Origin: a virus
Taxonomy: Duplodnaviria; Heunggongvirae; Uroviricota; Caudoviricetes
DNA length: 64,000 nt
Reading direction: 5' to 3' (one strand)
IMG/VR virus record: IMGVR_UViG_3300034072_000647
The position numbers and the translations under genes were made by a program. The notes below the pieces were generated by a model that saw only the letters and a list, made by a program, of their open reading frames with translations, ran no database searches and was not told the DNA's origin. Positions within the stretch are counted from its first letter, which is position 1, and each line of letters begins with the position of its first letter. Shown one piece after another: positions 1 to 64,000 of the stretch.

Positions 1-352
1 TCAGTCCACATAGTGCCGCCGATAATACGATAACCATTGAAGTCAACCCAATCGTTGTCCAGATAAATAAAATTATCTGGGATTACATTACGAAGTAGGT
101 CTGAGGTCTCTTCCCACTTTCCAGAGTAATGCTCATGATTACCCGGAACATAGAAAACGGTATCGAACTCACGCCCTACCTGATGGAAAAAAGCATGAGC
201 ATTCTCTGCCTTAACATAGTAAGGAGAGGCCTCAGACTTCTTGAAATAAGCAGCGCAACAAATGTCGCCGCTTAGAACTAGTGCGTCGGCACCAGCATTA
301 GTGATCTCCAGAGGATAAAACTCCAAATGAAGATCCGAAACAATCTGTAGCT

Positions 353-919
353 TCATCGTTTAATCCTTTTCGTCAAATCTTCTAGAGAAATAGGTGTGTA
401 GTCGTCAAGCTGTTCCATACAAACACAAAAGTAACGAGGATCAGGCTTATCGCTGTACAGGATATCTCCCGTTTTAGCGTCTACACCTCGTGGCAATCTC
501 ACTTTATCAGCGTGTAGATGGCCATGAACATTTGTGCCCCAGCGTCCGAGGCTGTCAGAGTGCACAGGTATATGAGTGCAAACAAAGCTATCAAACTTAC
601 GAAAAGCATGAAGATCTTCAAAGCCTGCATTGATATAATCCTTGTTCTTGAAAATGTCATGGTTGCCCTGAATTAGGCGCTTGCGTCCGTTAAATCTGGC
701 AATTTGACTAAGGAAGCGACGATTAATAACAACATCGCCAAGAAACCAAATAGTATCCTTAGGGCCTACAACTTTATTGTGTTGTGAGATGATATGCTCG
801 TCCATTTCCTGAACGGTATCAAAGTCACGCAGCTTAGTAACTCCGTCACGACGAAGAAACTCAACCATCCCTTGATGACCTAGATGATGGTCAGAAGCGA
901 AAAAAGTATTATGAGTCAT
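353..919 (-). CDS. Calcineurin-like metallophosphoesterase (Ser/Thr phosphatase-like)
   Basis: Motifs GDxHG-like (ASDHHLGH), GNHD and GHLH are present. An AGGAG SD sits 6 nt upstream of the ATG at 919. The TAATG overlap with the upstream gene suggests translational coupling. Confidence 0.8.
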   Translation of the reverse strand: MTHNTFFASDHHLGHQGMVEFLRRDGVTKLRDFDTVQEMDEHIISQHNKVVGPKDTIWFLGDVVINRRFLSQIARFNGRKRLIQGNHDIFKNKDYINAGFEDLHAFRKFDSFVCTHIPVHSDSLGRWGTNVHGHLHADKVRLPRGVDAKTGDILYSDKPDPRYFCVCMEQLDDYTPISLEDLTKRIKR

Positions 920-1113
920 TACCAACTCCTAGTAATAATATTCTGCCCACAACCTGGACAACTGAAACCGTCTGCTCCGGCAGGGCCTCCACCATAATCA
1001 GTGCCACTGTAAAGATTGCGAACTTCATTTGGAGTGTACTCTACAATGGCAGCACACTTACGACAAGTAATCCGCTTTACAACGCTCTCGTCTCGCCCAA
1101 CTACCTTAGCCAT
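919..1113 (-). CDS. Small zinc-ribbon protein (CxxC...CxxC)
   Basis: The ORF has an internal Met after a GAGGAGA SD and a consensus early promoter immediately upstream. It contains two Cys pairs. Confidence 0.55.
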   Translation of the reverse strand: MAKVVGRDESVVKRITCRKCAAIVEYTPNEVRNLYSGTDYGGGPAGADGFSCPGCGQNIITRSW

Positions 1114-1135
1114 TTCAATCTCCTCATTAGGCCTC

Positions 1136-1164
1136 ATTATAACGCGAACAAGCACACGAGTCAA
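1136..1164 (-). promoter_or_regulatory. Consensus early promoter (TTGACT-N17-TATAAT) plus conserved leader
   Basis: Read on the minus strand: TTGACTcgtgtgcttgttcgcgtTATAATgaggcc...gaggagattgaaATG. Confidence 0.6.
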
Positions 1165-1206
1165 CACGTAACTTTGGGAATGTTAAAAACGTGATGGTCG
1201 GCGCAC

Positions 1207-1240
1207 AGCAAAAAGCCCGCCAAAAATTGACGGGCTTCTC
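1207..1240 (-). terminator. Intrinsic terminator (minus strand)
   Basis: GCCCG-tcaatttttgg-CGGGC followed by TTTTTG in minus sense. Confidence 0.55.
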
Positions 1241-1318
1241 TAACATAGAGCAGTTGCGCTAGCCGTACTTATATCAGGTCTTGCCTGAAACACCTGAAAG
1301 GGTCAGCTCTACGTATAC

Positions 1319-1393
1319 TGGAGCGGGTAGCGGGAATCGAACCCGCGACTTCTCGTTGGCAACGAGGAGTTTTACCAATTAAACTATACCGGC
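1319..1393 (-). tRNA. tRNA-Gly(GCC)
   Basis: CCA end, T-arm GGGTTCGATTCCC, anticodon loop TTGCCAA. Confidence 0.6.
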
Positions 1394-1394
1394 G

Positions 1395-1643
1395 TTAAAT
1401 CAAGTTTCGAATATCGTACTGCGTACCGTTAACCAATACCGCAGGAGGAAGAAGTTTGCTAATCTCTTCGTTAGACAAAGTATCCACTGCTAGCAGTTCT
1501 CCTTCTCGGGCTGAGAGTTTCTCTAATCGATCGGCCATGATCTTTCTCTCAGAGCGAAGATCAATAACTATATTAGCTACAGCATTTAGGAGAATTAGCC
1601 GATTAGACTCCATACGCTCTTGTAGAATATGATCTAAAGTCAA
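1395..1643 (-). CDS. Hypothetical protein (82 aa)
   Basis: ORF on the minus strand between tRNA genes. Confidence 0.45.
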   Translation of the reverse strand: MTLDHILQERMESNRLILLNAVANIVIDLRSERKIMADRLEKLSAREGELLAVDTLSNEEISKLLPPAVLVNGTQYDIRNLI

Positions 1644-1661
1644 TGTTATGTCCTTTAAAAT

Positions 1662-1754
1662 TGGAGGTGAGAGTCGGTCTCGATCCGAAGACGGGTATTA
1701 GCCGCCCGAACTCCTTAGCAGGGAGACCCAGCACGCCTGTCTGGTTCACTCACC
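1662..1754 (-). tRNA. tRNA-Ser(GCT), long variable arm
   Basis: Anticodon stem CTCC/GGAG with loop CTGCTAA and a long variable arm. T-loop ATCGAGA has A54. CCA end. Confidence 0.6.
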
Positions 1755-2000
1755 AAGTGGTTTGTAGTTAGCCTCGAAGAAAGCGCTATCAACTGAATAA
1801 CGGCTGCCATCGGGGTTAGTAATAACATATTCGCCCGGCTTCATGTATTTAGTTCCGTGAATACTATCTACTAGAATCCAGGAAGATCGAGGATCTACCT
1901 TAGGGCTTCGTGGTCCATCGGACTGTACGCCGGCTGGAATTTTGTCTTCATCCGGTAGAAACTGCTCAGCTTCAACTTCGATGGTCATTGCGTACTTCAA
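1746..2000 (-). CDS. Hypothetical protein (84 aa)
   Basis: ORF whose stop overlaps the start of the downstream macro-domain gene. Confidence 0.5.
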   Translation of the reverse strand: MKYAMTIEVEAEQFLPDEDKIPAGVQSDGPRSPKVDPRSSWILVDSIHGTKYMKPGEYVITNPDGSRYSVDSAFFEANYKPLGE

Positions 2001-2455
2001 TAGGGAACCTCATCGTCTAGAGTATAAACAATTGGCTGAAAGTTGGTGGACTCCTCTTCGATAATAGAGGACATAATTCGCCAATCGCCGCCTGCTAATC
2101 CGCATCCAATTAGAGGAAAGCTAACAGGCTCTGAAATGTGTTGATTTATAGAACGTAAAGCCCTACGAATAGCCAGGTAATCAACATATACATGCTTGTC
2201 ATAACCGTAGTTCTTCTGGCCGATTATGTTAAGAATAACATGATCGCCACAGTCAGCGCCTATAACGAAACCAAGCGGCAATCCGCTCTTTTCATAGCGC
2301 TCTCTATAGACTGTAAAGGCTTTAGGGTATTTATTTCGGATAGCCTTAGCTACACCGGAGTTCATGACACCTTGAGCATTACAACAGTGTGCAATGTACA
2401 AACTATCAGTAGTTAGGATATCACCATAACGGTATTCAATTTTCATATAATCCAC
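1997..2455 (-). CDS. Macro domain protein (ADP-ribose binding or processing)
   Basis: Contains the motifs NAQGVMNSGVAKAI and IGCGLAGGDW typical of macro/Appr-1-p domains. Confidence 0.8.
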   Translation of the reverse strand: MDYMKIEYRYGDILTTDSLYIAHCCNAQGVMNSGVAKAIRNKYPKAFTVYRERYEKSGLPLGFVIGADCGDHVILNIIGQKNYGYDKHVYVDYLAIRRALRSINQHISEPVSFPLIGCGLAGGDWRIMSSIIEEESTNFQPIVYTLDDEVPY

Positions 2456-2547
2456 GCAAGAATAAAGGCAAAAGACATTCCCAGCGTAAATATAATTACC
2501 GCTGCCGCACCTAAACCTGGTTCTGAATAATTACTAAAGTCCATAAG

Positions 2548-2623
2548 TGGTACTCCTGGAGGGATTCGAACCCCCGACCCGGCCGTTATGAGCGGCTGGC
2601 ACTGACCGCCGTGCTACAGGAGC
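2548..2623 (-). tRNA. tRNA-Met or Ile2 (CAT)
   Basis: 76 nt. Anticodon loop CTCATAA, T-arm GGGGTTCGAATCCC, CCA end. Confidence 0.7.
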
Positions 2624-2626
2624 GTG

Positions 2627-2815
2627 TTACTTATTCCACCATTCTTTCGCAAGAATGTATAGATACCAAGGCCCCCAAAGGAACCAAAAGACTGCAACTA
2701 GAACCTGCAGAATATTGAATTGCGCGCCTTGCTTAGCAGCCTCAACGCGGATTAGACCAAAGAAGAGAATTGCTACAACTGCCCAAATTCCAAAGATAAT
2801 CCAAAGATAATCCAT
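2627..2815 (-). CDS. Small membrane protein (2 TM helices)
   Basis: Hydrophobic ORF. The start was placed at an internal Met that follows a GGAGAAG SD. Confidence 0.5.
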   Translation of the reverse strand: MDYLWIIFGIWAVVAILFFGLIRVEAAKQGAQFNILQVLVAVFWFLWGPWYLYILAKEWWNK

Positions 2816-2830
2816 AACTTCTCCGTAAAG

Positions 2831-2910
2831 TGGTGCCCCGGGAGGGACTCGAACCCCCATGTGTCCAATTAGCTTTCTCCTGATTAGAAGTCAGGCGGCA
2901 TACCGAGGCA
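2831..2910 (-). tRNA. Atypical tRNA-like (anticodon hairpin CCTGA-CTTCTAA-TCAGG gives UCU, Arg?)
   Basis: Clear T-arm and CCA end. The D-arm is aberrant or short and there is a 20-nt variable region. Confidence 0.4.
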
Positions 2911-2983
2911 TGGTAGTCTAGGCGGGAGTCGAACCCGCAGAACGCAGATTAGGAGTCCGCATCTCGGTCCAGTCGACTAGACC
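2911..2983 (-). tRNA. tRNA-Arg(CCT)
   Basis: T-arm GCGGGTTCGACTCCCGC, anticodon loop CTCCTAA, CCA end. Confidence 0.55.
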
Positions 2984-3435
2984 ACTGATTCAATCTCGCT
3001 ATAAAACAGCATATACTTAGCCATTCGTTTGAAGTCCTTTTCCGTTACGCCCTTCAAACGACGAATATCGCTGTTATGCTTGAGGTCAGCCTTTTTAACT
3101 TCCCTAGCATCCTTGCTAGCGAGAACCTTAGTCTTATAGCTGTTATAAGACTCGCCCGGCATCTTAGTGAGATTGGTAATACCAAGAATTACGCGAGGCG
3201 TCATTCCAATATCAACCAAATCCTCTACCGTAGCATCAGTATCCTCAAAAAGGTCGTGACCGACAGCAATACACTGAAGCTCTTCATCGTCAGAGTTCAG
3301 AATATGCAATACTGCAAGACAGTGTAGAATATAAGGCTTACCGCCTTTATCGAATTGACCATTATGCTTATCGACCGCAAAGTGGATCATTTTACCAAGC
3401 ATTTCACCCTTTTTCATATCTGTCTCCTTATTCAA
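2977..3435 (-). CDS. HD-domain phosphohydrolase
   Basis: Contains the H...HD metal-binding motifs HCLAVLHIL and GHDLFEDT. Confidence 0.8.
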   Translation of the reverse strand: MNKETDMKKGEMLGKMIHFAVDKHNGQFDKGGKPYILHCLAVLHILNSDDEELQCIAVGHDLFEDTDATVEDLVDIGMTPRVILGITNLTKMPGESYNSYKTKVLASKDAREVKKADLKHNSDIRRLKGVTEKDFKRMAKYMLFYSEIESVV

Positions 3436-3535
3436 CTAATATACGAAAAACGGGGATTAAAGTCAAGAAATAAATTCACAGATTGCCATTGGGTTTGGAC
3501 AGTCGCGTTTACCAATTTCGCCACCCCAGCATAAG

Positions 3536-3812
3536 TGGTGCAAGGGGCAGGACTCGAACCTGCAAGTCTTTCGACAACCGTTTGATTATTCCAATAAAAA
3601 AGTGCTGTTAGCAATCTTAGTATAAGAACAGCGTATTAAAGGCCTCTTGCAGAGGATGTCTACCGTTTCAACACTGGATTGCATTTACATCGCACCAGGT
3701 AGGATTCGAACCTACACCTTTAACACGCCGAACATCTGGAGCTCCTGACAGGACTCGAACCTGCATGTGATCCAATTAACCTTTCAACTCGTTCGTAGCG
3801 AGAGGGTTTACA
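3536..3812 (-). tRNA. Three atypical tRNA-like elements (T-arms at 3548, 3700, 3752; third has ACG anticodon-like hairpin)
   Basis: GGTTCGAGTCC / GGTTCGAATCC T-arm motifs with acceptor-like ends. The D/anticodon regions are irregular. These may be degenerate genes or need a covariance-model fold. Confidence 0.3.
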
Positions 3813-3818
3813 GAAGCA

Positions 3819-4283
3819 TTAACCTGTAGCGAAGGACTTGAACCTAACACAGTGGTCAGCAGCATGAGAGGCTGCCCAGCCGTGGGGCTTGATAACGGGC
3901 TTGAAGCCCATTCCTAGGACCCAGCCAACGGCTTCGCTTACCGCGACGTTGGACTTGTGCTTAGGGTCGTTATTAAGATCCAAGTGAATCTCAAGTGGAC
4001 GATCTCCAAGAACTTCGGTAATTTGTGTAGCTGCTTCAAGAGCGTAATTCGTCTCCATTAGCAACCTATTTTTAAGACCTTGAGCACCTTGCCCGTAGTC
4101 ACGCAAAATCTGAATGTCGTAGAAAATACGGCAGCCATGACGACTATCGCGGTGAACTACAACTACAGTAGCGTAACGAGCGTACCACTCGTCGTTCTTC
4201 TTAAACCTGATGGAGTCACAGCCAATGTAGACGCTAGAGTCTTTGCTGGAATTCCGTACTTCCTCTTTAGCCTCTTCCCACAT
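3819..4283 (-). CDS. RNase H-like fold protein (tentative)
   Basis: The start was placed at an internal Met (MWEEAKEE) after a GGAGAA SD. A DSx and ETNYALEAA pattern resembles the RNase H catalytic core. The ORF-track start would overlap tRNAs. Confidence 0.45.
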   Translation of the reverse strand: MWEEAKEEVRNSSKDSSVYIGCDSIRFKKNDEWYARYATVVVVHRDSRHGCRIFYDIQILRDYGQGAQGLKNRLLMETNYALEAATQITEVLGDRPLEIHLDLNNDPKHKSNVAVSEAVGWVLGMGFKPVIKPHGWAASHAADHCVRFKSFATG

Positions 4284-4306
4284 TGGGATTCTCCTTGTTG
4301 TTAAAA

Positions 4307-4377
4307 TGGTAGCGGGGCAGGAGTCGAACCTGACTGAAGGGTTATGAGCCCGACATGCTACCGTTACAATACCCCGC
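4307..4377 (-). tRNA. tRNA-like, CAT anticodon loop (Met/Ile-like), weak anticodon stem
   Basis: T-arm CAGGTTCGACTCCTG, loop CTCATAA, acceptor GCGGGG/CCCCGC. Confidence 0.4.
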
Positions 4378-4391
4378 AAACTGTGAAATTC

Positions 4392-4469
4392 TGGCGAAGG
4401 TTCAGAGAGTCGAACTCTGTCCTCAAGGTTTTGGAGACCCGCGGCTTAACCGTTTGCCCTAACCAACGC
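4392..4469 (-). tRNA. tRNA (anticodon unresolved)
   Basis: T-arm CAGAGTTCGACTCTCTG and a CCA end. The acceptor pairing is partial. Confidence 0.4.
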
Positions 4470-4546
4470 TGGTACTAGAAGAGGGACTCGAACCCTCATA
4501 CGAACCGTTTTGAGCGGCCCAGGTCTACCATTCCCGTCATTCTAGC
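4470..4546 (-). tRNA. tRNA (anticodon unresolved; loop CTCAAAA candidate)
   Basis: T-arm GAGGGTTCGAGTCCCTC, acceptor GCTAGAA/TTCTAGT, CCA end. Confidence 0.5.
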
Positions 4547-4646
4547 ATGAAACTTGGTCCTGATTGCCCATCACTAGCTCAGGACAAGCTAGTTGCAAGA
4601 GGTTTTCTGCATCACCTTCCGTGGTATCGGGGTCTGAGCCCGAATC

Positions 4647-4721
4647 TGGTAGTTCCAGAAGGAATCGAACCTCCATCTAGCGATTATCAGTCGCTTGCAC
4701 TAGCCGTTATGCTATGGAACC
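4647..4721 (-). tRNA. tRNA-Ile(GAT)
   Basis: Perfect anticodon stem AGCGA/TCGCT with loop CTGATAA. D-arm GCAT...GTGC, T-arm GGAGGTTCGATTCCTTC, CCA end. Confidence 0.75.
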
Positions 4722-4728
4722 ATTTAAC

Positions 4729-4801
4729 TGGTGGAGAAGATGGGTAACGATCCCACACGTTCCTGATTGCAAGTCAAGACGCTGTCCCATACAGCTTCCC
4801 C
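4729..4801 (-). tRNA. tRNA-Ala(TGC), non-canonical T-loop ATCGTTA
   Basis: Acceptor GGGGAAG/CTTCTCC and CCA end. Anticodon hairpin CTTGA-CTTGCAA-TCAGG. T-arm TGGG-ATCGTTA-CCCA. Confidence 0.5.
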
Positions 4802-4975
4802 ATTAATGTGATAGGCTTACTCGATCTCAGATCGGTCGGGGATTGAACCCGTTACATCACATGGCCAACTGCCGTAAAAATCTGTGAGGTCTTTGATACA
4901 TTCACGTTAGCTGGCACTTAACGCTTTCCCAACCTGCCAGGGTCAGCGGCTATTGCCGTCAAAGATACCTCGAAC

Positions 4976-5049
4976 TGGTGGAGAGCCGGGGTGACGATCC
5001 CCGCTCATCAACTCTGCCAGAGTTAAGTGAGCACCAACGCTCGCTCCCC
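4976..5049 (-). tRNA. tRNA-Ala(GGC)-like, non-canonical T-loop ATCGTCA
   Basis: Acceptor GGGGAGC/GCTCTCC and CCA end. D-arm GAGC-GTTGGT-GCTC. Anticodon loop CTGGCAG. Confidence 0.45.
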
Positions 5050-5210
5050 GTTAAACTGCGTAACCTAGCTGACCTAGAAGTGCTGCTAGAGCAATGACTC
5101 CAACGATCAACTTGGCGATCCAATTAAAAGGATTTGGAACCGGAATACGGTCAATAATCCAAAAGGCAAAATAAACCACAACTGCAATAATTAGCAGTGC
5201 AATTAGAACA

Positions 5211-5417
5211 CTAATCATTTTCTTCCCCACCTATCAGGTACTGATAGGCTTGAGGGAGCTTACCGCCCTCGCGCACATAGTTATGTGCAATCATAGAATA
5301 AATATCAATATCAGCTGGTCCCATCCCGCAGGATGCTTCATTAAAGAAGTGTCTCAGCCAATTGAGTTCTTCATTCATAAGTTGAAACTTTCTTAGAACT
5401 ATATCCTTTGGGGTCAT
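5211..5417 (-). CDS. Hypothetical protein (68 aa)
   Basis: ORF tightly coupled to the upstream gene. Confidence 0.5.
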   Translation of the reverse strand: MTPKDIVLRKFQLMNEELNWLRHFFNEASCGMGPADIDIYSMIAHNYVREGGKLPQAYQYLIGGEEND

Positions 5418-5419
5418 GG

Positions 5420-5674
5420 TCAGTCACCATATTCAAACTCCTTAACAGAGTCTACCTTGAAGGCACGCCAAGCGGATTTCCCGAGATCCCAAACCGTGAT
5501 CGTAGTATCGCTAGCAGGGCTCTTCGCCGGACTAGCAGTTGTATCTTCCTGCAACTTAGGCAGGAACTCGGGCATCAGTGTGCAGACCATTTTGCGGTCT
5601 TCACCGTTTTTCTTTGTAAAAGTGACGACAACCACATCTTTATGTAGAATTTCGCGCATCTTAGCAGCGTTCAT
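5420..5674 (-). CDS. Phage-conserved SH3-like/DUF2693-like small protein
   Basis: The pattern VVVTFTKKNGEDRKMVCTL...VWDL is typical of DUF2693. The start was placed at an internal Met after a GAGGAGA SD. Confidence 0.5.
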   Translation of the reverse strand: MNAAKMREILHKDVVVVTFTKKNGEDRKMVCTLMPEFLPKLQEDTTASPAKSPASDTTITVWDLGKSAWRAFKVDSVKEFEYGD

Positions 5675-5738
5675 GCTTCGTCTCCTCTTGATAAAGCCAT
5701 TATACATAATTCAGTAGTTAAAGTCAACACTTGATTTA

Positions 5739-5812
5739 ACTGGAGCCGCGAAAGGTATTCGAAACCTTATTCCATGGCTTTGCAGGCCAGGCAGCAACCT
5801 ATGCGCCGCGGC
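5739..5812 (-). tRNA. tRNA-Cys(GCA)
   Basis: Acceptor GCCGCGG/TCGCGGC. Anticodon stem TGGC/GCCA with loop CTGCAAA. T-arm AAGGTTTCGAATACCTT. CCA end. Confidence 0.65.
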
Positions 5813-5813
5813 G

Positions 5814-5888
5814 TGGTGCTGACGAAAGGACTTGAACCCTCAACCTTCTCCTTACAAGGGAGTTGCACTACCATTGTGCTACGTCAGC
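5814..5888 (-). tRNA. tRNA-Thr(TGT)
   Basis: Acceptor GCTGACG/CGTCAGC, D-arm GCAC..GTGC, anticodon CTCC-CTTGTAA-GGAG, CCA end. Confidence 0.7.
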
Positions 5889-5896
5889 ATTTTTAA

Positions 5897-5972
5897 TGGC
5901 GAGCCTGACGGGTAACGATCCCGCTTTGTGTGATTGACAATCACATGTGTTTACCATAATCACCACAGGCCC
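5897..5972 (-). tRNA. tRNA-Asp(GTC), non-canonical T-loop ATCGTTA
   Basis: Acceptor GGGCCTG/CAGGCTC. Anticodon TGTGA-TTGTCAA-TCACA. T-arm GCGGG-ATCGTTA-CCCGT. CCA end. Confidence 0.55.
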
Positions 5973-6121
5973 AAACAAGATTACTCGTTATTAATAAACG
6001 CGCGAGTAGTCTTATAAATCTCGTTCAGCTCAGCAACTAGCTCAGCTCGCTCGTCTTCATCTTCCGAGTCGTTATAAATATTAATCAGATTTTCTACATA
6101 TTCCATGATTTTATCCTTTAA

Positions 6122-6197
6122 TGGTGGTTCCCCAGAGAATCGAACTCTGACCTCTAGTTCTTCAGACTAGCGCGCCGACCACGTACGCGAGAGAACC
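6122..6197 (-). tRNA. tRNA-Phe(GAA)
   Basis: Anticodon CTAGT-CTGAAGA-ACTAG. T-arm CAGAGTTCGATTCTCTG. CCA end. Confidence 0.75.
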
Positions 6198-6198
6198 A

Positions 6199-6387
6199 TT
6201 ATTTGAACTGACAACCGTAATCGCCACTTACCCGAGACCAATTACCGCCCTTCTGGATGCAGGCCATTCGTATCTCTTTTCCGTTTTTATTGCTTTCAGC
6301 TACGCATTGAGTTAGCATAAAGAATGCCGCGCAAGCCGCAATCAGAGATACAATTAGCATAAAGACGTTAGTTGTGTTGTTACTCAT
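6199..6387 (-). CDS. Small membrane protein
   Basis: ORF with one TM helix. Confidence 0.4.
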   Translation of the reverse strand: MSNNTTNVFMLIVSLIAACAAFFMLTQCVAESNKNGKEIRMACIQKGGNWSRVSGDYGCQFK

Positions 6388-6406
6388 TAACTAATCCCAG
6401 TATGTG

Positions 6407-6483
6407 TGGTGCTTCGTAAGAGGATCGAACTCTTCATCTCGCCCTTACCAAGGGCTTGCCCCGCCAACTGGGCCTACGAAGCA
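6407..6483 (-). tRNA. tRNA-Thr(GGT)
   Basis: Acceptor GCTTCGT/ACGAAGC. Anticodon GCCC-TTGGTAA-GGGC. T-arm AAGAGTTCGATCCTCTT. CCA end. Confidence 0.7.
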
Positions 6484-6572
6484 TGGAGGAGAGAGTCGGT
6501 CTCGATCCGAAGGGACTTTCGCCACCCGATGCGCTTTCCAGGCGGTCCCCGTACCTAACGGGTTCACTCTCC
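6484..6572 (-). tRNA. tRNA-Ser (long arm; anticodon GGA tentative)
   Basis: Paralog of the 1662-1754 gene with the same acceptor/T-arm (T-loop ATCGAGA). Anticodon loop CTGGAAA on a short stem. Confidence 0.5.
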
Positions 6573-7067
6573 AAGATCAATTATATTAGGTGGGATAGAC
6601 TTCTTAATAGTACCACCGCCACCCCATTGCCAAAATCCGGGCAAATCTACCGCCACCTCTACAACTTCTTGGAGGCTGCCTCGATAAAACCCTAGAGAAG
6701 GTCGGTGATGAAAACCACCCAGATCACAGTTAGGGTCTTCGCCTAGAACTTCCCAAACGCCGGTCTCCGTTAAGCCGTGCTTTTTGAGCAGTTCACGTCC
6801 AGAATAACTTTCATTCAAATATCGATGTAGGTTCTTCTTGTGGTTAGCTTTCCTGTCTAGCGAATACTGAAGTGCTTCGGACTTGGTATCAAATTCCTTG
6901 CCGTCGACTTCGTACTTGATTACTTCCTTAATCATTGTCGTCTCCGCTCTTGATGCCTCATTATAGCGTCGTTGAGCATCCGAGTCAAGAAGTTTTTTAT
7001 ATTCCGCTTCCGTACAATGACAAATTCCGCCCCATGGCAATTCAAAGGTTTGTATCTGCTGAACCAT
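6564..7067 (-). CDS. Hypothetical protein (167 aa)
   Basis: ORF with an ATGA-type junction to the upstream HNH gene. Confidence 0.55.
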   Translation of the reverse strand: MVQQIQTFELPWGGICHCTEAEYKKLLDSDAQRRYNEASRAETTMIKEVIKYEVDGKEFDTKSEALQYSLDRKANHKKNLHRYLNESYSGRELLKKHGLTETGVWEVLGEDPNCDLGGFHHRPSLGFYRGSLQEVVEVAVDLPGFWQWGGGGTIKKSIPPNIIDLGE

Positions 7068-7381
7068 TATTCACCGAGATATTCCCATAAATAACCGTTG
7101 CAATAAGCATGAACCGCACCAATCGTCAAGCCAGTATTATGGTCATGATGTAGGTGGATTGGGTTATCTAGAAACCCTTTGGGGAATAGACGCATATTTA
7201 GTTTTTTGCTACGAATGCCCGCGTTAGCAGGGCCGTCTAGCTTATCCTTACAGAACCAGCAAAAACCATTCTGTAGCTTAATATATTGTTGCCTTACTTG
7301 AGCACGTTCTCGTTGGGAGAGAAGCTTATAGTGTGCTGGAAGAGAATGCTCCGTCTTAAGATTAGCAAAGTTCAAAGCCAT
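7067..7381 (-). CDS. HNH / recombination endonuclease VII-like nuclease
   Basis: Contains the CWFC...HLHHDHNTGLTIGAVHAYCN motif. Confidence 0.7.
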   Translation of the reverse strand: MALNFANLKTEHSLPAHYKLLSQRERAQVRQQYIKLQNGFCWFCKDKLDGPANAGIRSKKLNMRLFPKGFLDNPIHLHHDHNTGLTIGAVHAYCNGYLWEYLGE

Positions 7382-7395
7382 TATACTTCCTTAAT

Positions 7396-7470
7396 TGGTA
7401 GCCCGAAAGGGTTTCGATCCCTCTTCTCTTGCTTGAGAAGCAAGCGTCCTAGCCACTAGACGACCGGGCC
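7396..7470 (-). tRNA. tRNA-Glu(CTC), T-loop ATCGAAA
   Basis: Perfect anticodon hairpin CTTGC-TTCTCAA-GCAAG. Acceptor GGCCCGG/TCGGGCT. CCA end. Confidence 0.6.
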
Positions 7471-7474
7471 ATAT

Positions 7475-7636
7475 TTATAGTAATTTAGACCAATCTGTAT
7501 AAGAATCATCCTTTAGAAAATCAGGATCTTCTCTAGCATGTTTCTCACAAAGATAGTGGTCTCCAGCAAACTGAGTATGTCTTATATACTTAGCGGGTTC
7601 ATCACAATCTTCGTAAGCATTACCTATACAAATCAT
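7475..7636 (-). CDS. Small zinc-finger protein (53 aa)
   Basis: Unlisted short ORF (MICIGNAYEDCDEP...CEKH) with CxxC/CxxH pairs. Confidence 0.35.
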   Translation of the reverse strand: MICIGNAYEDCDEPAKYIRHTQFAGDHYLCEKHAREDPDFLKDDSYTDWSKLL

Positions 7637-7640
7637 AAAC

Positions 7641-7715
7641 TGGTACTCCTAAGGAATTCTGAGATCCTAACCTTCTGCGTGTCGAGCAGATGCTCTACCT
7701 TTGAGCTATAGGAGC
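7641..7715 (-). tRNA. tRNA-Val(GAC)-like with unusual T-loop
   Basis: Acceptor GCTCCTA/TAGGAGT. D-arm AGCTC...GAGCA. Anticodon TCTGC-TCGACAC-GCAGA (C33). CCA end. Confidence 0.45.
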
Positions 7716-7895
7716 ATGAAACTGGCGGGTTCTACGCACTCCCGAAAACGTCTAAAGCCGCGCTAGTAAAACTACTTTAGAAACCCCCGTTAGGCTCATT
7801 TCCACGCCTTCTCCAATCTGTGCACATCAGGAGGACTAGTCGTTCGGGGGATTAGTGCCCAGCTGTCCCTGCAGAGAGTTCGGGCTACCTAATAT

Positions 7896-7972
7896 TGGTA
7901 GAGCAGACGGGGTTCGAACCCGCTTACACAAGATTGAAAGTCTTGCCGCCGTGCCACTTAGCGTCCTGCTCC
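7896..7972 (-). tRNA. tRNA-Glu(TTC)
   Basis: Anticodon CAAGA-CTTTCAA-TCTTG. T-arm GCGGGTTCGAACCCCGT. CCA end. Confidence 0.7.
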
Positions 7973-8233
7973 ATATTGTTTCTTCTGTTTAGTGAAGTCT
8001 TTCCAACTGCGTTTCCAATCACGACTGACACGACGATCGTCCCAGCTGTGTGGAATGTACTTGCGCTTGCCTCGAACCCTATGCCCGTCAGCTTCTGCGC
8101 CGCAGTTCTGTCTGCGCTCGTTCTGTGTTGCTACGCTGCGATAATAACGATGCTTCAAAGAGTATCGGCCAATACCACGCCAGTTCCAACACCAGTCGGA
8201 GTCTTCAGTGATTTTTTCGTATTGCTGTTTCAT
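7958..8233 (-). CDS. Hypothetical basic Trp-rich protein (91 aa)
   Basis: Strong AGGAGGT SD upstream. The 3' end abuts a tRNA. Confidence 0.55.
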   Translation of the reverse strand: MKQQYEKITEDSDWCWNWRGIGRYSLKHRYYRSVATQNERRQNCGAEADGHRVRGKRKYIPHSWDDRRVSRDWKRSWKDFTKQKKQYGAGR

Positions 8234-8276
8234 ATGTTACCTCCTAAATAGTTAACATATGTCACCTCCTTATATC

Positions 8277-8350
8277 TGGATGCCCTTTAAGGATTCGAAC
8301 CTTAATTAACGGAGTCAGAGTCCGCTTTCTTGCCATTAGAAGAAAGGGCA
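8277..8350 (-). tRNA. tRNA-Gln(CTG)
   Basis: Acceptor GCCCTTT/AAAGGGC. Anticodon CGGA-CTCTGAC-TCCG. T-arm AAGGTTCGAATCCTT. CCA end. Confidence 0.65.
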
Positions 8351-8535
8351 ATGGTTGTCTCAACCCTGTATTCTACACACTCCACTATTTTCAGTTCATG
8401 TGTATCTCTAAATTGAGACGAATTAAATTCATTGATAATGTTATTGTAATCTAATGCTACCTCGTAGCGTTTACAAAAACCGTCTGTAGATCCAATTGGC
8501 CTTCTATAGCCGAAATACCGTCTACTAACAATCAT
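8302..8535 (-). CDS. Hypothetical protein (77 aa)
   Basis: ORF between tRNA genes. Confidence 0.45.
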   Translation of the reverse strand: MIVSRRYFGYRRPIGSTDGFCKRYEVALDYNNIINEFNSSQFRDTHELKIVECVEYRVETTIALSSNGKKADSDSVN

Positions 8536-8551
8536 ATTAACCTTTCTGTGA

Positions 8552-8624
8552 TGGTCAGGAGCCGGAGTAACGATCTCCGCCTTTCAAAGGTCCAAGCCTC
8601 GACTGCGTGCCCAGCGCGCCCCTG
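8552..8624 (-). tRNA. tRNA-like element without convincing anticodon stem (T-loop ATCGTTA; internal palindrome CCTTTCAAAGG)
   Basis: Acceptor CAGGGGC/GCTCCTG and a CCA end, but the central region does not fold as a standard anticodon arm. It could be a pseudo-tRNA or a tRNA-mimic RNA. Confidence 0.35.
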
Positions 8625-8641
8625 ATTAAATCATAACTAAG

Positions 8642-8717
8642 TTCGCATCAGTGGATTCGAACCACTCTCCGTCCTGGTTAACAGCCAGGTGCCCTCGCCT
8701 AGATGACTCGATGCGAA
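8642..8717 (-). tRNA. tRNA-Asn(GTT)
   Basis: Acceptor TCGCATC/GATGCGA. Anticodon CCTGG-CTGTTAA-CCAGG. T-arm AGTGGTTCGAATCCACT. Confidence 0.7.
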
Positions 8718-8966
8718 CTTAATTATGAAAAAGTATCAAGAGCGACTAGGGCCTGTAAGTACCCTAGCTTTTCGGGCCGCTCCTGATGTAATCATTATAT
8801 TTGAAAATAGCCTCTAAGTCAAGACTTATTTTCTGGAAGCTTCGGAAATTGTTCTAGAAGGAGCAAGAAAAGAGCTTTGCGACTTAATGGTCCGTCTAAA
8901 GCGTTTAACTTGTTCATAAGCTGGTCAATAGCGAACCATTGACCAGCAATGAAACCTTCTAGGTAG

Positions 8967-10436
8967 TTACTGCCAGTCGTATCGTTCAATTTCGACTGCC
9001 TTACGCATGATAGCGTCAGGGGTGATCTTATCAAGGTCAACTGCAAGAATGGACTTCATGATAGCTGGCGAGAAACCAGAAACCAGAGCCACACCAGCCT
9101 CGTTGAACTTAACCGGCTTGTTACCGCGATCAGCGATGTTCCAGTAAACGATGACAGGAGTCTCGTAACCGGCATCCTGGTACATGCGAGCAATCATTGC
9201 CTGAGCACGGTCGTCGTAACGACCAGGATTGAACTGCATGTCAGACATGATAAGAATAATCTTAGGCATGTCCTCTGCGGGAACTCGATTGCTCATTGCG
9301 TGTGCAAGGATAAGATCGAAAACCGAGCGAAGGTTAGTGCTACCCCAAGCAGCAGAGCAAACAGCCGTAAGGCTTTCAGCAAGGCTGTTAGGGTTGTGAA
9401 CTACGAACTTGGCCTGATCGTTGAAGGAGATAGAGAGATTCTTGAAAGCTCCCTTTGACTTGCTTGCAACATACATACCCAGCGAAGCTGCGACGTCTGC
9501 GCAAGTAATCGTACCGGAGCCACCAGCTGGAGCGCCCATGGAACCGGAGTTATCAACGACAGCGATGACGTTCTGATCGTTCATGTAGTCAGGCAGAGCC
9601 TTCCACATGGCGGTAGCAACTTCATCGTCCTTGTAGTGCTGCGAGCGTCCATAACCATAACGGTTATAGCTAAGATCCTGCGCACCACCAATCATCTTGG
9701 TGATATCGTAAGGATAAACAGCCGAAGCGTTAACCTTCGCGACCTTAGGATCCCCCTTCTTCAGAGCTTCCTTGAAGGCACCGAACGCTTCTGGAGCATT
9801 ACGATGGAATGCGGTCATGTAGCGAGACATTGCGACCGAAGGAACGTGGGAGAAATTAATTCCATTCCACTCCTTCTTACACATGTCAGTCTCAACGACG
9901 TTCGTAAGGCCAACAAGCAGCTTACGGTACTCCTTAGGAGAAAGACCGAAAGTGTTGCGAAGCTCTACAGCCTTCGGACCCTTACGAGGCATCCACTTAG
10001 CCGCAAGACCATTTCCTTCGGAAAGAGCCTTAGCGATAAGATAGAAAGCCTTACGCTTAACAGCAGGGTTAGTGAAGATAAGCAGGTCGTCAAAACGGCC
10101 AATCTCTACCGTGTTGTCAAGAAGTTTGGACTCTGCAAGGATTGCAGGGTCATTCTTCTCAAGCCAAAGCAGGATATCTCGAAAGATCTTACGCTCACCA
10201 GCACCGCCGCGAATGTCACGAGCGTACTGAGCAATACGAATTGCGAGGTCTGCGTCCTGAGCGTAAGCTGCCTCAAAAGCAGGAATTACGTTCTGTCCGC
10301 GCATTGCGCCAACCGAACCGAAGAAGTCGACCAGAGCGCTAGAGGTAGTTGCAAAAGCACGCATACCGTTCTGCGTACGTGCAATTACAGGAGAGTGGCC
10401 GGCGGAGCGGCCGAGAGTGTTAACAAAAGTATTCAT
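8967..10436 (-). CDS. Ro60/TROVE-like protein with C-terminal vWA domain (Rsr-like)
   Basis: The C-terminal half has a vWA MIDAS motif (VVDNSGSM). The N-terminal half resembles the TROVE domain: FFGSVGAMRGQ...LAIRIAQYARDIRGG matches the Ro60 FGSEGGTYY...ALIRLIEDGRG region. Confidence 0.7.
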   Translation of the reverse strand: MNTFVNTLGRSAGHSPVIARTQNGMRAFATTSSALVDFFGSVGAMRGQNVIPAFEAAYAQDADLAIRIAQYARDIRGGAGERKIFRDILLWLEKNDPAILAESKLLDNTVEIGRFDDLLIFTNPAVKRKAFYLIAKALSEGNGLAAKWMPRKGPKAVELRNTFGLSPKEYRKLLVGLTNVVETDMCKKEWNGINFSHVPSVAMSRYMTAFHRNAPEAFGAFKEALKKGDPKVAKVNASAVYPYDITKMIGGAQDLSYNRYGYGRSQHYKDDEVATAMWKALPDYMNDQNVIAVVDNSGSMGAPAGGSGTITCADVAASLGMYVASKSKGAFKNLSISFNDQAKFVVHNPNSLAESLTAVCSAAWGSTNLRSVFDLILAHAMSNRVPAEDMPKIILIMSDMQFNPGRYDDRAQAMIARMYQDAGYETPVIVYWNIADRGNKPVKFNEAGVALVSGFSPAIMKSILAVDLDKITPDAIMRKAVEIERYDWQ

Positions 10437-10731
10437 CTGTATTCATTTCCTTTTTCTAAAAGTATGGTTAGAAAGTGGTTAAGGGTTGCTGTTAGAATAC
10501 ATATAATCTAACCAGGCTGCGTTTGATCGCTAGATCATCCAAAGATAGCGGTTTGTGTTGCTGTACACAGCCTAAAAATATGTAAAACGGGATCGCCTAC
10601 TTCTTTATGTTTAAGGCACAAAAAGAAATCGAAGAAGAAGCCTTGGCCGAAGCCGCAAAACTAGGCAAGCTAGTTTTCGATCATGGAGTATCCGAAGATA
10701 CGCTGGTTTCCCAGTTATTGGTTTGCTGCAA

Positions 10732-10941
10732 TTATCCCTTTTGCTTTTTAGCTAGCTCATCGTCTAGCTTTTTCCATTCCTTGTCGAAGTCTTTCTTTTT
10801 ATTACCAGACAAGGTAGTAGTGTAGGCCTCAGTCCACTCGATTGCATCCCGCAAATACGGAGTAGGCTTGCCCAAAATCTTATTAGTCTCATCCATCATG
10901 ATCGCTCGTTGCATACGATCCCAGAAGAACTGTGCACTCAT
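10732..10941 (-). CDS. Hypothetical protein (69 aa)
   Basis: ORF. Confidence 0.45.
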   Translation of the reverse strand: MSAQFFWDRMQRAIMMDETNKILGKPTPYLRDAIEWTEAYTTTLSGNKKKDFDKEWKKLDDELAKKQKG

Positions 10942-11084
10942 TTCAGTATACCTTTCGACAGAGTTGAAGTCTGTTGCCTTACCATTAGGCTAATTTTCCT
11001 AGAGCGGAAAATATTGGAATTGAACCAATATAATTGTTTTGCTGCTAGTATACTTTATATACTTTAACAGGTTTCATAAAAGAC

Positions 11085-11154
11085 GGATTTGAACCGTACA
11101 GTCTCATTAAAAGTGAGATGCTCTACCCATTGAGCTACTATAATGTTTTGCTGT
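11085..11154 (-). tRNA. tRNA-Lys(TTT)
   Basis: D-arm TAGCTCAATGGGTAGAGCA. Anticodon TCTCA-CTTTTAA-TGAGA. T-arm ACGGTTCAAATCCGT. AT-rich acceptor. Confidence 0.6.
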
Positions 11155-11212
11155 GTGAAACCTAAAATTGTTGCTTTTATTATATCAGAATTGTTGAGGA
11201 TCCGCTCGCGCG

Positions 11213-11290
11213 GGGCCGCCAGGCCAGCTCCTCATAATATGGAGAGGAGCGAAGGAATCGAACCTTCTAGTTTTGTTTGCTGTTACAATT
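11213..11290 (-). tRNA. tRNA-like element (T-arm GAAGGTTCGATTCCTTC plus adjacent hairpins; unresolved)
   Basis: Has a T-arm and a CCA-like end, but the upstream part is AT-rich without a clear cloverleaf. Confidence 0.3.
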
Positions 11291-11292
11291 CT

Positions 11293-11505
11293 TTAAATGG
11301 GAGAGAATTTTATCTTCCCAGCTTTCCACAATTGAAGTTGAGTATTAAAATTCGTATTTAATTGTTCTGATCTAGACTTAAGATGCGCTATAATTATTAT
11401 GTCATCATAACTAGCATCTTCCGGATCTTTACCTAGTATCTCCGCGCACTTACGCTTTAACCTGAATATGTCATCTAATTCAGAACGTGTATAGTGAAAA
11501 TACAT
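11293..11505 (-). CDS. Hypothetical protein
   Basis: ORF trimmed to an internal Met to avoid overlap with tRNA-His. Confidence 0.4.
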   Translation of the reverse strand: MYFHYTRSELDDIFRLKRKCAEILGKDPEDASYDDIIIIAHLKSRSEQLNTNFNTQLQLWKAGKIKFSPI

Positions 11506-11517
11506 ATAATAACCTTT

Positions 11518-11590
11518 TGGTCGTGACGGAGGGATTCGAACCCTCAACTGCGGAATCACAATCCGCCATGTTCACCGTTTACACTACGCC
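11518..11590 (-). tRNA. tRNA-His(GTG)
   Basis: Perfect anticodon hairpin GCGGA-TTGTGAT-TCCGC. T-arm GAGGGTTCGAATCCCTC. CCA end. Confidence 0.6.
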
Positions 11591-11598
11591 ATCGAAAC

Positions 11599-11685
11599 TG
11601 GTGGGAGGGTGTGAGATCGAATCACTCCGGGGTTAACCGAGCGGTTTTACAGACCGCGTGCTAGAACCACTAGCTTTACCCGCCC
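11599..11685 (-). tRNA. tRNA-Tyr(GTA), long variable arm
   Basis: Anticodon GCGGT-CTGTAAA-ACCGC, a variable arm, T-arm GTGATTCGATCTCAC, CCA end. Confidence 0.7.
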
Positions 11686-12254
11686 ATATGCGCTAGCTTA
11701 CCACAGACACGAGCACTAGCGAAGCTGCTCCCGCGAACTCCATTACCCATATCTCCTGATACAACAAAATCGGCCCTATTTCGAGCAGCGTGACTTACCT
11801 TAGTCGTCTGCTCCGTTCCCAATACAGCTACCACACCGGGCAAGGCTGCTGGATAGATACCTTCACTCTTGTCGTTACCAAGCGAGGCCACAATCGTTAG
11901 GCCAAGCTGGTCAGCTACAAACTTGAAATCTTTTGCGCCCTTCTCATCATTAGTAGAGAAAGAAGTACAAACATACTTTACTCCGGCCTTTTTCATTTCG
12001 ATCATTGCTTTATAGGCTATCTGCCAGTCAATAATCACTTCATTGGGTCGAGTAGCGTCTGGGTCACGCTCGAAAGGTGACGCATAATAAACTTTAACGT
12101 TAGGAGCATTTTCCTTGATGGCCTTTAGCACCAAGTCTCCATGCTTATAATCAGTGGATTTGGCACTAACCTGAGTCACTGTCACGGAAGCGTCCGAAGG
12201 CATTCCGTTATCAATAACACCTACAGCGGCTAGAGCCAGTGCAAAAATAAGCAT
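11676..12254 (-). CDS. Secreted compact subtilisin-like serine protease (tentative)
   Basis: Has a signal peptide. Candidate catalytic residues are D in VIDNG, H in KHGDLV and S in GSSFASARVCG (compare GTSMAAPHVAG). Confidence 0.55.
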   Translation of the reverse strand: MLIFALALAAVGVIDNGMPSDASVTVTQVSAKSTDYKHGDLVLKAIKENAPNVKVYYASPFERDPDATRPNEVIIDWQIAYKAMIEMKKAGVKYVCTSFSTNDEKGAKDFKFVADQLGLTIVASLGNDKSEGIYPAALPGVVAVLGTEQTTKVSHAARNRADFVVSGDMGNGVRGSSFASARVCGKLAHMGG

Positions 12255-12274
12255 TTGATGTTCCTTTTTAATCT

Positions 12275-12356
12275 GGTATCCACGGTGGGACTCGAACCCA
12301 CAAGGATTAACCGGGAGATTTTAAGTCTCCTGCGTTTACCATTTCGCCACGTGGAC
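12275..12356 (-). tRNA. tRNA-Leu(TAA)
   Basis: Anticodon GGAGA-CTTAAAA-TCTCC, a long variable arm, T-arm TGGGTTCGAGTCCCA, CCA end. Confidence 0.75.
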
Positions 12357-12415
12357 ATGTCTCTCTTTGTTGAAGCCATTATATCCGTTTTAGCTTCTCA
12401 AGTCAACAATTAAAA

Positions 12416-12601
12416 TCACCAATGCGGTACAGCTATATACTCTTGATATAATTTCTCTAATTCCGTACCATCAACTTCTTCCCAAGACATACCCATTAAC
12501 AATTGCCAATTATCCGCGCTATAACGTTGATACTCGCCCCAAGGCTTCTCGGTGGTTCGTACAATCACTGAGCTAATAGGATGGATGCTTTTAATACGCA
12601 T
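12416..12601 (-). CDS. Hypothetical protein (61 aa)
   Basis: Started at an internal Met to avoid tRNA-Leu. Confidence 0.4.
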   Translation of the reverse strand: MRIKSIHPISSVIVRTTEKPWGEYQRYSADNWQLLMGMSWEEVDGTELEKLYQEYIAVPHW

Positions 12602-12617
12602 AATAACCTTTCTAAAC

Positions 12618-12703
12618 TGGTGGGGAAGGTGGGACTCGAACCCACACGGACTTTCATCCACTGCGTTCTAAGCGCAGCGCGGCTACCATTACACCACAAC
12701 CCC
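12618..12703 (-). tRNA. tRNA-Leu(TAG)
   Basis: Anticodon CTGCG-CTTAGAA-CGCAG, a long variable arm, T-arm GTGGGTTCGAGTCCCAC, CCA end. Confidence 0.7.
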
Positions 12704-12912
12704 GAAACTCTCCCAGTACCGGCTAAGCCGGCTCGCTACACATAGCTGGGATCTACGGATCTATACATATAAGGGCGTAGTTAACGTCTCTTCTCCAGAC
12801 TGTTGCCAGACAAGCTGTAGATTTGCAGCTCCCGCGTGTAACCTTACATGTTTACTAGGTCGGCTCCTGTAACCTCAGGGAACACTTTATACGGGACTGT
12901 GCCCAACCAAAC

Positions 12913-12988
12913 TGGTACTCCAGGTGAGACTTGAACTCACAAATTTACGGTTCTTAGCCGATTGCCTCTGCCGTTTGGCTACTGGAGC
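12913..12988 (-). tRNA. tRNA (anticodon unresolved; loop CTAAGAA on 3-bp stem)
   Basis: Acceptor GCTCCAG/CTGGAGT, D-arm GCC..GGC, T-arm GTGAGTTCAAGTCTCAC, CCA end. Confidence 0.5.
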
Positions 12989-13046
12989 ATGTATATCCGG
13001 CCGCCCCCAAGCATGGATCTTTATACCCCGAAAGGAGCCCATCAAA

Positions 13047-13529
13047 TTAGAAGCGGAAACCTACGCCTGCAAGCAGGGCATGGCTACCGGTATTACGGTC
13101 AAACTCAGAGTAATTGTACTGAGCCTTGATATAGGTAACGTCGCTAATCTTGCGCTCAACACCGGCACCTACCTTGAAGCCATCAAGCTTACGACTGAAA
13201 ACGTCGCGATAGTTATCGTAACCAGCATGGACATAGCCAAGAGTGCGTGGAGTGAAAGCGTAACCAAGACGTGCGCTAGCACCAATCATGCGCTCCTTTT
13301 CGAAGAAATTCGAGCTATTGGCTTCGACACCGATAGTCACTCGGTCGCCGAGCGGAGCATCGACACCGACTGCGGCTCCGTAAACCACGTCGTTAGCGTC
13401 TGGGCTGTTCTGAATGTCATTATATCCGGCAGTTACTTCGGCACGAACACCAGTGAAGGCAGCATTGGTCTGCGCAATGGCAGGGGTAGTGGCGAGGGCA
13501 GCAGCCGCTGCAAGTGCAATAAACTTCAT
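13047..13529 (-). CDS. Outer-membrane beta-barrel protein (OmpA/Omp25/opacity family-like) with signal peptide
   Basis: Starts MKFIALAAAAALATTPAIA after an AGGAGA SD. It has alternating amphipathic strands and ends in GVGFRF with a C-terminal Phe. Confidence 0.75.
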   Translation of the reverse strand: MKFIALAAAAALATTPAIAQTNAAFTGVRAEVTAGYNDIQNSPDANDVVYGAAVGVDAPLGDRVTIGVEANSSNFFEKERMIGASARLGYAFTPRTLGYVHAGYDNYRDVFSRKLDGFKVGAGVERKISDVTYIKAQYNYSEFDRNTGSHALLAGVGFRF

Positions 13530-13567
13530 TTTGTCTCCTAATGTGATGAGGAAGTACTCCTCGGAAC

Positions 13568-13642
13568 TGGAGCGGGCGACGGGAATCGAACCCGCTCTAT
13601 GTACGGTTTGGAAGACCGACCGCATACCTTATGCTCGCCTGC
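13568..13642 (-). tRNA. tRNA-Gly(TCC)
   Basis: Anticodon GCGGT-CTTCCAA-ACCGT. T-arm AGCGGGTTCGATTCCCGT. CCA end. Confidence 0.6.
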
Positions 13643-13742
13643 ATTAAACTTGTCCCTCTTTAACTCGTTTCCTCGACTGATTGCTAGCATCAGTATCGCT
13701 TATCGAGCGAGCGGGGAGGCTCAGCAGCCGTAGCTGTAAAAC

Positions 13743-13818
13743 TGGTCTAGGAGACAGGACTTGAACCTGCAACCCCCTGCTCCCAAAGCAGGTGCGCTAC
13801 CACTTGCGCTACTCCCAG
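13743..13818 (-). tRNA. tRNA-Pro(TGG)
   Basis: D-arm GCGCAAGTGGTAGCGC. Anticodon CCTGC-TTTGGGA-GCAGG. T-arm GCAGGTTCAAGTCCTGT. CCA end. Confidence 0.75.
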
Positions 13819-14273
13819 ATGAAAAAACTGGACCAGTTCACCTATAACACCTCACTGAGTGATGCGTGCTCTGTGTTTCCTGCTGCACTGGTAAGCAGCT
13901 CCCCCGAGAAGGCGGCACATTAGGTTCTCATCCTAATGGCTGGGGCGGTCCGGATGCCTCGCCGCTCTACCGAGTAGTAGCACAGCTTTATTGGCAGAGC
14001 AGGATACCGGCTCAATTTAGTCCCGAATACAATCAGTCCGGGCAGATGAATAGCGCTTTTAGGACCATCACCCAATCTCAAGTGGCTAGAGTGCCGTCCA
14101 CTCTCTAGCCCGCTAGTCCCATGTCAACGGAATGACTAGCCCCGCATCTATTCGTAGAGCGACCGGATGAACCTAACGCATGTTCATCACAACGTTATCA
14201 AGAGTTGCAATAAGCTCGTAAACTTCTGCATTGGGGCGGGTCTTCAAGTCCCGACTCCTCTCTTGATAAACTC

Positions 14274-14302
14274 ATTATAATTCAAGTCAGTTTCAATGTC
14301 AA
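14274..14302 (-). promoter_or_regulatory. Consensus promoter TTGACA-N17-TATAAT driving an ORF-free 430-nt segment and downstream tRNAs
   Basis: Minus sense: TTGACAttgaaactgacttgaatTATAATgag. Confidence 0.55.
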
Positions 14303-14318
14303 GAACTATTTTTCTAAC

Positions 14319-14395
14319 TGGTAGACCGGGTGGGGTTCGAACCCACATACGCGCGGATTAAAAGTCCGCCGTTCCGCCTATTGAACTACCGGTCC
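14319..14395 (-). tRNA. tRNA-Lys(TTT) second copy
   Basis: Anticodon GCGGA-CTTTTAA-TCCGC. T-arm GTGGGTTCGAACCCCAC. CCA end. Confidence 0.7.
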
Positions 14396-14601
14396 ATGAT
14401 GACTGTTCAACCTCGGCTATAGCTGGAACTTAATCCAGCTTATTAATTACAATCTTACTGTATTCAGGATTTTTATAGTCGACCGCCATTTCAAATATCA
14501 CCTCCCCTAGTGAGTTGAATAGTTTGAAATTTGAAATTTTCAGCGGCTCAAACTCAGGGCTGAACCAGCTTTTCAACCTTTGCCACATAAAGCACCTAAA
14601 A

Positions 14602-14677
14602 TGGTAGACGAGGTGGGGTTCGAACCCACGACCTAAGGATTAAGAGTCCCGCGCTCTGCCAACTGAGCTACACGTCC
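14602..14677 (-). tRNA. tRNA-Lys(CTT)
   Basis: D-arm TAGCTCAGTTGGCAGAGCG. Anticodon loop CTCTTAA. T-arm GTGGGTTCGAACCCCAC. CCA end. Confidence 0.6.
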
Positions 14678-14862
14678 GTGAAATATTCCTTTTGAAGCTG
14701 CCAATAGGTCAGCTCATTTTCTGCGTCACAAAGTTCATAATGAACCGAATACCACTCTTCGGACTCTTCTTCATAAGTGCTAAGTTCATTAGACAACTCA
14801 TGAACAAGACGTTCAGCTAAGTCTTCATTAGCTTCAATCTCTTCCCAAGTATGATCGTTCAT
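14668..14862 (-). CDS. Small acidic protein (64 aa)
   Basis: ORF downstream of a consensus early promoter. Confidence 0.5.
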   Translation of the reverse strand: MNDHTWEEIEANEDLAERLVHELSNELSTYEEESEEWYSVHYELCDAENELTYWQLQKEYFTDV

Positions 14863-14914
14863 TGCTATCTCCGCTCTTGATGCCTCATTATAACAAAGGC
14901 AGTAGTGAAAGTCA
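14862..14914 (-). promoter_or_regulatory. Consensus early promoter plus conserved leader GAGGCATCAAGAGCGGAGA (representative of 20 or more copies)
   Basis: Minus sense: TTGACTttcactactgcctttgtTATAATgaggcatcaagagcggagatagcaATG. Confidence 0.65.
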
Positions 14915-14931
14915 AGAACTATTTCAGTAAT

Positions 14932-15009
14932 TGGTGAACCGACGAGGATTTGAACCTCGATCCCAAGGATTAAGAGTCCCGGTATTAGCCTATTATTAAG
15001 ATCGGTCCA
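14932..15009 (-). tRNA. tRNA with CTCTTAA anticodon loop (Lys-CTT-like)
   Basis: T-arm CGAGGTTCAAATCCTCG, CCA end, AT-rich D-arm. Confidence 0.5.
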
Positions 15010-15169
15010 TTATCTCTCGTTGCTGTTTAACCGCCACAACGATGGCGTGATCTGCTTTTAGATTACCTGTTCCGTGACAGGCACAGCAGATGCGAAATTT
15101 GTCTTTGAATTTCGAGCCACGCTTAGGCTTGAATAAGTTACCACTTCCGCCGCATTTGTGACACAACAT
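14996..15169 (-). CDS. Small zinc-ribbon protein (57 aa)
   Basis: Unlisted ORF MLCHKCGGSGN...CCACHGTGN with a GGAGAC SD and a promoter upstream. Confidence 0.45.
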   Translation of the reverse strand: MLCHKCGGSGNLFKPKRGSKFKDKFRICCACHGTGNLKADHAIVVAVKQQREIMDRS

Positions 15170-15280
15170 GGTAGTCTCCGCTCTTGATGCCCAATTATAA
15201 CAAGGTTGGCGGTCAAAGTCAAGAACTAAATTTTAAGAGGTTGAATCCGTTTTAATTACAGAGATTCATCCCCGAAAGCT

Positions 15281-15316
15281 ATAAAAATAGCCGAGGCTCC
15301 GTCGAGAACCTCGGCT
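15281..15316 (-). terminator. Intrinsic terminator (minus strand)
   Basis: AGCCGAGG...CCTCGGCT hairpin followed by ATTTTTAT in minus sense. Confidence 0.55.
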
Positions 15317-15324
15317 ATAATAGA

Positions 15325-15395
15325 TGGTAGCAGACCTAGGTAACGATCCTAGCTAGTCCAGGATATGAGCCCGAACCCCTCCCTGAGGGACTGCC
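15325..15395 (-). tRNA. tRNA-like (T-loop ATCGTTA; anticodon unresolved)
   Basis: Acceptor GGCAGTC/GTCTGCT with a CCA end. The internal fold is unclear. Confidence 0.4.
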
Positions 15396-15398
15396 ACA

Positions 15399-15644
15399 TT
15401 AGCCTTCAGACTTTTCGTAGGTCGCTCGATCTACGCAGATCATGCGATTCAACTTCTTGTCTTTAATTAGAAAAGGCTTATCACTATTACAGTTTGGTTC
15501 ACTGTTATACACAGTTTTATGATATTCACTATCTAGTATTACTGCATTAGGCCCTGCGGTAACAATTACGCGCGGGTCTGCATTGGCGGGACTGCCAGCA
15601 GCCAACCCTAGTAAAAACAGTCCTGTGAGTAACTTATTAAACAT
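15399..15644 (-). CDS. Small secreted protein (signal peptide)
   Basis: Starts MFNKLLTGLFLLGLAAGSPANA. Confidence 0.5.
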   Translation of the reverse strand: MFNKLLTGLFLLGLAAGSPANADPRVIVTAGPNAVILDSEYHKTVYNSEPNCNSDKPFLIKDKKLNRMICVDRATYEKSEG

Positions 15645-15659
15645 ATGATAATCCTTATA

Positions 15660-15730
15660 TGGAGCCGACATTGGGGTTCGAGCCCAACTAAACGACGTAC
15701 GAAGCCGTTGTCCTCGCCAGAGGTGTCGGC
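15660..15730 (-). tRNA. tRNA-Thr(CGT)
   Basis: Perfect acceptor GCCGACA/TGTCGGC. Anticodon ACGGC-TTCGTAC-GTCGT. T-arm TTGGGCTCGAACCCCAA. CCA end. Confidence 0.55.
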
Positions 15731-15736
15731 ATGAAA

Positions 15737-15829
15737 TGGAGGAAGGCTGGTGGTGTCGATCCCCAACCGTATCGCTACGAGTCCACTAGTTTTCAAGACT
15801 AGGCCTGGGGCCGCCCAGGATAACCTTCC
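15737..15829 (-). tRNA. tRNA-Ser(TGA)-like, long variable arm
   Basis: Acceptor GGAAGGT/GCCTTCC and a CCA end. Perfect anticodon hairpin CTAGT-CTTGAAA-ACTAG. Atypical T-arm with an ATCGACA loop. Confidence 0.5.
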
Positions 15830-15830
15830 G

Positions 15831-16034
15831 TTAAGCTGTAATTGCGATGACCTTATCGCGAACGCGGGCAGCGCGCTCAATCTCGCTAGCGCGGGCATCT
15901 ACACCAGCACTGAGCTTGACAATGGTTTCTTGGTCTTTCACGTTCTTGGCATTCTCAGCGTCGATATAAGTTTCGAGATCACGCTGAACCTTGCTGAAGG
16001 CTCCAAGAATATTATCAAGACTACGATTGAACAT
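15831..16034 (-). CDS. Small coiled-coil protein
   Basis: Started at an internal Met. Confidence 0.45.
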   Translation of the reverse strand: MFNRSLDNILGAFSKVQRDLETYIDAENAKNVKDQETIVKLSAGVDARASEIERAARVRDKVIAITA

Positions 16035-16060
16035 TAACTTACCTTTCCGTTGTTGAAAAA

Positions 16061-16137
16061 TGGATCCCCGCGTAGGACTCGAACCCACACTCACTAGGGC
16101 CAAAACCTAGCCGCCTTACCCGATAGCGCAACGGGGA
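16061..16137 (-). tRNA. tRNA-Gln(TTG)
   Basis: Anticodon CTAGG-TTTTGGC-CCTAG. T-arm GTGGGTTCGAGTCCTAC. CCA end. Confidence 0.65.
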
Positions 16138-16143
16138 ATGGTG

Positions 16144-16320
16144 TTAGCGACTTACGAAAGCACTAACACCTGCGATGCTCACCCCGAAAACGAGGAAAAT
16201 CAACGCTAGAATTAGGAATAGAATAATAGGCCAGAAGATGAGCAACAGCCAACTGGTGGCAATGACGCCTACGATCTTGAGAATAATCAAAACAAGCCAA
16301 ATAACGCCAACAATACTCAT
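16144..16320 (-). CDS. Small hydrophobic membrane protein (58 aa)
   Basis: Unlisted ORF MSIVGVIWLVLIIL... Confidence 0.4.
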   Translation of the reverse strand: MSIVGVIWLVLIILKIVGVIATSWLLLIFWPIILFLILALIFLVFGVSIAGVSAFVSR

Positions 16321-16338
16321 ATTTATCCCCCTATAAAC

Positions 16339-16413
16339 TGGTACTCACGCAGGGACTCGAACCCCGATAGGCCGCTAATCAGGCGGCAGCCTTAGCCATT
16401 AGACGACGTGAGC
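16339..16413 (-). tRNA. tRNA-Ile(GAT)-like second copy
   Basis: Acceptor GCTCACG/CGTGAGT. Anticodon GCCGC-CTGATTA-GCGGC. T-arm CGGGGTTCGAGTCCCTG. CCA end. Confidence 0.55.
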
Positions 16414-16766
16414 ATGTGTGCATTCGCACGAAACTAGCCGGTTTGAAGTACATGCACCGGAAACTTAACCATCCGCGGGCGATAACTCCCGTTCCATATT
16501 TATACAGCCAAGGAGGTACTTTGGCTGTTGAGGCCGTCCGGAGACGGTTCCACCATCTGGGCCGTGTGTCGCTCCCAGAATAGATCAAATATTTTACAAG
16601 CACGATCATCCTATGCTTGGGGCCGGTAGGGTGGAGCGCACCCTGGCTTTTGCTAGACGTATTGCAAAGTACGATCTCTTCACTCATCAGGTAACGACCC
16701 ATGTTAGTTACTTTACCAAGCCCGTACTTGGTGTGTGGGGAAGCTGTTCCCACCTTCTAGCAAAAC

Positions 16767-16843
16767 TGGTACACGACATAGGATTCGAACCTATCATTTC
16801 CCACTTGTAAGGAGGGCGATTTCACCAAGCTATCTCGTCGTGC
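16767..16843 (-). tRNA. tRNA-Val(TAC)
   Basis: Acceptor GCACGAC/GTCGTGT. Anticodon loop CTTACAA. T-arm ATAGGTTCGAATCCTAT. CCA end. Confidence 0.6.
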
Positions 16844-16962
16844 ATGAAACTATGTAATAGCGGCGTTGATTTAACAACCCTTGGGAGGCTAATCCCGTTA
16901 TCGCCGTTTCCGCTCTTGATGACTCATTATATCTAAATTAGCAAGTAAAGTCAAGAACTATT

Positions 16963-17331
16963 TTATAGCATCTCAATGAACTTGCTCTTTCTATCCAGAA
17001 ACTTATAGTCCACGTGTACTGGTTTGAACTCTTCAATTGCTTCGAATACAATACCAGGAACTACATCAGAGCAGCTGTATACGTCGACCTGCAACATATA
17101 AGGGTACTCTTCATCCCAGCTGTGTAATACCACATGGCTAGTTTCTATAATGGCACCAATGGTCAGACCACGATTACCCTCAATAGGAGAATAACCGCCA
17201 AAAGGTCCGGCCATTATCTTCATGCCAAGACGATCAATAAGAGCTGAAAGCCAGCCCTTCATATATTCCATATCAAGCGGAGGCTTTTCTACCTCCGCTC
17301 TGATAATAAGATGCTTATGCTCTAACAACAA
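16963..17331 (-). CDS. S-adenosylmethionine decarboxylase proenzyme (SpeH/class 1a-like)
   Basis: ETSHVVLHSWDEEYPYMLQVDVYSC matches the [24 protein letters not shown] self-cleavage region. Confidence 0.7.
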   Translation of the reverse strand: MLLEHKHLIIRAEVEKPPLDMEYMKGWLSALIDRLGMKIMAGPFGGYSPIEGNRGLTIGAIIETSHVVLHSWDEEYPYMLQVDVYSCSDVVPGIVFEAIEEFKPVHVDYKFLDRKSKFIEML

Positions 17332-18024
17332 CTACCTCCCAGCAAGCCACTTAGGGAAAGTATTCCGGTATGGCTTGTAAATGTCAATACCATACTCCTT
17401 AAGGTGTTCCAGGTTGCCGAGGTCAAAAGCCGCTGTGTTAGCGTGATACCCGCCGTAATCTTGGACCGACCGGAAATAAGGAGATTCTTCTTCAATAACT
17501 TCAAGATTATAGACCTTATAGACCTTATAATCTTGACGGGATGGAGCTTCTCCTAGCACAATAGCCATGCCATTATGACGAGTATTCCAAACGATCTGAC
17601 CCGTTTCGAACGTATCGCTCATACACTTCTCAGGAAGGACAGGCGGCTTGAAGTAGTCATGGCCTACCGTCTTGGACGGAATACCAATATCCTCAATAAT
17701 GCGCTTTACGAAAGCTACCGAGCGATAAAGGTTTTTAGCAATATCGCTGAGAGAGTCACCATCTAGATAACTAGAGATAACGCTCTGAATCTCGTGAGGT
17801 TGTACCGGCTTGCCTCGATTAGCAGCCCGACGCCTCTCGTCACGAAGTTTCTCTTCTTTATATTCCTCGATGATCTTAGTGAGTCGAGTAGTGTTATAAG
17901 AGATATTCAGGATTTCACAAGCCTGCTTCTTAGTGATAGGCTTTTCCTGTTCAAGAAGCCCGATGACCTTCTCGATGTTCGTTTCAGTCAGGTTTTCACC
18001 TTCCTTCTTCTTAATCTTGGCCAC
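17332..18024 (-). CDS. Putative DNA-binding protein with two HTH-like segments
   Basis: 230 aa. Contains the HTH-like segments ITKKQACEILNISYNTTRL and DSLSDIAKNLYRSVAFVKRII. Confidence 0.5.
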   Translation of the reverse strand: MAKIKKKEGENLTETNIEKVIGLLEQEKPITKKQACEILNISYNTTRLTKIIEEYKEEKLRDERRRAANRGKPVQPHEIQSVISSYLDGDSLSDIAKNLYRSVAFVKRIIEDIGIPSKTVGHDYFKPPVLPEKCMSDTFETGQIVWNTRHNGMAIVLGEAPSRQDYKVYKVYNLEVIEEESPYFRSVQDYGGYHANTAAFDLGNLEHLKEYGIDIYKPYRNTFPKWLAGR

Positions 18025-18231
18025 GCATGTCTCCTATCAATCAATGAAGCCTCAATATACACATATTGAGGCTTCAAGTCAAGAACTAAATTTTAAATCC
18101 TTCGCACGACTAGAACATTATCACCGTTGCGAGTGGACTGAACCTCTAGGGTTACTTTATCTCCCTCTTCCCAATATTCTAGTTCTTCTACGATATCATC
18201 TGTCAGGGCAATTACGAAATTGCCACTGATC

Positions 18232-18441
18232 TCATCTATTTCCAAAACCGATTTTTCTTGCATGATCTAATCTAAACTCCAGTAGTCCTGTAATAGCTCC
18301 ACTCATTTTACCTTCACTGACCATTTCAAAGTCGTCAAAGCCTACTAGAGTGAAACCTTCATGTTCTGATTCTTGGGGGATAATCACTGGGTACTCGAAA
18401 TTACCTTCGTGACCTTCAGCTGTTCTGTAATATGCCTTCAT
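18232..18441 (-). CDS. Hypothetical protein (69 aa)
   Basis: ORF. Confidence 0.45.
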   Translation of the reverse strand: MKAYYRTAEGHEGNFEYPVIIPQESEHEGFTLVGFDDFEMVSEGKMSGAITGLLEFRLDHARKIGFGNR

Positions 18442-18576
18442 ATTTAAAGTTCAGTCCCGGAATGTTTAATAAGCTCTTGAATATATCAAGAGCTACCTCG
18501 TTGGAACGCTCGGCTGGGGCGGAGATATACTTCTCTACCTTACGGCCTGGTCTTACTGGATAACTATATTGAATTT

Positions 18577-18798
18577 TCATAGCTCTAAAAGTTCTGTGAG
18601 AAACTTAGTTTTCTCACGCCTTTGTTTGTCGTTAAAGTCCCACACCTTCTCACGCTGTTCTTCGCTGAGTTCGATGCAAAATTCTTTATCTTCAATACAT
18701 CCTGACGCAAAAATTCTGCGCCCGAAATGTACATACTCTAAGTCAATCCACTGACTTTCCATTATATCTTCCATCCGTGGTAATGAGCAAAAGCACAA
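18577..18798 (-). CDS. Hypothetical protein (73 aa)
   Basis: ORF. It overlaps the thyX 3' end slightly. Confidence 0.4.
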   Translation of the reverse strand: MCFCSLPRMEDIMESQWIDLEYVHFGRRIFASGCIEDKEFCIELSEEQREKVWDFNDKQRREKTKFLTELLEL

Positions 18799-19628
18799 TA
18801 AGCCGCAACGTCTAGCGGATCGCCTTTGCTTACATGTTTACGAAGTTCTGTACGAAGTGACTCCTCCCAATGAGGATTCTGAAACCCATCGTTCCATTCG
18901 TATTTATCTTCACTAGCGCGCAGCTTGGCCTCTAGTGCTTCCGAGAACTTTTCAATCAGAAGGTCAATAGGATCCTTCTGGAAAATACCGGAGATAGCTG
19001 GGAAGTGCTCAGAGATAATAGCCCAGCAAAGGTTAGCTATTTCAGCGTGCTCTTTCTGAGTGCCATTAGCCATACGAAGTTGACAATAGTGGATCCAGCT
19101 ACGCAGAGTACCGGCCATGTATAGAGTGGAGTTAGTAAGCCCCTCAGGAAGAACAGCACGAGCCTGCTCCTTAGCAATGCCCTCCGCTAGCGCGGCTTTA
19201 TAAGTTCCTGCAGCTAGGTCCATAGTTACTTGCTGAGAGTTATTCCACCACTCAGTTAGGTCGTCATTGTCATGCTCAATAGAGTTCTGTCTGTTCTTCT
19301 TGTCCTGTAGACGTGCTTCTCGCGGGGACGAGAAGTCTACTACTTCGGCGTAACGCTGACTAAACTCCTGGAAACTAAAGCTACGGTGGCGAAGAATCTG
19401 CCTAGCAATATCTCTAGTTGTATTGATCTCAATGGTCATTGACACCATTTCTAGTGGAGACCAGTGCTCATTTTCAATGAGGTATTTAATCAGCTTAGCA
19501 GCTGTTTTCTTGTTGTTTTGGTTTGCAGGATTGCTGACGCGGGCACAGTAAGCAATAAGCTCCTCTGCTGTGTCCACGTCAACGGTATCATAAGGTTTGC
19601 TTAGTGCAACTAATCGGCAATGTGCCAA
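18762..19628 (-). CDS. thyX: Flavin-dependent thymidylate synthase ThyX
   Basis: Contains the ThyX signature RHRSFSFQEFSQRY (RHRxxSxxExSxRY). Confidence 0.85.
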   Translation of the reverse strand: MAHCRLVALSKPYDTVDVDTAEELIAYCARVSNPANQNNKKTAAKLIKYLIENEHWSPLEMVSMTIEINTTRDIARQILRHRSFSFQEFSQRYAEVVDFSSPREARLQDKKNRQNSIEHDNDDLTEWWNNSQQVTMDLAAGTYKAALAEGIAKEQARAVLPEGLTNSTLYMAGTLRSWIHYCQLRMANGTQKEHAEIANLCWAIISEHFPAISGIFQKDPIDLLIEKFSEALEAKLRASEDKYEWNDGFQNPHWEESLRTELRKHVSKGDPLDVAAYCAFAHYHGWKI

Positions 19629-19732
19629 GAGGTTTCTCTCCGTAAATGGTTGTATCTATATACCAGTCATCATAAAACTCAAACTCTTCGTCCTCGTCTT
19701 CATCGTCATAGACTGGATCATAATCATTGAGT

Positions 19733-20059
19733 TTAACGAATAGGTTTCTTTTCTGAAAAAATGCCATCTAGGGATTCTCCTAGCAGATCAGCGATCTTCT
19801 TGAGGATAATCGTCTTGGAATCCATTTCACAATCTGGATTGCCTTCTTCGATATCCTGCTTTTTAGCGGCTTCCAATTGAGCTTTCATTTCAGCGAAAGC
19901 TTTTTTAAGCTCGGCCAATTCTTTTTCTAGCTGTCCCAACCTGAAACTGGTTCCACTTTCAGGAACAGTAGCCCTATCAGGAAATGGAATGCTATCTGGC
20001 CACTGCGGCCATCTATCTCTACGAGACCAATCGTCTCCAACCATGCTTACTACGCACAT
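19733..20059 (-). CDS. Hypothetical coiled-coil protein
   Basis: ORF. Confidence 0.5.
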   Translation of the reverse strand: MCVVSMVGDDWSRRDRWPQWPDSIPFPDRATVPESGTSFRLGQLEKELAELKKAFAEMKAQLEAAKKQDIEEGNPDCEMDSKTIILKKIADLLGESLDGIFSEKKPIR

Positions 20060-20274
20060 TATGTGCCTCCTAGTTCATAAAGTTCTGATTTAATATTTCG
20101 CTCTAGCTGATTCAACAATCTATCTCCGTCATAGATATGTGACACAGCCCACTGTTTTCCAGCCTTGTGGTATCGAAACTCCCTAAGGTCTGCTAAGGCG
20201 GCTATTAACGCCGCTCTCTTAGCAGTACGACTCTTTTCGTACTCGTACTCTCGCAGATCGTCATAGTGGCCCAT
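20059..20274 (-). CDS. Hypothetical protein (71 aa)
   Basis: ORF. Confidence 0.5.
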   Translation of the reverse strand: MGHYDDLREYEYEKSRTAKRAALIAALADLREFRYHKAGKQWAVSHIYDGDRLLNQLERNIKSELYELGGT

Positions 20275-20430
20275 AAAGATCTTCCTTAGTAAGATCCTTA
20301 GGGTTATTGAGCGAGATCAGGTAAGCTTCTATAGCTATTGCTTCTCGAATTAAATCCTCTGCTTTGTATATATTAGGCAATCCACTAGCATATAGTAGAG
20401 CCCTCGATCTAGTATCTTCTATTGTGCGCA

Positions 20431-21096
20431 TTAATATCCTTTCGACCAGGCTTTGGTCTTATTTACGGCTGCTTTAACTGTTTTAAGGTAGTTCTCGTGC
20501 GGATCGTCTCCCGCACGCATAACAAGATTCTCATCCCACCAGTCGGGCTTACCACGCCTTTTCCATACAGCTATATCTGCCTTCTCGCCCATGTAATAAT
20601 GGCGATAAGCATCTACAGCGTCTCCGAATTTATATTCATCCGGCATTGCTAGAGCAAATGGACTCAAGGGGTCGCACGGCAAACTTTTAGGGTCTGGTAA
20701 GCTAAACGCTTCGGCGCAACTGGCGTGGGGTTTATTTCCACGCCACTGATTTTCACAGTCTAATGCGCCTACATAAGACAGGGTCCACTCGTAATTAGAT
20801 AAATTAGTCCGAACCCAAATAGCACAAGGATGATTAGGGTGGGTAGGCAAATAGCGTGCCGGATAACCCTTTGCCTTTCTTTCATCAATCGGTTCATTTC
20901 TTGCAGGCGCGACTCGTTTCTTAAGCTCATCAAGTTCTTCCTTATGCAAAGCACGAGGTAAATAGCCGAATACACTATCAATCCATACAGTGGTAGAGAG
21001 CAATTGCGCAGCTTCTAACTGCATTTTGCCTACGTGCAAGTCAATGTGTGCTTGCGCACATTTGTCTAGATCAGTATCTAATACGAATAAGTTCAT
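20431..21096 (-). CDS. Hypothetical protein (221 aa)
   Basis: Started at MNLFVLDTD. The upstream part of the listed ORF is leader. No family could be assigned with confidence. Confidence 0.55.
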   Translation of the reverse strand: MNLFVLDTDLDKCAQAHIDLHVGKMQLEAAQLLSTTVWIDSVFGYLPRALHKEELDELKKRVAPARNEPIDERKAKGYPARYLPTHPNHPCAIWVRTNLSNYEWTLSYVGALDCENQWRGNKPHASCAEAFSLPDPKSLPCDPLSPFALAMPDEYKFGDAVDAYRHYYMGEKADIAVWKRRGKPDWWDENLVMRAGDDPHENYLKTVKAAVNKTKAWSKGY

Positions 21097-21098
21097 GG

Positions 21099-21401
21099 TT
21101 AGTCTCGATGGTGTATCGTAGTCTCGCCGAGCAGAACATAAGGAGGAATAGCGAAGTCGCTGTCCACTAAGTCTGCCCACTTATCAGCCCCCAGGTACGC
21201 TCGTACCTGATCCGTATTACCTAGTTTCCTAATGGAGTCGAAGAGTTCTTTGTCCTCCGTAAAGATGTCCCAATGGTCGTACCCATAAGGCTTTACTATA
21301 ATACGATATACTTCTTGCATGGATTTCCTTTCGTAATAGCTCAATATACCAAAACCCGACCTATTTGTCAAGAAATGTTTTTTGCAAAGTAAAAGGGCCA
21401 C
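21099..21401 (-). CDS. Hypothetical protein (100 aa)
   Basis: ORF. Confidence 0.5.
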   Translation of the reverse strand: MALLLCKKHFLTNRSGFGILSYYERKSMQEVYRIIVKPYGYDHWDIFTEDKELFDSIRKLGNTDQVRAYLGADKWADLVDSDFAIPPYVLLGETTIHHRD

Positions 21402-21422
21402 GCTTACGCGCAGCCCTTTATT

Positions 21423-21689
21423 TTATCTAGTAGGTCTAGCTGGTGGCAGAGGCATGTGCTCTTTTTCTGATAGCCAATACTTACCTTCGGGTCCGCATTT
21501 ATCTCTACCGAACCAGCTTTTCATGCGCTCCCAGTGGGCTGATACAGGGTTACTCTGCCAGCCTTGAACATTAGACCATACCTTCTTACGTCTGCATTGC
21601 CCACTCCAATAATGGAAGCAGGTCTTACAGATAGGTGGAAAGCCTTTCTCGGATGGTTCCGAAAGTTTCCATGTTGGAGACCTTGCCAT
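21423..21689 (-). CDS. Small Cys-rich protein
   Basis: ORF whose 5' end would overlap the nadV 3' end by about 65 nt. The true start may be internal. Confidence 0.3.
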   Translation of the reverse strand: MARSPTWKLSEPSEKGFPPICKTCFHYWSGQCRRKKVWSNVQGWQSNPVSAHWERMKSWFGRDKCGPEGKYWLSEKEHMPLPPARPTR

Positions 21690-23004
21690 TTTCGTATACA
21701 GTCCTCAATTGATCATGATACGACATAGCTGCCGTAGCGCTAGTGGTATTGAATTCGCCCCATTCAGTCTTAATGAGCTTCATACGGCCTTTCTTGCTCA
21801 TCTTACCAGGATCGGTGATAGGGTTCTTGGCAATGCCAATATCCTTACCGTCAATCGTGATATTGCTCGCCTTGAAGGCAAACTTGCAGGTATCTCTGTC
21901 AATGTTAGCCTGCATCAGGCCACCACCCGAACCAGTCATAATGCTATCAGCACTGATGCCCAGCTCCTCAGCAATCTGAAACGGAGTAACTACAGTGTCC
22001 TCATTTATACCGTCACCCTGGAGAATTTTGACATTCTTCAGAACCTTGAAGCCTTTACTGTTGATATCGTAGCCGAAACCTTCTGCGAGGATCGGCAGGA
22101 TCTTAGCAAACACTTCGCGCATGTCACCGCTATCCGGACGAACAACGAGAGTACCGTTCTTGGCACGGATCTTGTCCGCCAGCTTAACCCAATATTCGCA
22201 AGCACGATAAACGTTCCAGGTATCACTAACGACACTCAGGATACAGTTTTCAGGCATCATGTTGTCAATCAGATATTCGAACGAAGCGAACTCGTTCTCT
22301 TCACCGAAGCCGGTCATGACACTGTGTTCCGTGGCTGCTACAGAGTAAGCTGCCATCGGCTCATCATAATAGCGACGTGCGGCAAGCACAGCTGGAATAT
22401 TGTCAGAGCCAACAAAGCTAAGAAGGTGAGCCATGCCACCGACCTCGGAAGTTTCACGGCTAGAGACGCCGCGAGCACTGAAATCGAGAAGAGCGAAAGC
22501 CATATCACCTCGATCACTGGTACGGTCATAGTAAGGCTTGATCTTCTTCTTCATTTCGTGGACGCGAGTGGCAACAGTTACCGGATACCACACAGCACGA
22601 AGCAGAGCGGTTTCGATGTAGCTGGTCAGCCACGGCATACGTGGATCAGTGTTCTCAACCGTTACGAGAACATTGCGGGTAGGCACAACCGTACCTTCCG
22701 GTACCGCCTTGATGCGCACGGGGATGCGCCCATTGTGTTCAAAGACGATAATCAGCCAATCTTCCTCGTTGAAAGGTTCGCCATGAGCAGCAGCAAAAGC
22801 AGCCGCTTCAATGACATCCGCACGAGTTACACGAACTTCGGCCAGCTCCTGGACGAACTTCTGAATACCAGTGAAAACAGTTGCGGGGTATTTACCACCA
22901 CGGCTCTCAGCGTAACTGTATACGTGAGTAGCGCCCTGGGGATAGCCCAGAAAGTGGCTCAATTTATATGAATCGGTATTTAGTACGAAATTAAACTTGT
23001 TCAT
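21625..23004 (-). CDS. nadV: Nicotinamide phosphoribosyltransferase
   Basis: 459 aa with NAMPT-like sequence along its full length (NTDSYKLSHF..., GDG...). Confidence 0.85.
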   Translation of the reverse strand: MNKFNFVLNTDSYKLSHFLGYPQGATHVYSYAESRGGKYPATVFTGIQKFVQELAEVRVTRADVIEAAAFAAAHGEPFNEEDWLIIVFEHNGRIPVRIKAVPEGTVVPTRNVLVTVENTDPRMPWLTSYIETALLRAVWYPVTVATRVHEMKKKIKPYYDRTSDRGDMAFALLDFSARGVSSRETSEVGGMAHLLSFVGSDNIPAVLAARRYYDEPMAAYSVAATEHSVMTGFGEENEFASFEYLIDNMMPENCILSVVSDTWNVYRACEYWVKLADKIRAKNGTLVVRPDSGDMREVFAKILPILAEGFGYDINSKGFKVLKNVKILQGDGINEDTVVTPFQIAEELGISADSIMTGSGGGLMQANIDRDTCKFAFKASNITIDGKDIGIAKNPITDPGKMSKKGRMKLIKTEWGEFNTTSATAAMSYHDQLRTVYENGKVSNMETFGTIRERLSTYL

Positions 23005-23053
23005 TAGAGTCTCCCTCTTTGTTGTCTCATTATATGAAACTTTAGCAGCTGTG

Positions 23054-23782
23054 TCAACAACTAAATTCAGGTAACAATTTATTACCTTTTGATTTATTTT
23101 CTGATTCGGTTAGATATTGAAGATTATTCTCTACATGTAATCCACATACACAATCTCCTTGTAGTGGGATTATATGATCCACGTTATAACCTTTAGGTTT
23201 ATTTAAATAAATTTCTTCAATTTTATTTAAATCAGCCCAAAGAGGTATAGCCTGTAGTTGAGCAGCTCTTCTTTTGGCTGAATTAGCAAAGTACTTATCT
23301 TTATTTCTTTGATAATAATCTCTTCGCCATTTTCTATTATATTCTAAGTTTTCTTGATATCTTATTTTATTGTACTCGGACCAGCGCTCTGCATATTCAG
23401 GTTTAAGTGTTGTGTTGTTTCTCACACAATTTTTACACTCATGTTTTAGCCCGTCTGGAGTGTACTTATCTTTAGAGAATAATTCTCTATTTACAAGCTC
23501 TCTACATCTAGAACATCTTTTAACATTTGTAAAGGTTAAAAATAAACTCTCCCAGGATCTATTAGCCATAGACCTTAGATCAATGTCTGGGAATAGTTCC
23601 TTTACATAACGTCTTAAAGTTTGAGACGACATACCTAAAAAATTTGCTGCATCTTTATCAAATAGATATAATGCATCAATTACGTCTTCTTGAGTAGCCT
23701 CTTGTCTGCTACCAAACTTTGTTACAAGTATTTTACTAGGCTGTATGCCGTAAGTTTCATATAATTTATCTTTGTCGAACAT
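23054..23782 (-). CDS. HNH homing endonuclease
   Basis: The gene is AT-rich. The C-terminal HNH motif is YNVDHIIPLQGDCVCGLHVENNLQYLTESENKSKGNK. It is inserted between nadV and the downstream genes. Confidence 0.8.
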   Translation of the reverse strand: MFDKDKLYETYGIQPSKILVTKFGSRQEATQEDVIDALYLFDKDAANFLGMSSQTLRRYVKELFPDIDLRSMANRSWESLFLTFTNVKRCSRCRELVNRELFSKDKYTPDGLKHECKNCVRNNTTLKPEYAERWSEYNKIRYQENLEYNRKWRRDYYQRNKDKYFANSAKRRAAQLQAIPLWADLNKIEEIYLNKPKGYNVDHIIPLQGDCVCGLHVENNLQYLTESENKSKGNKLLPEFSC

Positions 23783-23836
23783 AAATTATAATAACAAATT
23801 TACACCTCATCGTCAAGGTGTAAATTTTATCTGGGT

Positions 23837-24025
23837 CTACGATACTTTTTCAAAGCGTCCGTCGAAGAATTCATCAGCGGGACGAACCCAGATCGTTCCC
23901 AAAATATCCGTGCCCGCGAACTTACGAGCATAGACTACCATAGGACTAACGTCATCAGTATGTTGTGCAATACCAATATATTGGTAAAGCGTTCTTGTTT
24001 TCTTATGTAGAAAAATCCCAGACAT
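23837..24025 (-). CDS. Hypothetical small protein
   Basis: Started at an internal Met (MSGIFLHKK). Confidence 0.35.
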   Translation of the reverse strand: MSGIFLHKKTRTLYQYIGIAQHTDDVSPMVVYARKFAGTDILGTIWVRPADEFFDGRFEKVS

Positions 24026-24155
24026 AAACCCTCTTAAAAGAAATTCTGATAAACAATAACACCTAGGAGAACTAGGATAATTATGGCCATTACAATAGCT
24101 GCATAGAAGAGAAATTCTATAGCTTCTCCTATGCCTCTGAAAGCACTTCCGTCCA

Positions 24156-24656
24156 TTAAAGCCCCCTAATATGAATGATTTCATTCAAGCGTTCCAGAGA
24201 GTCCTTCGCGCTAGTGTGGACGATGAAAGTACCGCCCGCCTCTTCCCACGCAGCCTTATGCTGTGTCCAGTCGTCGATAAGCACATTATGCTTACCCTCG
24301 ATCATATGCAGCAGCTTGTCTTTAGATTTACAGGTGATAACCGGCAAATCCGGATAATGATCCTGATACCAGCGAATTTTCTGGCCAATGGCCCAGTCGC
24401 TCCCATCCTTGCTAGGGATGCCGGTGAGAACAATAGGATCAAAACCTAGCTCTATCACACCGTTGACTAGATCATCTGCGTCGTGCATCTTAGGGATCTT
24501 ATAGAAGAAATCATCGTGAGCATACAGTCGCGCCCACATTTCTCCTGGACCATGATGCTTTACCTTCTCGAACTCACGAGAAGGCATACCGAGGATTTCC
24601 CCAGCTAGTTTGTCAAAATCGGCTAGTACGCCGTCTGAATCTAAAAATATTTGCAT
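24156..24656 (-). CDS. HAD-superfamily 5'(3')-deoxyribonucleotidase-like phosphatase
   Basis: HAD motif I at the N terminus (FLDSDGVLADF). Confidence 0.7.
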   Translation of the reverse strand: MQIFLDSDGVLADFDKLAGEILGMPSREFEKVKHHGPGEMWARLYAHDDFFYKIPKMHDADDLVNGVIELGFDPIVLTGIPSKDGSDWAIGQKIRWYQDHYPDLPVITCKSKDKLLHMIEGKHNVLIDDWTQHKAAWEEAGGTFIVHTSAKDSLERLNEIIHIRGL

Positions 24657-24904
24657 TAGTCAATAGGCCTTGTATGTCGTTTGAGAATTTCTGCACCTTC
24701 TTCCGCTGTTTTACGAGGTTTTAGAACTTCCTCTTCTTCAACATTTTTATCCACTCTGTTAACCTCATTAATTACGTAAAAGCACCAATAGCGCTCATCA
24801 CTGTTCAATATCTTACGGAAGAAATGTCTCAAAGGCGGAGATCCTGCTTCGAGATATTTATCCATATAAATAAGAAAAGCTAGTTTCTCCGCCTTAGTAA
24901 ACAT
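24656..24904 (-). CDS. Hypothetical protein (82 aa)
   Basis: ORF coupled to natV. Confidence 0.5.
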   Translation of the reverse strand: MFTKAEKLAFLIYMDKYLEAGSPPLRHFFRKILNSDERYWCFYVINEVNRVDKNVEEEEVLKPRKTAEEGAEILKRHTRPID

Positions 24905-25920
24905 TACAGTCCCAACATATTCTTAATGATGTGATAGTGGTCCTCGAAGAACAGCTCTTCACGCAGATCAGAGATCGGGTACCAATCAGCATGATCGGCA
25001 TCATCCGAACCTCGAACTTCTGGCAGGCTAGTCTCATTGCGCAGCTTGATATGCTGCACCAGAGACGCGATACGGCCGCGCTCCGAGCGATTAGGATGAT
25101 CCGCGAAGAAGTTACCATGCACGCTGCCCTTAAGTACTGGCAGGGGCACCTTCAGTCGAGTCTCTTCCTTCAGCTCACGGAAAGCAGCATCAAAGCAAGT
25201 CTCGTCAGGGTTTACGAAACCGCCAGGCAGTGCCAGCAAGCCCTGACCATACTCCTTACCACGAGTAATAAGCAGGATGTTACCACCCACCTGGACCAGC
25301 GCATCAGCCGTCAAAAAGACACCATTACCCCACAGTTTCTTGTAGTTCTTGATGTATTCAAACTCGCTACGAAGGCGATCAGCTTCAGGAGTTCCCATGA
25401 ACTCGTTCTTAATCCAACGAACAGTATCACGATGCATAATCGTGGACAGTTCAAAGGCCTGGTGATCTTCCGCGAAGAACATTTCACGGATTGCAGTCGC
25501 ATTAAGCGGACTAGCAACAGGAACGTCCTCGCTGAGGAGCTCGGGGAACAGTTTCAGGTAGTAGCTAGTGTTGTCCTTGGCGTGACCTATCAGACCTACC
25601 TTGAGATCCTTCATCCCAAGACCAGTCCACTTGTCTCCAAGTGCAACTTCCTTGATATTCTTCTGGACTTCCTCAATCCAAGCGGTATCGTTGTAAGTGT
25701 GGTCCTTGACCCCACGAACGATAACATTCGGGTAGATCGTCTTAATCATATTCCGACGTTCGAGATAAGTGAACGGATTGCGCGTGGAACGCGCCTTCCC
25801 CTCTCCGCCTACCAGAACCAGAACTCGTTCGGACAAAGAAAGAGCGCGTTCAATCACTTCCTGGTGGCCCAAGTGAAGTGGCTGAAAGCGCCCGATAAAA
25901 ACTAGCAGATCATATTTCAT
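24904..25920 (-). CDS. natV: Bifunctional NMN adenylyltransferase / Nudix hydrolase
   Basis: N-terminal GRFQPLHLGH (HxGH cytidylyltransferase motif). C-terminal Nudix box GGFVNPDETCFDAAFRELKEETRL. Confidence 0.85.
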   Translation of the reverse strand: MKYDLLVFIGRFQPLHLGHQEVIERALSLSERVLVLVGGEGKARSTRNPFTYLERRNMIKTIYPNVIVRGVKDHTYNDTAWIEEVQKNIKEVALGDKWTGLGMKDLKVGLIGHAKDNTSYYLKLFPELLSEDVPVASPLNATAIREMFFAEDHQAFELSTIMHRDTVRWIKNEFMGTPEADRLRSEFEYIKNYKKLWGNGVFLTADALVQVGGNILLITRGKEYGQGLLALPGGFVNPDETCFDAAFRELKEETRLKVPLPVLKGSVHGNFFADHPNRSERGRIASLVQHIKLRNETSLPEVRGSDDADHADWYPISDLREELFFEDHYHIIKNMLGL

Positions 25921-25961
25921 TAGAAGACTCCCTTCTTGATATGACTCATTGTATGAAATTT

Positions 25962-26603
25962 TCAGTTCCGAGTCAAGAACTGATTTAACTTACTCTTAGC
26001 TGATACTTCGGCGGTTTCCAAACCATCCCAGTTACCGACCCTACCTACAACCTGACCTTTATCATTAGTCCAAGCAATAGCATTGTCTCTAATAATCATA
26101 CGTGGCGGTTGCCAATCATAATTATCATAGCCAGTTACATTATAGCTACCGACTTCATTCATTCTAGGAAGATGATCTAGTACATCATCCTTTAGAGTTT
26201 GTTTCTGAACTACAGATTCTCTAGCCTTCTGATTCCTTTGAATCATTCCCTGAATAAGCTCTTTCAGTTGCTCACTATTATCTGTGGTTGTTCCAGTGAC
26301 ATAGTTAGTAACTGTAATCACCGGAGTAGTATCATTTGATACCTCAAGCTTCTTTAGTCGATCTTCGACTAATTTAGCATAGCCTTGGATATCATGGTAA
26401 TTATCAGTGTAGTAAGGATCTCCGTTGAGAATCCTTGCAATCTTATCAGAGATAACAACTAGACACTGACGAATGTCATAATCTAAAGTATCCCAGTTAC
26501 GTCCCTTACGGTAAACTTCCTGAATACCCTGTGCAATCTCTGCGTGGTCAATAAATTGGCCGTAACGTGCTCCACGCTCGGCCAGAGTGTTTTCTACTGT
26601 CAA
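25962..26603 (-). CDS. Hypothetical protein (213 aa)
   Basis: ORF. Confidence 0.55.
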   Translation of the reverse strand: MTVENTLAERGARYGQFIDHAEIAQGIQEVYRKGRNWDTLDYDIRQCLVVISDKIARILNGDPYYTDNYHDIQGYAKLVEDRLKKLEVSNDTTPVITVTNYVTGTTTDNSEQLKELIQGMIQRNQKARESVVQKQTLKDDVLDHLPRMNEVGSYNVTGYDNYDWQPPRMIIRDNAIAWTNDKGQVVGRVGNWDGLETAEVSAKSKLNQFLTRN

Positions 26604-26717
26604 GTTATAGGCTCCATCTTTCTAGGTGGTGTCATTAATTCTGCCGGTATCGGCTGTATCTTAACTGTTGGGTCTGGTAGCGTGACTTTCGGTCCGCACG
26701 CAGCTAGAGCCAACAGA

Positions 26718-27248
26718 CTACTTATTACCAGTAATCTTAGCAATTTCGGCCTCCCTCTCAGTTATGAGACTCTGCAAAGCTTCTAATTGGTTAGCATTTG
26801 CTAAACACTGAGCGTTATTCTTTGCGATTCTTTCAAGTGCATACCTGTCACTAAACGCGGAAGGATTTGAGTTACCTGCATCCTGAGGTTCGGCGCCAAC
26901 AACGGAAGCGTTATAAGTATTAATCCATCCCTGACTCAATTTATATTGCTCAGGAACGACCGTCTTAATAACCTCAACCGTTTTAGTCTGCACTCTATCT
27001 ATATATTCTACATCTTTCACATATTTGGTGATATACTTAATATCTACCTTCGATGTGGCAGCGTCTAATTTAGATTTTAATTCTGTTTTTTCTTTCTCGT
27101 ATTGTATAATAGCAAAACGAGACTCATTAAATCCCTTATTGTACGACACGAAAGCCGTAGCCGCTAACAATGCAGCTAGCGTGACCAGGATAGTTCCTAG
27201 CCACGCTATCTTTAGCTTGTTAGGTAGCAGTTTAAATGCTGCCCACAT
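26718..27248 (-). CDS. Membrane-anchored coiled-coil protein
   Basis: N-terminal TM segment followed by a coiled coil. Confidence 0.5.
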   Translation of the reverse strand: MWAAFKLLPNKLKIAWLGTILVTLAALLAATAFVSYNKGFNESRFAIIQYEKEKTELKSKLDAATSKVDIKYITKYVKDVEYIDRVQTKTVEVIKTVVPEQYKLSQGWINTYNASVVGAEPQDAGNSNPSAFSDRYALERIAKNNAQCLANANQLEALQSLITEREAEIAKITGNK

Positions 27249-27257
27249 CTGTGCTCC

Positions 27258-27599
27258 TTATTTGTGGTCCTCACACGTAGTCCTGAACCATCCTTGCTTG
27301 TTGCCCATACTGGCAAGCTTACCGCAGTCCTCGCAATAGTAGCCAGATAGATCCTCTATAAAAGCTTCTAGAATAGAGCTAAGTTCGTTTCCGCCTTGGG
27401 TATATATACGTAGAGTACCGAACTTCTCTTTTACCTGAGAGATAGAAACCGGAGGCATATCACCTTTGGAAACCTGATAGTCAATATTCCTAGCGTATCG
27501 CTCTAGAAGAGGACGCCAGCCGGGACCCACACTATCTACCCACTGCTCCATTTCTTCGGAAAGAGTAGGAACAATTACAACTTTGGGATCAACCCACAT
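27258..27599 (-). CDS. Hypothetical protein with C-terminal CxxC pair
   Basis: ORF. Confidence 0.5.
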   Translation of the reverse strand: MWVDPKVVIVPTLSEEMEQWVDSVGPGWRPLLERYARNIDYQVSKGDMPPVSISQVKEKFGTLRIYTQGGNELSSILEAFIEDLSGYYCEDCGKLASMGNKQGWFRTTCEDHK

Positions 27600-27697
27600 A
27601 TGAACCTCTTACTTAAAAAATCAACCAACAAAGCGCCAATCCTAGACAGATCAGTGCGAGGAATACCCATGGATCTGGCTCTATAGGCCATTCGTTT

Positions 27698-27901
27698 TCA
27701 TACACGATTAGCTCTCCTTTGTGCCAGAAATTCATCTAGCTTACATGCGGCCAGAAACTCAATCCTATTAGCAGCCTCTCGCAGCATTCGTGCATTAGCA
27801 GCGCCCATATATACCGCTCGCGGATCTGGATCGCTCTTATACATAGACTCCTCTACATCTGCCAAAACTCGCAATTCAAATATAAGATTAGCGTCATCCA
27901 T
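27698..27901 (-). CDS. Hypothetical protein (67 aa)
   Basis: ORF. Confidence 0.45.
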   Translation of the reverse strand: MDDANLIFELRVLADVEESMYKSDPDPRAVYMGAANARMLREAANRIEFLAACKLDEFLAQRRANRV

Positions 27902-28429
27902 AGAGTATCTCCTAAATTCTGTGGCCCGTTGGGTAACAAGGTGGGCCAGACCCCGGTCACTTATGCGGCGAGACGAATCTCGTCGAAAGCGACAACGTCA
28001 TTGTCGTTTGCGTTTACTTTTTGTGGCCAGTTTAAGTTTAGCCAGACTATAGCCTAACGTGCTTTTTTCACGCCGAATCGATCTCAGTTCTGCCCCATCA
28101 ATATTCTAGTAAAACTTCTAAGCTACACTGACCCATGCCAACGTCCTTAGACCATAGGAATCTCTCGTTTTGCAATCGAGCGCTTTGTTTTTCTGTTACC
28201 GCAGAATGGTCATTCGTCTTGTCGGGAGAGTAGTGCCTCGGTAAAAGCAGGGAGTCCCTATACTAGAATAATGGTGGAGCAGGTGGGAGTCAAACCCACG
28301 TCTTCAGCTGCTATTAAGTCGCTTCAAGCGGCTATTTAGTTAGATAAGTATAATGTTACCACGCAGGGTAGAGAACAATATACTTATCAATCTCGTTATG
28401 TCTCAATATACTAAATTTGAGCCGTCAAG

Positions 28430-28693
28430 TCAAGAACTTTTTTCCGAACGCTTCCGCTTTTCGTCTTCTTGAGGCGTATCCCCGAAATTGGGATGATTCA
28501 CTGACAGATTAGCCATGATATACTCATTAGTACGATAAAGGTCTCGATTATGAGCGTTAAGAATCTTCTTAGCCTCCATCTTCACCTTATGAGCATCGCG
28601 CAGCATTTCTTTCGTTACGCCCTTACCAGGACGCTTACAGGGCTTCTTATCGATCATTCTTTTCTCCAAAGGTTTCTTCACCCCGCTCCGCAC
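28430..28693 (-). CDS. Hypothetical basic protein (87 aa)
   Basis: ORF. Confidence 0.45.
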   Translation of the reverse strand: MRSGVKKPLEKRMIDKKPCKRPGKGVTKEMLRDAHKVKMEAKKILNAHNRDLYRTNEYIMANLSVNHPNFGDTPQEDEKRKRSEKSS

Positions 28694-29225
28694 GAGTGAA
28701 CTTTTCCATGCTAGCCAGTGCGTCCGCGAAGCTACTGGTATCTCCGTTGTTGTAGGCGTCTACCAGATCAGCGATCAGCCCACGAGTACCGCCATTTTCA
28801 GCAGTCTTGCGAGAAAACTGCGTTCGCAGATTAATCACGTTATCGCTGGTCTCGATTGCCTTTTCGCGCTCTTCCTCGCCCATATCGCGCATCACCTTAG
28901 CCGCATTTTTCAGCTTGGTAGGCGGCGAAATCTTCTTAGCACGAAGAACAAGCTCATGAACGCCGGAAGACGTCTCCATTCGATTAGTTTGACGGTTCAG
29001 CTTATCTTCAATGCCATATTCGTCGTAATAATTGCGGAAGTCAACTACAAACTTCATGAGATCGTCATACGTGGGTTCAGACATCAATAAAATCCTTGAA
29101 CTGTTGAATATATTCTTCCTTGGAAAACCGCAGCGGGAATCGCTTAGGGTCTTCTCGACTACACTCGCGATTGAACTTATCAAACAAACGAATTTGCTCT
29201 CTAATCCATGTTGTAAACTCTTCAA
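28647..29225 (-). CDS. Hypothetical protein (192 aa)
   Basis: ORF. Confidence 0.5.
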   Translation of the reverse strand: MKSLQHGLESKFVCLISSIASVVEKTLSDSRCGFPRKNIFNSSRILLMSEPTYDDLMKFVVDFRNYYDEYGIEDKLNRQTNRMETSSGVHELVLRAKKISPPTKLKNAAKVMRDMGEEEREKAIETSDNVINLRTQFSRKTAENGGTRGLIADLVDAYNNGDTSSFADALASMEKFTRAERGEETFGEKNDR

Positions 29226-29341
29226 GCCTCACGCTTTGTCTCCCTTTGTTGCACCCATTATATCCAAGATAAGGACCAGAGTCAACTCTGGATTAAGCAA
29301 CTGGTTAATAATATACCACCGACTAACTTATAAAATAGTTC

Positions 29342-29370
29342 TTGACTTGAAAGCTAAATATTGTTATACT
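29342..29370 (+). promoter_or_regulatory. Plus-strand consensus promoter TTGACT-N17-TATACT; leaderless start 7 nt downstream
   Basis: TTGACTtgaaagctaaatattgtTATACTtgcagcATG. Confidence 0.55.
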
Positions 29371-29376
29371 TGCAGC

Positions 29377-29544
29377 ATGAAGTATAAAAAGGCCCCTTGG
29401 AGTAGGGAAGAAAGATTTATACTAAAGAAGCATTATGGACGAGTCCCTAACTCAGAACTTCTTATACTTCTACCAAATAGAAGCTTATCCAGCATCTATT
29501 CACAGGTTAATTATTTAAGAAAACGAGGATGGACTTTTGGATGA
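29377..29544 (+). CDS. Small Myb/SANT-like protein (55 aa), leaderless
   Basis: The sequence WSREERFILKKHYGRVPNSELLILLP resembles the N-terminal repeats of the 301 aa protein at 60004-60909. Its ATG lies 7 nt after the -10 of a consensus plus-strand promoter. Confidence 0.5.
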   Translation: MKYKKAPWSREERFILKKHYGRVPNSELLILLPNRSLSSIYSQVNYLRKRGWTFG

Positions 29545-29732
29545 GTAATGTTATTCCACTCTTTAAAGATAAATACGAGCCGGTTGTCGGCACAGGTAAG
29601 CTCCAAGACATTATGAGGGCTTATACTGAATTTGCCGAAAGGCAGGGGGTGGATATTCAAAGCCCTAAATTTTTGTACCATTGCTCCACAATCATGACAC
29701 TTATGCAAATAGAGGTAGCTAATGGAGCTTAA
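29541..29732 (+). CDS. Hypothetical protein (63 aa)
   Basis: ATGA overlap with the upstream gene. Its stop lies inside the dut start region. Confidence 0.45.
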
Positions 29733-30177
29733 ATTTAAGAGGTTAGAAAACGGTGAGGGATTGCCCTTACCTAGATATGCTACGGCTGGTGCGGCTGCCA
29801 TGGATATTTGTGCAGCGGAAGATGCAGATATCTGGCCGGGTACTACAAAAATGATTAAGACGGGATTCGCCGTAGCTATTCCCGAGGGTTATGAGGTACA
29901 GGTCAGACCTAGGTCTGGTTTGGCTGCGAAGAATAATATTACCGTAGCTAATACGCCTGGGACTATTGACAGCGATTACCGCGGAGAGATTTGCGTGTTG
30001 CTGCATAACCTTAGCAATACGGGAGCTGCCGCTCCTAGAGCCTTTGAAGTAAACAGAGGCGATAGAATTGCTCAGCTAGTGCTGGCACCTGTGACGCAGG
30101 CCAATGTCATTGAGGTCGATGAACTCGACGAAACGGAACGAGGAGCCGGCGGTTTCGGCTCTACTGGAAGGAATTAA
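29722..30177 (+). CDS. dut: dUTP diphosphatase
   Basis: Contains the dUTPase motifs AGAAAMD, RSGLA and [10 protein letters not shown]. Confidence 0.9.
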
Positions 30178-30179
30178 GT

Positions 30180-30377
30180 TTGAAAGTTGAAGTAAGGAAT
30201 AACAATGTCGATCGCGCTATTCGAGTGCTCAAGCGAAAGCTGACAGACGAGGGTCTGTTTCAGGAGCTACAGAAGAGGCGATTCTACGAGAAGCCTAGCG
30301 ATCGTAAGCGCCGTCTGAAGCGCGCTGCCGTAGCGAGGTCTCGTAAGGCACAGCGACTTCAGCAAGAGGTTCAGTAA
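30180..30377 (+). CDS. rpsU: Ribosomal protein S21 homolog
   Basis: MKVEVRNNNVDRAIRVLKRK...RFYEKPSDRKRRLKRAAVARSRKAQR aligns with bacterial S21 (FYEKP...R.K... pattern). Followed by an intrinsic terminator. Confidence 0.75.
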   Translation: MKVEVRNNNVDRAIRVLKRKLTDEGLFQELQKRRFYEKPSDRKRRLKRAAVARSRKAQRLQQEVQ

Positions 30378-30380
30378 GAT

Positions 30381-30408
30381 AAAGCCCCTTCGGGGGCTTT
30401 ATTTTTGT
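30381..30408 (+). terminator. Intrinsic terminator after the rpsU homolog
   Basis: AAAGCCCC-ttcg-GGGGCTTT followed by ATTTTTGT. Confidence 0.7.
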
Positions 30409-30463
30409 GCCTATGAAATAAGGAGTAAATTTTGGGTTAAGTCAGAGTACACCCCATTAAGTT

Positions 30464-30805
30464 ATGATAGATCTACCACCGCAGCAAGTAGTGTGTGTTG
30501 CTCAAGCTATATGGCATGAGGCCAGAGGCGAGAGCGAACTAGGACAGAGAGCGGTTGGCCACGTTATTATCAATAGAAGCAAAAAGCAGAAGAAACCACC
30601 TTGCTCGATAATTAGACAACCTGGTCAATTTAGTTTCAAGTTTAAAACCAGGTACTCTGGTAAGGCTTGGAACAAAGCTTGGCAGATAGCTAACTATTTA
30701 GGAAGGGATCCTACTGGAGGAGCCCTTTACTTTAAGTCTAATAACAATATTAGATGGAAGTATAAGCTAACAACAGTAATCGGTAATCATGCCTTTTACA
30801 AATAA
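30464..30805 (+). CDS. SleB/CwlJ-like cell wall hydrolase (candidate endolysin)
   Basis: AIWHEARGESELGQRAVGHVIINR is typical of the Hydrolase_2 (SleB) domain. Confidence 0.7.
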   Translation: MIDLPPQQVVCVAQAIWHEARGESELGQRAVGHVIINRSKKQKKPPCSIIRQPGQFSFKFKTRYSGKAWNKAWQIANYLGRDPTGGALYFKSNNNIRWKYKLTTVIGNHAFYK

Positions 30806-30846
30806 AATAAGCCCGCCGGAGTATTTCCAGCGGGCTTTTATTTTAT
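30806..30846. terminator. Bidirectional intrinsic terminator between convergent genes
   Basis: AAGCCCGC...GCGGGCTT flanked by an A-run and a T-run. Confidence 0.65.
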
Positions 30847-31076
30847 CTATCATACCAGTTACTGGTATTTGGTCGTATTTCATAGCAATTGATAGTTGCA
30901 CTGCATACAGGGCAAGTTACCATTAAGGATTCTCTATCGCGCTGATCGTAAGCGGGCTTGATCCTGCCATCTGACTGCTTGCACTTGATTTTAGTTTTGC
31001 ACGTATAACAAGTGCCTTCATAATCCGTATCTTTGGGGTGTTTACCCCTATGTACTATTTCAATCGCCATCATCAA
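30843..31076 (-). CDS. Small zinc-ribbon protein
   Basis: Contains CYTCKTKIKC...CPVCSATINC. Confidence 0.5.
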   Translation of the reverse strand: MMMAIEIVHRGKHPKDTDYEGTCYTCKTKIKCKQSDGRIKPAYDQRDRESLMVTCPVCSATINCYEIRPNTSNWYDR

Positions 31077-31298
31077 TCTCCGGTAACTCTAATGTGATAC
31101 CTCCGACTCCTTCAATACGCATAACGTCTCCTTTCATAACATGAAAAATATCTACCCACGCCTTGAGCTGACAGTATTCCTCGAACTCGAAGACGGAACC
31201 GTCTGAAAGATACATCTTTATCATAGAGACGCAGTATACACGAAAATAGGGTCCGTGTCAAGAACGAAAAAAGGCGAGTCCGAAGACTCGCCTTTCTT

Positions 31299-31598
31299 TT
31301 ACATGAACTGATGAACAATCCAAGCGATACCGAGAATGATAAACGGCCCAATATAAGCCAGAACAACCTTGTCCCAATCAGTAGGACGATCGTCTTGCTT
31401 GTAGTCTGTCTGTCGGGCCATGACTCCGACGACCATAGCTACACCAACACTCCAGGCAATGCCAATAGCTGGAAGCCCAAAAGGCACCATAAACCACAGC
31501 CACATTACCGAAAGTACCCAGCCCTTAATCAGGAACTCAAGGAACGCTAGAGCAATAAGCCCTAGCACTCCTGCGACACCTAGCGTAAAGGTCTTCAT
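31299..31598 (-). CDS. Membrane protein (3 TM)
   Basis: Hydrophobic ORF. Confidence 0.5.
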   Translation of the reverse strand: MKTFTLGVAGVLGLIALAFLEFLIKGWVLSVMWLWFMVPFGLPAIGIAWSVGVAMVVGVMARQTDYKQDDRPTDWDKVVLAYIGPFIILGIAWIVHQFM

Positions 31599-32401
31599 TA
31601 CTTGCTACCGTTCAGAGGTACATTGATGAAGGGAACACCTGCACCGTTTCCGCCCATCACAGTGCTAGGAACATCACCATTCCAGGTCTTGATGGCCAGC
31701 TCCTGAACTTCAAGTTCACGAAGACGCATCGCCAAAGGATTGCTCGCCGCCGCAGCCTTAGCCTGCATAGCCTTAGCCTCACCTTCTGCACTGATAACAG
31801 CCTGGTTAGCCTCTTCCTGGATCTTCACAGTGTTGTTCTTAGCCGCAATACCCTTCTGGACGGCAATTTCCTTCGCCTCAACCGCATCCATGAACGCTTC
31901 GGAGAACGAAGTTCCCGTAAGGCTGTATTCATCCAGCCGGATACCCTTAGCAAGCAGCTGCTTGGTCAGTTCGTTCTGAATGTTGGCTTCAACGATGGAA
32001 CGCTTTGCGATGATATCTACAGCGCGCCAACGACCGATTTCGTTCTTTTGCACGCTATAAAGCAGCTGAGGAACTACGCGGTCCTTCCATTCCGTATTGT
32101 AGGCACGGTATACCTTGGCGGCCTGTCCTGGGATCAGACTAACCGTAGCTACGGACTCCACGGTGATCTGCTGAATGTCAGCAGTTGGAGTAGTCAGCTT
32201 ACTGTCCATCTTCTGACCGGTGGTATCCATAACGAGAATATCCGTCGACCACGGCTCATACCACTGGAAGCCCTTGATCGGGGTATCTTCGACTTCACCG
32301 TAAACCTTACGGAGGCCAACAGTGCCGTCGTCAATCTGAGTACAGGCACCCAGCGACATGGCCGAGGCAGCGAGGAGGGCGGCGGCAAAAATCTTCTTCA
32401 C
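31598..32401 (-). CDS. SPFH/band-7 (prohibitin/HflC-like) lipoprotein
   Basis: Has a signal peptide with an LGAC lipobox. The core is SPFH-like and the C-terminal half is a coiled coil (EANQAVISAEGEAKAMQAKAAAA). Confidence 0.65.
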   Translation of the reverse strand: MKKIFAAALLAASAMSLGACTQIDDGTVGLRKVYGEVEDTPIKGFQWYEPWSTDILVMDTTGQKMDSKLTTPTADIQQITVESVATVSLIPGQAAKVYRAYNTEWKDRVVPQLLYSVQKNEIGRWRAVDIIAKRSIVEANIQNELTKQLLAKGIRLDEYSLTGTSFSEAFMDAVEAKEIAVQKGIAAKNNTVKIQEEANQAVISAEGEAKAMQAKAAAASNPLAMRLRELEVQELAIKTWNGDVPSTVMGGNGAGVPFINVPLNGSK

Positions 32402-32592
32402 TTATTCAATTCCTTCAAAGTTTCAGTAAGTTCACGGAGGTCTGCAATCTTCGCGTCAAGTTCCCGTTTTTCCTTGGCACGAGTCGTAAGGATGTGATCG
32501 TATCCCCACTTCAAAATTAAATATAATGCGTACAGCACGATAGCTACCGCTAGACATGCAAACGTCAGAAGAATTAGCGTTTTAACAAACAC
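32398..32592 (-). CDS. Small membrane protein with coiled-coil tail
   Basis: ORF. Confidence 0.5.
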   Translation of the reverse strand: MFVKTLILLTFACLAVAIVLYALYLILKWGYDHILTTRAKEKRELDAKIADLRELTETLKELNK

Positions 32593-32998
32593 TACTTAGC
32601 CTCCAATTGAGATTGTTAAGCTGGGCGGCAAAATACTCTGCCTTAGCTGCGTCCTTTGGGTTAAGCCTAATCTTGAAAAAGATTTCTTTCTCCTCTTCAG
32701 AGAGCTTATCTAGCTTTAACCACTCTAGAGCAAGCCTGGCTGTCTTTTTACTAAACCCGGCGTCTATGATTAGAAAAGAAATAAGTGCTTTATCACTTAA
32801 AGAAGTTTCGGAGAATGTCGACAACCACGCCTCCCAGCATTTGCTGTTCCATCTTGTATTCGCAGAAGTCTGCGTATAGCCGATCAATATCCTGATCGGT
32901 AAGATGTGTAAAGTCTGCGTAGACTTCGACAATGGCATCCTTATAGTCGTCAGGAGTTGCCCGAAGGCCTTGGCAAGCCTTGAAAACTTCTGCCTCAA
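32582..32998 (-). CDS. Hypothetical protein (frame overlaps 32793-33003; C-terminal half protein-like, no internal ATG)
   Basis: Long ORF in an alternative frame. Only the part downstream of 32793 looks like genuine protein sequence. Confidence 0.3.
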   Translation of the reverse strand: MRQKFSRLAKAFGQLLTTIRMPLSKSTQTLHILPIRILIGYTQTSANTRWNSKCWEAWLSTFSETSLSDKALISFLIIDAGFSKKTARLALEWLKLDKLSEEEKEIFFKIRLNPKDAAKAEYFAAQLNNLNWRLSSVC

Positions 32999-33003
32999 TC
33001 TGC
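32793..33003 (-). CDS. Hypothetical acidic protein
   Basis: ORF downstream of a conserved promoter/leader. The start is uncertain: a TTG sits 6 nt after GGAGA, and an ATG (MQIEAEV) follows. Confidence 0.4.
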
Positions 33004-33080
33004 ATGAATGTGATGGGGTCCAATGTCGTTCTCCGTTCTTGATGACTCATTATAATAAAAATCGGCAAGCAAGTCAACAC

Positions 33081-33362
33081 TCAATGCAAGGTAGGCTCAT
33101 AATTCACAGCTTCTGACAAGAAGTTAATAGGAGCCCAATAATCTCCATACTCATGTACCCAATCCGCAAGCCAGTCGGATACTCTAACCATTTTAGGGCT
33201 AGAAGATTTCAGCTCACTATTAGAGTTGTTACTAATGTACTTCTTGGCATCTGCGTAAGAACGATGGAAGCTAGCTCCGAATTTGGTTCCGGATTTAGTC
33301 CACGGCACTCCGTAGAGCCAATGAGTATTGGGCACAGTATAAGTATGTTCAGATAATTGCAC
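33081..33362 (-). CDS. Hypothetical protein (93 aa)
   Basis: ORF. Confidence 0.5.
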   Translation of the reverse strand: MQLSEHTYTVPNTHWLYGVPWTKSGTKFGASFHRSYADAKKYISNNSNSELKSSSPKMVRVSDWLADWVHEYGDYWAPINFLSEAVNYEPTLH

Positions 33363-33467
33363 TGATAAGTTCCTTTATTCCTATAATAGCCGTGGCTAGA
33401 AGGAGAAAGATGTACATCATCGTTACAAGTGGGAAGGTCGGCTTCCCTGCGTCACGGATAAGTCTAG

Positions 33468-33638
33468 TTACCCTCCGCGCAATCTGGATATTTTCGTACT
33501 CTTCCATGTGACTGTTCGCTTATCTTTCTTCTTTTTACCACATCTGAGACAGACTTTCTGGACGGAGTAGTCAAAACCTTCTAAATATGTATACTCGTCT
33601 CTAAAGTCGTGCCCTTTGATTAAACATTTAAGATTCAT
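33468..33638 (-). CDS. Small zinc-ribbon protein
   Basis: Started at an internal Met. Contains CLRCGKKKK. Confidence 0.4.
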   Translation of the reverse strand: MNLKCLIKGHDFRDEYTYLEGFDYSVQKVCLRCGKKKKDKRTVTWKSTKISRLRGG

Positions 33639-33921
33639 TCGGCACCTTGACCCTATAAAGTGGGTCATCCTTACTTATAAATTCAGAAATAACTACTTCA
33701 ACGCCGGCTTTTTCAAGGAAGATTTGCTCTTCGGCTTCTTCCTGACTGAAGTAGACCTCTAGTGGTTGATCGGCATCCAAACACATCCAACCCAGCAGCG
33801 TTACCTTTCGCTGGGGGATGAATACTACCGCTTTTTCTGAAATATTATACTTGCGACCCCTGGGGAGATTGTCCCACTCGGCTTTAGTAATCCTACGCCT
33901 AATAACTCTGTATCTGGCCAT
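33628..33921 (-). CDS. Hypothetical protein
   Basis: Started at an internal Met after the conserved leader. Confidence 0.5.
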   Translation of the reverse strand: MARYRVIRRRITKAEWDNLPRGRKYNISEKAVVFIPQRKVTLLGWMCLDADQPLEVYFSQEEAEEQIFLEKAGVEVVISEFISKDDPLYRVKVPNES

Positions 33922-34801
33922 AAAATCTCCTATTGATGACTCATTATACGCCAACTAAACATGTGAGTCAACACGTAACTTTGGAAGTGCTTGAAATGCG
34001 GTGGTCGGCGCACAGCAAAATGGGCAGCAACCCGAAAGTTGCTGCCCATGCCCCGGCAAATTCGTATTACGGGTTGATCCGGCCTGAACTTCTGCGCTTC
34101 AGGTCTTTAGGTGGGTTAATTACTCCGCTTGTTACCTCCTCAGATATTTCCCGCGAGGACGGGCCGGTTCTCCGGTATAAGGCAGTTTTAACTTCTGCCA
34201 AAGTAGACACATTTTGAGGACCAAGGAGACTTATGACGTAATCTCAGCTATCTCAAGGCTGCACCATGCCTAAACTGAACGTGAGGTCGCTCACCACCTG
34301 CTCCTCACCAACCGCATAGCCGGCCTTGACCCGCGGTTCCCGTCTAATTGTCGTCTGCGGCCGCGAACCGGACCACAAAATCCTACTAAGCCGCTAAGCC
34401 TAGATTTACCGTTAGTCTCTTACATGAACTTGTTCGGCAATCCTTAATGGTACGTGAAGTGTCTCGACCACGCACATCCGCTTTGTTCTACACAACAAAG
34501 ACCGTCTCTCTTTAGGCTAGAGCCGCCTATCAGGGTTAACTACCCCAATATGAATCAGGAGTTGAGGTCGTCTTCGATTACACCGCGTACGTCGGAAACC
34601 TCTTTCATCGTCGGGTCGTTGATCTCCTGAACTGTTAAACCGAGCCGGAGGTTAGTCCGGGGAATTCTTTGACTGGTCACAGGCAATTTTTCCTAGGATG
34701 CCAGCAATCGCAGTAGTAACAAGTTTGCTCCACGATTTAGCCCAGCTTGTAGCGGAGATCAACCCGCGTCTGGATTAAGGAGCCTCTATCTTACTTTCCA
34801 C

Positions 34802-34871
34802 TTCTCGGAACTCTGGTGGTGCGTTAGGGAATCGAACCCGACATGATATGAAGCCTATAGAACTTCCATGC
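34802..34871 (-). tRNA. Degenerate tRNA-like element (T-arm GGGTTCGATTCCC, CCA end, truncated anticodon region)
   Basis: Lies inside a 1.9 kb ORF-free island. Confidence 0.3.
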
Positions 34872-35083
34872 TATCTACAAACCTTTTACTCTCCTAACAT
34901 CACTTCTAGACAGAAAGGCCTTCCCGTTCTAGGTTACTGATAGTCAAGCGATAGTCGCACCAAAATCATATTATATAGAGTCAGGCTGGTCAGCATTGCC
35001 AGCGAAATACTCTAATTCTCGGAGCTGTTCGAGGAGTCGTTTTTAACGCCCGGTTAAACTACTGAATCTATATAATATGCGCG

Positions 35084-35152
35084 TTTGCAGGCTGGGACTC
35101 GAACCCAGACTCCCGATCATAGGCCGGGGTGCTGCCGTTACACTACCTGCGT
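35084..35152 (-). tRNA. tRNA-like element (anticodon hairpin CCCGG-CCTATGA-TCGGG; no CCA)
   Basis: T-arm CTGGGTTCGAGTCCCAG and a D-arm-like GTG..CAC. Confidence 0.3.
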
Positions 35153-35484
35153 CCCTCGCGAAGGGTTGACCGAGCATTTAAGCGCTACTACTCGATCGAA
35201 CAGATACAGACGCTTAGCGACTGTGCTGCATGTACGGGTTCTTCGCAAGAGTCCCGTTCTCTTGACAGATTGCGTTTAACGTGCCATCTGCAAACCACAT
35301 TGCTAGCTTAACGGGGACTCGAACCCTCTTACTTAACGTAACCAACCCTGGCAGCTAGACTTCCTCATTCTATATCCGAGAGGCACAGACCCTGGGTTTC
35401 ATCCCATTAATATCAGTCTTCGGGAGAGTTAATTACCACTCACAACTAAGCAACACCAAATGTTAAGTGCCTGTTGCCACACTT

Positions 35485-35557
35485 TTCTTGATGTAGGAAT
35501 CCAACCTACCTTTATTCCGGTTTAAATCCGGATTGACTCGCAGAATCATAATCAAGA
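35485..35557 (-). tRNA. tRNA-like element with anticodon loop ATTTAAA (UUA, ochre-suppressor-like); T-loop TTGGATT
   Basis: Perfect hairpin TCCGG-ATTTAAA-CCGGA. Acceptor TCTTGAT/ATCAAGA. D-stem GATT/AATC. The T-loop deviates (G56). Confidence 0.3.
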
Positions 35558-35918
35558 CACTGGTTTATCACGTACGCCTCCTTGGAGGTTTCTCTTGCAA
35601 TCCGCTTCTAGCCAGCATGTCGCCATCAGCCCGATAAGCTAACCCTCAATTACTAAGACATATGAGCCAGTGCAGGGTCTGGTGGTTAATAACTCATATG
35701 AATATCGGCTGTTTCGCGTCCCACGACATTAACACCTTCTCAGTGCCACCAATTGATGTAGGCTCCGATGCACATAACTTTCTCGGATTTAATAGCGTAT
35801 AATATTGTGCTAACCTATAAGACGCTCGGCAAGGCACCCTGTGGATACCGGCCTAACTTCGTATTCGCGTCTTGATGTCTCATTATATCAACTTTAGGGT
35901 CTCAAGTCAAGAATTATT

Positions 35919-36128
35919 TTAGAAACCCATCAACTTCGCAACTTCGATCCGGTAATTTGCGGGATCAAACACTCCCGACATAGGCTCTTCATCACCTTCT
36001 AGGAAAGAGAAGCCATCATACTTACCGTCTTCACTGACTTCACACGTGGCTACGAACACTTGCTGTCCGTAATTGTCCTTTGCACCGAAACCGAAAGGAC
36101 TCTCTGAAAACTCAATAATTCGAACCAT
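35919..36128 (-). CDS. Hypothetical protein (69 aa)
   Basis: Started after the conserved leader. The N-terminal extension in the ORF track is a translation of the promoter region. Confidence 0.5.
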   Translation of the reverse strand: MVRIIEFSESPFGFGAKDNYGQQVFVATCEVSEDGKYDGFSFLEGDEEPMSGVFDPANYRIEVAKLMGF

Positions 36129-36177
36129 GTCTTTCTCCGTTCTTGATGACTCATTATAACGTGGCGGGCAGCTAAAG

Positions 36178-36597
36178 TCAACACTCATTTGAGTTAATGA
36201 TGAAAACTTCTCTAACATAGCAGCGACGCGGACCAAACTCGTCAATATGAGCAATTTCATACTGATCCATGGCGTAGGCATTTTGCACAGTTACCACATG
36301 ACCCGAAGTCCAGACCATATAGTGAACATTTGGCATAGCATAGAGCGAGTGCCACTTATGCAGTGTCATGCGCTCTGGCTGAGGAAGCTGAGTGTAGTTA
36401 ACACCCAACTTATTCATGGCCTCAGCAACCTGCTCAGGGTATGTCTTACCTCCATGCCGCTTTTGCCAAGGCATAAGACTACGCTTGATAGCATCAGTAG
36501 CCTTCTCAAAAGTTACGCTCGCAGCCACAGCTGTAGCCAGAACACCGCAAATAGGCTTCTTAGAAAGTTCTTCTTTCCAATCCGAAGGATACTTCAT
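36178..36597 (-). CDS. Hypothetical protein (139 aa)
   Basis: Started at MKYPSDW after the conserved leader. Confidence 0.5.
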   Translation of the reverse strand: MKYPSDWKEELSKKPICGVLATAVAASVTFEKATDAIKRSLMPWQKRHGGKTYPEQVAEAMNKLGVNYTQLPQPERMTLHKWHSLYAMPNVHYMVWTSGHVVTVQNAYAMDQYEIAHIDEFGPRRCYVREVFIINSNEC

Positions 36598-36654
36598 GCT
36601 CTGTCTCCGCTCTTGATGCCTCATTATACTGAGACGGACAGAGAAAGTCAACAA

Positions 36655-36798
36655 TCAATCTAAGCGATGCCAAGCTTCAAAGTATTTATAAAAACAGTCA
36701 ATGAAAGCTTGATCTTCCTCGTCATCTAGCCATTTCGGCTCGTCCATGAAACCTTGAATGGTCTCAGGCGTCAGATGGGGCCACTTCTCCTTGCGCAT
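36655..36798 (-). CDS. Hypothetical small protein
   Basis: The start is uncertain. Confidence 0.3.
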   Translation of the reverse strand: MRKEKWPHLTPETIQGFMDEPKWLDDEEDQAFIDCFYKYFEAWHRLD

Positions 36799-36976
36799 CC
36801 CCAAGTAGACGTACACCGCTAAGCTCAACCCACTCATAGTGTAAATCCCATACCAAGTCTACTAGCCAGTCCTCGAAACTATGAGGCTTGCCTTCCAGAA
36901 TCTTTTTGATACCCTCTACAGAAGGGTGAGTTTCGTCTTGTGCCAGTTCTTTCTGGATGTATTCATATTCAGTCAT
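36764..36976 (-). CDS. Hypothetical protein
   Basis: Started at MTEYEY. ATGA overlap with the upstream gene. Confidence 0.45.
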   Translation of the reverse strand: MTEYEYIQKELAQDETHPSVEGIKKILEGKPHSFEDWLVDLVWDLHYEWVELSGVRLLGDAQGEVAPSDA

Positions 36977-37163
36977 TGTAATATCTCTGTAGCTTGCCAG
37001 TGTGCTTATCGAAATCAGTATCGTATTCATCTGCAAGCATTTGCACTTGAGCGACAAATTCGCTCGGATTAGTAATATTTCCTAGCAGTACGTCCAGCAC
37101 GTCTTCTGGATCAGTGCCCTTAGGCATCTGTGCTGCTATCCAATTCGCCTTCTTGAAGTTCAT
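36969..37163 (-). CDS. Hypothetical protein (64 aa)
   Basis: GGAGAT SD 8 nt upstream. Confidence 0.5.
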   Translation of the reverse strand: MNFKKANWIAAQMPKGTDPEDVLDVLLGNITNPSEFVAQVQMLADEYDTDFDKHTGKLQRYYND

Positions 37164-37470
37164 CCTGGAATATCTCCGCTAAGGCTGTATGGAGTCGTTT
37201 CAACTCCAGTTTACCCGTTTTAGCCAGGCTAGGAGCCTCGATTTCGAGCCAGCGCTCGATATCAGCTACAAGCTCTTCTTTCTTGACGATGGCCTCGCCA
37301 GTTTTAGTAAGTCGCTGAGGAGTCTGATACACATGCGCCGCCGCTAGTTTTGCGATTACGGAACGCGCACTTTTACCGATACGAGCAGCAATAGCATCTA
37401 CTGTTTCTCGCGTCGGGTTAGCTTCATACTCAGCTATAATCTGTTTTGTTAGTTCTTCTGTATAGCTCAT
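37120..37470 (-). CDS. Hypothetical protein; paralog of 38030-38359
   Basis: Shares an N-terminal R/K-SVIAK motif region with the 38030-38359 product. Confidence 0.5.
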   Translation of the reverse strand: MSYTEELTKQIIAEYEANPTRETVDAIAARIGKSARSVIAKLAAAHVYQTPQRLTKTGEAIVKKEELVADIERWLEIEAPSLAKTGKLELKRLHTALAEIFQDELQEGELDSSTDA

Positions 37471-37865
37471 TTCCTACTCGTCCACCGATAACTTAGGTAC
37501 GCCTCTAGCGCACGTGCTTCCATTTCCCAAGGACACAGGAAATAATCGTCCATAAGCTTGCCGCAAACATAGGGCTTTTCCTCCCAGTGATATAGATACC
37601 CTTCCGGGATTGGTCCCCCATCAATAAGCCTACCCTCTAGGTATTGCTTGAGGTGAACCATTTCGTGCCCAAGAAGCTCGATATCCGTTGATACAGCATT
37701 CTTTGACAGATTAATCTCGAACTCGGAATCATCAATGCGAAGACATTCAGCGCTAACATCGCTCAGCTTTTTACGCTTGATTTCCAGAGTGAAATCTTTC
37801 TCAATGTTTAGAACATTAGTCAGAAAGACTGCCATCTTCACTAGCTTCTTTGGTCCGGTTATCAT
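37467..37865 (-). CDS. Zinc metallopeptidase (HExxH; SprT/ImmA-like)
   Basis: Contains LGHEMVHLKQY. Confidence 0.55.
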   Translation of the reverse strand: MITGPKKLVKMAVFLTNVLNIEKDFTLEIKRKKLSDVSAECLRIDDSEFEINLSKNAVSTDIELLGHEMVHLKQYLEGRLIDGGPIPEGYLYHWEEKPYVCGKLMDDYFLCPWEMEARALEAYLSYRWTSRK

Positions 37866-38001
37866 CCCATTTATCCAGCTCTATAAGATATTTCAGAAAT
37901 TCCGCGTCGTCCATATCACTAGGGAACAGCCGGGTTGCCAGTTGCTTAAAGTAATCTAACCTGTGCATGGACCCTCCGTTTATTGAGGGTCCATTATACA
38001 A
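37816..38001 (-). CDS. Hypothetical protein (61 aa)
   Basis: ORF. Confidence 0.4.
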   Translation of the reverse strand: MYNGPSINGGSMHRLDYFKQLATRLFPSDMDDAEFLKYLIELDKWDDNRTKEASEDGSLSD

Positions 38002-38029
38002 CAGTCAACAGTAGAAGTCAATAGCTAAG

Positions 38030-38359
38030 TTAGGCATCGGTAGCATTGACCGCAATGAGATAATTGGTCAGCTTTTCGAGGTCGGTAACAGTCATGCTAG
38101 GCAGCGAGGGCAGTTCCGGGCCATAGTAAGCACCGTAGAACTCCTTGATAATGTCAGCCTTGGTCTTCTTCTTGACAGCCGACTTCTTCTTATCGCCAGG
38201 GGCCTTCGTCTCGTAAGGAATTTCGAGCGACTTCGCCTTCGCGATAACACTTCGGACACCAATATTGTGCTTTTCTGCAAATACGGTAGCAATCTCATAG
38301 TTCATCTTCGGCACAGACTTGAGTTCTTCAATCTGAGCGTCGGTATAAGTCTGTGCCAT
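38030..38359 (-). CDS. Hypothetical protein; paralog of 37120-37470
   Basis: Shares the GVRSVIAKAKSL motif with the 37120-37470 product. Confidence 0.5.
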   Translation of the reverse strand: MAQTYTDAQIEELKSVPKMNYEIATVFAEKHNIGVRSVIAKAKSLEIPYETKAPGDKKKSAVKKKTKADIIKEFYGAYYGPELPSLPSMTVTDLEKLTNYLIAVNATDA

Positions 38360-38417
38360 AGTTATTTCTCCGTTCTTGATGACTCATTATATCGCGATAA
38401 GCGGGTCAAGTCAATAC

Positions 38418-38609
38418 TTAGTTAAAGCATTCCTCGATACGAGTCAAGCCCGCTTCTAGCCCCTTGAGAGCATCTTCTAGAGCATTAACCCAAATGTCTA
38501 AGTCCTCTGTACGTACCTTGGTAAAATCCTCTCCAAAACGCTTAGCATCTGCTAGCGCCTTCAAGATACGGGCTTCTGCATCATCTTCAATCAAGGTCAA
38601 GTCCTCCAT
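38418..38609 (-). CDS. Hypothetical protein (63 aa)
   Basis: ORF. Confidence 0.45.
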   Translation of the reverse strand: MEDLTLIEDDAEARILKALADAKRFGEDFTKVRTEDLDIWVNALEDALKGLEAGLTRIEECFN

Positions 38610-38868
38610 AATCCCATTCCATAATTAGAAAGTCAATAGCGCTTACCTCTTTTGGAGTAAGGCTCGCTCTATTTACTGGCATCTTCCACAGCCAATCACG
38701 AGTGAGCTTAAAGCCTCTACCCTCTAAGTAAGTGATAGCTTGGCTTTCATCAGTTCCCCACTCGTCTCTGAGGTAATCAGGCGCTGTTGGCATTTCGGTG
38801 AATCTCGTTTCTAAGAGTGTAAAGGCTTTTAAGTAGCTGAGGGTGGCCGTCCTCTCTAAACCACTCAT
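38587..38868 (-). CDS. Hypothetical protein (93 aa)
   Basis: ORF. Confidence 0.45.
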   Translation of the reverse strand: MSGLERTATLSYLKAFTLLETRFTEMPTAPDYLRDEWGTDESQAITYLEGRGFKLTRDWLWKMPVNRASLTPKEVSAIDFLIMEWDYGGLDLD

Positions 38869-39229
38869 CGTTAACAGGACCTAGACCAACGGCGGTGGTA
38901 GTGGTACACTCAAACACAGTATAGCCACAATCATCCACAATAGTAGCACCCATGTACGGCTTATAAAGTTCATATAAGTGTTCCAGGTCCTGTACAGTAT
39001 CTACTACTAGAGCGATCTTACGGGCATCGTCACCGTTACGGTAGTCATCCATAGTATCGCAATAATCATACCCTAGAAATCCTGGGGCTTCTTCATGTTC
39101 TGAATTAGTGCGATCCTCTGCATCCCACCAAGCATGTAGGTAAGCGTGTCCTGCCTGAGCGGCTAGCTTACCTTCAAATTTCATCTGCGAGAGAGTTTCT
39201 CGGCAGAAAATGGCATACATCTTAATCAT
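38777..39229 (-). CDS. Peptidyl-tRNA hydrolase, PTH2 family-like
   Basis: KMYAIFCRETLSQMKFEGKLAAQAGHA and KIALVVD...GYTVFE...TTTAVGLGP follow the PTH2 pattern (KMVLVVRTDL.MGKGKIAAQCSHA ... DAGYT ... GIGP). Confidence 0.6.
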   Translation of the reverse strand: MIKMYAIFCRETLSQMKFEGKLAAQAGHAYLHAWWDAEDRTNSEHEEAPGFLGYDYCDTMDDYRNGDDARKIALVVDTVQDLEHLYELYKPYMGATIVDDCGYTVFECTTTTAVGLGPVNDEWFREDGHPQLLKSLYTLRNEIHRNANSA

Positions 39230-39576
39230 ACAGTTACAACCACCGCTAGCTTTCGGGCCTCAATGTCATCACCGCAGAGACGGTCAAGAGCCTCTTCCTC
39301 CGTATTAGCGACAACCGTAGTAGTCACTCGGAAAGACCTCTTCCAGCTAGTGATAATTTCTGCGCCTGCCCGCTTGAAAGGTTCCACGAAACCTAGAGCT
39401 TCTGACTCCTTGGTAAATTCGGCTATCTTATTTTTAAGTTTAGTCTCCTCTACATATACCATAAACTTATGAGTAGGCTGCACCCATTCGTTATAGTCAT
39501 TGTGGGAATATGGAAAAGGTTCGGTTCGTTTAATTATAATCTTCAAAGCAATGCTCCAATAATAAGTCCAGCCCAA
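39226..39576 (-). CDS. Hypothetical protein (116 aa)
   Basis: ORF. Confidence 0.5.
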   Translation of the reverse strand: MGWTYYWSIALKIIIKRTEPFPYSHNDYNEWVQPTHKFMVYVEETKLKNKIAEFTKESEALGFVEPFKRAGAEIITSWKRSFRVTTTVVANTEEEALDRLCGDDIEARKLAVVVTV

Positions 39577-39679
39577 GCGAGGCAGAAAATAAGTCCGCCA
39601 GCTTTATAGCCCCAGTGAATGGGCTTCAGCTCCGGGCTAGGCCAATGGTCAATAATATAGTCTACGGGATGAATATCGG

Positions 39680-39871
39680 TCAAGCGCCCCATTTCGTGTC
39701 CTTCCAGAGTAGATTTGAAAGATCGGCATTGAGTTGTGCATTACGCTTCTCAAGATACTCGATGTAGCTTACGATGATTTCAGCACGAGTCTTCTCTTTG
39801 CCGGGATACCAACTTTTAGCATCTTCTGCGGCAATACGACGAAGATCATCAATTACTTCATTAATCGTCAT
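39680..39871 (-). CDS. Hypothetical protein
   Basis: Started at MTINEV after a GAGGAG SD. Confidence 0.45.
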   Translation of the reverse strand: MTINEVIDDLRRIAAEDAKSWYPGKEKTRAEIIVSYIEYLEKRNAQLNADLSNLLWKDTKWGA

Positions 39872-40145
39872 ATCCGTGCTCCTCGTCCATACACTGCTTG
39901 CAGTGCCAATCACCGCGCTCATCTTGCTCTTCGATAGGCATAGTCCAACCACAGCCTTGACAGGTAAACCACAAAGAGTCTACCAGAGTGCAAATATTTC
40001 CCTCATGAGCATCGAAAAACTCCTGCTCAAGTACACCTTCGTCAATCATCTTGTCAAAAAGACTGAAGACGTCTTCACAAGTTCCGCCCTGAACTTCAAG
40101 GTGGAACCAGTCTATAATCTTCTGTCGAATATCGTCCGAAAGCAT
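39861..40145 (-). CDS. Hypothetical zinc-finger protein (94 aa)
   Basis: Contains CQGCG...CKQC. Confidence 0.5.
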   Translation of the reverse strand: MLSDDIRQKIIDWFHLEVQGGTCEDVFSLFDKMIDEGVLEQEFFDAHEGNICTLVDSLWFTCQGCGWTMPIEEQDERGDWHCKQCMDEEHGYDD

Positions 40146-40206
40146 AAAAAATCTCCGTGTCTTGATGCCTCATTATATAAGACATAAGACACGGAGTCAA
40201 GAGCTT

Positions 40207-40461
40207 TTATAGGCGTTGCTGCCTCTTTTCCCGCGCCTCTTTCTCTAGCTTTTCATGCTCGATAGCGGTAAGAGCTGCACAAGTAACTACAAGTCCCCCA
40301 ATCAGTGCGAAGATAAATAGAAAACCCCACCAACCCAGAGAAATCGCGAAAGCGATGACAGCAATTACTAGAGTTAGTACAATAGCGGTTGCTAGTGTAC
40401 CGAGAGTGAAATAGGCCGGAATACGAAGGTATAAAGGCCCATCTGAAAGAAATTTAAACAA
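40207..40461 (-). CDS. Small membrane protein
   Basis: ORF. Confidence 0.5.
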   Translation of the reverse strand: MFKFLSDGPLYLRIPAYFTLGTLATAIVLTLVIAVIAFAISLGWWGFLFIFALIGGLVVTCAALTAIEHEKLEKEAREKRQQRL

Positions 40462-40789
40462 GAGTGACCTCCACAGTGGTAGTAGCTTTAAGTTCCTGGA
40501 ATTTAATAATACGCTTGATGTTACATTTAGTATACGTCTTGACGCTTTCTTGGACTAGAAACTCTTTTAGTTGCTGCTCCGTATCAAAATATTTCAGGGT
40601 TTCGTACCTGACAGTGGAGGTGTCATATCCAGTGCCTTCTGTGTAGCTATTTTCATAAACTACTGCGTATTGATCTTTCAACTTAATTTTCCCGTAATCG
40701 TGGCCTCTAGGGCACGGACCGAATTTACATATTGGACAAGACCTAGGGTAAGGCTTGCCAGATAGACGAATGTCCTCTCTACAAGTCAT
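40454..40789 (-). CDS. Hypothetical Cys-rich protein (111 aa)
   Basis: ORF. Confidence 0.5.
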   Translation of the reverse strand: MTCREDIRLSGKPYPRSCPICKFGPCPRGHDYGKIKLKDQYAVVYENSYTEGTGYDTSTVRYETLKYFDTEQQLKEFLVQESVKTYTKCNIKRIIKFQELKATTTVEVTLV

Positions 40790-40950
40790 TTGCGAGCCAT
40801 ATTGTAGAGATTATCCAGAGCACCTTCCAACTTAGTAAGATGGACGATAAATTCAGGGTCCAGATTGTCCAGACGAACTACTTCATCCAGAGCCTTAGTG
40901 GCGATATTGCGGTACGTGCGAGCCTGGAGTTCGTTATTGAGAAAAGCCAT
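40786..40950 (-). CDS. Hypothetical small protein (54 aa)
   Basis: Unlisted ORF MAFLNNELQART... ATGA overlap with the downstream gene. Confidence 0.4.
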   Translation of the reverse strand: MAFLNNELQARTYRNIATKALDEVVRLDNLDPEFIVHLTKLEGALDNLYNMARK

Positions 40951-41195
40951 TAAGGAATCCTTTTAAAGAGATTGAAAATAAAAGAAATACAGAAGGCAAT
41001 AAGAGCAATGACACCTACTTCCTGTCCGAAGAAGCGCATAATAACCGATACTACCCCTAGAGATACCATAGCCAGTATAGCTAAGCCTAACCCCAACATA
41101 AAGGTATCGAAAAAGAAATTACCTTTAAAGCGACTTAAAAACGGTGGTAGATAGGCAAACACGTCGTTCGAACTCCTCTTCTGTAATTTCTTCAT
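40950..41195 (-). CDS. Small membrane protein
   Basis: Started at MKKLQKR. Confidence 0.45.
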   Translation of the reverse strand: MKKLQKRSSNDVFAYLPPFLSRFKGNFFFDTFMLGLGLAILAMVSLGVVSVIMRFFGQEVGVIALIAFCISFIFNLFKRIP

Positions 41196-41294
41196 TCCAG
41201 GAACGCTCAAAGTTCCTGCGATCCCAACCATCCGGGTCAAAGATCACTAGCGAGCGATATTTCTCAGTCTTCATCCATTCAGCCGAGGTTTTCT

Positions 41295-41966
41295 TCATAG
41301 TGGCTCCATAATAATAACTTCTACACCCGCGACTTTCTTGACTACGCGCTTGTGTGTAGGCTTTGGCGGTTCGGGTACAGGATCTGGCTTAGGCTCAACA
41401 TTATCGAACATCCAAAAAGGCTGAGCACCGTCCTTTAGATTACCAGATTTATCCCAGTCAGGATAGTTCCAGAAGTCTAAGCGTAGCTTTATATCTACTA
41501 CAGGCTGCTTTGGGGTAGCGGAAACTACCTCTTTAATAGAGGCTTTCTGTATAGCATTATCACGAAATTTTTCGTTTATTCGCTCTACAATTTCACGCTT
41601 TTTTGCCACTTCTCGTCTAGTAGCCGGACTTGTACGACTACTGGGTCTAACCAGTCGTGTGCTTCTAGGTAGCTGGCACTCAGGAACACGCATATTATAT
41701 AGAGTACCTAGGAACTGGTAAGCCTTATCATAGCAATCAATATCAACTTTGCCGGACCCGAAAAGCAACTTCTCTTCGTACCAAACTCCTCGGTAACCAA
41801 TCACTGGACGGCCATATATGCTAGCCATAGCGCCGGTAGGACCTGAGGGCAGTAAATCAGTGTTTAACAATTGCCGTGAGGATAACGCAGTGGCTCTCTG
41901 TGGATTGGAAGAATTCGACATCGGCTGTCGTGAGCTTTTTGTCTCGTAAGTATCGTCCCAAATCAT
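41295..41966 (-). CDS. Hypothetical protein (223 aa)
   Basis: ORF. Confidence 0.55.
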   Translation of the reverse strand: MIWDDTYETKSSRQPMSNSSNPQRATALSSRQLLNTDLLPSGPTGAMASIYGRPVIGYRGVWYEEKLLFGSGKVDIDCYDKAYQFLGTLYNMRVPECQLPRSTRLVRPSSRTSPATRREVAKKREIVERINEKFRDNAIQKASIKEVVSATPKQPVVDIKLRLDFWNYPDWDKSGNLKDGAQPFWMFDNVEPKPDPVPEPPKPTHKRVVKKVAGVEVIIMEPL

Positions 41967-42029
41967 CTAACATCCTCTGCCCTCTAGCTTCGAGATTGTG
42001 GGCGTATATACCGCCCGTAGTGAAAATCT

Positions 42030-42239
42030 TCACAGGTCCCTCCAAATAAGCCAAAGAAAGAAAATAAATCCACCAATTCCTGTCGCCCACTGGGCAGCTA
42101 CAGGTCCCAGCAGCCATGCTAGCGGATAATAAATGACTACGAGTAAAACTATTACTACTAAGTAGTAAACAACGGCAAGAATACCCATCACTAGGAGGAA
42201 TATTCCTAGTAACTTTAGTTTACGAACAGACTCGCTCAT
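42030..42239 (-). CDS. Small membrane protein
   Basis: Started at MSESVRKL. Confidence 0.45.
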   Translation of the reverse strand: MSESVRKLKLLGIFLLVMGILAVVYYLVVIVLLVVIYYPLAWLLGPVAAQWATGIGGFIFFLWLIWRDL

Positions 42240-42418
42240 GCGCTCTCCCACAGCCACTGGATAACATCCTCGGCTTCCAATTCGTGCCAATCTTCCCTAT
42301 TACCTGATGCAATATCCTCCAGATACTTATCCGCTGCAATATTTATGTCACGAATAAAGGCATCACGGCCTGCCTCAACTGCTGCGATCGCCTTAATCTG
42401 CCACTGTTCCAACTTCAA
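42236..42418 (-). CDS. Hypothetical protein (60 aa)
   Basis: ORF. Confidence 0.4.
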   Translation of the reverse strand: MKLEQWQIKAIAAVEAGRDAFIRDINIAADKYLEDIASGNREDWHELEAEDVIQWLWESA

Positions 42419-42605
42419 TCTCCTTAAAAAGCTTCACGTTCTTTTCACCGAAAAGTTCTTTGAACGTATCGCAGGCTCTGGTAGCTGCTGGTTTCTGGTC
42501 ATAAAACGGATGGGTAACCCCCTGCTCCGCTAGCACCCAACCTTTACGATCCAGCTTATTTATCATAATCGCGTAACTCATGGGAACAAAACTACTCCTG
42601 CACAA
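42393..42605 (-). CDS. Hypothetical protein (70 aa)
   Basis: ORF. Confidence 0.45.
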   Translation of the reverse strand: MCRSSFVPMSYAIMINKLDRKGWVLAEQGVTHPFYDQKPAATRACDTFKELFGEKNVKLFKEIEVGTVAD

Positions 42606-42799
42606 GATACTCGTTTTGGGCTAATGGGCTTAGACCCGCTGAAAGTTTCCTTACCATTAACTACCTTCCAGATAGAGTAGTTAGGTACAGCAGGTTGAGG
42701 GGTATCCAGCCCTTGGCTTAGCCAGGTCCAGCACCTTTTTGCGAACTGCCATTCTACATCGAACTTATTAGTTCGGATGCGAGTTTCATTTTCAGCCAT
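42578..42799 (-). CDS. Hypothetical protein (73 aa)
   Basis: ORF. Confidence 0.45.
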   Translation of the reverse strand: MAENETRIRTNKFDVEWQFAKRCWTWLSQGLDTPQPAVPNYSIWKVVNGKETFSGSKPISPKRVSCAGVVLFP

Positions 42800-42847
42800 G
42801 TAATCTCCTGTCTTGATCGCTCATTATACCGCGTTCAGCAGCTAGAG

Positions 42848-43081
42848 TCAAGACCGATTTTGAGCATTGAACAATTCAATTAAGTAAGAGTTAAATTGAC
42901 GGCTAATATGTGCGTCTGCTTCTCGCTTCTTCCGCCATCGTTCACGCTCAGCCAGTTCTTTAGCCGAGGGGAAGGTTCTGAAGTTCTGCGATGTATCAGG
43001 ACCGTAGTCTCCGTCATCGCCTTCGTCCGATTCAAAGTTCATAATCCTCCGGTATTTGTCCGTTCTTCTTAAGTTCTTCAA
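42848..43081 (-). CDS. Hypothetical protein (77 aa)
   Basis: ORF. Confidence 0.45.
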   Translation of the reverse strand: MKNLRRTDKYRRIMNFESDEGDDGDYGPDTSQNFRTFPSAKELAERERWRKKREADAHISRQFNSYLIELFNAQNRS

Positions 43082-43421
43082 TAGCCCATTGGCGAGCCAT
43101 AGCTTCTGTAGGGGGCATACCTACTTCAATACGATCCATAATTTCACGAGTCCTCAGCATGACGAGGGCGGCGTAAGCTCGTTCTGGTGTAAATACTGGC
43201 TTCTTAGGAAATTTACCCATTCGACAGGCATGTCGAATCCATTCTCCATCATTATACTCAGCAAGATACCAGCCGGAGCTGTCCTCAAGCCATTTAACCG
43301 TACATCCGCAAGTATCACACTTAACTCTGGTAGGTTTGTGTCCTCCACGAGATTTACCTCCCCAAGGATTTAGTCCACCGAACATAAGGTTGTCAGTAAA
43401 AAGGTCTGCATATTCACCCAT
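43032..43421 (-). CDS. Hypothetical zinc-binding protein (129 aa)
   Basis: Contains CDTCGC...HAC. Confidence 0.5.
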   Translation of the reverse strand: MGEYADLFTDNLMFGGLNPWGGKSRGGHKPTRVKCDTCGCTVKWLEDSSGWYLAEYNDGEWIRHACRMGKFPKKPVFTPERAYAALVMLRTREIMDRIEVGMPPTEAMARQWAIEELKKNGQIPEDYEL

Positions 43422-43629
43422 TTTTCACCCAAAATGATCTAGTGAAACAATCCCAGATAGCACGATTAGCTGGACCGATATAGGTTCCTGCAGGCCATCC
43501 GTACCTGACTATAATCGTGACCCCATCTTCTAGCCAGTCGGGACGTTTACCACCATCCGTCTTATGTTCAGTCCAACCTTCCGCCATATAGCTTTCCAAT
43601 ATTTTACTCATGTATAATATCCCATACAC
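43414..43629 (-). CDS. Hypothetical protein (71 aa)
   Basis: ORF. Confidence 0.45.
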   Translation of the reverse strand: MYGILYMSKILESYMAEGWTEHKTDGGKRPDWLEDGVTIIVRYGWPAGTYIGPANRAIWDCFTRSFWVKNG

Positions 43630-43831
43630 TATGATAGATGGTTTCGAAATCGCGTGTAGTTTCGTACAGTTGTTTAATACGCTCGATATTAGCCCAGTAA
43701 TTAAGCTCTATGGACATTTTGGTATCCATTTCAGCATAACGTTCTAGGGCTGAACGTTCTCGTTCAGATTTAGTATAGTCATCGTAGCCTTCGTTATTGT
43801 GCATACGACACCAATCAGCCCACTCACCCAC
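43604..43831 (-). CDS. Hypothetical protein (75 aa)
   Basis: ORF. Confidence 0.45.
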   Translation of the reverse strand: MGEWADWCRMHNNEGYDDYTKSERERSALERYAEMDTKMSIELNYWANIERIKQLYETTRDFETIYHSVWDIIHE

Positions 43832-43980
43832 TAACCTTCTCCCAAAATTTTAGCTCTTCAATCTCAGCGTCTGGAGGAATATGATCTTTTACAGCATCAT
43901 AGACGTTATCCCTCTCGCAAAGACTAGGGTCAAAGTCTTCGTCACTTACGTAAAAAGCCAGCTCAACAATTGCTACATAT

Positions 43981-44433
43981 TTAGCCATTCAAAATTACCT
44001 CCGCTTCTAGAATATCTAGCTCGGTCAATCCAACCATAAAATCCGTATATACTACCGGCTGATCTGGTATAAAATCATCATCGTCATCGAGACACACGAA
44101 CTTCGTGACCTCTGGATGTTTATTTAGCCATAGTTGAACCTGATAACCACGTCCCTGATGAGCCTCCGTAAATTCTGGTGTCCAGCTATGACAAGTGCGC
44201 CAATCCTCATGCAACGGCACCCCAAGATCGCGGAGACGATCTCTCGTGTTCTCATCACTTCGCCAGGTACTAGACACCACGACTTTAGCATCTGTAGAGT
44301 CACACAACTTTTTAAGAAGCTCGATCTTATCCTGAGGGATTGTACGGTTGCGTGGAATATAGGAACTGTTCCAAAGATCAGGCCCAGATAATATCACTCC
44401 GTCCATGTCTAAAAAGATAATCTTCACGTACAT
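43981..44433 (-). CDS. HAD-superfamily phosphatase-like protein
   Basis: Started at MYVKIIFLDMDGVILS (HAD motif I). Confidence 0.6.
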   Translation of the reverse strand: MYVKIIFLDMDGVILSGPDLWNSSYIPRNRTIPQDKIELLKKLCDSTDAKVVVSSTWRSDENTRDRLRDLGVPLHEDWRTCHSWTPEFTEAHQGRGYQVQLWLNKHPEVTKFVCLDDDDDFIPDQPVVYTDFMVGLTELDILEAEVILNG

Positions 44434-44692
44434 AACCCCATTCATCATATGGATCTGTTGGAATGATCCTGTTATCAAACTCAGGCAAAATCATAGGAAT
44501 AATACCTACTAGAGTTCTGCCATTTTCATCGTGCAATCGTCGATAGCCAAAAGCTTGCCTAAGTCTACTAGCACATCGGTATCCGTCAGTGGTTGAAGGT
44601 CTGTGCTTACATCTACAAGCTAAAGAGTCTACAAAGTCTGAGCCATACATAATGACTTCGTTGGGATATGGAAATCCACATAAAAGCTTCAC
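44378..44692 (-). CDS. Hypothetical protein (104 aa)
   Basis: ORF. Confidence 0.45.
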   Translation of the reverse strand: MKLLCGFPYPNEVIMYGSDFVDSLACRCKHRPSTTDGYRCASRLRQAFGYRRLHDENGRTLVGIIPMILPEFDNRIIPTDPYDEWGYVREDYLFRHGRSDIIWA

Positions 44693-44756
44693 GGCTGTCT
44701 CCTTTACAGCCCATTATACGAAAAAAGACGGCCCCAGTCAAGAGCCGTCTTCATCG

Positions 44757-45032
44757 TTACCTAATTTGTTTCAATTCGTATACGGGTTGATATTCATACA
44801 CCTCTACGATTAAATCTTGCGGGTTTAAGTCTAAAGATTCCATAATAAGTCGTGCTTTAATAATCACAGGATCATAGATATTAAAAGCCTGAGCCTTATT
44901 AGTAAGGGTTTCTCGTTCGTACGTGACTGCTATACCACCTATTGAGAATATGACGGTAACATCTGGCTTAGGTCCGTTAAACCCAGACACAGAGCCATGA
45001 GTGATTTTTACAAGAAACTCAGCTGACATCAT
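44757..45032 (-). CDS. Hypothetical protein (91 aa)
   Basis: ORF. Confidence 0.45.
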   Translation of the reverse strand: MMSAEFLVKITHGSVSGFNGPKPDVTVIFSIGGIAVTYERETLTNKAQAFNIYDPVIIKARLIMESLDLNPQDLIVEVYEYQPVYELKQIR

Positions 45033-45243
45033 TCAAGCCTTTCATAGTTAAAACTGCACGAATCTTTTCCACGTCAAATCCACCTCGATCAGGCACATCA
45101 AACCACCAAAGGTCCGAGTCTTCAATTCTTTCCAGAACTGAATTTAACACATGCCATAGAGAATCCCTCTCTTTTTTCGTCTGAGAAAGAGACTTCTGTA
45201 GAGATACAATAGCAGCTGAGAATTCTTCAGGTGATTGCGACAT
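45019..45243 (-). CDS. Hypothetical protein (74 aa)
   Basis: ORF. Confidence 0.45.
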   Translation of the reverse strand: MSQSPEEFSAAIVSLQKSLSQTKKERDSLWHVLNSVLERIEDSDLWWFDVPDRGGFDVEKIRAVLTMKGLNDVS

Positions 45244-45592
45244 AGGTCATTCCTATATAAGTAAGAGAGTGAACAAATTGATCGAAACCGGTCAGAATCC
45301 AGAACTCATTATGAGTCGTTGCAGTCCAGCCTTTGCGCTTGTTTAGGTTCATCTTGAACCAATCCATATGATAATGGATAATGAATTCACCCAACGCTAT
45401 TAGCGCCGCCCATGGCACGCTAACAAAGAAGAGCAGGATCACAAAACTAGCAAGCATATGCTGGCCGGAATGAACAAGTCCACCCCAGTGTCCGTACGTT
45501 CCCTTATTCTGCCACTGATAAGGTGGTTGATAAAGGAAGTCGAAGACGAAATGCTTAAGCGTTAGAAGTGTCAGCAGGAAGAGCATATGCAA
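45227..45592 (-). CDS. Membrane protein (121 aa)
   Basis: ORF. Confidence 0.5.
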   Translation of the reverse strand: MHMLFLLTLLTLKHFVFDFLYQPPYQWQNKGTYGHWGGLVHSGQHMLASFVILLFFVSVPWAALIALGEFIIHYHMDWFKMNLNKRKGWTATTHNEFWILTGFDQFVHSLTYIGMTYVAIT

Positions 45593-45785
45593 GTTCCTTA
45601 TAAATATCTACCCAGTAACCGGCTTTCTGACGCCTTGCAGCATAAATCAGAGCTGCTTCGAAGCTACCCGCATTTTCCGCTAGTGTATGGCGATTAAATT
45701 CTGGCATACCGTTATAGGTGGTTCTGGACAGAACAACATACTGATAGGCACCATCAGAGGGTCTAAACGGCTCAGGTAACATCAA
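45555..45785 (-). CDS. Hypothetical protein (76 aa)
   Basis: ORF. Confidence 0.45.
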   Translation of the reverse strand: MMLPEPFRPSDGAYQYVVLSRTTYNGMPEFNRHTLAENAGSFEAALIYAARRQKAGYWVDIYKELAYALPADTSNA

Positions 45786-45960
45786 TAGTCACCATAGTAT
45801 AAGAGGACCAAGCATCGCCAACTCTGCGATAGACCTGATCACCATAAATGATATCAGCAGCGTTGGTTGCATCGCCAATAGCAATAGCTTCCACCAAACT
45901 ATTCGCACTTTCGTAGTCCCATAGGCCGTTGCCTAAGTCGATCCAGATGGTATATGTCAT
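45772..45960 (-). CDS. Hypothetical protein (62 aa)
   Basis: ORF. Confidence 0.4.
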   Translation of the reverse strand: MTYTIWIDLGNGLWDYESANSLVEAIAIGDATNAADIIYGDQVYRRVGDAWSSYTMVTIDVT

Positions 45961-46165
45961 GAAAATCCATGTTCCTTATGATATTGTCTAGAATTGGGAC
46001 AAGATTGCGAGGGTTCTCAGTTAGGGCTTCTTGGAGTTCGGCTTTAATCAGGAGATTTTTAGCCTGATGTAGTGATTTACCCTCAGCGCGAAGTTGCTTG
46101 ATGTTTTGTGAATTATACCAACTACTTCCGCTCATAGGGGTCTCCACAGAATATACACTCATCAT
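45899..46165 (-). CDS. Hypothetical protein (88 aa)
   Basis: ORF. Confidence 0.45.
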   Translation of the reverse strand: MMSVYSVETPMSGSSWYNSQNIKQLRAEGKSLHQAKNLLIKAELQEALTENPRNLVPILDNIIRNMDFHDIYHLDRLRQRPMGLRKCE

Positions 46166-46487
46166 GACACCAATCTAATTCGTCATTATACACACACTTT
46201 TTAGTGGGTGAAGTGGGGCAATCCCAGGCCCAGTAGTCAGTATCTACACTGAGCTCGGAACTGTTGATGTCTCCTAGATGCGAAGCGACGAGTTTCTGCT
46301 TGGCTTCTTTAGCTGCGCGGCGAAGCCCGCGAGCCTGTGCTTCCAGCCTCTCAGCATCTTGCTCCCAGCCGATAATAGTTCCCATGCTAGTCATATATTC
46401 CTCCACTACTTCTTCGATAGCTTTTATCATTTCATGCGTAAGAAGTACCATCGAAATACTCCATCTTACTATAGTGGCCGAAAGCAT
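46122..46487 (-). CDS. Hypothetical protein with C-terminal zinc finger
   Basis: ORF. Confidence 0.5.
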   Translation of the reverse strand: MLSATIVRWSISMVLLTHEMIKAIEEVVEEYMTSMGTIIGWEQDAERLEAQARGLRRAAKEAKQKLVASHLGDINSSELSVDTDYWAWDCPTSPTKKCVYNDELDWCHDECIFCGDPYERK

Positions 46488-46623
46488 CCATAGTGTAGAT
46501 AGCCACTGCTAGTGGTGCGTTATCTCCTTGCATGATGCTATCTCCATATTCCTGAATGTCATCATCTTTGATGCGCTTAGAAACACTATAGCCATCTTCA
46601 CGGATTTCTACAATATGGATCAT
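46432..46623 (-). CDS. Hypothetical protein (63 aa)
   Basis: ORF. Confidence 0.4.
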   Translation of the reverse strand: MIHIVEIREDGYSVSKRIKDDDIQEYGDSIMQGDNAPLAVAIYTMDAFGHYSKMEYFDGTSYA

Positions 46624-46726
46624 AACCCACGCTTTCTTTTATACCAGGGAATAAACTCTTCGTAATCCTCAGGATTACGACTTACGGGCGGATTGCCGTA
46701 AAATGACACCATAAAAAGCTCAAGAC

Positions 46727-46972
46727 TTACGACCTCAGCGACACCCCACGAGCCTTTTTCAGACCGCGTGACTTTGGTCCCGATTTCCATAGTTGAATAA
46801 CCTTCCCCATACTATAGCACATAACCAGAAAAGATAGAATTCCTCCGATGAAAAATCCCATCGCTACAATAAATTTATCGAAGCCTAGCTGGTTTATGAT
46901 AGCTGCTGACCCGCATAGCAGGATAAAAGCCCACAGTGCCGGCAAAAAGCCGTCTTCTAGAGTGTCTCTCAT
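46727..46972 (-). CDS. Small membrane protein
   Basis: ORF. Confidence 0.45.
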   Translation of the reverse strand: MRDTLEDGFLPALWAFILLCGSAAIINQLGFDKFIVAMGFFIGGILSFLVMCYSMGKVIQLWKSGPKSRGLKKARGVSLRS

Positions 46973-47160
46973 GGTGAGGTAATCCTTCCAATAACATAAG
47001 CCAAAGACAGTAGTGCTAGAACGGCGGCGAACATAATAGCCAAATAACCGATTACTGTGAAGAAAATGCCCATATAAAGCATACAGATCGATAGTACGAT
47101 CATAAATGCAGGTAGCAGCCCTCGATAGATATAATCACTCATGAAAAGCCCTCGTTGCAA
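46969..47160 (-). CDS. Small membrane protein
   Basis: ORF. Confidence 0.45.
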   Translation of the reverse strand: MQRGLFMSDYIYRGLLPAFMIVLSICMLYMGIFFTVIGYLAIMFAAVLALLSLAYVIGRITSP

Positions 47161-47332
47161 GATTGATGATGCTAGTCTCGTGGCCTTTAGGGTTATTCAG
47201 AATAGCTGCAGCAAGATTCTTTCGATCTTGGTCCATCTTCAATGCCAAATCTTTCATAGAATTCACTAGAGCACTGAGAGCGATAAGACATACTATTATA
47301 ACGAGCGAAAGTCCTACTATAACTAGTAACAT
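47135..47332 (-). CDS. Small membrane protein
   Basis: ORF. Confidence 0.45.
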   Translation of the reverse strand: MLLVIVGLSLVIIVCLIALSALVNSMKDLALKMDQDRKNLAAAILNNPKGHETSIINLATRAFHE

Positions 47333-47538
47333 TATTCAGTACTCCCGCTAAGGGCTTTTCCAACCCAATAACACACCCAAATAAACACACCAAGAAGAAT
47401 TCCGGCAACTGCTGTCAAGGGTGAAAGAATAAAAATATGTATAACGGATATAACCGCTATAGCGCAACCGACTGTCAGAACCACCACAATGAAGAGTAGT
47501 ACTAGCGTCGGGATGACACCTTTAAGAAAGTATCTCAC
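47332..47538 (-). CDS. Small membrane protein
   Basis: ORF. Confidence 0.45.
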   Translation of the reverse strand: MRYFLKGVIPTLVLLFIVVVLTVGCAIAVISVIHIFILSPLTAVAGILLGVFIWVCYWVGKALSGSTE

Positions 47539-47834
47539 ATCGCACCTTCAAACATTTCGTCCAGGAACTCGTTCAGACCATTGAAGCCATACAGATCAGC
47601 GAACTCGCTGTCATAAACCTTCATTTCGTCCTCAGTGCCGCAAGCCAGCTGCACCATTTCACTGTGATCCAGCGTCGACAGATAAGACTCGACACACGCC
47701 AGGAAATCATCGTCGTAATCCGTCAGAAACAGATACAGCTTGTCGATAATCTTCTCAAGCGACTGGTCCGCACTCACGCAACCGTTGTCGTAAGCGATCT
47801 CTTCGGCAATCTTTTCAATCATCACGTAACGCAT
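47535..47834 (-). CDS. Acidic hypothetical protein (99 aa)
   Basis: ORF. Confidence 0.5.
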   Translation of the reverse strand: MRYVMIEKIAEEIAYDNGCVSADQSLEKIIDKLYLFLTDYDDDFLACVESYLSTLDHSEMVQLACGTEDEMKVYDSEFADLYGFNGLNEFLDEMFEGAM

Positions 47835-47837
47835 AAG

Positions 47838-48149
47838 TTATCCTTTAACGAGAGTTCGGTAAGTGGGAACATGATCGGAAGTGGTAGAGGCCAGACGTTG
47901 CTTGCAGATCTTTACCAACTTACTGTCGGCTGAATAAACATCCACAATTCTCTCTAGAACGAACCTAAACGGACAGAACCGAGCATGAAACTTGTCCAGC
48001 CATGTGGGTGTGTTAATTACAACCACCTCGTCCTGATCCGTGATCCAATCTAGACCATAATGGTAACGTAGCGTCCCGCATCGCTTCATCCAGTAGTACA
48101 TTTGAGCACTCTGTTGAGGCGTGCCATAGGTTTTATCAATTGCCGCCAT
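47838..48149 (-). CDS. Hypothetical protein (103 aa)
   Basis: ORF downstream of the conserved promoter/leader. Confidence 0.5.
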   Translation of the reverse strand: MAAIDKTYGTPQQSAQMYYWMKRCGTLRYHYGLDWITDQDEVVVINTPTWLDKFHARFCPFRFVLERIVDVYSADSKLVKICKQRLASTTSDHVPTYRTLVKG

Positions 48150-48239
48150 GTGGTCTCCTGTCTTGATGCCTCATTATAACAAAAAGGGCGGAGTGAGTCA
48201 ACAGCTAGATTTAGTAGTCGTACTCTCTCCGCCCTTTTA

Positions 48240-48443
48240 TTAGTTGCCCGGAAGCAAAAGATATTTCCTCGTAGGCATATCCGGCCTAGCATTCTGAATC
48301 CAACCATCGGACCTAGGGTAGCATAGGTCTACTACTGCTATTTCGTCAATGTTCAGCTCACACTGTTCACTAAACATCCGGTGGGCCACTATCATGTCTT
48401 GGTCCAGGGTAAGTAGATACTTAATGAGCTCACGTACGGTCAT
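48240..48443 (-). CDS. Hypothetical protein (67 aa)
   Basis: ORF downstream of the conserved promoter/leader. Confidence 0.45.
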   Translation of the reverse strand: MTVRELIKYLLTLDQDMIVAHRMFSEQCELNIDEIAVVDLCYPRSDGWIQNARPDMPTRKYLLLPGN

Positions 48444-48504
48444 TATCGGCCTCCTCTTGAAGGCCCATTATAGCAAGATAGGCACCCAGAGTCAACAATC
48501 CAAA

Positions 48505-48999
48505 TCAATAATCCAGATAATAAGTCTTATAAGTCTCTATAGCCGTCTTTCTATAGTCCTCGCACCAATCCAAGTCCAACTCTATTCCCAGACTTTCATA
48601 GTACAACATGTCCCTCAAAGTCTTTCTAAACGTCGCACCGTTAAAGCCCATGGTATAAAGATGACAACCTACCACGACTTTCATAGGAGCTACTCTACAC
48701 TTCAGTACTTCGGAACCTCTACCACTGTTAAAGTCATAGGGTATAATCTCTGTAGACCACTCTCTGACCTTCCTATTAACACTATTATCTCTAATGTCAA
48801 TATCTAGAGTAACCCCATTCTGGGACATAATTCTGCGTGTAGGAGTCTTAATTAAAGGGCCTTTTAAGTGTTCGTGTAGCCAGTCTACTTGTTCTTCGGA
48901 AGCTATTAGATCAATATCTTTTGTGAAGCCGTTTCTCCACGGAGGTAAATATCCCCAATACTCTGCGGCCTTAGAACCTACTAAAATCGGTAATTGCAT
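48505..48999 (-). CDS. Hypothetical protein (164 aa)
   Basis: ORF. Confidence 0.5.
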   Translation of the reverse strand: MQLPILVGSKAAEYWGYLPPWRNGFTKDIDLIASEEQVDWLHEHLKGPLIKTPTRRIMSQNGVTLDIDIRDNSVNRKVREWSTEIIPYDFNSGRGSEVLKCRVAPMKVVVGCHLYTMGFNGATFRKTLRDMLYYESLGIELDLDWCEDYRKTAIETYKTYYLDY

Positions 49000-49000
49000 T

Positions 49001-49726
49001 TCACATCCCCGTTACATCTACTAGAAGGAAATTCGCTGAACCTTCTGCGAAGTCTCCATACATTTCATAATCACTATAGGCTGGAGCAAATCCATCGCCA
49101 CCATTAGTCGAGATAAGATCGATTCGGTATCCGCCCAAAACATTAGTACCCATTGTTAGATTCTGCTCCCAAGTCCAATAATAAGTAGGAGGCCCAGAAG
49201 GGTTAGAAATTTCGTGCTCTTGCTCACGATAGCCATAGCCTGAACAAAGTGCCAAAGCATAAGTTCTAGAATCATCTACGACCCAGCCCTGCCTGCTGGA
49301 ATTATATGTAGGGCTGCGGGTTTCTACTAGCATAGCTTGCTGAGCGGAGCTGTAGGTGAGATTTCCCGAAGCATCATATATTGCTAGTCCCCAGGAATCT
49401 CTAGTGTTGGGCCTGTCGAAAATATAATAGTCTACAATGTAGGTACCCTGAAGTCCTGACCAGTTTTCCATGGCTATCTTAAAGGTCCAGGTTCCTCCAC
49501 TTAGTTTGGCACCGGTCATGGTTGCGTAGGCTTGTCGTTCTGGCGGCACTCTGAGGGCTACTAGAGGAGTAGAGCCTCCCGAGTAGGTGAGATTTGCTGT
49601 AATATGGGCGGTATTAGTACCTGAGGCAACTGTTAGCTGGCCCTTTTGTCTAAGCTGAAGACATGGGGTTGTTTCGTCTATCTGAAGGGTTCCATCTTCT
49701 GTGAAAGATTGAAAGCCAAAAGCCAT
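49001..49726 (-). CDS. Hypothetical beta-rich protein (241 aa)
   Basis: ORF. Confidence 0.5.
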   Translation of the reverse strand: MAFGFQSFTEDGTLQIDETTPCLQLRQKGQLTVASGTNTAHITANLTYSGGSTPLVALRVPPERQAYATMTGAKLSGGTWTFKIAMENWSGLQGTYIVDYYIFDRPNTRDSWGLAIYDASGNLTYSSAQQAMLVETRSPTYNSSRQGWVVDDSRTYALALCSGYGYREQEHEISNPSGPPTYYWTWEQNLTMGTNVLGGYRIDLISTNGGDGFAPAYSDYEMYGDFAEGSANFLLVDVTGM

Positions 49727-50049
49727 TATGCAGTCCCCCAGAATACGTAGGCCACGGCACCTGCTGGCCAGGGATCACGACCTGGGCCATAAGTCACTGT
49801 GGAATTTGCCTCATTTATGCCTAGAATAGCGACTCCTCCGTTACTTCCGTAGGTGAAGGCCCAGATTGTGGCGGAGCCAGTTTTTGGCACACTTACTGTA
49901 GTAGTGCCGCCTCCTGCAGTGATAGTGACTGTACCCATTTGTCTAGTTGTCTTTCTGGTCGTATCTAACCAGGTGGCCCCGTTGGGGCCAAATATCTGTA
50001 GTCCATATGCCATAGCTTGTAGCATAACAAAAAAGGACCAAAAAGTCAA
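49726..50049 (-). CDS. Hypothetical protein (107 aa)
   Basis: ORF with an ATGA junction to the downstream gene. Confidence 0.5.
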   Translation of the reverse strand: MTFWSFFVMLQAMAYGLQIFGPNGATWLDTTRKTTRQMGTVTITAGGGTTTVSVPKTGSATIWAFTYGSNGGVAILGINEANSTVTYGPGRDPWPAGAVAYVFWGTA

Positions 50050-50090
50050 GTAAAATTTTAGCCACCTAACCGAAGCTAGGTGGCTATCAT

Positions 50091-50528
50091 TTAAGCTAGT
50101 TTATATTCCTCTTTGGAGGTGGGAGTAATGGCATCTACTTCTAAAATTAGCATATCCCCAAAAGTAGTGCTTAACGCCCCTTTTACAGCTTGGTTAGCAT
50201 CGCTATAGCTATGGAAACTAATACCAGTGTAGTACCAGTCATTGTCTTCATCTTGCAAGTACAGTAAGAATCTACCGGCCTCTTTTCCGTCCATTCTAGA
50301 GTGGAATACGGTTCTTACAGTACCAATATCTTTCAAATCTTCGTCAAATTCTACAATTTGTGCAGTGAATCCGTCATCCATAAGGTGAAGATCTTGTTTC
50401 ACAGGTTCACCACCATAGCGGCGTGCCTGCTTCTCAGTTACATAACTAGAGGTGATGGTATATTTTTCAGTTTCGGTTTTTACATAGTACATATGAGATT
50501 TTCCTTTTGTGTACGATCTAAACTTCAT
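50091..50528 (-). CDS. Hypothetical protein (145 aa)
   Basis: ORF. Confidence 0.5.
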   Translation of the reverse strand: MKFRSYTKGKSHMYYVKTETEKYTITSSYVTEKQARRYGGEPVKQDLHLMDDGFTAQIVEFDEDLKDIGTVRTVFHSRMDGKEAGRFLLYLQDEDNDWYYTGISFHSYSDANQAVKGALSTTFGDMLILEVDAITPTSKEEYKLA

Positions 50529-50566
50529 TGTTTAGAAGTATACTATAGTATAGTTTGACCTCAAAG

Positions 50567-50896
50567 TCAAGAAATATAATTTTCGACGGTTTCACTATCT
50601 ACTACTAGCACTTCGGGAAATAAAAATCTTAGCCCATTCATACAAGACAAAGCGTGCGCTTTGTTCTTAAAACCTCTAGGTAGCTTTTTCCATACTCCGT
50701 CTAAATACCAGACTTTATATTTCCCTTTCATATAATAATCATCTAAAAGCTTATCACTACTAAAAGAAGCTTCTATTCTGTTGCTACCGTTAAAAGGAAT
50801 AATTTCATTATCTACAAAGGATAGTAGTTCCTCGGTTCCATTAACTTTAGCGAAAACTTTATAAATTCCGCCGTGTTTTTCTTCTACTCTATACAT
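50567..50896 (-). CDS. Hypothetical protein (109 aa)
   Basis: ORF. Confidence 0.5.
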   Translation of the reverse strand: MYRVEEKHGGIYKVFAKVNGTEELLSFVDNEIIPFNGSNRIEASFSSDKLLDDYYMKGKYKVWYLDGVWKKLPRGFKNKAHALSCMNGLRFLFPEVLVVDSETVENYIS

Positions 50897-51124
50897 GTTA
50901 TCATATTAGCACTTAACAATTAGTGGGTCAACTACTATTTTCAGAAAAACAGACTATTATAACTTGAAAATATACCCATTCCCCCTCGTTTTAGTCTGGT
51001 TATATTATTCGACTAAGCGCTTGTGCTAGATAGTTACGACCCTGGGAAAAATAATTCTTGACTTTTGGCAAAAGTCATGATACTATAGTAACGTAGTTAC
51101 AGATTGGTAGTATGCAAAAATTGA

Positions 51125-51262
51125 TTTATCAGACTGCGGAGGATGTCCCTAATTACATTAGGTAAGGTACTTTGAAGAGAAGGAAGAGGCCTCTGGACGG
51201 AGGGAATTCTCGGGTACCTTAACTGAATGTCTATTAGGGACATATCCTCCGCAGGTAATTTA
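51125..51262. repeat. Large imperfect inverted repeat (about 40-bp arms, about 50-bp spacer)
   Basis: CTGCGGAGGATGTCCCTAATTACATTAGGTAAGGTAC ... GGTACCTTAACTGAATGTCTATTAGGGACATATCCTCCGCAG. Confidence 0.6.
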
Positions 51263-52104
51263 ATCTTACCAAAGCGGTAAGATCATTTTACAATAAGTCA
51301 AAGGTCCTCATCGTATTGCGTCTTCACTACGTGAAGACCAATGCAACGTGCTAAAGTGATTTAATTCACTATGGAATACTAAGGCAACTTGATGGGTTGC
51401 ATACCAATTTTCATCTATTTCATAAAATTGGAACGAACTCCGCTACCGGCCGCCCCACCTCCTAGCTTCGTGAACATGCTCTAGCTTATTATGACCTTTA
51501 AAGGGTTGTAGCAGGCTTTTATTTTGTCCTAAGCATACGCACTTCATTCCCATCACCCTAGATTGAGTAAATACTGTAGTGTGCGTTGGTCTGCTACACC
51601 CGTTGAAAGGCCCGTAGTCGGTTGCAACCTGCCACAGGTCCGCAGCAAATTTTTCTGAATCCGCTCGAATTTGCACTAAATTCGGCGCAACTTTTCCCGC
51701 AAACCACCCGTTGCATCCCGTTATCATCGAGCAAAGTGGCAGAAAATAAAAATATGTGGTTAAATCAGCACTTTGTCAAATAAATCTTGACTTTACGCAA
51801 AATAAGGCTTATAATCGTGGCGTTTACCGAATATGGTAGATTTTGCACTGATATTGAATTTGCACTGCCGCCGGCGCAGGTGAGTTTCGGCGCTAGAGAA
51901 ATTTTGGTCGAAATCTGTCTTTGGCACGAAGATGCCTAGCTGGGTAGCTTTAGCACTGGTCGAATTAGCACTTTATTGGCCACACGTAAAAATAGTTGTT
52001 GAACTACTACTGCCGCCGGCGCAATAGCAGCGCTATTGCGAATCATTAGCAATAAAAAATCCTTTGTTTTCAATGACTTAGCTGGAACCGACCGGCCGCC
52101 AAAT

Positions 52105-52190
52105 GTTACGTTATATCATATCCCTATGTGATGATATATCATATCCTGATGTTACGTTATATCATATCGTCATGTTATAACATATCCTAG
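52105..52190. repeat. Four direct repeats of TTATATCATATCC-like 13-mers at about 21-bp spacing
   Basis: ttatatcatatcc / atatatcatatcc / ttatatcatatcg / ttataacatatcc. Confidence 0.55.
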
Positions 52191-52259
52191 CCGGTCTCAG
52201 GGGGCACGATTATAGCAGCGTTCGCGGTCGTGTCAAGCCCAAGAAAAATAAATTTTTGC

Positions 52260-52320
52260 TTGACGCGGGCTTGCTAGTCTGCCAAAATCGGCGCAAGTTA
52301 TTGAGAATGATTCTCAGTAG
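52260..52320 (+). promoter_or_regulatory. Promoter-hairpin unit: TTGACG-N17-CAAAAT-CGGCGCAA plus palindrome TTGAGAATGATTCTCA
   Basis: Plus-strand sigma70 consensus with a GC-rich discriminator. No downstream plus-strand ORF. Confidence 0.5.
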
Positions 52321-52354
52321 AGGACAAAAGAAAAGGGCCTTGCGGCCCAAGTCT

Positions 52355-52600
52355 TTATTCGTTCTCCACCTCGACCCGTCCGATTAGGTCCGCGTTCCTA
52401 TAGTAAAACATTTTTTCGGTTCCGTCAACGTGCATTTGATGGACCCAGAAAATATCCTGCCGCCCCCCTTCCCAGCCGCAGCGAAGGGATGCCACCACCT
52501 TGCCGCAAGGGCCACGCCCTAGCTTAAATTCAGCAACGGTAAAAATATTGCCGCCGCCATTGTCATAGCGCGCTGGAACGCGAATTTTAACAATCGCCAT
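52355..52600 (-). CDS. Hypothetical protein (81 aa), GC-rich module
   Basis: ORF followed by the GGGCCGCAAGGCCC+T-run terminator at 52322-52350. Confidence 0.5.
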   Translation of the reverse strand: MAIVKIRVPARYDNGGGNIFTVAEFKLGRGPCGKVVASLRCGWEGGRQDIFWVHQMHVDGTEKMFYYRNADLIGRVEVENE

Positions 52601-52736
52601 TTTCCAATTCCCTAATTTCGCGCAAGAGCCTTATGCGCTCATTATCCTTAGCAGGGGTGAAAGGCTCGCGCAAGCATTTTTCCATTTTCTTGCGCAGTTT
52701 TTTCATCTTCGCATAATAGGTAGCGTTGCGTTCCAT
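52587..52736 (-). CDS. Hypothetical basic small protein (49 aa)
   Basis: Unlisted ORF MERNATYYAKMKK... that overlaps the start of the next gene. Confidence 0.35.
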   Translation of the reverse strand: MERNATYYAKMKKLRKKMEKCLREPFTPAKDNERIRLLREIRELENGDC

Positions 52737-52738
52737 AG

Positions 52739-52909
52739 CTAATCCTCCAGCCATGTTTTGCCGCTATTAAGGTCGCGACATTCCACCACCTTAACGCTAT
52801 TTCCAGCGTTAATCAAGTCATTAAATATCTTTTTTGCTTCCAGTTTGTCGGAGCCGCTCCAGTAGTCAAACCAGTCGAGGCCGTGAAGCGTGAAAATCTC
52901 ATAATACAT
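52739..52909 (-). CDS. Hypothetical protein
   Basis: Started at MYYEIF after an AAAGGA SD. Minus-strand TTGACA promoters lie upstream. Confidence 0.45.
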   Translation of the reverse strand: MYYEIFTLHGLDWFDYWSGSDKLEAKKIFNDLINAGNSVKVVECRDLNSGKTWLED

Positions 52910-53074
52910 ATTCAATCCTTTCCAGTGCCAGCTTAGGCGGAACAAACGCCCATGTCAACATGTAATTTATGAGAACAAACCGTGACCAAATTTTCGGCGC
53001 TCCCTATGGATAAACATAACGCCGTTTTGGCGGTCTGTCAAGCGAAAAATTTGCTTTTTTGCATAATTTTTCGG

Positions 53075-53105
53075 TTGACAGGTATGTCTATAAAAATGCT
53101 ATAAT
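53075..53105 (+). promoter_or_regulatory. Plus-strand promoter TTGACA ... TATAAT (19-bp spacer) divergent from minus-strand TTGACA promoters
   Basis: Drives a roughly 90-nt ORF-free transcript that ends at the 53161-53195 terminator. Confidence 0.45.
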
Positions 53106-53160
53106 CGCCCCGTTTCGGTCGCCCCATGATATGATATATCATCACATTGCTAGAACGTCA

Positions 53161-53195
53161 AAAAACCGGAGATGGCCATCTCCGGTTTTTCTATC
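53161..53195. terminator. Bidirectional intrinsic terminator
   Basis: AAAAACCGGAGATggccATCTCCGGTTTTT. Confidence 0.7.
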
Positions 53196-53522
53196 TAGCC
53201 GTATCGGTTGACTAGCAAAACGCCGTTTTAACTATTCAGCAGACGATACTGTTATAGGGTGACAATTCCGGTTTAATGAGAATTACGGAAAGCCCCTTGC
53301 TAAGTCTGACCTATCTCCATTTCAACCAAACCTAACTAATGATCGCTTTTCGTTTGTCACGCTTCCCGTTCGCCCCGTCTTTAATTGCTATTTTTCAAGC
53401 CGCGAGTGAAAGGGGAAATGGAAGCTATGACAAATCAGGCTAATCGAATCCAAACCTTATGCGATGATTATAGACGTTTTGGGCGGGCCGGTCAAGAATT
53501 ATTTTGACCGGCCCTAATCCCG

Positions 53523-53930
53523 TTAGTCGTCCGTGCCGGTCTTTTCCAGCGAAACGCGGCTGGCCGCTGCCTCAACATAGGCGGCGATAGCGACCAGTGC
53601 GGCCTTTGGCGACTTTTCCAGACCGTCCAGATTGCCCGTCACGATAGCGCCGATGCGTTCGACAAGGTCGGTTTTCTTGACGATGGGGCTGCCGTCCTTG
53701 GAGGTCGGTTCCTTGCCCGCGTAGGGCAGGCCCATCCGGCCAATCTTGGCGACCAGCGAACGATAGGAACGTTCCTTGCCGTCGCTATCGCGCATGTCGG
53801 GGCGTTCCGCCAGCGCCTTGGCGATTTCCAGATTGCCCTTTCCGTTGGGGCCGGCTTCGCAAGCCGCACGAATGATTGCTTCCTGAGCGGCGGTATAGTT
53901 GGTCGGCTTGGCGTTTGCGGTGTTGTCCAT
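53523..53930 (-). CDS. Hypothetical protein (135 aa)
   Basis: Started at MDNTANAK after an AAAGGA SD. Confidence 0.5.
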   Translation of the reverse strand: MDNTANAKPTNYTAAQEAIIRAACEAGPNGKGNLEIAKALAERPDMRDSDGKERSYRSLVAKIGRMGLPYAGKEPTSKDGSPIVKKTDLVERIGAIVTGNLDGLEKSPKAALVAIAAYVEAAASRVSLEKTGTDD

Positions 53931-54058
53931 TTTTAAGAGTCCTTTTGACTTTAGTGTTTCTCTATCAAGCTGCCTCATCGCCTCTTGATGTAATCCTTAT
54001 ATATCGGGCGAAGCATCCCGTCAACAAAAATCGACAAAAAATCTGAAAATCTTTTCTC

Positions 54059-54116
54059 TTGACATGGGCTGAAAAACCTGCTAAAATTTCGGCGCAAAAT
54101 CGGGATCGATTTTTGG
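54059..54116 (+). promoter_or_regulatory. Promoter-hairpin unit: TTGACA-N17-TAAAAT-ttCGGCGCAAAATCGggatCGATTTT
   Basis: Same module family. Confidence 0.5.
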
Positions 54117-54170
54117 CGGCACGATGATAAAGCAATCGCGAGAATTTGTCAAGCCCCTAAAATAAATAAA

Positions 54171-54200
54171 AGAAAAGGGGCTTTTCAGCCCCTTTTCCCT
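54171..54200. terminator. Bidirectional intrinsic terminator downstream of the A1-like gene
   Basis: AAAAGGGGCttttcAGCCCCTTTTC. Confidence 0.7.
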
Positions 54201-54205
54201 TGACA

Positions 54206-55870
54206 TTAGGCAAAAATGATTTGCCGCTGCCCGTTGGCATATGTGATAGTATCCGCGATTGCCCATGACGATGCGCCGATATTATATCCCATTTCCAGCG
54301 ATGCCGTTACGCCAGCCGTAAAGCAAGGATAGAAAATGCTAGGGCTGTGTGTGTGCCCGGTGTTCATCGGAACGCCAAGCGCCGCAAATTGTTTTGGCGA
54401 CCCGCGCGACCCGTTGACACCATTGTGCCCATGATTGCCCATTTCGACACCGGCGATAACTAGGCTTTCATCGGTTTCATGAAAATTGATTTGATCCGAA
54501 TAACCGCCTTCGCCAATTTCTTCATATGCATATTGCAGCATATTGAAATAATCGCCGTTTCCTTCCTCTTTATGGCGGTAAAGCGCCGTCATGCAATCCA
54601 GATAGACAAGTGCGTTTATCGGATCAATCTTAAAGTCAGCATTTTTCAGCCAAGTATTTATGGCCAAATCGTGGTTGCTTTCCACAATGTGAATCTGCCC
54701 GTCATGGCGGAAAGTCGTTTCCGCAATGGCGTCCAGAACGTCGGCCAGCTTTTGCAGGTCGCCGCGCACCGTATTGCCCTTGACGAATTGTTCATGCAGG
54801 AAAGTCGGATCCTTGATATTATGATGGTTCCGGCTGGAAAAATCCAAAACGTCATGCAGGATCACATTTGACGGCTTGAAATTCAGGATCATTTCGCAAG
54901 CGCGATCGAGATTGGCTTGCTCCATCTTTTCCGCATGAATGTCACCGAATTGCAAAGCCGCAACGTCGCCACGCGACAAGGGAACGAAAGCCGATGCGGA
55001 ATAGAAACCGTCCACATCATAGAAGCCGCTTTCGCCGTCCAGCTTGTGCAAATGCCGCATTTCGTTCGTGACAGTATCGACAAACACCGCGCCGATGCAA
55101 TGCGCCGCGCTTGCCTTAGCGCCGCGACCGCGAACGATATAGTTACGCTTGGTAACTGCGCCAGTGCCGACGATGGTTTTCGTTTTCGCGCCCTTCAGTG
55201 CCGCGCCTACGCGAAGCTCAATTTTGGACGTTGGCACGATAGCATGAACGCCGGGAGGCGTATTGCCATCGAATCCTTGCGTCGGCCATTGTGCCGTCAC
55301 GATGACATTTGCGTCGGCCAGAAAATGCGCGCCGTGCAAGTCGATTGTGCCGCGAACAATATAGCGCTTGATCGCCGGATCAAACCAGATATTTGCCTCG
55401 GGATCACCGCTGCCCATATCGTCAAGCGACACTTGACGAAACGCCTTTTTATTATAGACCGTCTGCGCGACCAGAATTTTCGCGCCGTGCATTTCCGCGT
55501 AGCGTTCCAGTGCCGCGAGAAAATCGCGGTCAACATCAGTGTTATTCTGCGCGACGGTCAGGATATAGCGGCCAGCCGGGAAAGCGTCAATATGGTCGCC
55601 AGCTTCCTGAGAAGCCGAAACCGGCATGGCTTCCAGCTTCGCCAGCTTCGCGGCGTCACGCGCCAGCTTCGCGGCTTCGCGCTTGCGCTTGGCGTCTGCC
55701 TTTTCCGCCTGATAGTTGACCAGCATCTGCCAATCATCGTCGGTAGGATCGCGATCAAATTCCGCCGCGAAGTCACCCGACAAGTCATCCCATGCCTTGC
55801 GCTGATTTTCCGGCGTTTTCTTGCGAAATACGCCAGCCGCGCTTGCAAATGCGATGATTTCTGTATTCAT
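54206..55870 (-). CDS. Large metallophosphoesterase, T5 A1-like (554 aa)
   Basis: Motifs GDIHA, HDVLDF, SNHD, GNHGHNG and GHTHSP are present. The start was placed at MNTEIIAF after an AAAGGAG SD. Size and context match the T5 pre-early protein A1 (by inference). Confidence 0.75.
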   Translation of the reverse strand: MNTEIIAFASAAGVFRKKTPENQRKAWDDLSGDFAAEFDRDPTDDDWQMLVNYQAEKADAKRKREAAKLARDAAKLAKLEAMPVSASQEAGDHIDAFPAGRYILTVAQNNTDVDRDFLAALERYAEMHGAKILVAQTVYNKKAFRQVSLDDMGSGDPEANIWFDPAIKRYIVRGTIDLHGAHFLADANVIVTAQWPTQGFDGNTPPGVHAIVPTSKIELRVGAALKGAKTKTIVGTGAVTKRNYIVRGRGAKASAAHCIGAVFVDTVTNEMRHLHKLDGESGFYDVDGFYSASAFVPLSRGDVAALQFGDIHAEKMEQANLDRACEMILNFKPSNVILHDVLDFSSRNHHNIKDPTFLHEQFVKGNTVRGDLQKLADVLDAIAETTFRHDGQIHIVESNHDLAINTWLKNADFKIDPINALVYLDCMTALYRHKEEGNGDYFNMLQYAYEEIGEGGYSDQINFHETDESLVIAGVEMGNHGHNGVNGSRGSPKQFAALGVPMNTGHTHSPSIFYPCFTAGVTASLEMGYNIGASSWAIADTITYANGQRQIIFA

Positions 55871-56002
55871 TTCATAGGCTCCTTTGCCACTAAGAATTTG
55901 CAAGTCCGTTTCCCGTCCTTGCCCTCCCCTTATACAGACGCCAGCGGATAACACAATAGGGAAAATTCGATTAGTGCGATTTTATTTAGAAAATTTTTTC
56001 GC

Positions 56003-56080
56003 TTGACAAGTCGCGGCGAACCTGCCAAAATCGGCGCAAAATTAAGGCTCTTGAGAATCATTCTCAAGAGCCTCATTTTT
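56003..56080 (+). promoter_or_regulatory. Promoter-hairpin-T-tract unit: TTGACA-N17-CAAAAT-CGGCGCAAAA plus GGCTCTTGAGAATCATTCTCAAGAGCC plus TCATTTTT
   Basis: Perfect 27-bp palindrome followed by a T-run. Genes on both sides are on the minus strand. Confidence 0.55.
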
Positions 56081-56084
56081 AGCT

Positions 56085-56255
56085 TAGCGGCGTTTTGACC
56101 GGCAAGTCATTGTCAAGCGCAAATTTCAGCCGCCCCAACGGCCCTAGCGCCTTTTCCGCGTTGGGTGGAACGTCCATATTTGACTTTAGCAACGTCCAGT
56201 AAATGAAAACGCAAAGCAATATGCCAAAAATAGACAGGATAGTTTCAGTCCACAT
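56085..56255 (-). CDS. Small membrane protein (56 aa)
   Basis: Unlisted ORF MWTETILSIFGILLCVFIYW... ATGTGGACTGA overlap with the upstream ORF. Confidence 0.4.
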
Positions 56256-56421
56256 TTGCTAAATCCTCCAACGCGATCATATCGCGCATTTGCAGTTGCA
56301 TTTCGCGCCAAAAAGCGCGGCGATACTCTAACGGCCGGTCGCGAATTTTCGTTACCATTTCCGCGAGGAATGAAGCTAAAGCGCCTTGCGCCCTAGCTTC
56401 ACCCTTTTCCGTTTCGTTCAT
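56245..56421 (-). CDS. Hypothetical small protein (58 aa)
   Basis: Unlisted ORF MNETEKGEARAQ... ATGA overlap with the stop of the HAD gene. Confidence 0.4.
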   Translation of the reverse strand: MNETEKGEARAQGALASFLAEMVTKIRDRPLEYRRAFWREMQLQMRDMIALEDLANVD

Positions 56422-56930
56422 GCGGCCAGCCGCAGGCGGGCATTTTCCCGCGTCGCGTCAATCATCATGACATCATCAGCCAGTGCCCGAATGACGCCTA
56501 GATTGTCATCGAACATGATCGCGCCCATTTCGCGGATAGTGTCGAAACCTTGCGAAAACGCATAGTCTGACAGTAGCTTGATTTTCAGCGCGCCGTCGCC
56601 CATCGTTTCGTGATCCGGGCCAGCCATCAGCCGATGCAGGCAAGCATGATGATGCAAACCATTATCGGCCAAGAATTGCGTATAAATTGCGCCCAAGTCA
56701 ACGCCATTCAGCGGCGAAAAATCACGCGCCGTGCAAATGACGATTGTATGACCGGCGGCAAACATAGTCCGCATGGAAGCCGCCAGCGGCAAGAGCGTAT
56801 CGCGAGCGATCATTTCCGGCGTGCTATTAGCAAACCAAAAATCGAGGTCGCAATGGCCATCTGCATTGTTACGGTAGCGATGCGACGTGTCGATGACAGT
56901 GCCATCCAAGTCAAAAATCACATAAGCCAT
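56418..56930 (-). CDS. HAD-superfamily phosphatase, T5 Dmp (5'-deoxyribonucleotidase)-like
   Basis: Contains HAD motif I (FDLDGTV). Its position next to the A1-like gene matches the T5 layout. Confidence 0.65.
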   Translation of the reverse strand: MAYVIFDLDGTVIDTSHRYRNNADGHCDLDFWFANSTPEMIARDTLLPLAASMRTMFAAGHTIVICTARDFSPLNGVDLGAIYTQFLADNGLHHHACLHRLMAGPDHETMGDGALKIKLLSDYAFSQGFDTIREMGAIMFDDNLGVIRALADDVMMIDATRENARLRLAA

Positions 56931-57047
56931 TTTGGTTTCCTTTTTTAAGCGATGTTTCCCTATCGCTGAAATTGTTATGCCTTAACCCAGCGATGATTGC
57001 AAGCCTAAAAATACGATTAAAAAGATTTATTTATTGAAAATTTTCGC

Positions 57048-57125
57048 TTGACAAATGCCTGCGCCGGCCCTAAAATCGGCGCAAATTGGGGTTATTGAGA
57101 ATCAATCTCAATAACCCCTTTGCTT
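57048..57125 (+). promoter_or_regulatory. Promoter-hairpin-T-tract unit: TTGACA-N17-TAAAAT-CGGCGCAAATT plus GGGGTTATTGAGAATCAATCTCAATAACCCC plus TTTGCTT
   Basis: Same module family. The hairpin core TTGAGAAT..ATTCTCAA is shared with the units at 52260 and 56003. Confidence 0.55.
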
Positions 57126-57387
57126 ATGTCGGAAATACAATCAAAGCCAGCAAAATGGATTGCAAGAAAATTCCGACGCTTTCCGAAACAATGTAAAGCA
57201 TCTGGCGATTGTATATGGAGCGCAGCAGGAACAAAAAGAGTCCAGCCCAGACCATAAGGACCATTGAAAGCGGCGGCAATTCATGGGACCAGCCCATAAT
57301 CACGCCGACCAGACTAGGGATTGCCGCGCCTTGAATAAGGCAAATTCCGACATATCCGCCAGCCTCAAATGCCTTTGCTTTGCTCAT
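57124..57387 (-). CDS. Small membrane protein (3 TM)
   Basis: ORF. Confidence 0.5.
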   Translation of the reverse strand: MSKAKAFEAGGYVGICLIQGAAIPSLVGVIMGWSHELPPLSMVLMVWAGLFLFLLRSIYNRQMLYIVSESVGIFLQSILLALIVFPT

Positions 57388-57494
57388 TATTCTGTCTCCA
57401 GACCGAAAGCTGAATTTTATATTGCCATTCCTTCCTTATCTTAGCAGCGGCCTTGCCGCTGTCAAGCGTTCCGATGAAAGGTGGATCGAATTTT

Positions 57495-57746
57495 CTAGTT
57501 GACGACATGCAAGTCAATCCCTTTAAGCCGCTTGACGCGAAGCAAGAGCGACTGAATTTCGGGAATGTCTGCGCCATACATGACGATTTCATCTTCCAGC
57601 AATTCATGCAAATAATCGACTTCGCTTTCCGTTAGCGTCAAGGTGAAAGTCGGAGGAACGTCGCCGTTATCATATCCGGCGGCCAGACGTTCCAGTTGAA
57701 TTAGGGCTTGTGTTACCATTTTTTCGGCCTTCCCTTTGCTTTCCAA
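57495..57746 (-). CDS. Hypothetical protein (83 aa)
   Basis: ORF. Confidence 0.45.
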   Translation of the reverse strand: MESKGKAEKMVTQALIQLERLAAGYDNGDVPPTFTLTLTESEVDYLHELLEDEIVMYGADIPEIQSLLLRVKRLKGIDLHVVN

Positions 57747-58458
57747 TATCCGTCGCTATATCCGCGCTTATATTCACTAGACCATTCCCGCGAGCCTGTC
57801 AAGTCGCCATTGATAAAGGCGGCCTTGCCGTCGCGAAGACCGGCGATGTATTGTGCAGCTTGCTTGTTCGTTTTCATGCCCCGATTATATCAAATTCGCC
57901 AACCCATGCAACAGAAAAAACGTGTCAAGTAAAAATAAAAATCTTTGCTCTTGACACATTTTTCGCTTGACGCCACCTTCACGCTAGTATATATGTAATG
58001 TATGGCTGGGAAATCGGCCAAAATTTTCGGCGCAAAATGGGGTCGTCATCCCATTATAGCAAGTCTGCATATGGCAGTCAAATAAAAAATGAGGCCGAAG
58101 CCTCATTCTTTGAGTTTTCTTTCTATGTCATATGGGTTGGCATAACCACAATAGCGAAGGCTCTTGAATGTCCTCTCCTCCGCCCTTGTCATCTTGCGAC
58201 CGAGAAGGCTTTCCACCTCTTTGCGAATGTTGATAATCATATCAGCGCGCCCCCTTCCAATCTGCCCGCATCTTGACACCGGCCGTGCCGCGCCATGCCG
58301 GAATACGGTCGATCATTTCCTGCCCACCCTTGCGGGTCGCGGCAGTTGCGAGAAGCGCGTTGCTCTTGATATCAACGATAACGAAGGGCGATGCATTCAT
58401 GTCCGTGTCTCCTCAGTTGGTAGGGCCATCTTAGCAGCCCTACCAATCGAGTCAACAT

Positions 58459-58722
58459 TTATTTTTCCATCGCCTCAAATTCTTCCGCGAAGGAATTGCC
58501 ACCAACGCGCAGCATGTCGTGCTTATAGGGATCGTATTCCTCGACCCAATAATCCGGCCCCTCGTCCTCGAGCCCACTTTCCTCCTCGGGCGCTTCCCAG
58601 CGTTCCCACGCATAGCAGTGGGCGTCGGTTTCCGCAGCCTCTAGGCTGTCATATATGCCCAGCGCATCGCAATAGTCCGTGCCGACATAGGGCGCCCAAT
58701 TACCCTGAATGATAACGCGCAT
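58459..58722 (-). CDS. Acidic hypothetical protein (87 aa)
   Basis: ORF with a TAATG overlap to the upstream ORF. Confidence 0.5.
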   Translation of the reverse strand: MRVIIQGNWAPYVGTDYCDALGIYDSLEAAETDAHCYAWERWEAPEEESGLEDEGPDYWVEEYDPYKHDMLRVGGNSFAEEFEAMEK

Positions 58723-58895
58723 TACAATTCTCCATTAAGGAACAATTCGACGGTTTCGCTGGCGACTTCCTCCGGCGAATCCCCCTGCTCATACATATCC
58801 CAATACATCTGATCGGGCAAGTCATCGGTGGTCAAGCAGCTAAGCTGTTCCGCGACAAGATTGTCCACCTTTGCCTTCCAAGCCTCGAACGACAT
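58722..58895 (-). CDS. Hypothetical acidic small protein (57 aa)
   Basis: Unlisted ORF MSFEAWKAKVDN... after an AGGAGA SD. Confidence 0.45.
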   Translation of the reverse strand: MSFEAWKAKVDNLVAEQLSCLTTDDLPDQMYWDMYEQGDSPEEVASETVELFLNGEL

Positions 58896-58963
58896 TGCCT
58901 TATCTCCTGAAATTGAGCCTTATAATAAAACGAAAAAAGCACCTTGTCAACAAATCTTTTCAG

Positions 58964-59036
58964 TTGACATTGAATTGAATCTGTGCTAAAATCGGCGCCA
59001 ATTTGAGCGCATTGAAAATGCGCTCATTGAATATTG
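58964..59036 (+). promoter_or_regulatory. Promoter-hairpin unit: TTGACA-N17-TAAAAT-CGGCGCCAATT plus TGAGCGCATTgaaaAATGCGCTCA
   Basis: Same module family. Confidence 0.5.
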
Positions 59037-59050
59037 ACTTATAACTTAGA

Positions 59051-59191
59051 TCAATTTTCGTCCTGTTCCCGGTCTGTTCTCGTTCCGTTCCCGTTCCGTT
59101 CCGCCAGCGCCGCCTGCCCGGATATGAAATACCATATCACCGCTCCGTATACGATTGCGATGACACCGATGGATGCGATAACGTCCGACAT
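59051..59191 (-). CDS. Small membrane protein with NG-rich repeat tail (46 aa)
   Basis: Unlisted ORF MSDVIASIGVIAIVYGAVIWYF...ERNGNGTRT. It overlaps a GTTCC tandem repeat. Confidence 0.35.
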   Translation of the reverse strand: MSDVIASIGVIAIVYGAVIWYFISGQAALAERNGNGTRTDREQDEN

Positions 59192-59295
59192 GCTGCTAAG
59201 TCCTTGATATTGCTGGATTTCGGCGCCTCCTGCGAGGCGTTCTCATTTAGCCTAAAGCTAATGCTATCCCGCCGCGAGGCGGGATAGTGAGAGCC

Positions 59296-59481
59296 TTAGT
59301 CTTCAAAGACTTCGCAATGTTCTATCATGCGATTGTCGTTAGCTTCGCTAACGAAGTCGATTGCCTCCTCCTTCGTCATGCAGCCATTTTCCCACGACAC
59401 ATAGACTTCCTCGGGAAGCATGAAGGTAGCGACGCCCCAATCGTCATGCGCCCAGATGATGTTGGTTACGATGAAATTCAT
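59296..59481 (-). CDS. Hypothetical protein (61 aa)
   Basis: Started at MNFIVTN. Confidence 0.4.
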   Translation of the reverse strand: MNFIVTNIIWAHDDWGVATFMLPEEVYVSWENGCMTKEEAIDFVSEANDNRMIEHCEVFED

Positions 59482-59494
59482 AGTCAGGGTTCCT

Positions 59495-59755
59495 TTACAG
59501 ATAGACGATAACGGCATAGCGCTCGGGATCATCTATAACGTCAATGCGAAGATCCGCTATTTCCGCCTTTAGCTGTTCATAGCTGCGCGTTAGAACATGG
59601 TTACGTATCGCTTCCCATGCATCCACACCTTCCAGCGAGAGCAAGGGCGTTTCAGTATCGCCATTAACGATAGTGAAGTAGCAGGCCAGGCAGGCGGGCA
59701 GCTCGTTGGTCATGGCTTCGTTTCCTTCGTTGTCAACACCTCCGATTATACACAT
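59495..59755 (-). CDS. Hypothetical protein (86 aa)
   Basis: ORF. Confidence 0.4.
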   Translation of the reverse strand: MCIIGGVDNEGNEAMTNELPACLACYFTIVNGDTETPLLSLEGVDAWEAIRNHVLTRSYEQLKAEIADLRIDVIDDPERYAVIVYL

Positions 59756-59832
59756 ATTTTGCCCCTTGTGTGAAAAAAGAATCGTGTGTTTTCAATGGCT
59801 TATAAGATTTTTCTGGACCAAGTATAGATTCA

Positions 59833-59935
59833 AGTATCTGCCAAGTAATACATTGCTATTGACAAGTATTGCCTAAATTAAGCGAAGTAAAAGAAATCGC
59901 TTGACAAGTATAGGGGCGGTTACGAGACAAGTAAA
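59833..59935. repeat. Four copies of (T)GACAAGTA(T/A) upstream of the Myb/T5orf172 gene
   Basis: ctgccaagtaat, attgacaagtattg, cttgacaagtatag, gagacaagtaaaaa. Confidence 0.45.
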
Positions 59936-60003
59936 AATACCCATTCCCAGGTCCCACCCACATGCGGTAAATTGGATTTTTCTGATTTCAAAAAAGGGTG
60001 CTG

Positions 60004-60909
60004 TTAAATCAAATCCTCGATACAATTACATTCAGATATGAAACATTCCGTATTGCCATTGGGCAACCCCGGATTTACCCTACTTTCCCTCAATTTCCAC
60101 AAAATTTCCCGCTCTGTTTCAATTGCCTCATCTAAATCTGGAAACTTCACGAAGTCTAATAACTTATACGCTGGGAACCCCCTAAAACGACTTTCTGTGT
60201 CTCTCTGAGTTATACCTATTTTTTTAAATTTACCAAAATCTACTAAATATAAATAAGTTTCTTTATTCTTCTTAAGAACACTATGATTTATATCTAATCC
60301 GGCTAACTCCAAGGCTTTTACCCAACTACCAAAACGCCCCACGACCGCCATAGAGCTAGGTTCTTCATCCTCTCGGAAGTAATCTAATCTTTCTTTGACT
60401 ACATATTTTCTAACCAAATCCAGCAGATACTCATCTGTATATTCTTTCTTAACTCCCAAACCTCTAGTACGTACCACGTTAGTTATAGCAGCTTCACTAC
60501 GCCCTAGAACCTCTGCAATGTACTTGTACTGATGACCCTTCTCTATTAGTTCTTTGACTTTACTAATATCAGCCTCGATCCAAGAACCTTCTCTATGCTT
60601 TTTACCTCTACGAACCTTTTCGAGCCCCTCCAGCTTAGACAATCTTCTAGATATAGAAGCCTCCGTACGGCCCAATTGTTTAGCTATAGCTTTATAAGTT
60701 TCTTTCGATTCATATAACTCTATAAGTAATTCATCCTCATAGTCTTTCCAGGATTCTCTAATTACGTTAGATTCTAGTACCCCGTATTGTATTAATTTAG
60801 ATATTCTACATTGTATCGCCTTTGTAGTTCTTCCCTCTATTTCCGGAAATTCATCCCTCTCTCTGGCGTTAATTATAATTTGATCTTCTTCTTTTGTCCA
60901 TCGTTTCAT
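60004..60909 (-). CDS. Myb/SANT-like repeat protein with C-terminal T5orf172 (GIY-YIG superfamily) domain
   Basis: The N-terminal half has three W..EED..I / HTH-like repeats. The C-terminal region LYLVDFGKFKKIGITQRDTESRF has a GIY...YIG...R arrangement like the T5orf172 domain. The AT content is atypical, which suggests a homing-endonuclease-like mobile gene. Confidence 0.65.
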   Translation of the reverse strand: MKRWTKEEDQIIINARERDEFPEIEGRTTKAIQCRISKLIQYGVLESNVIRESWKDYEDELLIELYESKETYKAIAKQLGRTEASISRRLSKLEGLEKVRRGKKHREGSWIEADISKVKELIEKGHQYKYIAEVLGRSEAAITNVVRTRGLGVKKEYTDEYLLDLVRKYVVKERLDYFREDEEPSSMAVVGRFGSWVKALELAGLDINHSVLKKNKETYLYLVDFGKFKKIGITQRDTESRFRGFPAYKLLDFVKFPDLDEAIETEREILWKLRESRVNPGLPNGNTECFISECNCIEDLI

Positions 60910-61024
60910 GTTTAGAGTATAGATTAATTTTGATCAAATGTCAAGAATTTTTATAACATTTGAAAATTTACCTTGACTCTCTTTAGGTGAATTTGATATA
61001 CTACTCAAAATAAGGAGAATTTTA

Positions 61025-61453
61025 ATGACCGCACTAACCATTTCACCGGAGGGGCTAGAAGTTGCAAACGCATACCTACAATATGGTGATGTTAAAACTG
61101 TAGCTTATGAATTGGAAATACCACAGCATGAGGTCGTAAGACAACTACAACTGACTCATGTTAAAAAATACCTAGATGGAGTCTATTTAGACTTAGGCTA
61201 CCGTAATAGAACTAAACTAGCTTCTGTTCTGGATAAAGTGATCGATGCCAAGCTAGAAGAAGCTGAAGAGACAGGCATATACTCAAGTAAAGACTTGATA
61301 GATATATTACAACTAGCTCATAAGCTTCGCATGGACGAAATAAAGTTACAAAAAGAAGAGAAAACTATTGACTCCCAGACCAACATTCAGGTCAACCAAT
61401 ACGGAGACTCTAGTTACGGGAAGCTTATGGAAAGGCTTCTGGAGAAAAAGTAA
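61025..61453 (+). CDS. Putative terminase small subunit (DNA-binding, HTH N-terminus)
   Basis: Position immediately upstream of the large terminase. Helical, with an HTH-like N terminus. Assigned by position only. Confidence 0.45.
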   Translation: MTALTISPEGLEVANAYLQYGDVKTVAYELEIPQHEVVRQLQLTHVKKYLDGVYLDLGYRNRTKLASVLDKVIDAKLEEAEETGIYSSKDLIDILQLAHKLRMDEIKLQKEEKTIDSQTNIQVNQYGDSSYGKLMERLLEKK

Positions 61454-61872
61454 TGAAGACTATTAAGAGAGGATACGTGAAGTGGGAAGAGAACGGTGTT
61501 TTCCACAAGGAGCCCCTTTACAAGCACCCCGATCTGCTAGCTTCCGCATCCGTTGAAGACCAGATCGCCGCAGAGGAAGTTCGTCGACTTAATGAAGCTG
61601 CAGAAGAATTTCTATTGGAGCGTGAACTGGAAGGTCAGGAGGACGCTGAAGCCGTTCTAGAGGCTTTGAAGGCTGCACCAGATGATGTTCTTACTGCTGA
61701 ACAGCTTGCTGTAGATGACGAGGGGAATCCTGTCCCAGAAGCCGTGGAGCCGATTGACTCGGAGGATCTTCAGACTGTAGAAGCTACCAAGATCCCTGCA
61801 GGATCTATCACAGCAGATATGCTAGCCGCAGACGTTAATGACGACAGTAACAACGACGGAGACAGCGACTAA
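61453..61872 (+). CDS. Acidic hypothetical protein (139 aa)
   Basis: ORF whose stop overlaps the start of the upstream gene. Confidence 0.5.
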   Translation: MKTIKRGYVKWEENGVFHKEPLYKHPDLLASASVEDQIAAEEVRRLNEAAEEFLLERELEGQEDAEAVLEALKAAPDDVLTAEQLAVDDEGNPVPEAVEPIDSEDLQTVEATKIPAGSITADMLAADVNDDSNNDGDSD

Positions 61873-62203
61873 TACATCGGCGGTAGCACCTGCCGTAGTA
61901 GCTGTTCAGCCCGCGTCGGTCGTCGTCCCTAGCACATATCTCGCCGCCTCGGATCGCAGAAAGGGCTTCGCCCTATTTTTCCTAGCCGGCGGTGGTGCAA
62001 TGATGACAATCTACGCATCTATAGTTCTGTATCTAGTTCAGGAGTATCCGCGCTACGCATACTATCTCGGACTATTTGCAATGTTAAACATATTTATGAT
62101 ATTCACCGGCCTGGTAGGCATGTTCGTTAAGAGATCGATCAATGTTACTAGAAATGGTGTAATTATTGAGGATCAAAATGGCAGTCAAGATCAGCAGAGC
62201 TGA
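61838..62203 (+). CDS. Small membrane protein
   Basis: ORF with 2 TM helices. The start may be the internal MMTIYAS. Confidence 0.4.
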   Translation: MTTVTTTETATNTSAVAPAVVAVQPASVVVPSTYLAASDRRKGFALFFLAGGGAMMTIYASIVLYLVQEYPRYAYYLGLFAMLNIFMIFTGLVGMFVKRSINVTRNGVIIEDQNGSQDQQS

Positions 62204-63614
62204 CGTAGTAGACACACATATTGTTGAAGACTTGCCGGGGCGTTTTCTCAAGGTACCGATTTCACGGTACCTTGAGACCCTGGCCGAGGGTCGTTATCAG
62301 GGATTTGAGGAGGCGTTGCCTTCTCAGATGGCTTTGATTAATGCGATAAATAAGTATCGCTTTGTTGTTGCGGCATTGTCTCGACGACAGGGGAAGACGT
62401 TTATTGCGAATATCATTGGGCAGTGCGTGACACTGGTTCCTGGTTCGAACGTGTTGATTATGTCACCGAATTACCAGCTGAGCTCGATTTCGTGGGACGA
62501 GCAGCATAAGCTGTTGAAGTTTCATGATATTGAGACGGAGCGCGATAATGCTAAGGACCGAGTGGTTGAGCTGTCGAACGGATCTACGATCCGTATGGGT
62601 TCGATCAATCAGGTTGACTCTAGCGTTGGACGTAGCTACGATTTGATTATTTTCGACGAGGCGGCACTGACTGACGGAATGGAGGCATTCTCGCAGGCTT
62701 TGAGACCTACGTTGGATAAACCGAATTCGAAGGCTATCTTTATTTCGACGCCTCGTGGTAAGTCGAACTGGTTTAGCGTGCTTTATAACCGCGGTTACGA
62801 CATTGGTGAAGATGGCCAGATGCAGAAGTTTCCTGACTGGTGTTCGATTCACGCAACCTGGGCCGATAATCCTAGAATGACTGAGGATGACGTCGCTGAG
62901 GCACGTCGTACAATGTCTAAGGCTCTATTTGAGCAGGAATATGAGGCATCGTTCAACAACTACGAAGGTCAGATTTGGAACTTAACGGACGACTGTATAG
63001 TTGAGGAAGGAGAGACGCATGAAGTATTTCTTGAAGACGATCGCGGGAATCCTGTTACAGCTCCAGACGGCTCGTTTGTTAGCGAGATCAGGCTCAAGCA
63101 TCCCTATCTTCGCGGCAACGATCGCCATAAGTTGGATATCGTCGCGGGTCTAGACCTTGGTTTCAAGGATCCAACGGCAATGTGTGTCATTGGATATGAT
63201 TATGCGGCTGATATTTACTACGTTCTAGACGAGTATTTTGACAACGAGAAGACCACTTCGGGTCACGCGCAGGAAATAGAGCGCTTGATCAAAAAGTGGG
63301 AAATTGACTACGTATTTATCGACTCGGCAGCGCAACAGACTAAGTTCGACCTTGCTAAAGATTACGACATTCCGACAATTAACGCGACTAAATCCGTTAA
63401 TGACGGTATCGGTTTCGTAGCTTCCCTAGTTGATAATAAGAAAGTAATTGTACCAAAGCACTGTCGTGAGGTACTGAGAGCATTTGACGCTTATAAGTGG
63501 GATCCTAATCCTAACCTCGTCAAGGAGAAGCCGAAGCACGATATTGCATCTCACATGGCTGACGCTATTAGATATGCTCTGTACAGCTTCGAATCCTCTG
63601 TAGGAAAGATGTAA
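62178..63614 (+). CDS. Terminase large subunit
   Basis: Walker A-like SRRQGKTF, Walker B LIIFDEAAL, and a C-terminal nuclease-like region. About 480 aa. Confidence 0.9.
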   Translation: MAVKISRADVVDTHIVEDLPGRFLKVPISRYLETLAEGRYQGFEEALPSQMALINAINKYRFVVAALSRRQGKTFIANIIGQCVTLVPGSNVLIMSPNYQLSSISWDEQHKLLKFHDIETERDNAKDRVVELSNGSTIRMGSINQVDSSVGRSYDLIIFDEAALTDGMEAFSQALRPTLDKPNSKAIFISTPRGKSNWFSVLYNRGYDIGEDGQMQKFPDWCSIHATWADNPRMTEDDVAEARRTMSKALFEQEYEASFNNYEGQIWNLTDDCIVEEGETHEVFLEDDRGNPVTAPDGSFVSEIRLKHPYLRGNDRHKLDIVAGLDLGFKDPTAMCVIGYDYAADIYYVLDEYFDNEKTTSGHAQEIERLIKKWEIDYVFIDSAAQQTKFDLAKDYDIPTINATKSVNDGIGFVASLVDNKKVIVPKHCREVLRAFDAYKWDPNPNLVKEKPKHDIASHMADAIRYALYSFESSVGKM

Positions 63615-64000
63615 TGGCAATGACGAATGCCTCTAGATGGTACTGGCTTAAACGCCGTGCCTATAGAGAGAATAAGGAGAATACCGCAGTAGGGAGTAGT
63701 ACTATACTAACCCCTACTAGTACGGCTACAGGAGTGGCGGCGGCCTCCGCCGCGGTGCTAGCGACTAAAGCATATCCCGCGGCTCATCCTTCTGGAGCAA
63801 CTTCGGGTCTATCTATCAAATCGCTGGCAGCCGATACATTCGTAGCAGCTAGATGGCCCGCAGCTCAGATTCCCGCCAATTTCAAGCTGCAGAATGCCCT
63901 AATTGTAGGAATGTGGGTATATTGGGGCGCAAATCAAGGTTCAGTGGCTTTAAGGTTCACTTCGGACAACTTCAGTACTAAAAACAAAACTTTTAGTTGG
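63614..64000 (+). CDS. Hypothetical protein (partial; continues past the window end)
   Basis: ORF with an ATG overlapping the terminase stop. Confidence 0.4.
   Translation, partial: MAMTNASRWYWLKRRAYRENKENTAVGSSTILTPTSTATGVAAASAAVLATKAYPAAHPSGATSGLSIKSLAADTFVAARWPAAQIPANFKLQNALIVGMWVYWGANQGSVALRFTSDNFSTKNKTFSW

Follow-up and report, generated by a model that had tools for sequence, protein, structure and literature searches.

The window analysed here, a 64,000-nucleotide stretch of viral DNA (Caudoviricetes; IMG/VR record IMGVR_UViG_3300034072_000647), carries within its tRNA array one gene for a predicted outer-membrane β-barrel and another for a very small subtilisin-like protease. On balance, we regard the two as independent accessory genes of a T5-like phage: the barrel would remodel the surface of the infected cell, while the protease would be a minimal subtilase acting within that cell or on the inner side of its membrane.

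Gene context and phage identity

The protease gene (11676..12254, minus strand) encodes 192 amino acids and the barrel gene (13047..13529, minus strand) encodes 160, counted from the ATG at 13529. A sequence-only reading of the window had placed two such ORFs at these positions within a tRNA cluster, and ORF and tRNA calls confirm this. The two ORFs are interleaved with tRNA genes, of which the window has 32, and those flanking them lie on the same strand. Directly downstream of the protease gene is tRNA-His(gtg) (11518..11593, minus strand; ARAGORN; Rfam 51.8 bits), and 20 nt upstream of its ATG, by direct reading of the sequence, lies tRNA-Leu(taa) (12274..12356, minus strand; ARAGORN; Rfam 61 bits). 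These are followed by tRNA-Leu(tag) (12618–12703) and by tRNA-Leu(aag) (12913..12988, minus strand; ARAGORN; Rfam 51.7 bits), which is directly downstream of the barrel gene, with tRNA-Pro (13743–13818) upstream of the latter. A tRNA-like element 42 nt ahead of the start of the barrel gene (13571..13642, minus strand) scores 31.9 bits against Rfam RF00005 (gathering threshold 29) and received no ARAGORN call. In two contigs from related phages, L009 and L010, the same site upstream of the barrel gene is a tRNA-Gly(tcc).

The sequence contains a Shine-Dalgarno AGGAG 5 nt before the barrel-gene ATG (13535..13539, minus strand) and a Shine-Dalgarno-like AAGGA 7 nt before that of the protease (12262..12266, minus strand). 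A consensus scan located two σ70-type promoter-like sites, both on the minus strand. The first, TTGACA-17-TATAAT (14274..14302; 12/12 consensus positions), precedes tRNA-Pro, the tRNA-like element and the barrel gene, and the same strand shows no terminator-like site between it and the barrel gene. The second, TTGACT-17-TATAAT (12378..12406; 11/12), lies directly before tRNA-Leu(taa) and the protease gene. From their match to the consensus we infer that both sites drive transcription, and the two genes would probably be co-transcribed with the tRNA array from these strong promoters.

The large terminase of the window is 47% identical to the terminases of Demerecviridae Vibrio phages (113–117 kb), and the same proteins are found on one contig of ~115 kb, Ga0310129_0000139 of JGI dataset 3300035670. 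The source looks like a T5-like (Demerecviridae-like) phage with a genome of about 115 kb that has not been cultured and appears to be virulent. Both proteins recur, in identical or near-identical form, on numerous independent contigs from metagenomes, and each scores above its Pfam gathering threshold, which establishes the two ORFs as real genes. A megablast search of positions 11000–14000 against cultured phages gave a single match, a tRNA-like segment of 47 nt in Acidovorax phage ACP17, and PADLOC returned no defence or anti-defence match for the barrel, the protease or the 61-aa ORF between them.

The barrel protein is predicted to form a compact eight-stranded barrel

Residues 7–160 of the barrel protein align with positions 3–175 of the 175-position Pfam model PF13505 (OMP_b-brl) at 53.5 bits (cutoff 28.7). 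The chain begins with a predicted signal peptide, MKFIALAAAAALATTPAIA|Q, which would be cleaved after residue 19 (nt 13529–13473) to leave a mature barrel of 141 residues. Its elements, identified by heuristic rules, are K2, the hydrophobic stretch FIALAAAAALA and the cleavage site TPAIA|Q, and the AlphaFold model gives residues 3–14 as a helix of low pLDDT. Simple heuristic rules of this kind are satisfied by 115 of 120 homologues. The sequence-only reading had assigned signal peptides to both proteins, and for the barrel, with its canonical Sec signal, the assignment stands. The same reading had picked out the C-terminal Phe of GVGFRF, and this too is a family trait: the terminus G155-V-G-F158-R-F160 fits the GxxΩxΩ assembly motif with a terminal Phe, F160 and G157 do not vary, at least 90% of sequences have G155 and R159, and 118 of 120 homologues end in xRF.

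An outer-membrane β-barrel, as had been proposed from the sequence, is also what structure prediction returns. The AlphaFold model (pLDDT 81.8) has eight strands, and its top Foldseek matches in the PDB are Ail, OmpX, OmpA-TM, NspA and OprF-N, all of them eight-stranded outer-membrane barrels. On the strength of these models, the protein is very probably exported and folded as a closed eight-stranded integral barrel, for which the predicted location is the outer membrane. Across the family the strands are conserved and the loops variable, with loop L2 conserved. The window barrel has loops of 3–7 residues, a length that leaves little surface for receptor masking.

The earlier description of the protein as OmpA/Omp25-like needs to be divided. 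The likeness to Omp25/Omp31 holds at the level of PF13505/COG3637 and that to OmpA holds for the transmembrane fold, but the peptidoglycan-binding C-terminal domain of OmpA is missing. Membership of the full-length OmpA family was rejected, since the chain ends with strand β8 at residue 160 and has no PF00691 match. The label porin-like had to be dropped: general porins are trimeric with 16–18 strands, whereas here there are eight strands in 141 mature residues, the best matches are small eight-stranded barrels, and porin chains match partially with TM-scores of 0.33–0.42. Assignment to the Ail/Lom family was likewise set aside, as PF06316 was unreported at E ≤ 1 and PHROG 108 reached only E 0.75. 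The Phage_OMP family PF24653 gave no match to the window barrel at E ≤ 1.

The barrel family has short loops and is found on phage contigs

A word-index search found more than 250 members of the barrel family, of ~160 aa, and the family is present in at least 92 IMG/VR stretches. All contexts examined are phage contigs of T5-like or T4-like type, and the largest contig bearing one of the 120 listed barrel clusters is no longer than 201.5 kb. In the related phages of L009 and L010 the gene keeps its syntenic place within the tRNA array, at 60–69% identity, while T4-like phages carry the family at 44–53% identity. Cultured T5-like phages are without it, and tblastn searches of 50,697 phage records with the window barrel and with a member from a T4-like phage returned nothing, for the T4-like member even at E ≤ 1.

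The nearest cellular relatives found, in two independent searches, are Sphingomonadales OMP_b-brl proteins of ~200 aa with 30–38% identity, although these searches used peptide patterns from a six-sequence alignment or were directed at plasmids, and a closer chromosomal homologue could escape them. Relative to the Sphingomonadales proteins, the barrel has deletions of 12, 15, 11 and 3 residues at L1–L4. The compact form is seen in all 80 of the 80 viral loci compared, and the four full-length cellular matches are all longer, by 30–39 residues. As judged from these alignments, the phage barrels are a compact clade, so far on phage contigs only, which lacks the surface loops of the closest bacterial relatives found; the clade appears to have lost all four extracellular loops relative to them.

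The barrel can be compared with several known groups of outer-membrane proteins. It aligns with the alphaproteobacterial Omp25/Omp31-type proteins of PF13505/COG3637 in its signal peptide, its topology of eight strands, its aromatic C-terminal residue and its conserved strand motifs, AEYRYSDF among them. The Sphingomonadales members of PF13505 differ from it in being encoded by cells rather than by lytic-type phages and in being longer by ~40 residues, the equivalent of the four extracellular loops. Lom of phage lambda is a phage-encoded protein that is inserted in the host outer membrane, its prophage gene being expressed in lysogens. The barrel shares its fold and size class with the Lom and Ail-OmpX proteins (PF06316; PHROG 108), and Ail and OmpX are its top structural matches. 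However, the loops of Ail, OmpX and Lom are long and protrude, unlike the 3–7 residue loops of the barrel, the family shows no significant sequence match to it, and Lom is the product of a prophage gene whereas the barrel belongs to an apparently virulent T5-like phage.

The cyanophage proteins of PF24653 are, like the barrel, small signal-peptide-bearing barrels of large lytic phages. Against this model (threshold 27 bits) the relatives P0091, from a T4-like phage, and P0066 score 25.2 and 18.1 bits, and several family members have precomputed PF24653 matches. The BFVD structure collection holds many phage OMP barrels, at no more than 21% identity to that of the window. We found no published function for the phage OMP barrels of PF24653 or BFVD, and a literature search on phage-encoded β-barrel outer-membrane proteins yielded reviews, Lom/LomW vaccine papers and receptor studies, with nothing on the barrel family.

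The protease is a predicted minimal subtilase

Residues 48–189 of the 192-aa protein match Pfam PF00082 at 27.6 bits (cutoff 21.8; E 2.3e-6). An S8 fold had been expected from the sequence and is predicted: the AlphaFold model has a pLDDT of 92.2 and a pTM of 0.89, and Foldseek assigns it a probability of 1.0 against subtilisin BPN', PagA and proteinase K. In profile alignments, Asp15 (VGVIDNG; nt 12212–12210, minus strand), His38 (YKHGD; nt 12143–12141, minus strand) and the oxyanion Asn127 (LGNDK; nt 11876–11874, minus strand) correspond to D32, H64 and N155 of subtilisin DY. Ser176 (GSSFA; nt 11729–11727, minus strand) completes the triad. The D-H-S order and the small size that the sequence-only reading had reported are confirmed. 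His38, Asn127 and Ser176 are invariant in the protease family, and Asp15 is found in 12 of 13 members, with Glu in its place in P0143. The protein appears to be a minimal subtilase (S8) of QhpE-like architecture that has no propeptide and whose Asp-His-Ser triad and oxyanion Asn are intact. C184 is replaced by Thr in 2 of 13 relatives, so the C96-C184 pair, a candidate disulfide that would mark a periplasmic protein, is not obligatory.

Classical subtilisins have about 275 aa plus a propeptide. The protease shares its fold with BPN', Savinase and PagA (query-normalised TM-score 0.62–0.69), as well as the triad order and oxyanion Asn, but is 14–19% identical to them and ~80 residues shorter, ends at the Ser-bearing helix without the C-terminal helices, and has no I9 propeptide. 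The description of the protein as unusually small is apt by this standard, although there is a precedent in QhpE, for which the NCBIfam model has 219 positions. The qhp operon includes the QhpC substrate, the radical-SAM protein QhpD and the exporter QhpF. The QhpE model NF049966 is the best-scoring NCBIfam model for the protease, aligning its residues 11–190 with positions 2–191 of 219 at 58 bits (E 8e-16), and QhpE is likewise ~200 aa long with no propeptide and an Asp near the N-terminus. QhpE is a small, cytoplasmic subtilisin-like leader peptidase in the maturation of quinohemoprotein amine dehydrogenase (PMC7876137).

Orthology with QhpE was nevertheless rejected, the score of 58 bits standing against a cutoff of 165, which none of 10 protease relatives tested reaches either. 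A qhp operon context was rejected as well: the neighbours of the protease gene are tRNA genes and small ORFs, and ten large proteins of the window lack any qhp-type Pfam family. Unlike QhpE, the protease family occurs on phages and conjugative elements outside such an operon.

The family is small and its distribution patchy, with 13 members in a word-index search and 22 cluster representatives at E ≤ 1e-10 in a separate exhaustive search. Its members lie on mobile elements, in the phage contexts L007, L008 and L153 and also on conjugative elements. A tblastn search of cultured phages gave weak matches only (E ~1e-3, 24–25% identity), in annotated protease genes of Lactococcus phages, and P0144, a relative that bears a signal peptide, had no match in PLSDB plasmids.

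The hydrophobic N-terminus of the protease is modelled as a core strand

The protease begins with MLIFALALAAVGVIDNG..., which has no Lys or Arg in its first six residues and none before K32. A rule-based search of positions 15–28 finds a sole (-3,-1) site, after residue 22, where cleavage would remove the catalytic Asp15. In the AlphaFold model residues 10–14 form the core strand β1 (pLDDT 94 for residues 11–20), and 9 residues precede it. No longer N-terminus is possible, because tRNA-Leu(taa) lies 20 nt upstream of the ATG, and the D-H-S triad and a signal peptide are mutually exclusive, because Asp15 lies inside the hydrophobic N-terminus. As modelled, this segment is strand β1 with the catalytic Asp, and the cleavable signal peptide which the sequence-only reading had assigned to the protease as well is not supported.

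That reading had both proteins secreted, with the protease in the periplasm or envelope and a porin-like barrel serving in receptor masking or in the exclusion of superinfecting phage. We consider this a real if minor possibility. The export and outer-membrane insertion of the barrel, which it shares with our own reading, are very probable from the models. About half of the protease relatives (P0004, P0144, P0145, P0150 and P0156–P0159) have canonical signal peptides, followed directly by the hGhhD motif. In the short class a conserved hydrophobic 9–10-mer, often ending in Ala, comes just before β1; it resembles a truncated signal peptide, so the protease might yet be exported. Against this stand the features of the window protein itself, namely the N-terminus without a basic residue, the mere 9 residues before β1 and the one normally placed cleavage site that would cut off Asp15, together with a barrel whose eight strands and 141 mature residues are far from a general porin.

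Possible roles of the two genes

In the reading that we favour, of two independent accessory genes, the barrel would be exported by the Sec pathway, lose its 19-residue signal peptide and be placed by BAM in the outer membrane of the host, where it would form a closed barrel of eight strands. Produced early and abundantly, it may remodel the infected cell's surface. Such a barrel, nearly without exposed surface, could use up room in the outer membrane or the capacity for assembly there, or it could bind to a partner; loop L2 is conserved, so a specific partner fits better than passive space-filling. The barrel could in this way lower the adsorption of competitor phages or the loss of progeny to debris, an effect that T5 Llp and exclusion proteins of the lambda type achieve differently. 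Superinfection exclusion or surface remodelling would be a plausible role. T5 Llp is a small lipoprotein, expressed early and sent to the outer membrane, that binds FhuA. The likeness of the barrel to Llp and to Cor of phages phi80 and T1, which act in surface exclusion, would be functional only and involves no homology; Llp is a lipoprotein, whereas the barrel is predicted to be integral to the membrane and has no lipobox. The protease would most likely be a processing endopeptidase of narrow specificity, working within the cell or on the inner side of its membrane.

Which other phages gain entry to an infected cell, and how many progeny are lost to debris, depends on phage genes that change the host surface; the well-studied ones are either lipoproteins, as with T5 Llp and Cor, or genes of prophages, as with Lom. 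The barrel family, common to several uncultivated lytic phage types, offers a concrete candidate, simple to clone, for another kind of outer-membrane remodelling. Its Sphingomonadales affinity, which rests on 30–38% identities, amounts to a host prediction for a widespread T5-like group without a cultured member. The protease represents a rare, mobile-element-associated branch of minimal subtilases which helps to define the smallest working S8 fold.

A wider proposal, which we hold to be rather doubtful, is that the barrels are a loop-less, phage-specific clade derived from an alphaproteobacterial structural OMP and passed between unrelated lytic phages, T5-like and T4-like, whose early expression fills the cell surface with a barrel useless to any phage as a receptor and so replaces receptors rather than masking them. 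If true, phages would have in receptor replacement by loop-less barrels a general means of shutting out competitors or shielding their progeny. Separately, the mini-subtilases without a signal peptide would be a cytoplasmic branch, adapted to phages, of a family of periplasmic proteases borne on mobile elements.

The barrel might instead stabilise the envelope, replacing abundant host OMP_b-brl proteins no longer made after infection and so keeping the outer membrane intact until lysis. Its homology to abundant alphaproteobacterial structural OMPs (Omp25/Omp31-type PF13505), its conserved core with minimal loops and its retention by several lytic phage types would suit such a role. Nevertheless, we think it unlikely: outer-membrane proteins are long-lived and the lytic cycle is short, the depletion of host OMPs is an assumption, and the absence of the gene from cultured T5-like phages implies that it is not generally needed.

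It is very unlikely that barrel and protease form a pair, a single surface-remodelling module in which the protease processes the barrel or host outer-membrane proteins. The genes are 0.8 kb apart in the window and ~5 kb apart in the more distant phage contig L008. In L009 and L010, however, the barrel gene is in place and the interval up to the DUF2828 gene holds no protease gene, and L007 and L153 have the protease with no barrel gene within 6–8 kb. The barrel family is also far larger (more than 250 proteins, against 13, or 22 representatives in the exhaustive search), and the two products are probably in different compartments. Since related phages have the barrel gene without the protease gene, nothing links the two.

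Least likely of all, and in our view highly improbable, is that both genes are neutral passengers of host origin in a recombination-prone tRNA region: this region is indeed mosaic among strains (L001 and L004 carry GIY-YIG and other insertions) and the protease patchily distributed, but the catalytic residues, signal peptide, C-terminal assembly motif and Gly/aromatic positions of the barrel remain intact across 30–100% identity, the barrel gene is syntenic over deep divergence, and the GC3 of both genes matches that of the phage, so that the barrel gene is not a recent capture.

Genomic setting of the two genes

The window is of phage origin. Its T4-type large terminase (62166–63614) has 47% identity to those of Demerecviridae Vibrio phages of 113–117 kb, and the window's proteins recur on one JGI metagenome contig of ~115 kb as well as on many shorter ones. 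Next to the terminase region (60004–60909, minus strand) is the gene for a probable homing endonuclease or regulator, a 301-aa protein whose domains are of the Myb/HTH and homing-endonuclease-associated repeat types. Also encoded are an NAD+ salvage pair, namely NAMPT and a cytidylyltransferase-like (NMNAT)/Nudix protein of the NadR type, and ThyX (21625–23004, 24904–25920 and 18762–19628 (−)), auxiliary metabolic genes of the kind that large lytic phages typically carry. A 242-aa ORF without a Pfam match (23054–23782, minus strand; GC 0.317, GC3 0.206 versus 0.455 for the window) deviates strongly in composition and was probably acquired recently.

All 32 tRNA genes of the window lie on the minus strand, 30 of them inside the first 17 kb. 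The sequence-only reading had placed two secreted or envelope proteins within this array, and the interval it delimited runs exactly from the stop codon of the protease gene (11676–12254, minus strand, 192 aa) to the start codon of the barrel gene (13047–13529, minus strand, 160 aa). The minus-strand order is tRNA-Pro, a tRNA-like element, the barrel gene, tRNA-Leu(aag), tRNA-Leu(tag), a 61-aa ORF, tRNA-Leu(taa), the protease gene and tRNA-His, with a Shine-Dalgarno sequence preceding barrel and protease genes alike. Two sigma-70-type promoter matches lie inside the array upstream of these genes and on the same strand, one a perfect consensus (TTGACA-17-TATAAT, 14302–14274) and the other near-perfect (TTGACT-17-TATAAT, 12406–12378). 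No terminator-like sites were seen on that strand between these matches and the genes. From this arrangement, early and strong transcription by the host RNA polymerase would be expected, as in T5, whose very strong early promoters the two sites resemble.

The tRNA-like element directly upstream of the barrel gene (13571–13642, minus strand; Rfam 31.9 bits, gathering score 29) occupies the position of tRNA-Gly(tcc) in L009 and L010, two contigs carrying barrel relatives. Like a second element at 10922–10999 (minus strand; 29.2 bits, same gathering score), it was not called by ARAGORN, and an 88-nt 'tRNA-Phe(aaa)' that ARAGORN did call (11240–11327, minus strand) gave no Rfam match at E ≤ 0.1; all three may be degenerate or unusual tRNAs. 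Some 18 kb away from the main array are a tRNA-Ile(tat) gene and a tRNA predicted to be a suppressor, whose anticodon tta reads UAA (35083–35152 and 35485–35557, minus strand). The array also contains a gene for a 489-aa DUF2828/DUF7788 protein (8967–10436, minus strand), which keeps its synteny in every related phage contig examined (L002, L003, L009 and L010); so constant a linkage to the tRNA genes may not be accidental. The region is also a hotspot of mosaicism: strains with an identical barrel protein vary just upstream, some having and others lacking a 179-aa ORF and a gene for a GIY-YIG endonuclease (L001 2347–2886; L004 793–1401 and 1988–2527).

The barrel protein is a predicted eight-stranded outer-membrane barrel

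The barrel protein matches Pfam OMP_b-brl (PF13505) over its whole length (53.5 bits, cutoff 28.7). Its N-terminus, MKFIALAAAAALATTPAIA with QT following the predicted cleavage site, combines a basic residue with a hydrophobic core of 11 residues and has Pro at −4 and Ala at both −3 and −1, while the C-terminus, G-V-G-F-R-F, agrees with the GxxΩxΩ assembly motif. Both features extend through the family: of 120 homologues, 115 satisfy the simple signal-peptide rules applied here, and xRF is the C-terminus of 118. An AlphaFold model (83 sequences, pLDDT 81.8) consists of a signal-peptide helix and eight strands; in the PDB it most closely matches Ail, OmpX, the OmpA transmembrane domain, NspA and the OprF N-terminal barrel. 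On the basis of the Pfam match, both termini, the model and its structural neighbours, we assign the protein as a small closed eight-stranded outer-membrane barrel. The fold resembles the transmembrane domain of OmpA, whose peptidoglycan-binding domain is missing from the phage protein. The description 'porin-like' has to be given up, since there are eight strands and true porins match the model only partially.

The phage barrels are shorter than their cellular relatives at the predicted extracellular loops

A search over 5.8 billion proteins recovered at least 250 family members, of which the best 120, described here, are nearly all 154–169 aa long, none being carried on a contig above 201.5 kb. 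Contexts examined at 60–100% identity belong to the same T5-like phage type and place the gene at the same site, in a tRNA array between the ThyX/AdoMet decarboxylase genes and the DUF2828/DUF7788 gene. Those examined at 47–53% identity are T4-like phages, with gp44 clamp loader, RegA, T4 RNA ligases, family-B DNA polymerase and HSP20. One pattern scan found 92 IMG/VR stretches encoding a homologue; none was found among cultured phages in GenBank. Embedding in a tRNA array is a trait of one clade and not of the whole family, because three or more tRNA genes lie within 4 kb at 19 of 80 stored loci, and none at 51.

A scan seeded with patterns and run over 185,579 species genomes found cellular relatives in Alphaproteobacteria only, bar one metagenome-assembled genome labelled just 'Proteobacteria', with the best matches in Sphingomonadales (30–34% identity) followed by Rhizobiales. 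An unbiased tblastn search of 72,556 plasmids gave 11 matches at 30–38% identity, ten from Sphingomonadales and one from Paracoccus. The Sphingomonadales relatives are 201–203 aa long, and alignment shows the phage barrels to be shorter by 12, 15, 11 and 3 residues exactly at the four predicted extracellular loops, with periplasmic turns of equal length. Measured by a family profile, every one of the 80 viral loci is compact (−6 to +10 residues), and the four cellular proteins that match it end to end are all longer, by 30–39 residues. Within the phage family the strands are conserved and the loops and turns variable; L1 and L3 are where insertions occur, and L2 stands out by its unusual conservation. 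The GC3 of the barrel gene (0.50) falls inside the range of other phage genes, which argues for an old, adapted phage gene rather than a recent capture.

Possible roles of the barrel

At the level of sequence and model, the barrel carries the signals for export through Sec, removal of the signal peptide and insertion by BAM; the action of the barrel in the membrane we infer. T5-like phages direct Llp, which they make early, to the outer membrane to reduce competitor adsorption or progeny loss. With Llp as precedent, we favour a role in which the barrel would remodel the infected-cell surface, so that fewer competitors adsorb or less progeny is lost, because lytic phages of several types keep the gene with its loops cut to 3–7 residues; such trimmed loops would leave little for another phage to bind. 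Two points weaken this reading: so small an exposed area can hide little, and the conservation of L2 points to a specific partner. A role in stabilising the envelope would be a reasonable alternative to surface remodelling. Phage barrels of this kind are already known, since BFVD holds many annotated examples and Pfam has a Phage_OMP family (PF24653), which some members of the present family from T4-like phages nearly reach; no functional study of them was found in the literature searched. Follow-up value lies in the consistent loop loss, the spread over several uncultivated lytic phage types and the Sphingomonadales affinity.

The protease is a compact subtilase with an atypical N-terminus

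The protease scores above the Pfam threshold for PF00082, and its AlphaFold model (13 sequences, pLDDT 92.2) gives a Foldseek probability of 1.0 to subtilisin BPN', PagA and proteinase K, bearing out the proposed S8 fold. Profile alignment with subtilisin DY equates D15 with D32, H38 with H64, N127 with N155 and GSSFA with the subtilisin GTSMA motif; H38, N127 and S176 never vary among the relatives, and 12 of 13 retain D15. The protein is ~80 residues shorter than subtilisin because it lacks a propeptide and stops with the Ser-bearing helix. The best NCBIfam model is QhpE (E 8e-16; residues 11–190 aligned to model positions 2–191 of 219), although membership is rejected at 58 bits, far under the cutoff of 165. 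QhpE, a cytoplasmic leader peptidase (PMC7876137), is nevertheless a known precedent for so small a subtilase.

The signal peptide proposed for the protease did not hold up. Its hydrophobic N-terminus has no basic residues, residues 10–14 form core strand β1 in the model with Asp15 directly after, and the sole conventionally placed cleavage site would cut off Asp15. There is no room for a longer N-terminus, since only 20 nt separate the ATG from tRNA-Leu(taa) upstream. The family is rare (22 cluster representatives at E ≤ 1e-10 among 1.84 billion) and falls into two classes. Short members have Asp at positions 13–17 without K/R near the N-terminus, and those examined lie in phage contexts (L007, L008 and L153). 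Long members have textbook signal peptides immediately preceding the same motif. Two of these, P0144 and P0145, occupy the same position in conjugative-element contigs (L152 8001–8687; L156 5150–5836), between a MobA/MobL relaxase and DnaB, VirB4 and T4SS genes, which suggests a periplasmic role in conjugation, for example in pilus or exclusion biology. We read the phage protein as a putative non-exported or membrane-proximal processing protease. Its export is unlikely, and is entertained because the conserved hydrophobic 9–10-mer before β1 resembles a truncated signal peptide.

How the two genes relate to each other

The sequence-only reading was largely right in what it observed. Its interpretation stands for both folds and for the signal peptide and terminal Phe of the barrel, and falls for the protease signal peptide and the porin likeness; both proteins belong to known kinds. 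We see no functional relation between them, because L009 and L010 keep the barrel gene but the stretch from there to the DUF2828 gene contains no protease gene, and L007 and L153 have the protease with no barrel gene nearby. Among these contigs the two occur together only in L008, ~5 kb apart. L008 also carries three ARAGORN tRNA-like genes with undetermined two-base 'ct' anticodons (34–109, 125–198 and 1144–1219).

What the first reader, a model, noticed from the sequence alone, without database searches (positions are those of the whole stretch)
13840..14270. GC-rich 430-nt ORF-free transcribed segment with its own consensus promoter inside the tRNA operon
A perfect TTGACA-N17-TATAAT promoter at 14274-14302 (minus strand) fires into about 430 nt with no plausible ORF, followed by tRNA-Pro. 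The segment is GC-rich and contains multiple hairpins, for example CGGGACTTGAAGACCCG and GGCTAGAGTGCCGTCCACTCTCTAGCC. On the opposite strand there is a tRNA-3'-end-like motif GCGGGTCTTCAAGTCCCGACTCC. This is a candidate stable or structured ncRNA; T5-type phages are known to make small stable RNAs in their tRNA regions.
Basis: seen in the sequence. Interest (0 to 1): 0.5.

Follow-up and report, generated by a model that had tools for sequence, protein, structure and literature searches.

The report
Conserved structured RNA leading phage tRNA-Pro
The 450 bases between a perfect promoter and tRNA-Pro in this T5-like phage encode a non-coding RNA whose fold is conserved in 14 related uncultured phages and matches no catalogued RNA family; its function is unknown, as with the "stable RNAs" long annotated in phage T5's tRNA region.

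Summary
A 12/12 TTGACA-N17-TATAAT promoter (14302..14274, minus strand) starts a 449-nt untranslated RNA (about 14267..13819) that ends where tRNA-Pro(UGG) begins.

It is a real, conserved, structured RNA. I found 13 further distinct homologs, all in uncultured T5-like phage contigs and all in the same place (after tRNA-Lys(UUU), before tRNA-Pro). Every member shares two hairpins: P4 (invariant UCCGUU in its loop) and P5 (loop AG(N)GGAYGGNA). Their stems covary: 98.4% of cells paired, 14 of 16 pairs with compensatory changes, slid controls 27-39%.

The family is modular. The element is absent in one phage and about 150 nt in the smallest versions. In others the stretch before tRNA-Pro carries homing-endonuclease genes, another ORF or further RNA. 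The window's 3' half is a second conserved RNA domain, seen in three phages, with a covarying pseudoknot.

There is no conserved ORF or leader peptide, no tRNA or tmRNA signal, and no Rfam match even at E<=10. The model finds nothing in T5 itself.

Most likely it is a stable RNA released from the pre-tRNA transcript by RNase P and acting in trans. The mechanism is inferred, not shown. A Ro60-like protein gene lies 3.4 kb downstream, but the RNA lacks Y-RNA hallmarks.

Verdict: a new family within a known kind; moderate interest.

The parts
14274..14302 (-). Sigma-70-type promoter: -35 TTGACA (14302..14297), 17-nt spacer, -10 TATAAT (14279..14274). Inferred start at A14267.
   Evidence: 12/12 consensus. 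The promoter plus ATCAAG start is a generic unit of this phage (11 matches vs 0.26 expected). It is conserved at the same site in 12 of the 14 related phage loci examined (L077 and L078 lack the standard form). The start site is inferred from spacing, not measured.
13819..14267 (-). The whole non-coding RNA element (449 nt), from the inferred transcription start to the base before tRNA-Pro.
   Evidence: No conserved ORF. Homologs at the same syntenic site in 13 other phages. No Rfam match.
14197..14267 (-). P1 domain. The closing helix AUCAAGAG (14267..14260) pairs with CUCUUGAU (14204..14197) and starts at +1. It encloses two hairpins, P1a (14258..14233) and P1b (14230..14206).
   Evidence: The 5' strand is the generic SD-containing leader that elsewhere precedes an ATG (L071/L072). 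A complementary 3' strand is present in 12 of 14 members at variable distance. The interior sequence differs among members. Coordinates.
14166..14188 (-). P2 hairpin GAUGAAC-AUGCGUUAG-GUUCAUC. Present only in the window/L001/L050 subgroup.
   Evidence: Compensatory with L001 (UUGUAG/CUACAA) and L050 (GUGCAG/CUGCAU). Coordinates.
14144..14160 (-). Pa hairpin (GCUCUA-CGAA-UAGAUGC), the short hairpin just 5' of the GGG that precedes P4.
   Evidence: A hairpin at this position occurs in all 14 members: 56/56 cells paired, 3-4 pair types at each of 4 positions, 0 of 2000 shuffles as good. The alignment was chosen by eye. The window's version differs in loop sequence and register from the UAGNNCUN consensus.
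14112..14143 (-). GGG plus P4 hairpin: GCUAGUC (14140..14134) pairs with GACUAGC (14118..14112). The loop holds the invariant UCCGUU (14131..14126).
   Evidence: Six of 7 pairs show compensatory changes across 14 sequences. UCCGUU is invariant.
14084..14110 (-). P5 hairpin: GGCUAGAG pairs with CUCUAGCC. Conserved loop AGUGGACGGCA (14102..14092; family consensus AG(N)GGAYGGNA).
   Evidence: Eight of 9 pairs show compensatory changes. Loop positions AG.GGA.GG.A are invariant in 14 sequences. The covariance model scores this core 58.1 bits, E 1e-14.
14074..14083 (-). Conserved tail after P5 (ACUUGAGAUU; family consensus ACGAGUUU/ACGAGAUU). In the minimal members tRNA-Pro follows within 2-24 nt.
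14014..14073 (-). Variable insert module, with GCGCUAU in a hairpin loop. Absent in L054. Possibly related to a pseudoknot-like module shared by L050 and L058.
   Evidence: Alignment A7 and inspection. The homology of the window's version is tentative.
13819..14013 (-). 3' accessory RNA domain shared with L050 and L054. Helices: H6 (14013..13997); H7 (13980..13967, loop UACUCG); CCCC (13945..13942) with GGGG (13905..13902); H8 (13937..13919, loop UGAGAA); H9 (13899..13882); a variable 3' hairpin.
   Evidence: About 70 nt are nearly identical among three phages whose OMP proteins are only 54-68% identical. 97% of cells are paired and 6 pairs are compensatory, against 35-47% paired when slid. 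Only three sequences.
13832..13892 (-). Pseudoknot: the H9 loop ACCAGU (13892..13887) pairs with ACUGGU (13837..13832), 13 nt upstream of tRNA-Pro.
   Evidence: Three of 6 pairs are compensatory among the three sequences (ACCAGU/ACUGGU, GCUGGU/ACCAGC, GCCAGU/ACUGGC). This uses the sequence that looks terminator-like in the window (AACUGGUCCAGUUUUUU), which is not a conserved hairpin in L050 or L054.
13743..13818 (-). tRNA-Pro(UGG), the first tRNA of the transcription unit. Its 5' end defines the inferred 3' end of the RNA.
   Evidence: ARAGORN; Rfam tRNA 63.4 bits. Processing by RNase P is inferred from general knowledge of tRNA 5' maturation.

Best explanation
This is a gene for a conserved, modular, highly structured non-coding RNA belonging to an uncultured clade of T5-like phages.

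Shown:
- It lies between a consensus sigma-70 promoter and tRNA-Pro(UGG).
- It has no conserved ORF.
- The part common to all members is two hairpins whose stems covary and whose loops are invariant: P4 with UCCGUU and P5 with AG(N)GGAYGGNA. A short hairpin (Pa) precedes them.
- In 12 of 14 members there is also a 5'-terminal hairpin domain (P1). P1 pairs away the generic Shine-Dalgarno-containing leader that the same promoter type uses for mRNAs.
- In the window and two relatives a second, roughly 200-nt RNA domain with a covarying pseudoknot sits between this core and tRNA-Pro.

Inferred:
- The host RNA polymerase transcribes the RNA together with the downstream tRNAs.
- RNase P cleavage at the 5' end of tRNA-Pro releases it as a discrete RNA of about 450 nt in this phage and about 150 nt in the minimal members.
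- Its 5' end is protected by the P1 hairpin, so it accumulates as a stable RNA, like the stable RNAs of the T4 and T5 tRNA clusters.
- It acts in trans. The invariant single-stranded loops would serve as the contact surface for a protein or another RNA (scaffold or decoy). The variable modules would be peripheral decorations.

The molecular target is unknown.
For: - Promoter: 12/12 consensus, conserved at the same site in 12 of the 14 related loci examined.
- Homologs: found once per phage and only at this site. Model R2 gives 35-58 bits in 14 phages and nothing elsewhere in 0.5 Mb of related loci.
- Covariation in P4/P5: 98.4% of cells paired, 14/16 pairs compensatory, 73 compensatory cells vs 20.3 in shuffles, slid controls 27-39%. 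The four members that were not used to build the model (L074, L077, L078, L079) also score 35-52 bits and are included in that count.
- Pa: 56/56 cells paired.
- Loops invariant while stems change.
- 3' domain: 6 compensatory pairs, including a pseudoknot.
- No conserved ORF or leader peptide.
- The same ATCAAGAG(G)AG start drives ordinary mRNAs elsewhere (L071/L072). In this element it is paired in P1.
- In L077 the core has no promoter of its own and lies between tRNA-Ala and a tRNA-Pro-like sequence. There it can only be made by processing of a polycistronic tRNA precursor.
- Size varies from 0 to about 450 nt while the core stays constant, as expected for an RNA whose function resides in the core.
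- Precedent: T5 annotates stable RNAs of unknown function between promoters and tRNAs.
Against: - No expression, end-mapping or stability data exist. The start site, RNase P release and accumulation are all inferences.
- One relative (L060) has the promoter directly abutting tRNA-Pro with no element at all, so the RNA is dispensable in at least one genome.
- Its constant position, promoter-proximal and directly 5' of tRNA-Pro, is equally what a purely cis-acting leader would show.
- The P4/P5 alignments were hand-made or fitted to the model, which inflates pairing percentages somewhat.
- The 3' domain rests on three sequences.
- No trans target or partner was identified.
- Single-sequence folding energy is not unusual (z = -1.3).
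Confidence: 0.6

Rival explanations
1. A purely cis-acting leader of the tRNA-Pro transcription unit. The structure would act only on its own transcript. It could protect the 5' end of the precursor, guide RNase P/E processing, or work as a processive antiterminator. In the last case the nascent hairpins would modify the transcribing polymerase so that it reads through the untranslated, structured tRNA region. HK022 put RNA and the rrn leader boxB-boxA work this way (recalled from memory).
For: - It is always promoter-proximal and on the same transcript as tRNA-Pro.
- The core is two adjacent hairpins, as in put RNA (memory).
- The first ~700 nt of the unit are untranslated: element, then tRNA-Pro and tRNA-Gly, before the OMP gene.
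- P1 begins exactly at +1, as in known 5'-stabilising hairpins.
- The element can be lost without losing the promoter or the tRNA (L060), as expected for a modulatory leader.
Against: - Invariant loops with freely covarying stems, plus an elaborate optional 200-nt pseudoknotted domain, are more than 5' protection requires.
- Transcription units here are short. The next strong promoter is only about 1.9 kb downstream, which reduces the need for long-range antitermination.
- No contiguous boxA-like sequence is conserved (inspection).
- ORFs of up to 0.6 kb (HNH, GIY-YIG and a 123-aa ORF) can separate the core from tRNA-Pro, so close coupling to tRNA-Pro processing is not required.
- No conserved terminator follows the element.
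Confidence: 0.22
2. A non-canonical Y-RNA-like partner of the phage's Ro60-like protein. The RNA would bind the TROVE/vWA protein encoded 3.4 kb downstream and direct or regulate it, as Y RNAs do for bacterial Rsr.
For: - The protein at 8967..10436 (minus strand; DUF2828+DUF7788, PHROG 'RNA-binding protein') gives an AlphaFold model (pLDDT 75.7). Its best PDB matches are a TROVE domain, Ro60 of Thermus phage phiLo (E 2e-8, TM 0.53), D. radiodurans Rsr and human Ro60.
- Bacterial and phage Y RNAs are reported to lie within 4 kb of the Ro60 gene on the same strand (PMC4201824). Here the distance is 3.4 kb on the same strand, and 2.4-5 kb in 8 relatives.
- No canonical Y RNA/YrlA is detectable anywhere in the window, so the protein's RNA partner is still unassigned.
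Against: - Y-RNA hallmarks are missing. The RNA is 150-450 nt rather than 80-130 nt.
- No stem is formed by the 5' and 3' ends; the closing-helix test gave self vs cross p = 0.54.
- There is no tRNA-like module and no GNCGAAN0-1G motif (inspection).
- Co-occurrence is imperfect. L060 has the protein but not the RNA. L056 and L064 have the RNA but no such gene in the 5-6 kb downstream that was fetched.
- 47 other phage loci with DUF2828 genes lack the RNA (R2 on 16 of them).
- A weak tRNA-like sequence at 10922..10999, 0.5 kb from the gene, is an alternative partner candidate.
Confidence: 0.1
3. An unrecognised self-cleaving ribozyme or other catalytic RNA that helps to process the precursor.
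For: - The location in a tRNA precursor and the conserved unpaired nucleotides at fixed positions flanking the helices (GGG before P4, ACGAG after P5).
- A pseudoknot in the 3' domain.
- Small ribozymes are known next to phage tRNAs (memory).
Against: - No match to any Rfam ribozyme family even at E<=10.
- Hammerhead-like and HDV-like patterns seen by eye in single sequences are not conserved across members.
- RNase P already accounts for the 3' end.
Confidence: 0.04
4. Non-functional spacer: a decayed ORF, a homing-endonuclease remnant, or horizontally acquired GC-rich filler that is transcribed only because it lies behind a promoter.
For: - The site between the core and tRNA-Pro is an insertion hot spot carrying HNH, GIY-YIG and other ORFs in relatives.
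- The element is absent in L060.
- The window has a 24-aa ORF with an SD-like sequence at 14247..14173.
Against: - Compensatory substitutions that maintain helices and invariant loops across 14 diverged phages are the signature of selection on RNA structure, not of decay.
- ORFs differ in position, frame and length in every homolog.
- No bacterial-genome source was found.
Confidence: 0.03

Closest known systems
Stable RNAs of the phage T5 tRNA region (RNA2H, RNAX, RNAI, RNAIII, RNAIV, tRNA-like RNA1/2/3), and the analogous species 1/2 RNAs of the T4 tRNA cluster
   Same: - Same phage lineage (T5-like) and same genomic setting inside the tRNA array.
- Same architecture: promoter, then a non-coding RNA of 100-700 nt, then a tRNA. 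RNA2H follows promoter P13b just after tRNA-Lys(UUU)/Val; RNAX follows promoter P16-17.
- Function unknown.
- T5 RNA2H also appears to begin with a hairpin that buries a GAGGAG leader (by inspection).
- The T4 comparison is from memory.
   Different: - No detectable sequence or structure homology. Model R2 finds nothing in T5 22-46 kb, and blastn finds nothing in 50,697 GenBank phages.
- The T5 RNAs were defined biochemically. This family is defined only by comparative analysis.
ROOL and GOLLD, large 'ornate' phage/prophage RNAs
   Same: - Encoded in phages, often near tRNA islands, with unknown function.
- Complex folds with pseudoknots.
- GOLLD has a universally conserved part and a less conserved part.
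- Loop-loop (kissing) contacts are central to their architecture (PMC12286853).
- This family is likewise modular. Its two invariant loops are mutually complementary over 5 nt (CCGUU with GAYGG; inspection).
   Different: - No match to the Rfam models.
- Smaller: 150-450 nt, against GOLLD members that often exceed 800 nt (ROOL size from memory, about 580 nt).
- Oligomerisation is untested.
- The loop complementarity cannot be tested by covariation, because the only variation is C/U opposite G.
Bacterial and phage Y RNAs (YrlA) with Ro60/Rsr
   Same: Encoded on the same strand within 4 kb of a Ro60-like gene, in a tRNA-rich context.
   Different: - Lacks the terminal Ro-binding stem, the tRNA-like module and the GNCGAAN0-1G motif.
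- Lies outside the 80-130 nt size range.
- Co-occurrence with the protein is imperfect.
HK022 put RNA and rrn/lambda leader antitermination elements (from memory)
   Same: Promoter-proximal, cis-encoded, built from two adjacent hairpins in an untranslated transcript.
   Different: - No sequence similarity was tested, because no model of put was available to me.
- Here the loops are conserved rather than the stems.
- The family carries large optional domains.
- One member has no promoter of its own (L077).
- No contiguous boxA is conserved.

Membership tests
Any Rfam 15 family (including ROOL, GOLLD, tmRNA, RNase P RNA, group I/II introns, riboswitches, small ribozymes, Y RNA) | Match to the family covariance model | tested here: not met
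   cmscan of the window element at E<=1, L001 at E<=5 and the L050 element at E<=10 gave no hit. The L058 spacer gave only three chance-level partial hits (11-14 bits, E 5.8-8.6, 28-42 bits below each family's gathering score). The whole window at gathering score gave only tRNAs and a permuted tmRNA elsewhere.
ROOL/GOLLD-type ornate phage RNAs | Phage-encoded and located near tRNA islands | tested here: met
   The element lies inside a 30+ tRNA array of a T5-like phage. The description of this context is from PMC12286853.
ROOL/GOLLD-type ornate phage RNAs | RNA-only homo-oligomeric assembly (nanocage) | not testable with these tools
   Needs native gels or cryo-EM. The only hint is a 5-nt complementarity between the invariant P4 and P5 loops.
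Y RNA / YrlA | Encoded within about 4 kb of a Ro60 ortholog on the same strand | tested here: met
   The Ro60-like fold of the 8967..10436 product is supported. The gap to the element is 3.4 kb, same strand. The criterion is from PMC4201824.
Y RNA / YrlA | 80-130 nt, with a long stem formed by the 5' and 3' ends that carries the Ro60 binding site | tested here: not met
   The element is 449 nt here and about 150 nt in the minimal members. P1 is a local hairpin. A closing helix between the linker and the tail has no support (self vs cross duplex energy p = 0.54).
Y RNA / YrlA | tRNA-like module and GNCGAAN0-1G motif | tested here: not met
   No tRNA-model hit inside the element on either strand. 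The motif is absent on inspection of the 14 sequences.
Y RNA / YrlA | Co-occurrence with the Ro60 gene across genomes | tested here: inconclusive
   Both are present in 11 loci. L060 has the protein only. L056 and L064 have the RNA only within the DNA fetched. 47 other DUF2828 loci lack the RNA. The loci are only about 10 kb, so absences are not proven.
T5 tRNA-region stable RNAs | Non-coding segment inside the tRNA region, between a promoter and a tRNA | tested here: met
T5 tRNA-region stable RNAs | Homology to one of the T5 RNAs | tested here: not met
   R2 gave no hit in NC_005859 22000-46000. There is no visible similarity to RNA2H, and blastn against GenBank phages was negative.
T5 tRNA-region stable RNAs | Accumulates as a stable RNA in infected cells | not testable with these tools
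   Needs northern blots or RNA-seq. The phage is uncultured.
   Nothing on either strand of 13819..14267. The quoted motif forms a 4-bp stem with a 9-nt loop and lies in hairpin P1a, inside P1, whose interior sequence differs among the homologs.
Riboswitch / attenuator leader | Conserved expression platform (terminator or sequestered RBS) after the aptamer | tested here: not met
   The terminator-like AACUGGUCCAGUUUUUU is not a hairpin in L050 or L054. Its ACUGGU pairs instead in a covarying pseudoknot. Minimal members end 2-24 nt before tRNA-Pro with no platform.
Protein-coding gene / leader peptide | ORF conserved in position, frame and sequence among homologs | tested here: not met
put-type processive antiterminator RNA | Makes RNA polymerase terminator-resistant in cis | not testable with these tools
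   Only the promoter-proximal, two-hairpin arrangement resembles it, and that resemblance is recalled from memory.

The most novel reading that the evidence does not exclude
The RNA is the dedicated partner of the phage's Ro60-like (TROVE+vWA) protein encoded 3.4 kb downstream. That would make it a new, non-canonical kind of Y RNA: it lacks the terminal stem and the tRNA-like module, and would present the invariant UCCGUU and GGAYGG loops instead. Together they would form a phage ribonucleoprotein acting on host or phage RNA (for example tRNA quality control or evasion of tRNA-targeting defences) during infection.
Probability: 0.1. Interest if true: 0.75.

Novelty: new member of a known kind. 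Interest (0 to 1): 0.55.

Why it matters
Phage tRNA clusters have been known for decades to carry stable RNAs of unknown function (T4 species 1/2, from memory; T5 RNAI/III/X/2H). Large ornate phage RNAs near tRNA islands (ROOL, GOLLD) have recently been shown to form RNA-only cages, still with no known role (PMC12286853).

This finding adds a new family to that unexplained category. It has an unusually clear comparative signature: invariant loops, fully covarying stems, a pseudoknot, and a natural series of deletion and insertion variants from 0 to about 450 nt. That series already delimits a functional core of about 150 nt.

The promoter is a perfect E. coli-type consensus. The cassette could therefore be expressed and probed heterologously even though the phage is uncultured.

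The same tRNA region also encodes a Ro60-like protein with no recognisable Y RNA, which gives a concrete binding hypothesis to test.

If the RNA turns out to be only a cis leader, the result is of local interest to phage transcription.

Tried and rejected
1. Known RNA families: Rfam scans of four homologs and of the whole window gave nothing for this element.
2. SAM-I riboswitch: the first 14 nt (UAUCAAGAGAGG) resemble the start of a SAM-I riboswitch and a stretch of E. coli tmRNA (memory). This is coincidence. It is the generic promoter-proximal leader of this phage.
3. Opposite-strand T-arm / permuted tmRNA reading: rejected. A genuine permuted tmRNA lies elsewhere, at 27961..28335.
4. Closing helix between the linker before GGG and the tail after P5, which would make a three-way junction. 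It looked plausible by eye, but self vs non-self duplex energies are indistinguishable (p = 0.54).
5. Leader peptide: a 24-aa ORF with an SD-like sequence in the window and a 14-aa ORF in L001 share a frame only because the P1 3' strand is conserved. Other homologs have unrelated ORFs of 1-46 codons.
6. Intrinsic terminator before tRNA-Pro: not conserved; the sequence is used in a pseudoknot.
7. Hammerhead-like (UGAUGA...GAA) and HDV-like patterns seen by eye in L062/L054: not conserved across members and not supported by Rfam.
8. boxA-like reading of the Pa loop and linker: the pieces are not contiguous and not conserved.
9. Homology to T5 RNA2H: none.
10. General association with DUF2828 genes: 47 other DUF2828 loci lack the RNA.
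11. Core-pattern scan of IMG/VR: it returned one hit (L080) that lies in a coding region with no hairpins, so it is a chance match.
12. Bacterial origin: two genome-collection scans found only one MAG contig, which is itself phage-like.
13. A constrained full-length fold script mis-placed several constraints and was discarded.
Full report
**What is in the window.** On the minus strand, TTGACA (14302..14297), a 17-nt spacer and TATAAT (14279..14274) form the only 12/12 promoter match in 12500-15500. Seven bases after the -10 hexamer lies A14267. From there to the base before tRNA-Pro(UGG) (13818..13743) there are 449 nt.
- The longest ORFs are 53 aa on the transcribed strand and 80 aa on the other.
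- GC is 0.52 over the element, against about 0.45 for the window. That is modest and similar to the flanking tRNAs.
- Folding the single sequence is unremarkable (z = -1.3).
- Rfam gives no match in the segment at E<=1.

The window is a distant T5-like phage. Its A1 protein is about 41% identical to those of T5-like phages and its large terminase at most 48% identical to any GenBank phage. It carries more than 30 tRNA genes on the minus strand.

**Finding relatives.** No GenBank phage has nucleotide similarity to the segment. Relatives came from four routes.
- Neighbouring proteins. The DUF2828 protein led to L001. The outer-membrane beta-barrel protein downstream of tRNA-Pro led to L050. A profile search of 5.8 billion proteins with that OMP, followed by contig look-ups, gave L056-L066 and L075-L079.
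- One metagenome scan with a conserved 3' block gave L053, identical to the window across the element (same CM score) with its tested 60-nt anchor matching exactly, and L054.
- A scan with the promoter-plus-start pattern gave L074 and others.
- Gene order is conserved throughout these contigs: ThyX, AdoMet decarboxylase, tRNA-Val/Ile/Gln, tRNA-Lys(CUU), tRNA-Lys(UUU), then this site, tRNA-Pro(UGG), tRNA-Gly(UCC), the OMP gene, tRNA-Leu and the DUF2828 gene.

**The element is conserved, single-copy and modular.**
- A first model built from window + L001 (R1) found L050 at the syntenic site.
- A second model of the two most conserved hairpins (R2) finds exactly one match per phage, in 14 distinct phages, at 35-58 bits. 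It finds nothing else in about 0.5 Mb of related and unrelated phage loci.
- All matches lie between the conserved promoter (AAAATAGTTCTTGACTT-N17-TATAATGAGTT) and tRNA-Pro.
- L077 is the exception. Its core has no promoter of its own and sits between tRNA-Ala and a degenerate tRNA-Pro-like sequence.
- The distance from promoter to tRNA-Pro varies widely:
  - essentially zero in L060, where there is no element;
  - about 110-190 nt in L078, L064 and L056;
  - about 250 nt in L062, and roughly 270-290 nt in L065 and L066;
  - 350-470 nt in L054, L058, the window and L050;
  - more where ORFs are inserted (HNH endonuclease in L001, GIY-YIG endonuclease in L074, a 123-aa ORF in L079).

**Structure of the common core.** Window coordinates are.
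- P1: AUCAAGAG (14267..14260) pairs with CUCUUGAU (14204..14197) and encloses hairpins P1a and P1b.
- P2: 14188..14166. This hairpin is specific to a subgroup.
- Pa: 14160..14144.
- GGG, then P4 (14140..14112), whose loop contains UCCGUU.
- P5 (14110..14084), with loop AGUGGACGGCA.
- A conserved tail, ACGAG(A/U)UU.

On a hand-made alignment of 10 sequences, 98.5% of P4/P5 cells are paired and 13 of 16 pairs show compensatory changes. On the model-fitted alignment of all 14:
- 98.4% of cells are paired and 14 of 16 pairs are compensatory;
- there are 73 compensatory cells against 20.3 +/- 3.5 in shuffles (0 of 500 as high);
- sliding the 3' partners by 1-3 columns drops pairing to 27-39%.

Four of the 14 (L074, L077, L078, L079) were not used to build the model; they score 35-52 bits and are included in that count. 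These alignments were made with the structure in mind, which favours it, but the margin over the slid controls is very large. Pa is paired in 56 of 56 cells, with 3-4 pair types per position (chosen by eye). UCCGUU, AG.GGA.GG.A and the GG before P4 are invariant while the stems change completely.

**P1 and the generic leader.** The 5' strand of P1 is not specific to this RNA.
- The same promoter plus ATCAAGAG(G)AG start recurs 11 times in the window (0.26 expected).
- Elsewhere it is an ordinary mRNA leader with a Shine-Dalgarno sequence and an ATG (window 5687 region; L071 and L072).
- In this element no conserved start codon follows. Instead a complementary strand 27-70 nt downstream pairs with the leader in 12 of 14 members.

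**The window's 3' half.** After P5 the window has a 60-nt insert (14073..14014) and then a roughly 195-nt domain (14013..13819) shared with L050 and L054.
- It includes a block of about 70 nt that is nearly identical among phages whose OMP proteins are only 54-68% identical.
- With three sequences the proposed helices are 97% paired, with 6 compensatory pairs, against 35-47% paired when slid.
- Three of those compensatory pairs belong to a pseudoknot between the loop of hairpin H9 (13892..13887) and ACUGGU (13837..13832).
- This matters for interpretation. In the window the sequence AACUGGUCCAGUUUUUU looks like a weak terminator, but it is not a hairpin in the relatives and covaries with the distant loop instead.
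- L050 and L058 share yet another pseudoknot-like insert. The region between core and tRNA-Pro is therefore a hot spot that accepts RNA modules or free-standing homing-endonuclease genes.

**What it is not.**
- Not protein-coding. ORFs differ in frame, place and length in each homolog. The window's ORF peptides match relatives only across the most conserved nucleotide block. ORFs near the start range from 1 to 46 codons with unrelated sequences.
- Not a tRNA or tmRNA on either strand.
- Not any Rfam 15 family. The window element (E<=1), L001 (E<=5) and the L050 element (E<=10) gave no hit; the L058 spacer gave only three chance-level partial hits (11-14 bits, E 5.8-8.6) far below each family's gathering score.
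- Not a riboswitch with an expression platform (minimal members).
- Not homologous to T5's own stable RNAs.
- Not of detectable bacterial origin.
- A closing helix that would make a three-way junction is not supported (p = 0.54).

**How it most likely works.** Three things are shown: a strong consensus promoter, a conserved complex fold, and its position as the 5' part of the tRNA-Pro transcript.

The rest is inferred. RNase P cleavage at the 5' end of tRNA-Pro (general tRNA biology) would release the RNA with its 5' triphosphate end buried in P1. That arrangement generally stabilises bacterial RNAs. L077, whose core is flanked by tRNAs and has no promoter, can only produce it by precursor processing.

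Invariant loops on freely covarying stems, plus optional peripheral domains, are what one sees in RNAs whose core contacts a partner. I therefore favour a stable trans-acting RNA (scaffold or decoy) with an unknown target. I give this about 0.6, counting the near-certain part, namely that it is a genuine structured ncRNA gene.

The main rival (about 0.2) is a purely cis-acting leader for 5' protection, processing or put-like antitermination. Its constant promoter-proximal position fits that reading equally well. Short transcription units (the next promoter is about 1.9 kb downstream), the tolerance of 0.6-kb ORF insertions before tRNA-Pro, and the elaborate optional domain argue against it.

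**The Ro60-like neighbour.** The 489-aa product of 8967..10436 (DUF2828+DUF7788; PHROG 'RNA-binding protein') has no sequence match in the PDB. Its AlphaFold model (pLDDT 75.7, pTM 0.63) is most similar to these entries:
- a TROVE domain (9kop);
- Ro60 of Thermus phage phiLo (9l5y; E 2e-8, TM 0.53);
- D. radiodurans Rsr;
- human Ro60.

Y RNAs of bacteria and phages are reported to lie within 4 kb of the Ro60 gene on the same strand (PMC4201824). This element does (3.4 kb), and no canonical Y RNA or YrlA is detectable in the window. However:
- the element lacks the terminal stem, the tRNA-like module, the motif and the size of Y RNAs;
- L060 has the protein without the RNA;
- L056 and L064 have the RNA without the gene in the DNA fetched;
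- 47 other DUF2828 loci lack the RNA.

I keep this as the most novel reading not excluded (about 0.1).

**Comparison with what is known.** The closest known things are of the same kind, not the same family.
- The T5 record annotates RNA2H (172 nt, between promoter P13b and tRNA-Ala, just after tRNA-Lys(UUU)/Val), RNAX (719 nt, between a promoter and tRNA-Arg) and others as 'stable RNA with unknown functions'.
- T4 has similar species (from memory).
- ROOL and GOLLD are large ornate phage RNAs near tRNA islands with unknown function and kissing-loop-based assemblies (PMC12286853).

The present RNA shares their setting and their mystery, but not their sequence or fold. Its two invariant loops are complementary over 5 nt (CCGUU/GAYGG). 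The only variation, C/U opposite G, is compatible with pairing but cannot prove it.

**Verdict.** This is a previously uncatalogued structured RNA family: 14 members, all in one uncultured T5-like clade. It is a new member of the known category of tRNA-cluster RNAs of unknown function. Interest is moderate (0.55). The comparative signal is strong and the modular anatomy is informative, but function is unknown, the family is narrow, and no experiment is yet possible on the native phage.

Noticed in passing
window 27961-28335 (-): A permuted (two-piece) tmRNA gene: Rfam tmRNA_permuted, 85.6 bits, E 5.6e-15. ARAGORN missed it. A phage-borne permuted tmRNA hints at a host lineage that uses two-piece tmRNA, for example alphaproteobacteria (from memory).
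   Followed up: no
window 8967-10436 (-): The DUF2828+DUF7788 protein (PHROG 850, 'RNA-binding protein') is predicted to have a Ro60/TROVE+vWA fold. Its best PDB matches are 9kop, Thermus phage phiLo Ro60 9l5y, Rsr 2nvo and human Ro60. It sits inside the tRNA array, and no Y RNA/YrlA is detectable.
   Followed up: partly
window 10922-10999 (-): A weak tRNA-like sequence (Rfam tRNA 29.2 bits, not called by ARAGORN) lies 0.5 kb upstream of the Ro60-like gene. It is a possible YrlA-like candidate.
   Followed up: no
window 13571-13642 (-); also 14935-15008, 7644-7715, 2834-2909, 4395-4467 (-): tRNA genes missed by ARAGORN but above the Rfam gathering score. 13571-13642 is syntenic with tRNA-Gly(UCC) of the relatives and, by eye, has an A-C mismatch in the acceptor stem.
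   Followed up: partly
window 13047-13529 (-): An outer-membrane beta-barrel protein gene (PF13505) with a signal-peptide-like N-terminus is embedded in the tRNA array. It is conserved across this phage clade and also present in a T4-like contig (L067). JGI names its homologs 'outer membrane immunogenic protein'.
   Followed up: partly
window, 11 sites, e.g. 5687-5727, 8782-8822, 12366-12406, 53984-54024 (-): A stereotyped strong promoter with a conserved initial transcribed sequence (TTGACTT-N17-TATAATGxxTTyATCAAGAG, containing an SD-like GAGGAG) recurs throughout (11 matches vs 0.26 expected). At 5687 it drives an ordinary mRNA.
   Followed up: partly
L001 5581-6180 and 4050-4940; L074 about 955-1580; L079 3048-3419: Free-standing homing-endonuclease genes (HNH in L001, GIY-YIG in L074) and an unknown 123-aa ORF are inserted exactly between the RNA core and tRNA-Pro. 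This suggests the conserved RNA/tRNA sequences serve as homing targets.
   Followed up: no
L001 5495-5570: By eye, a degenerate tRNA-like sequence with a CAU anticodon loop and an enlarged T-loop follows the RNA core and precedes the HNH ORF. Neither ARAGORN nor Rfam calls it.
   Followed up: no
L050 about 4770-4835 and L058 about 3905-3970: A shared insert module has covarying stems arranged as a pseudoknot (CUCCUAC...CCUAG..GUAGGAG.CUAGG vs UUCCUAC...GCUGG..GUAGGAA.CCAGC) and a conserved GCGCUAUC loop. The window's 14014-14073 insert also carries GCGCUAU.
   Followed up: no
window 11676-12254 (-): A 192-aa ORF with weak similarity to subtilase / phage protease (Pfam Peptidase_S8 E 2e-6; PHROG protease) lies within the tRNA region.
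   Followed up: no
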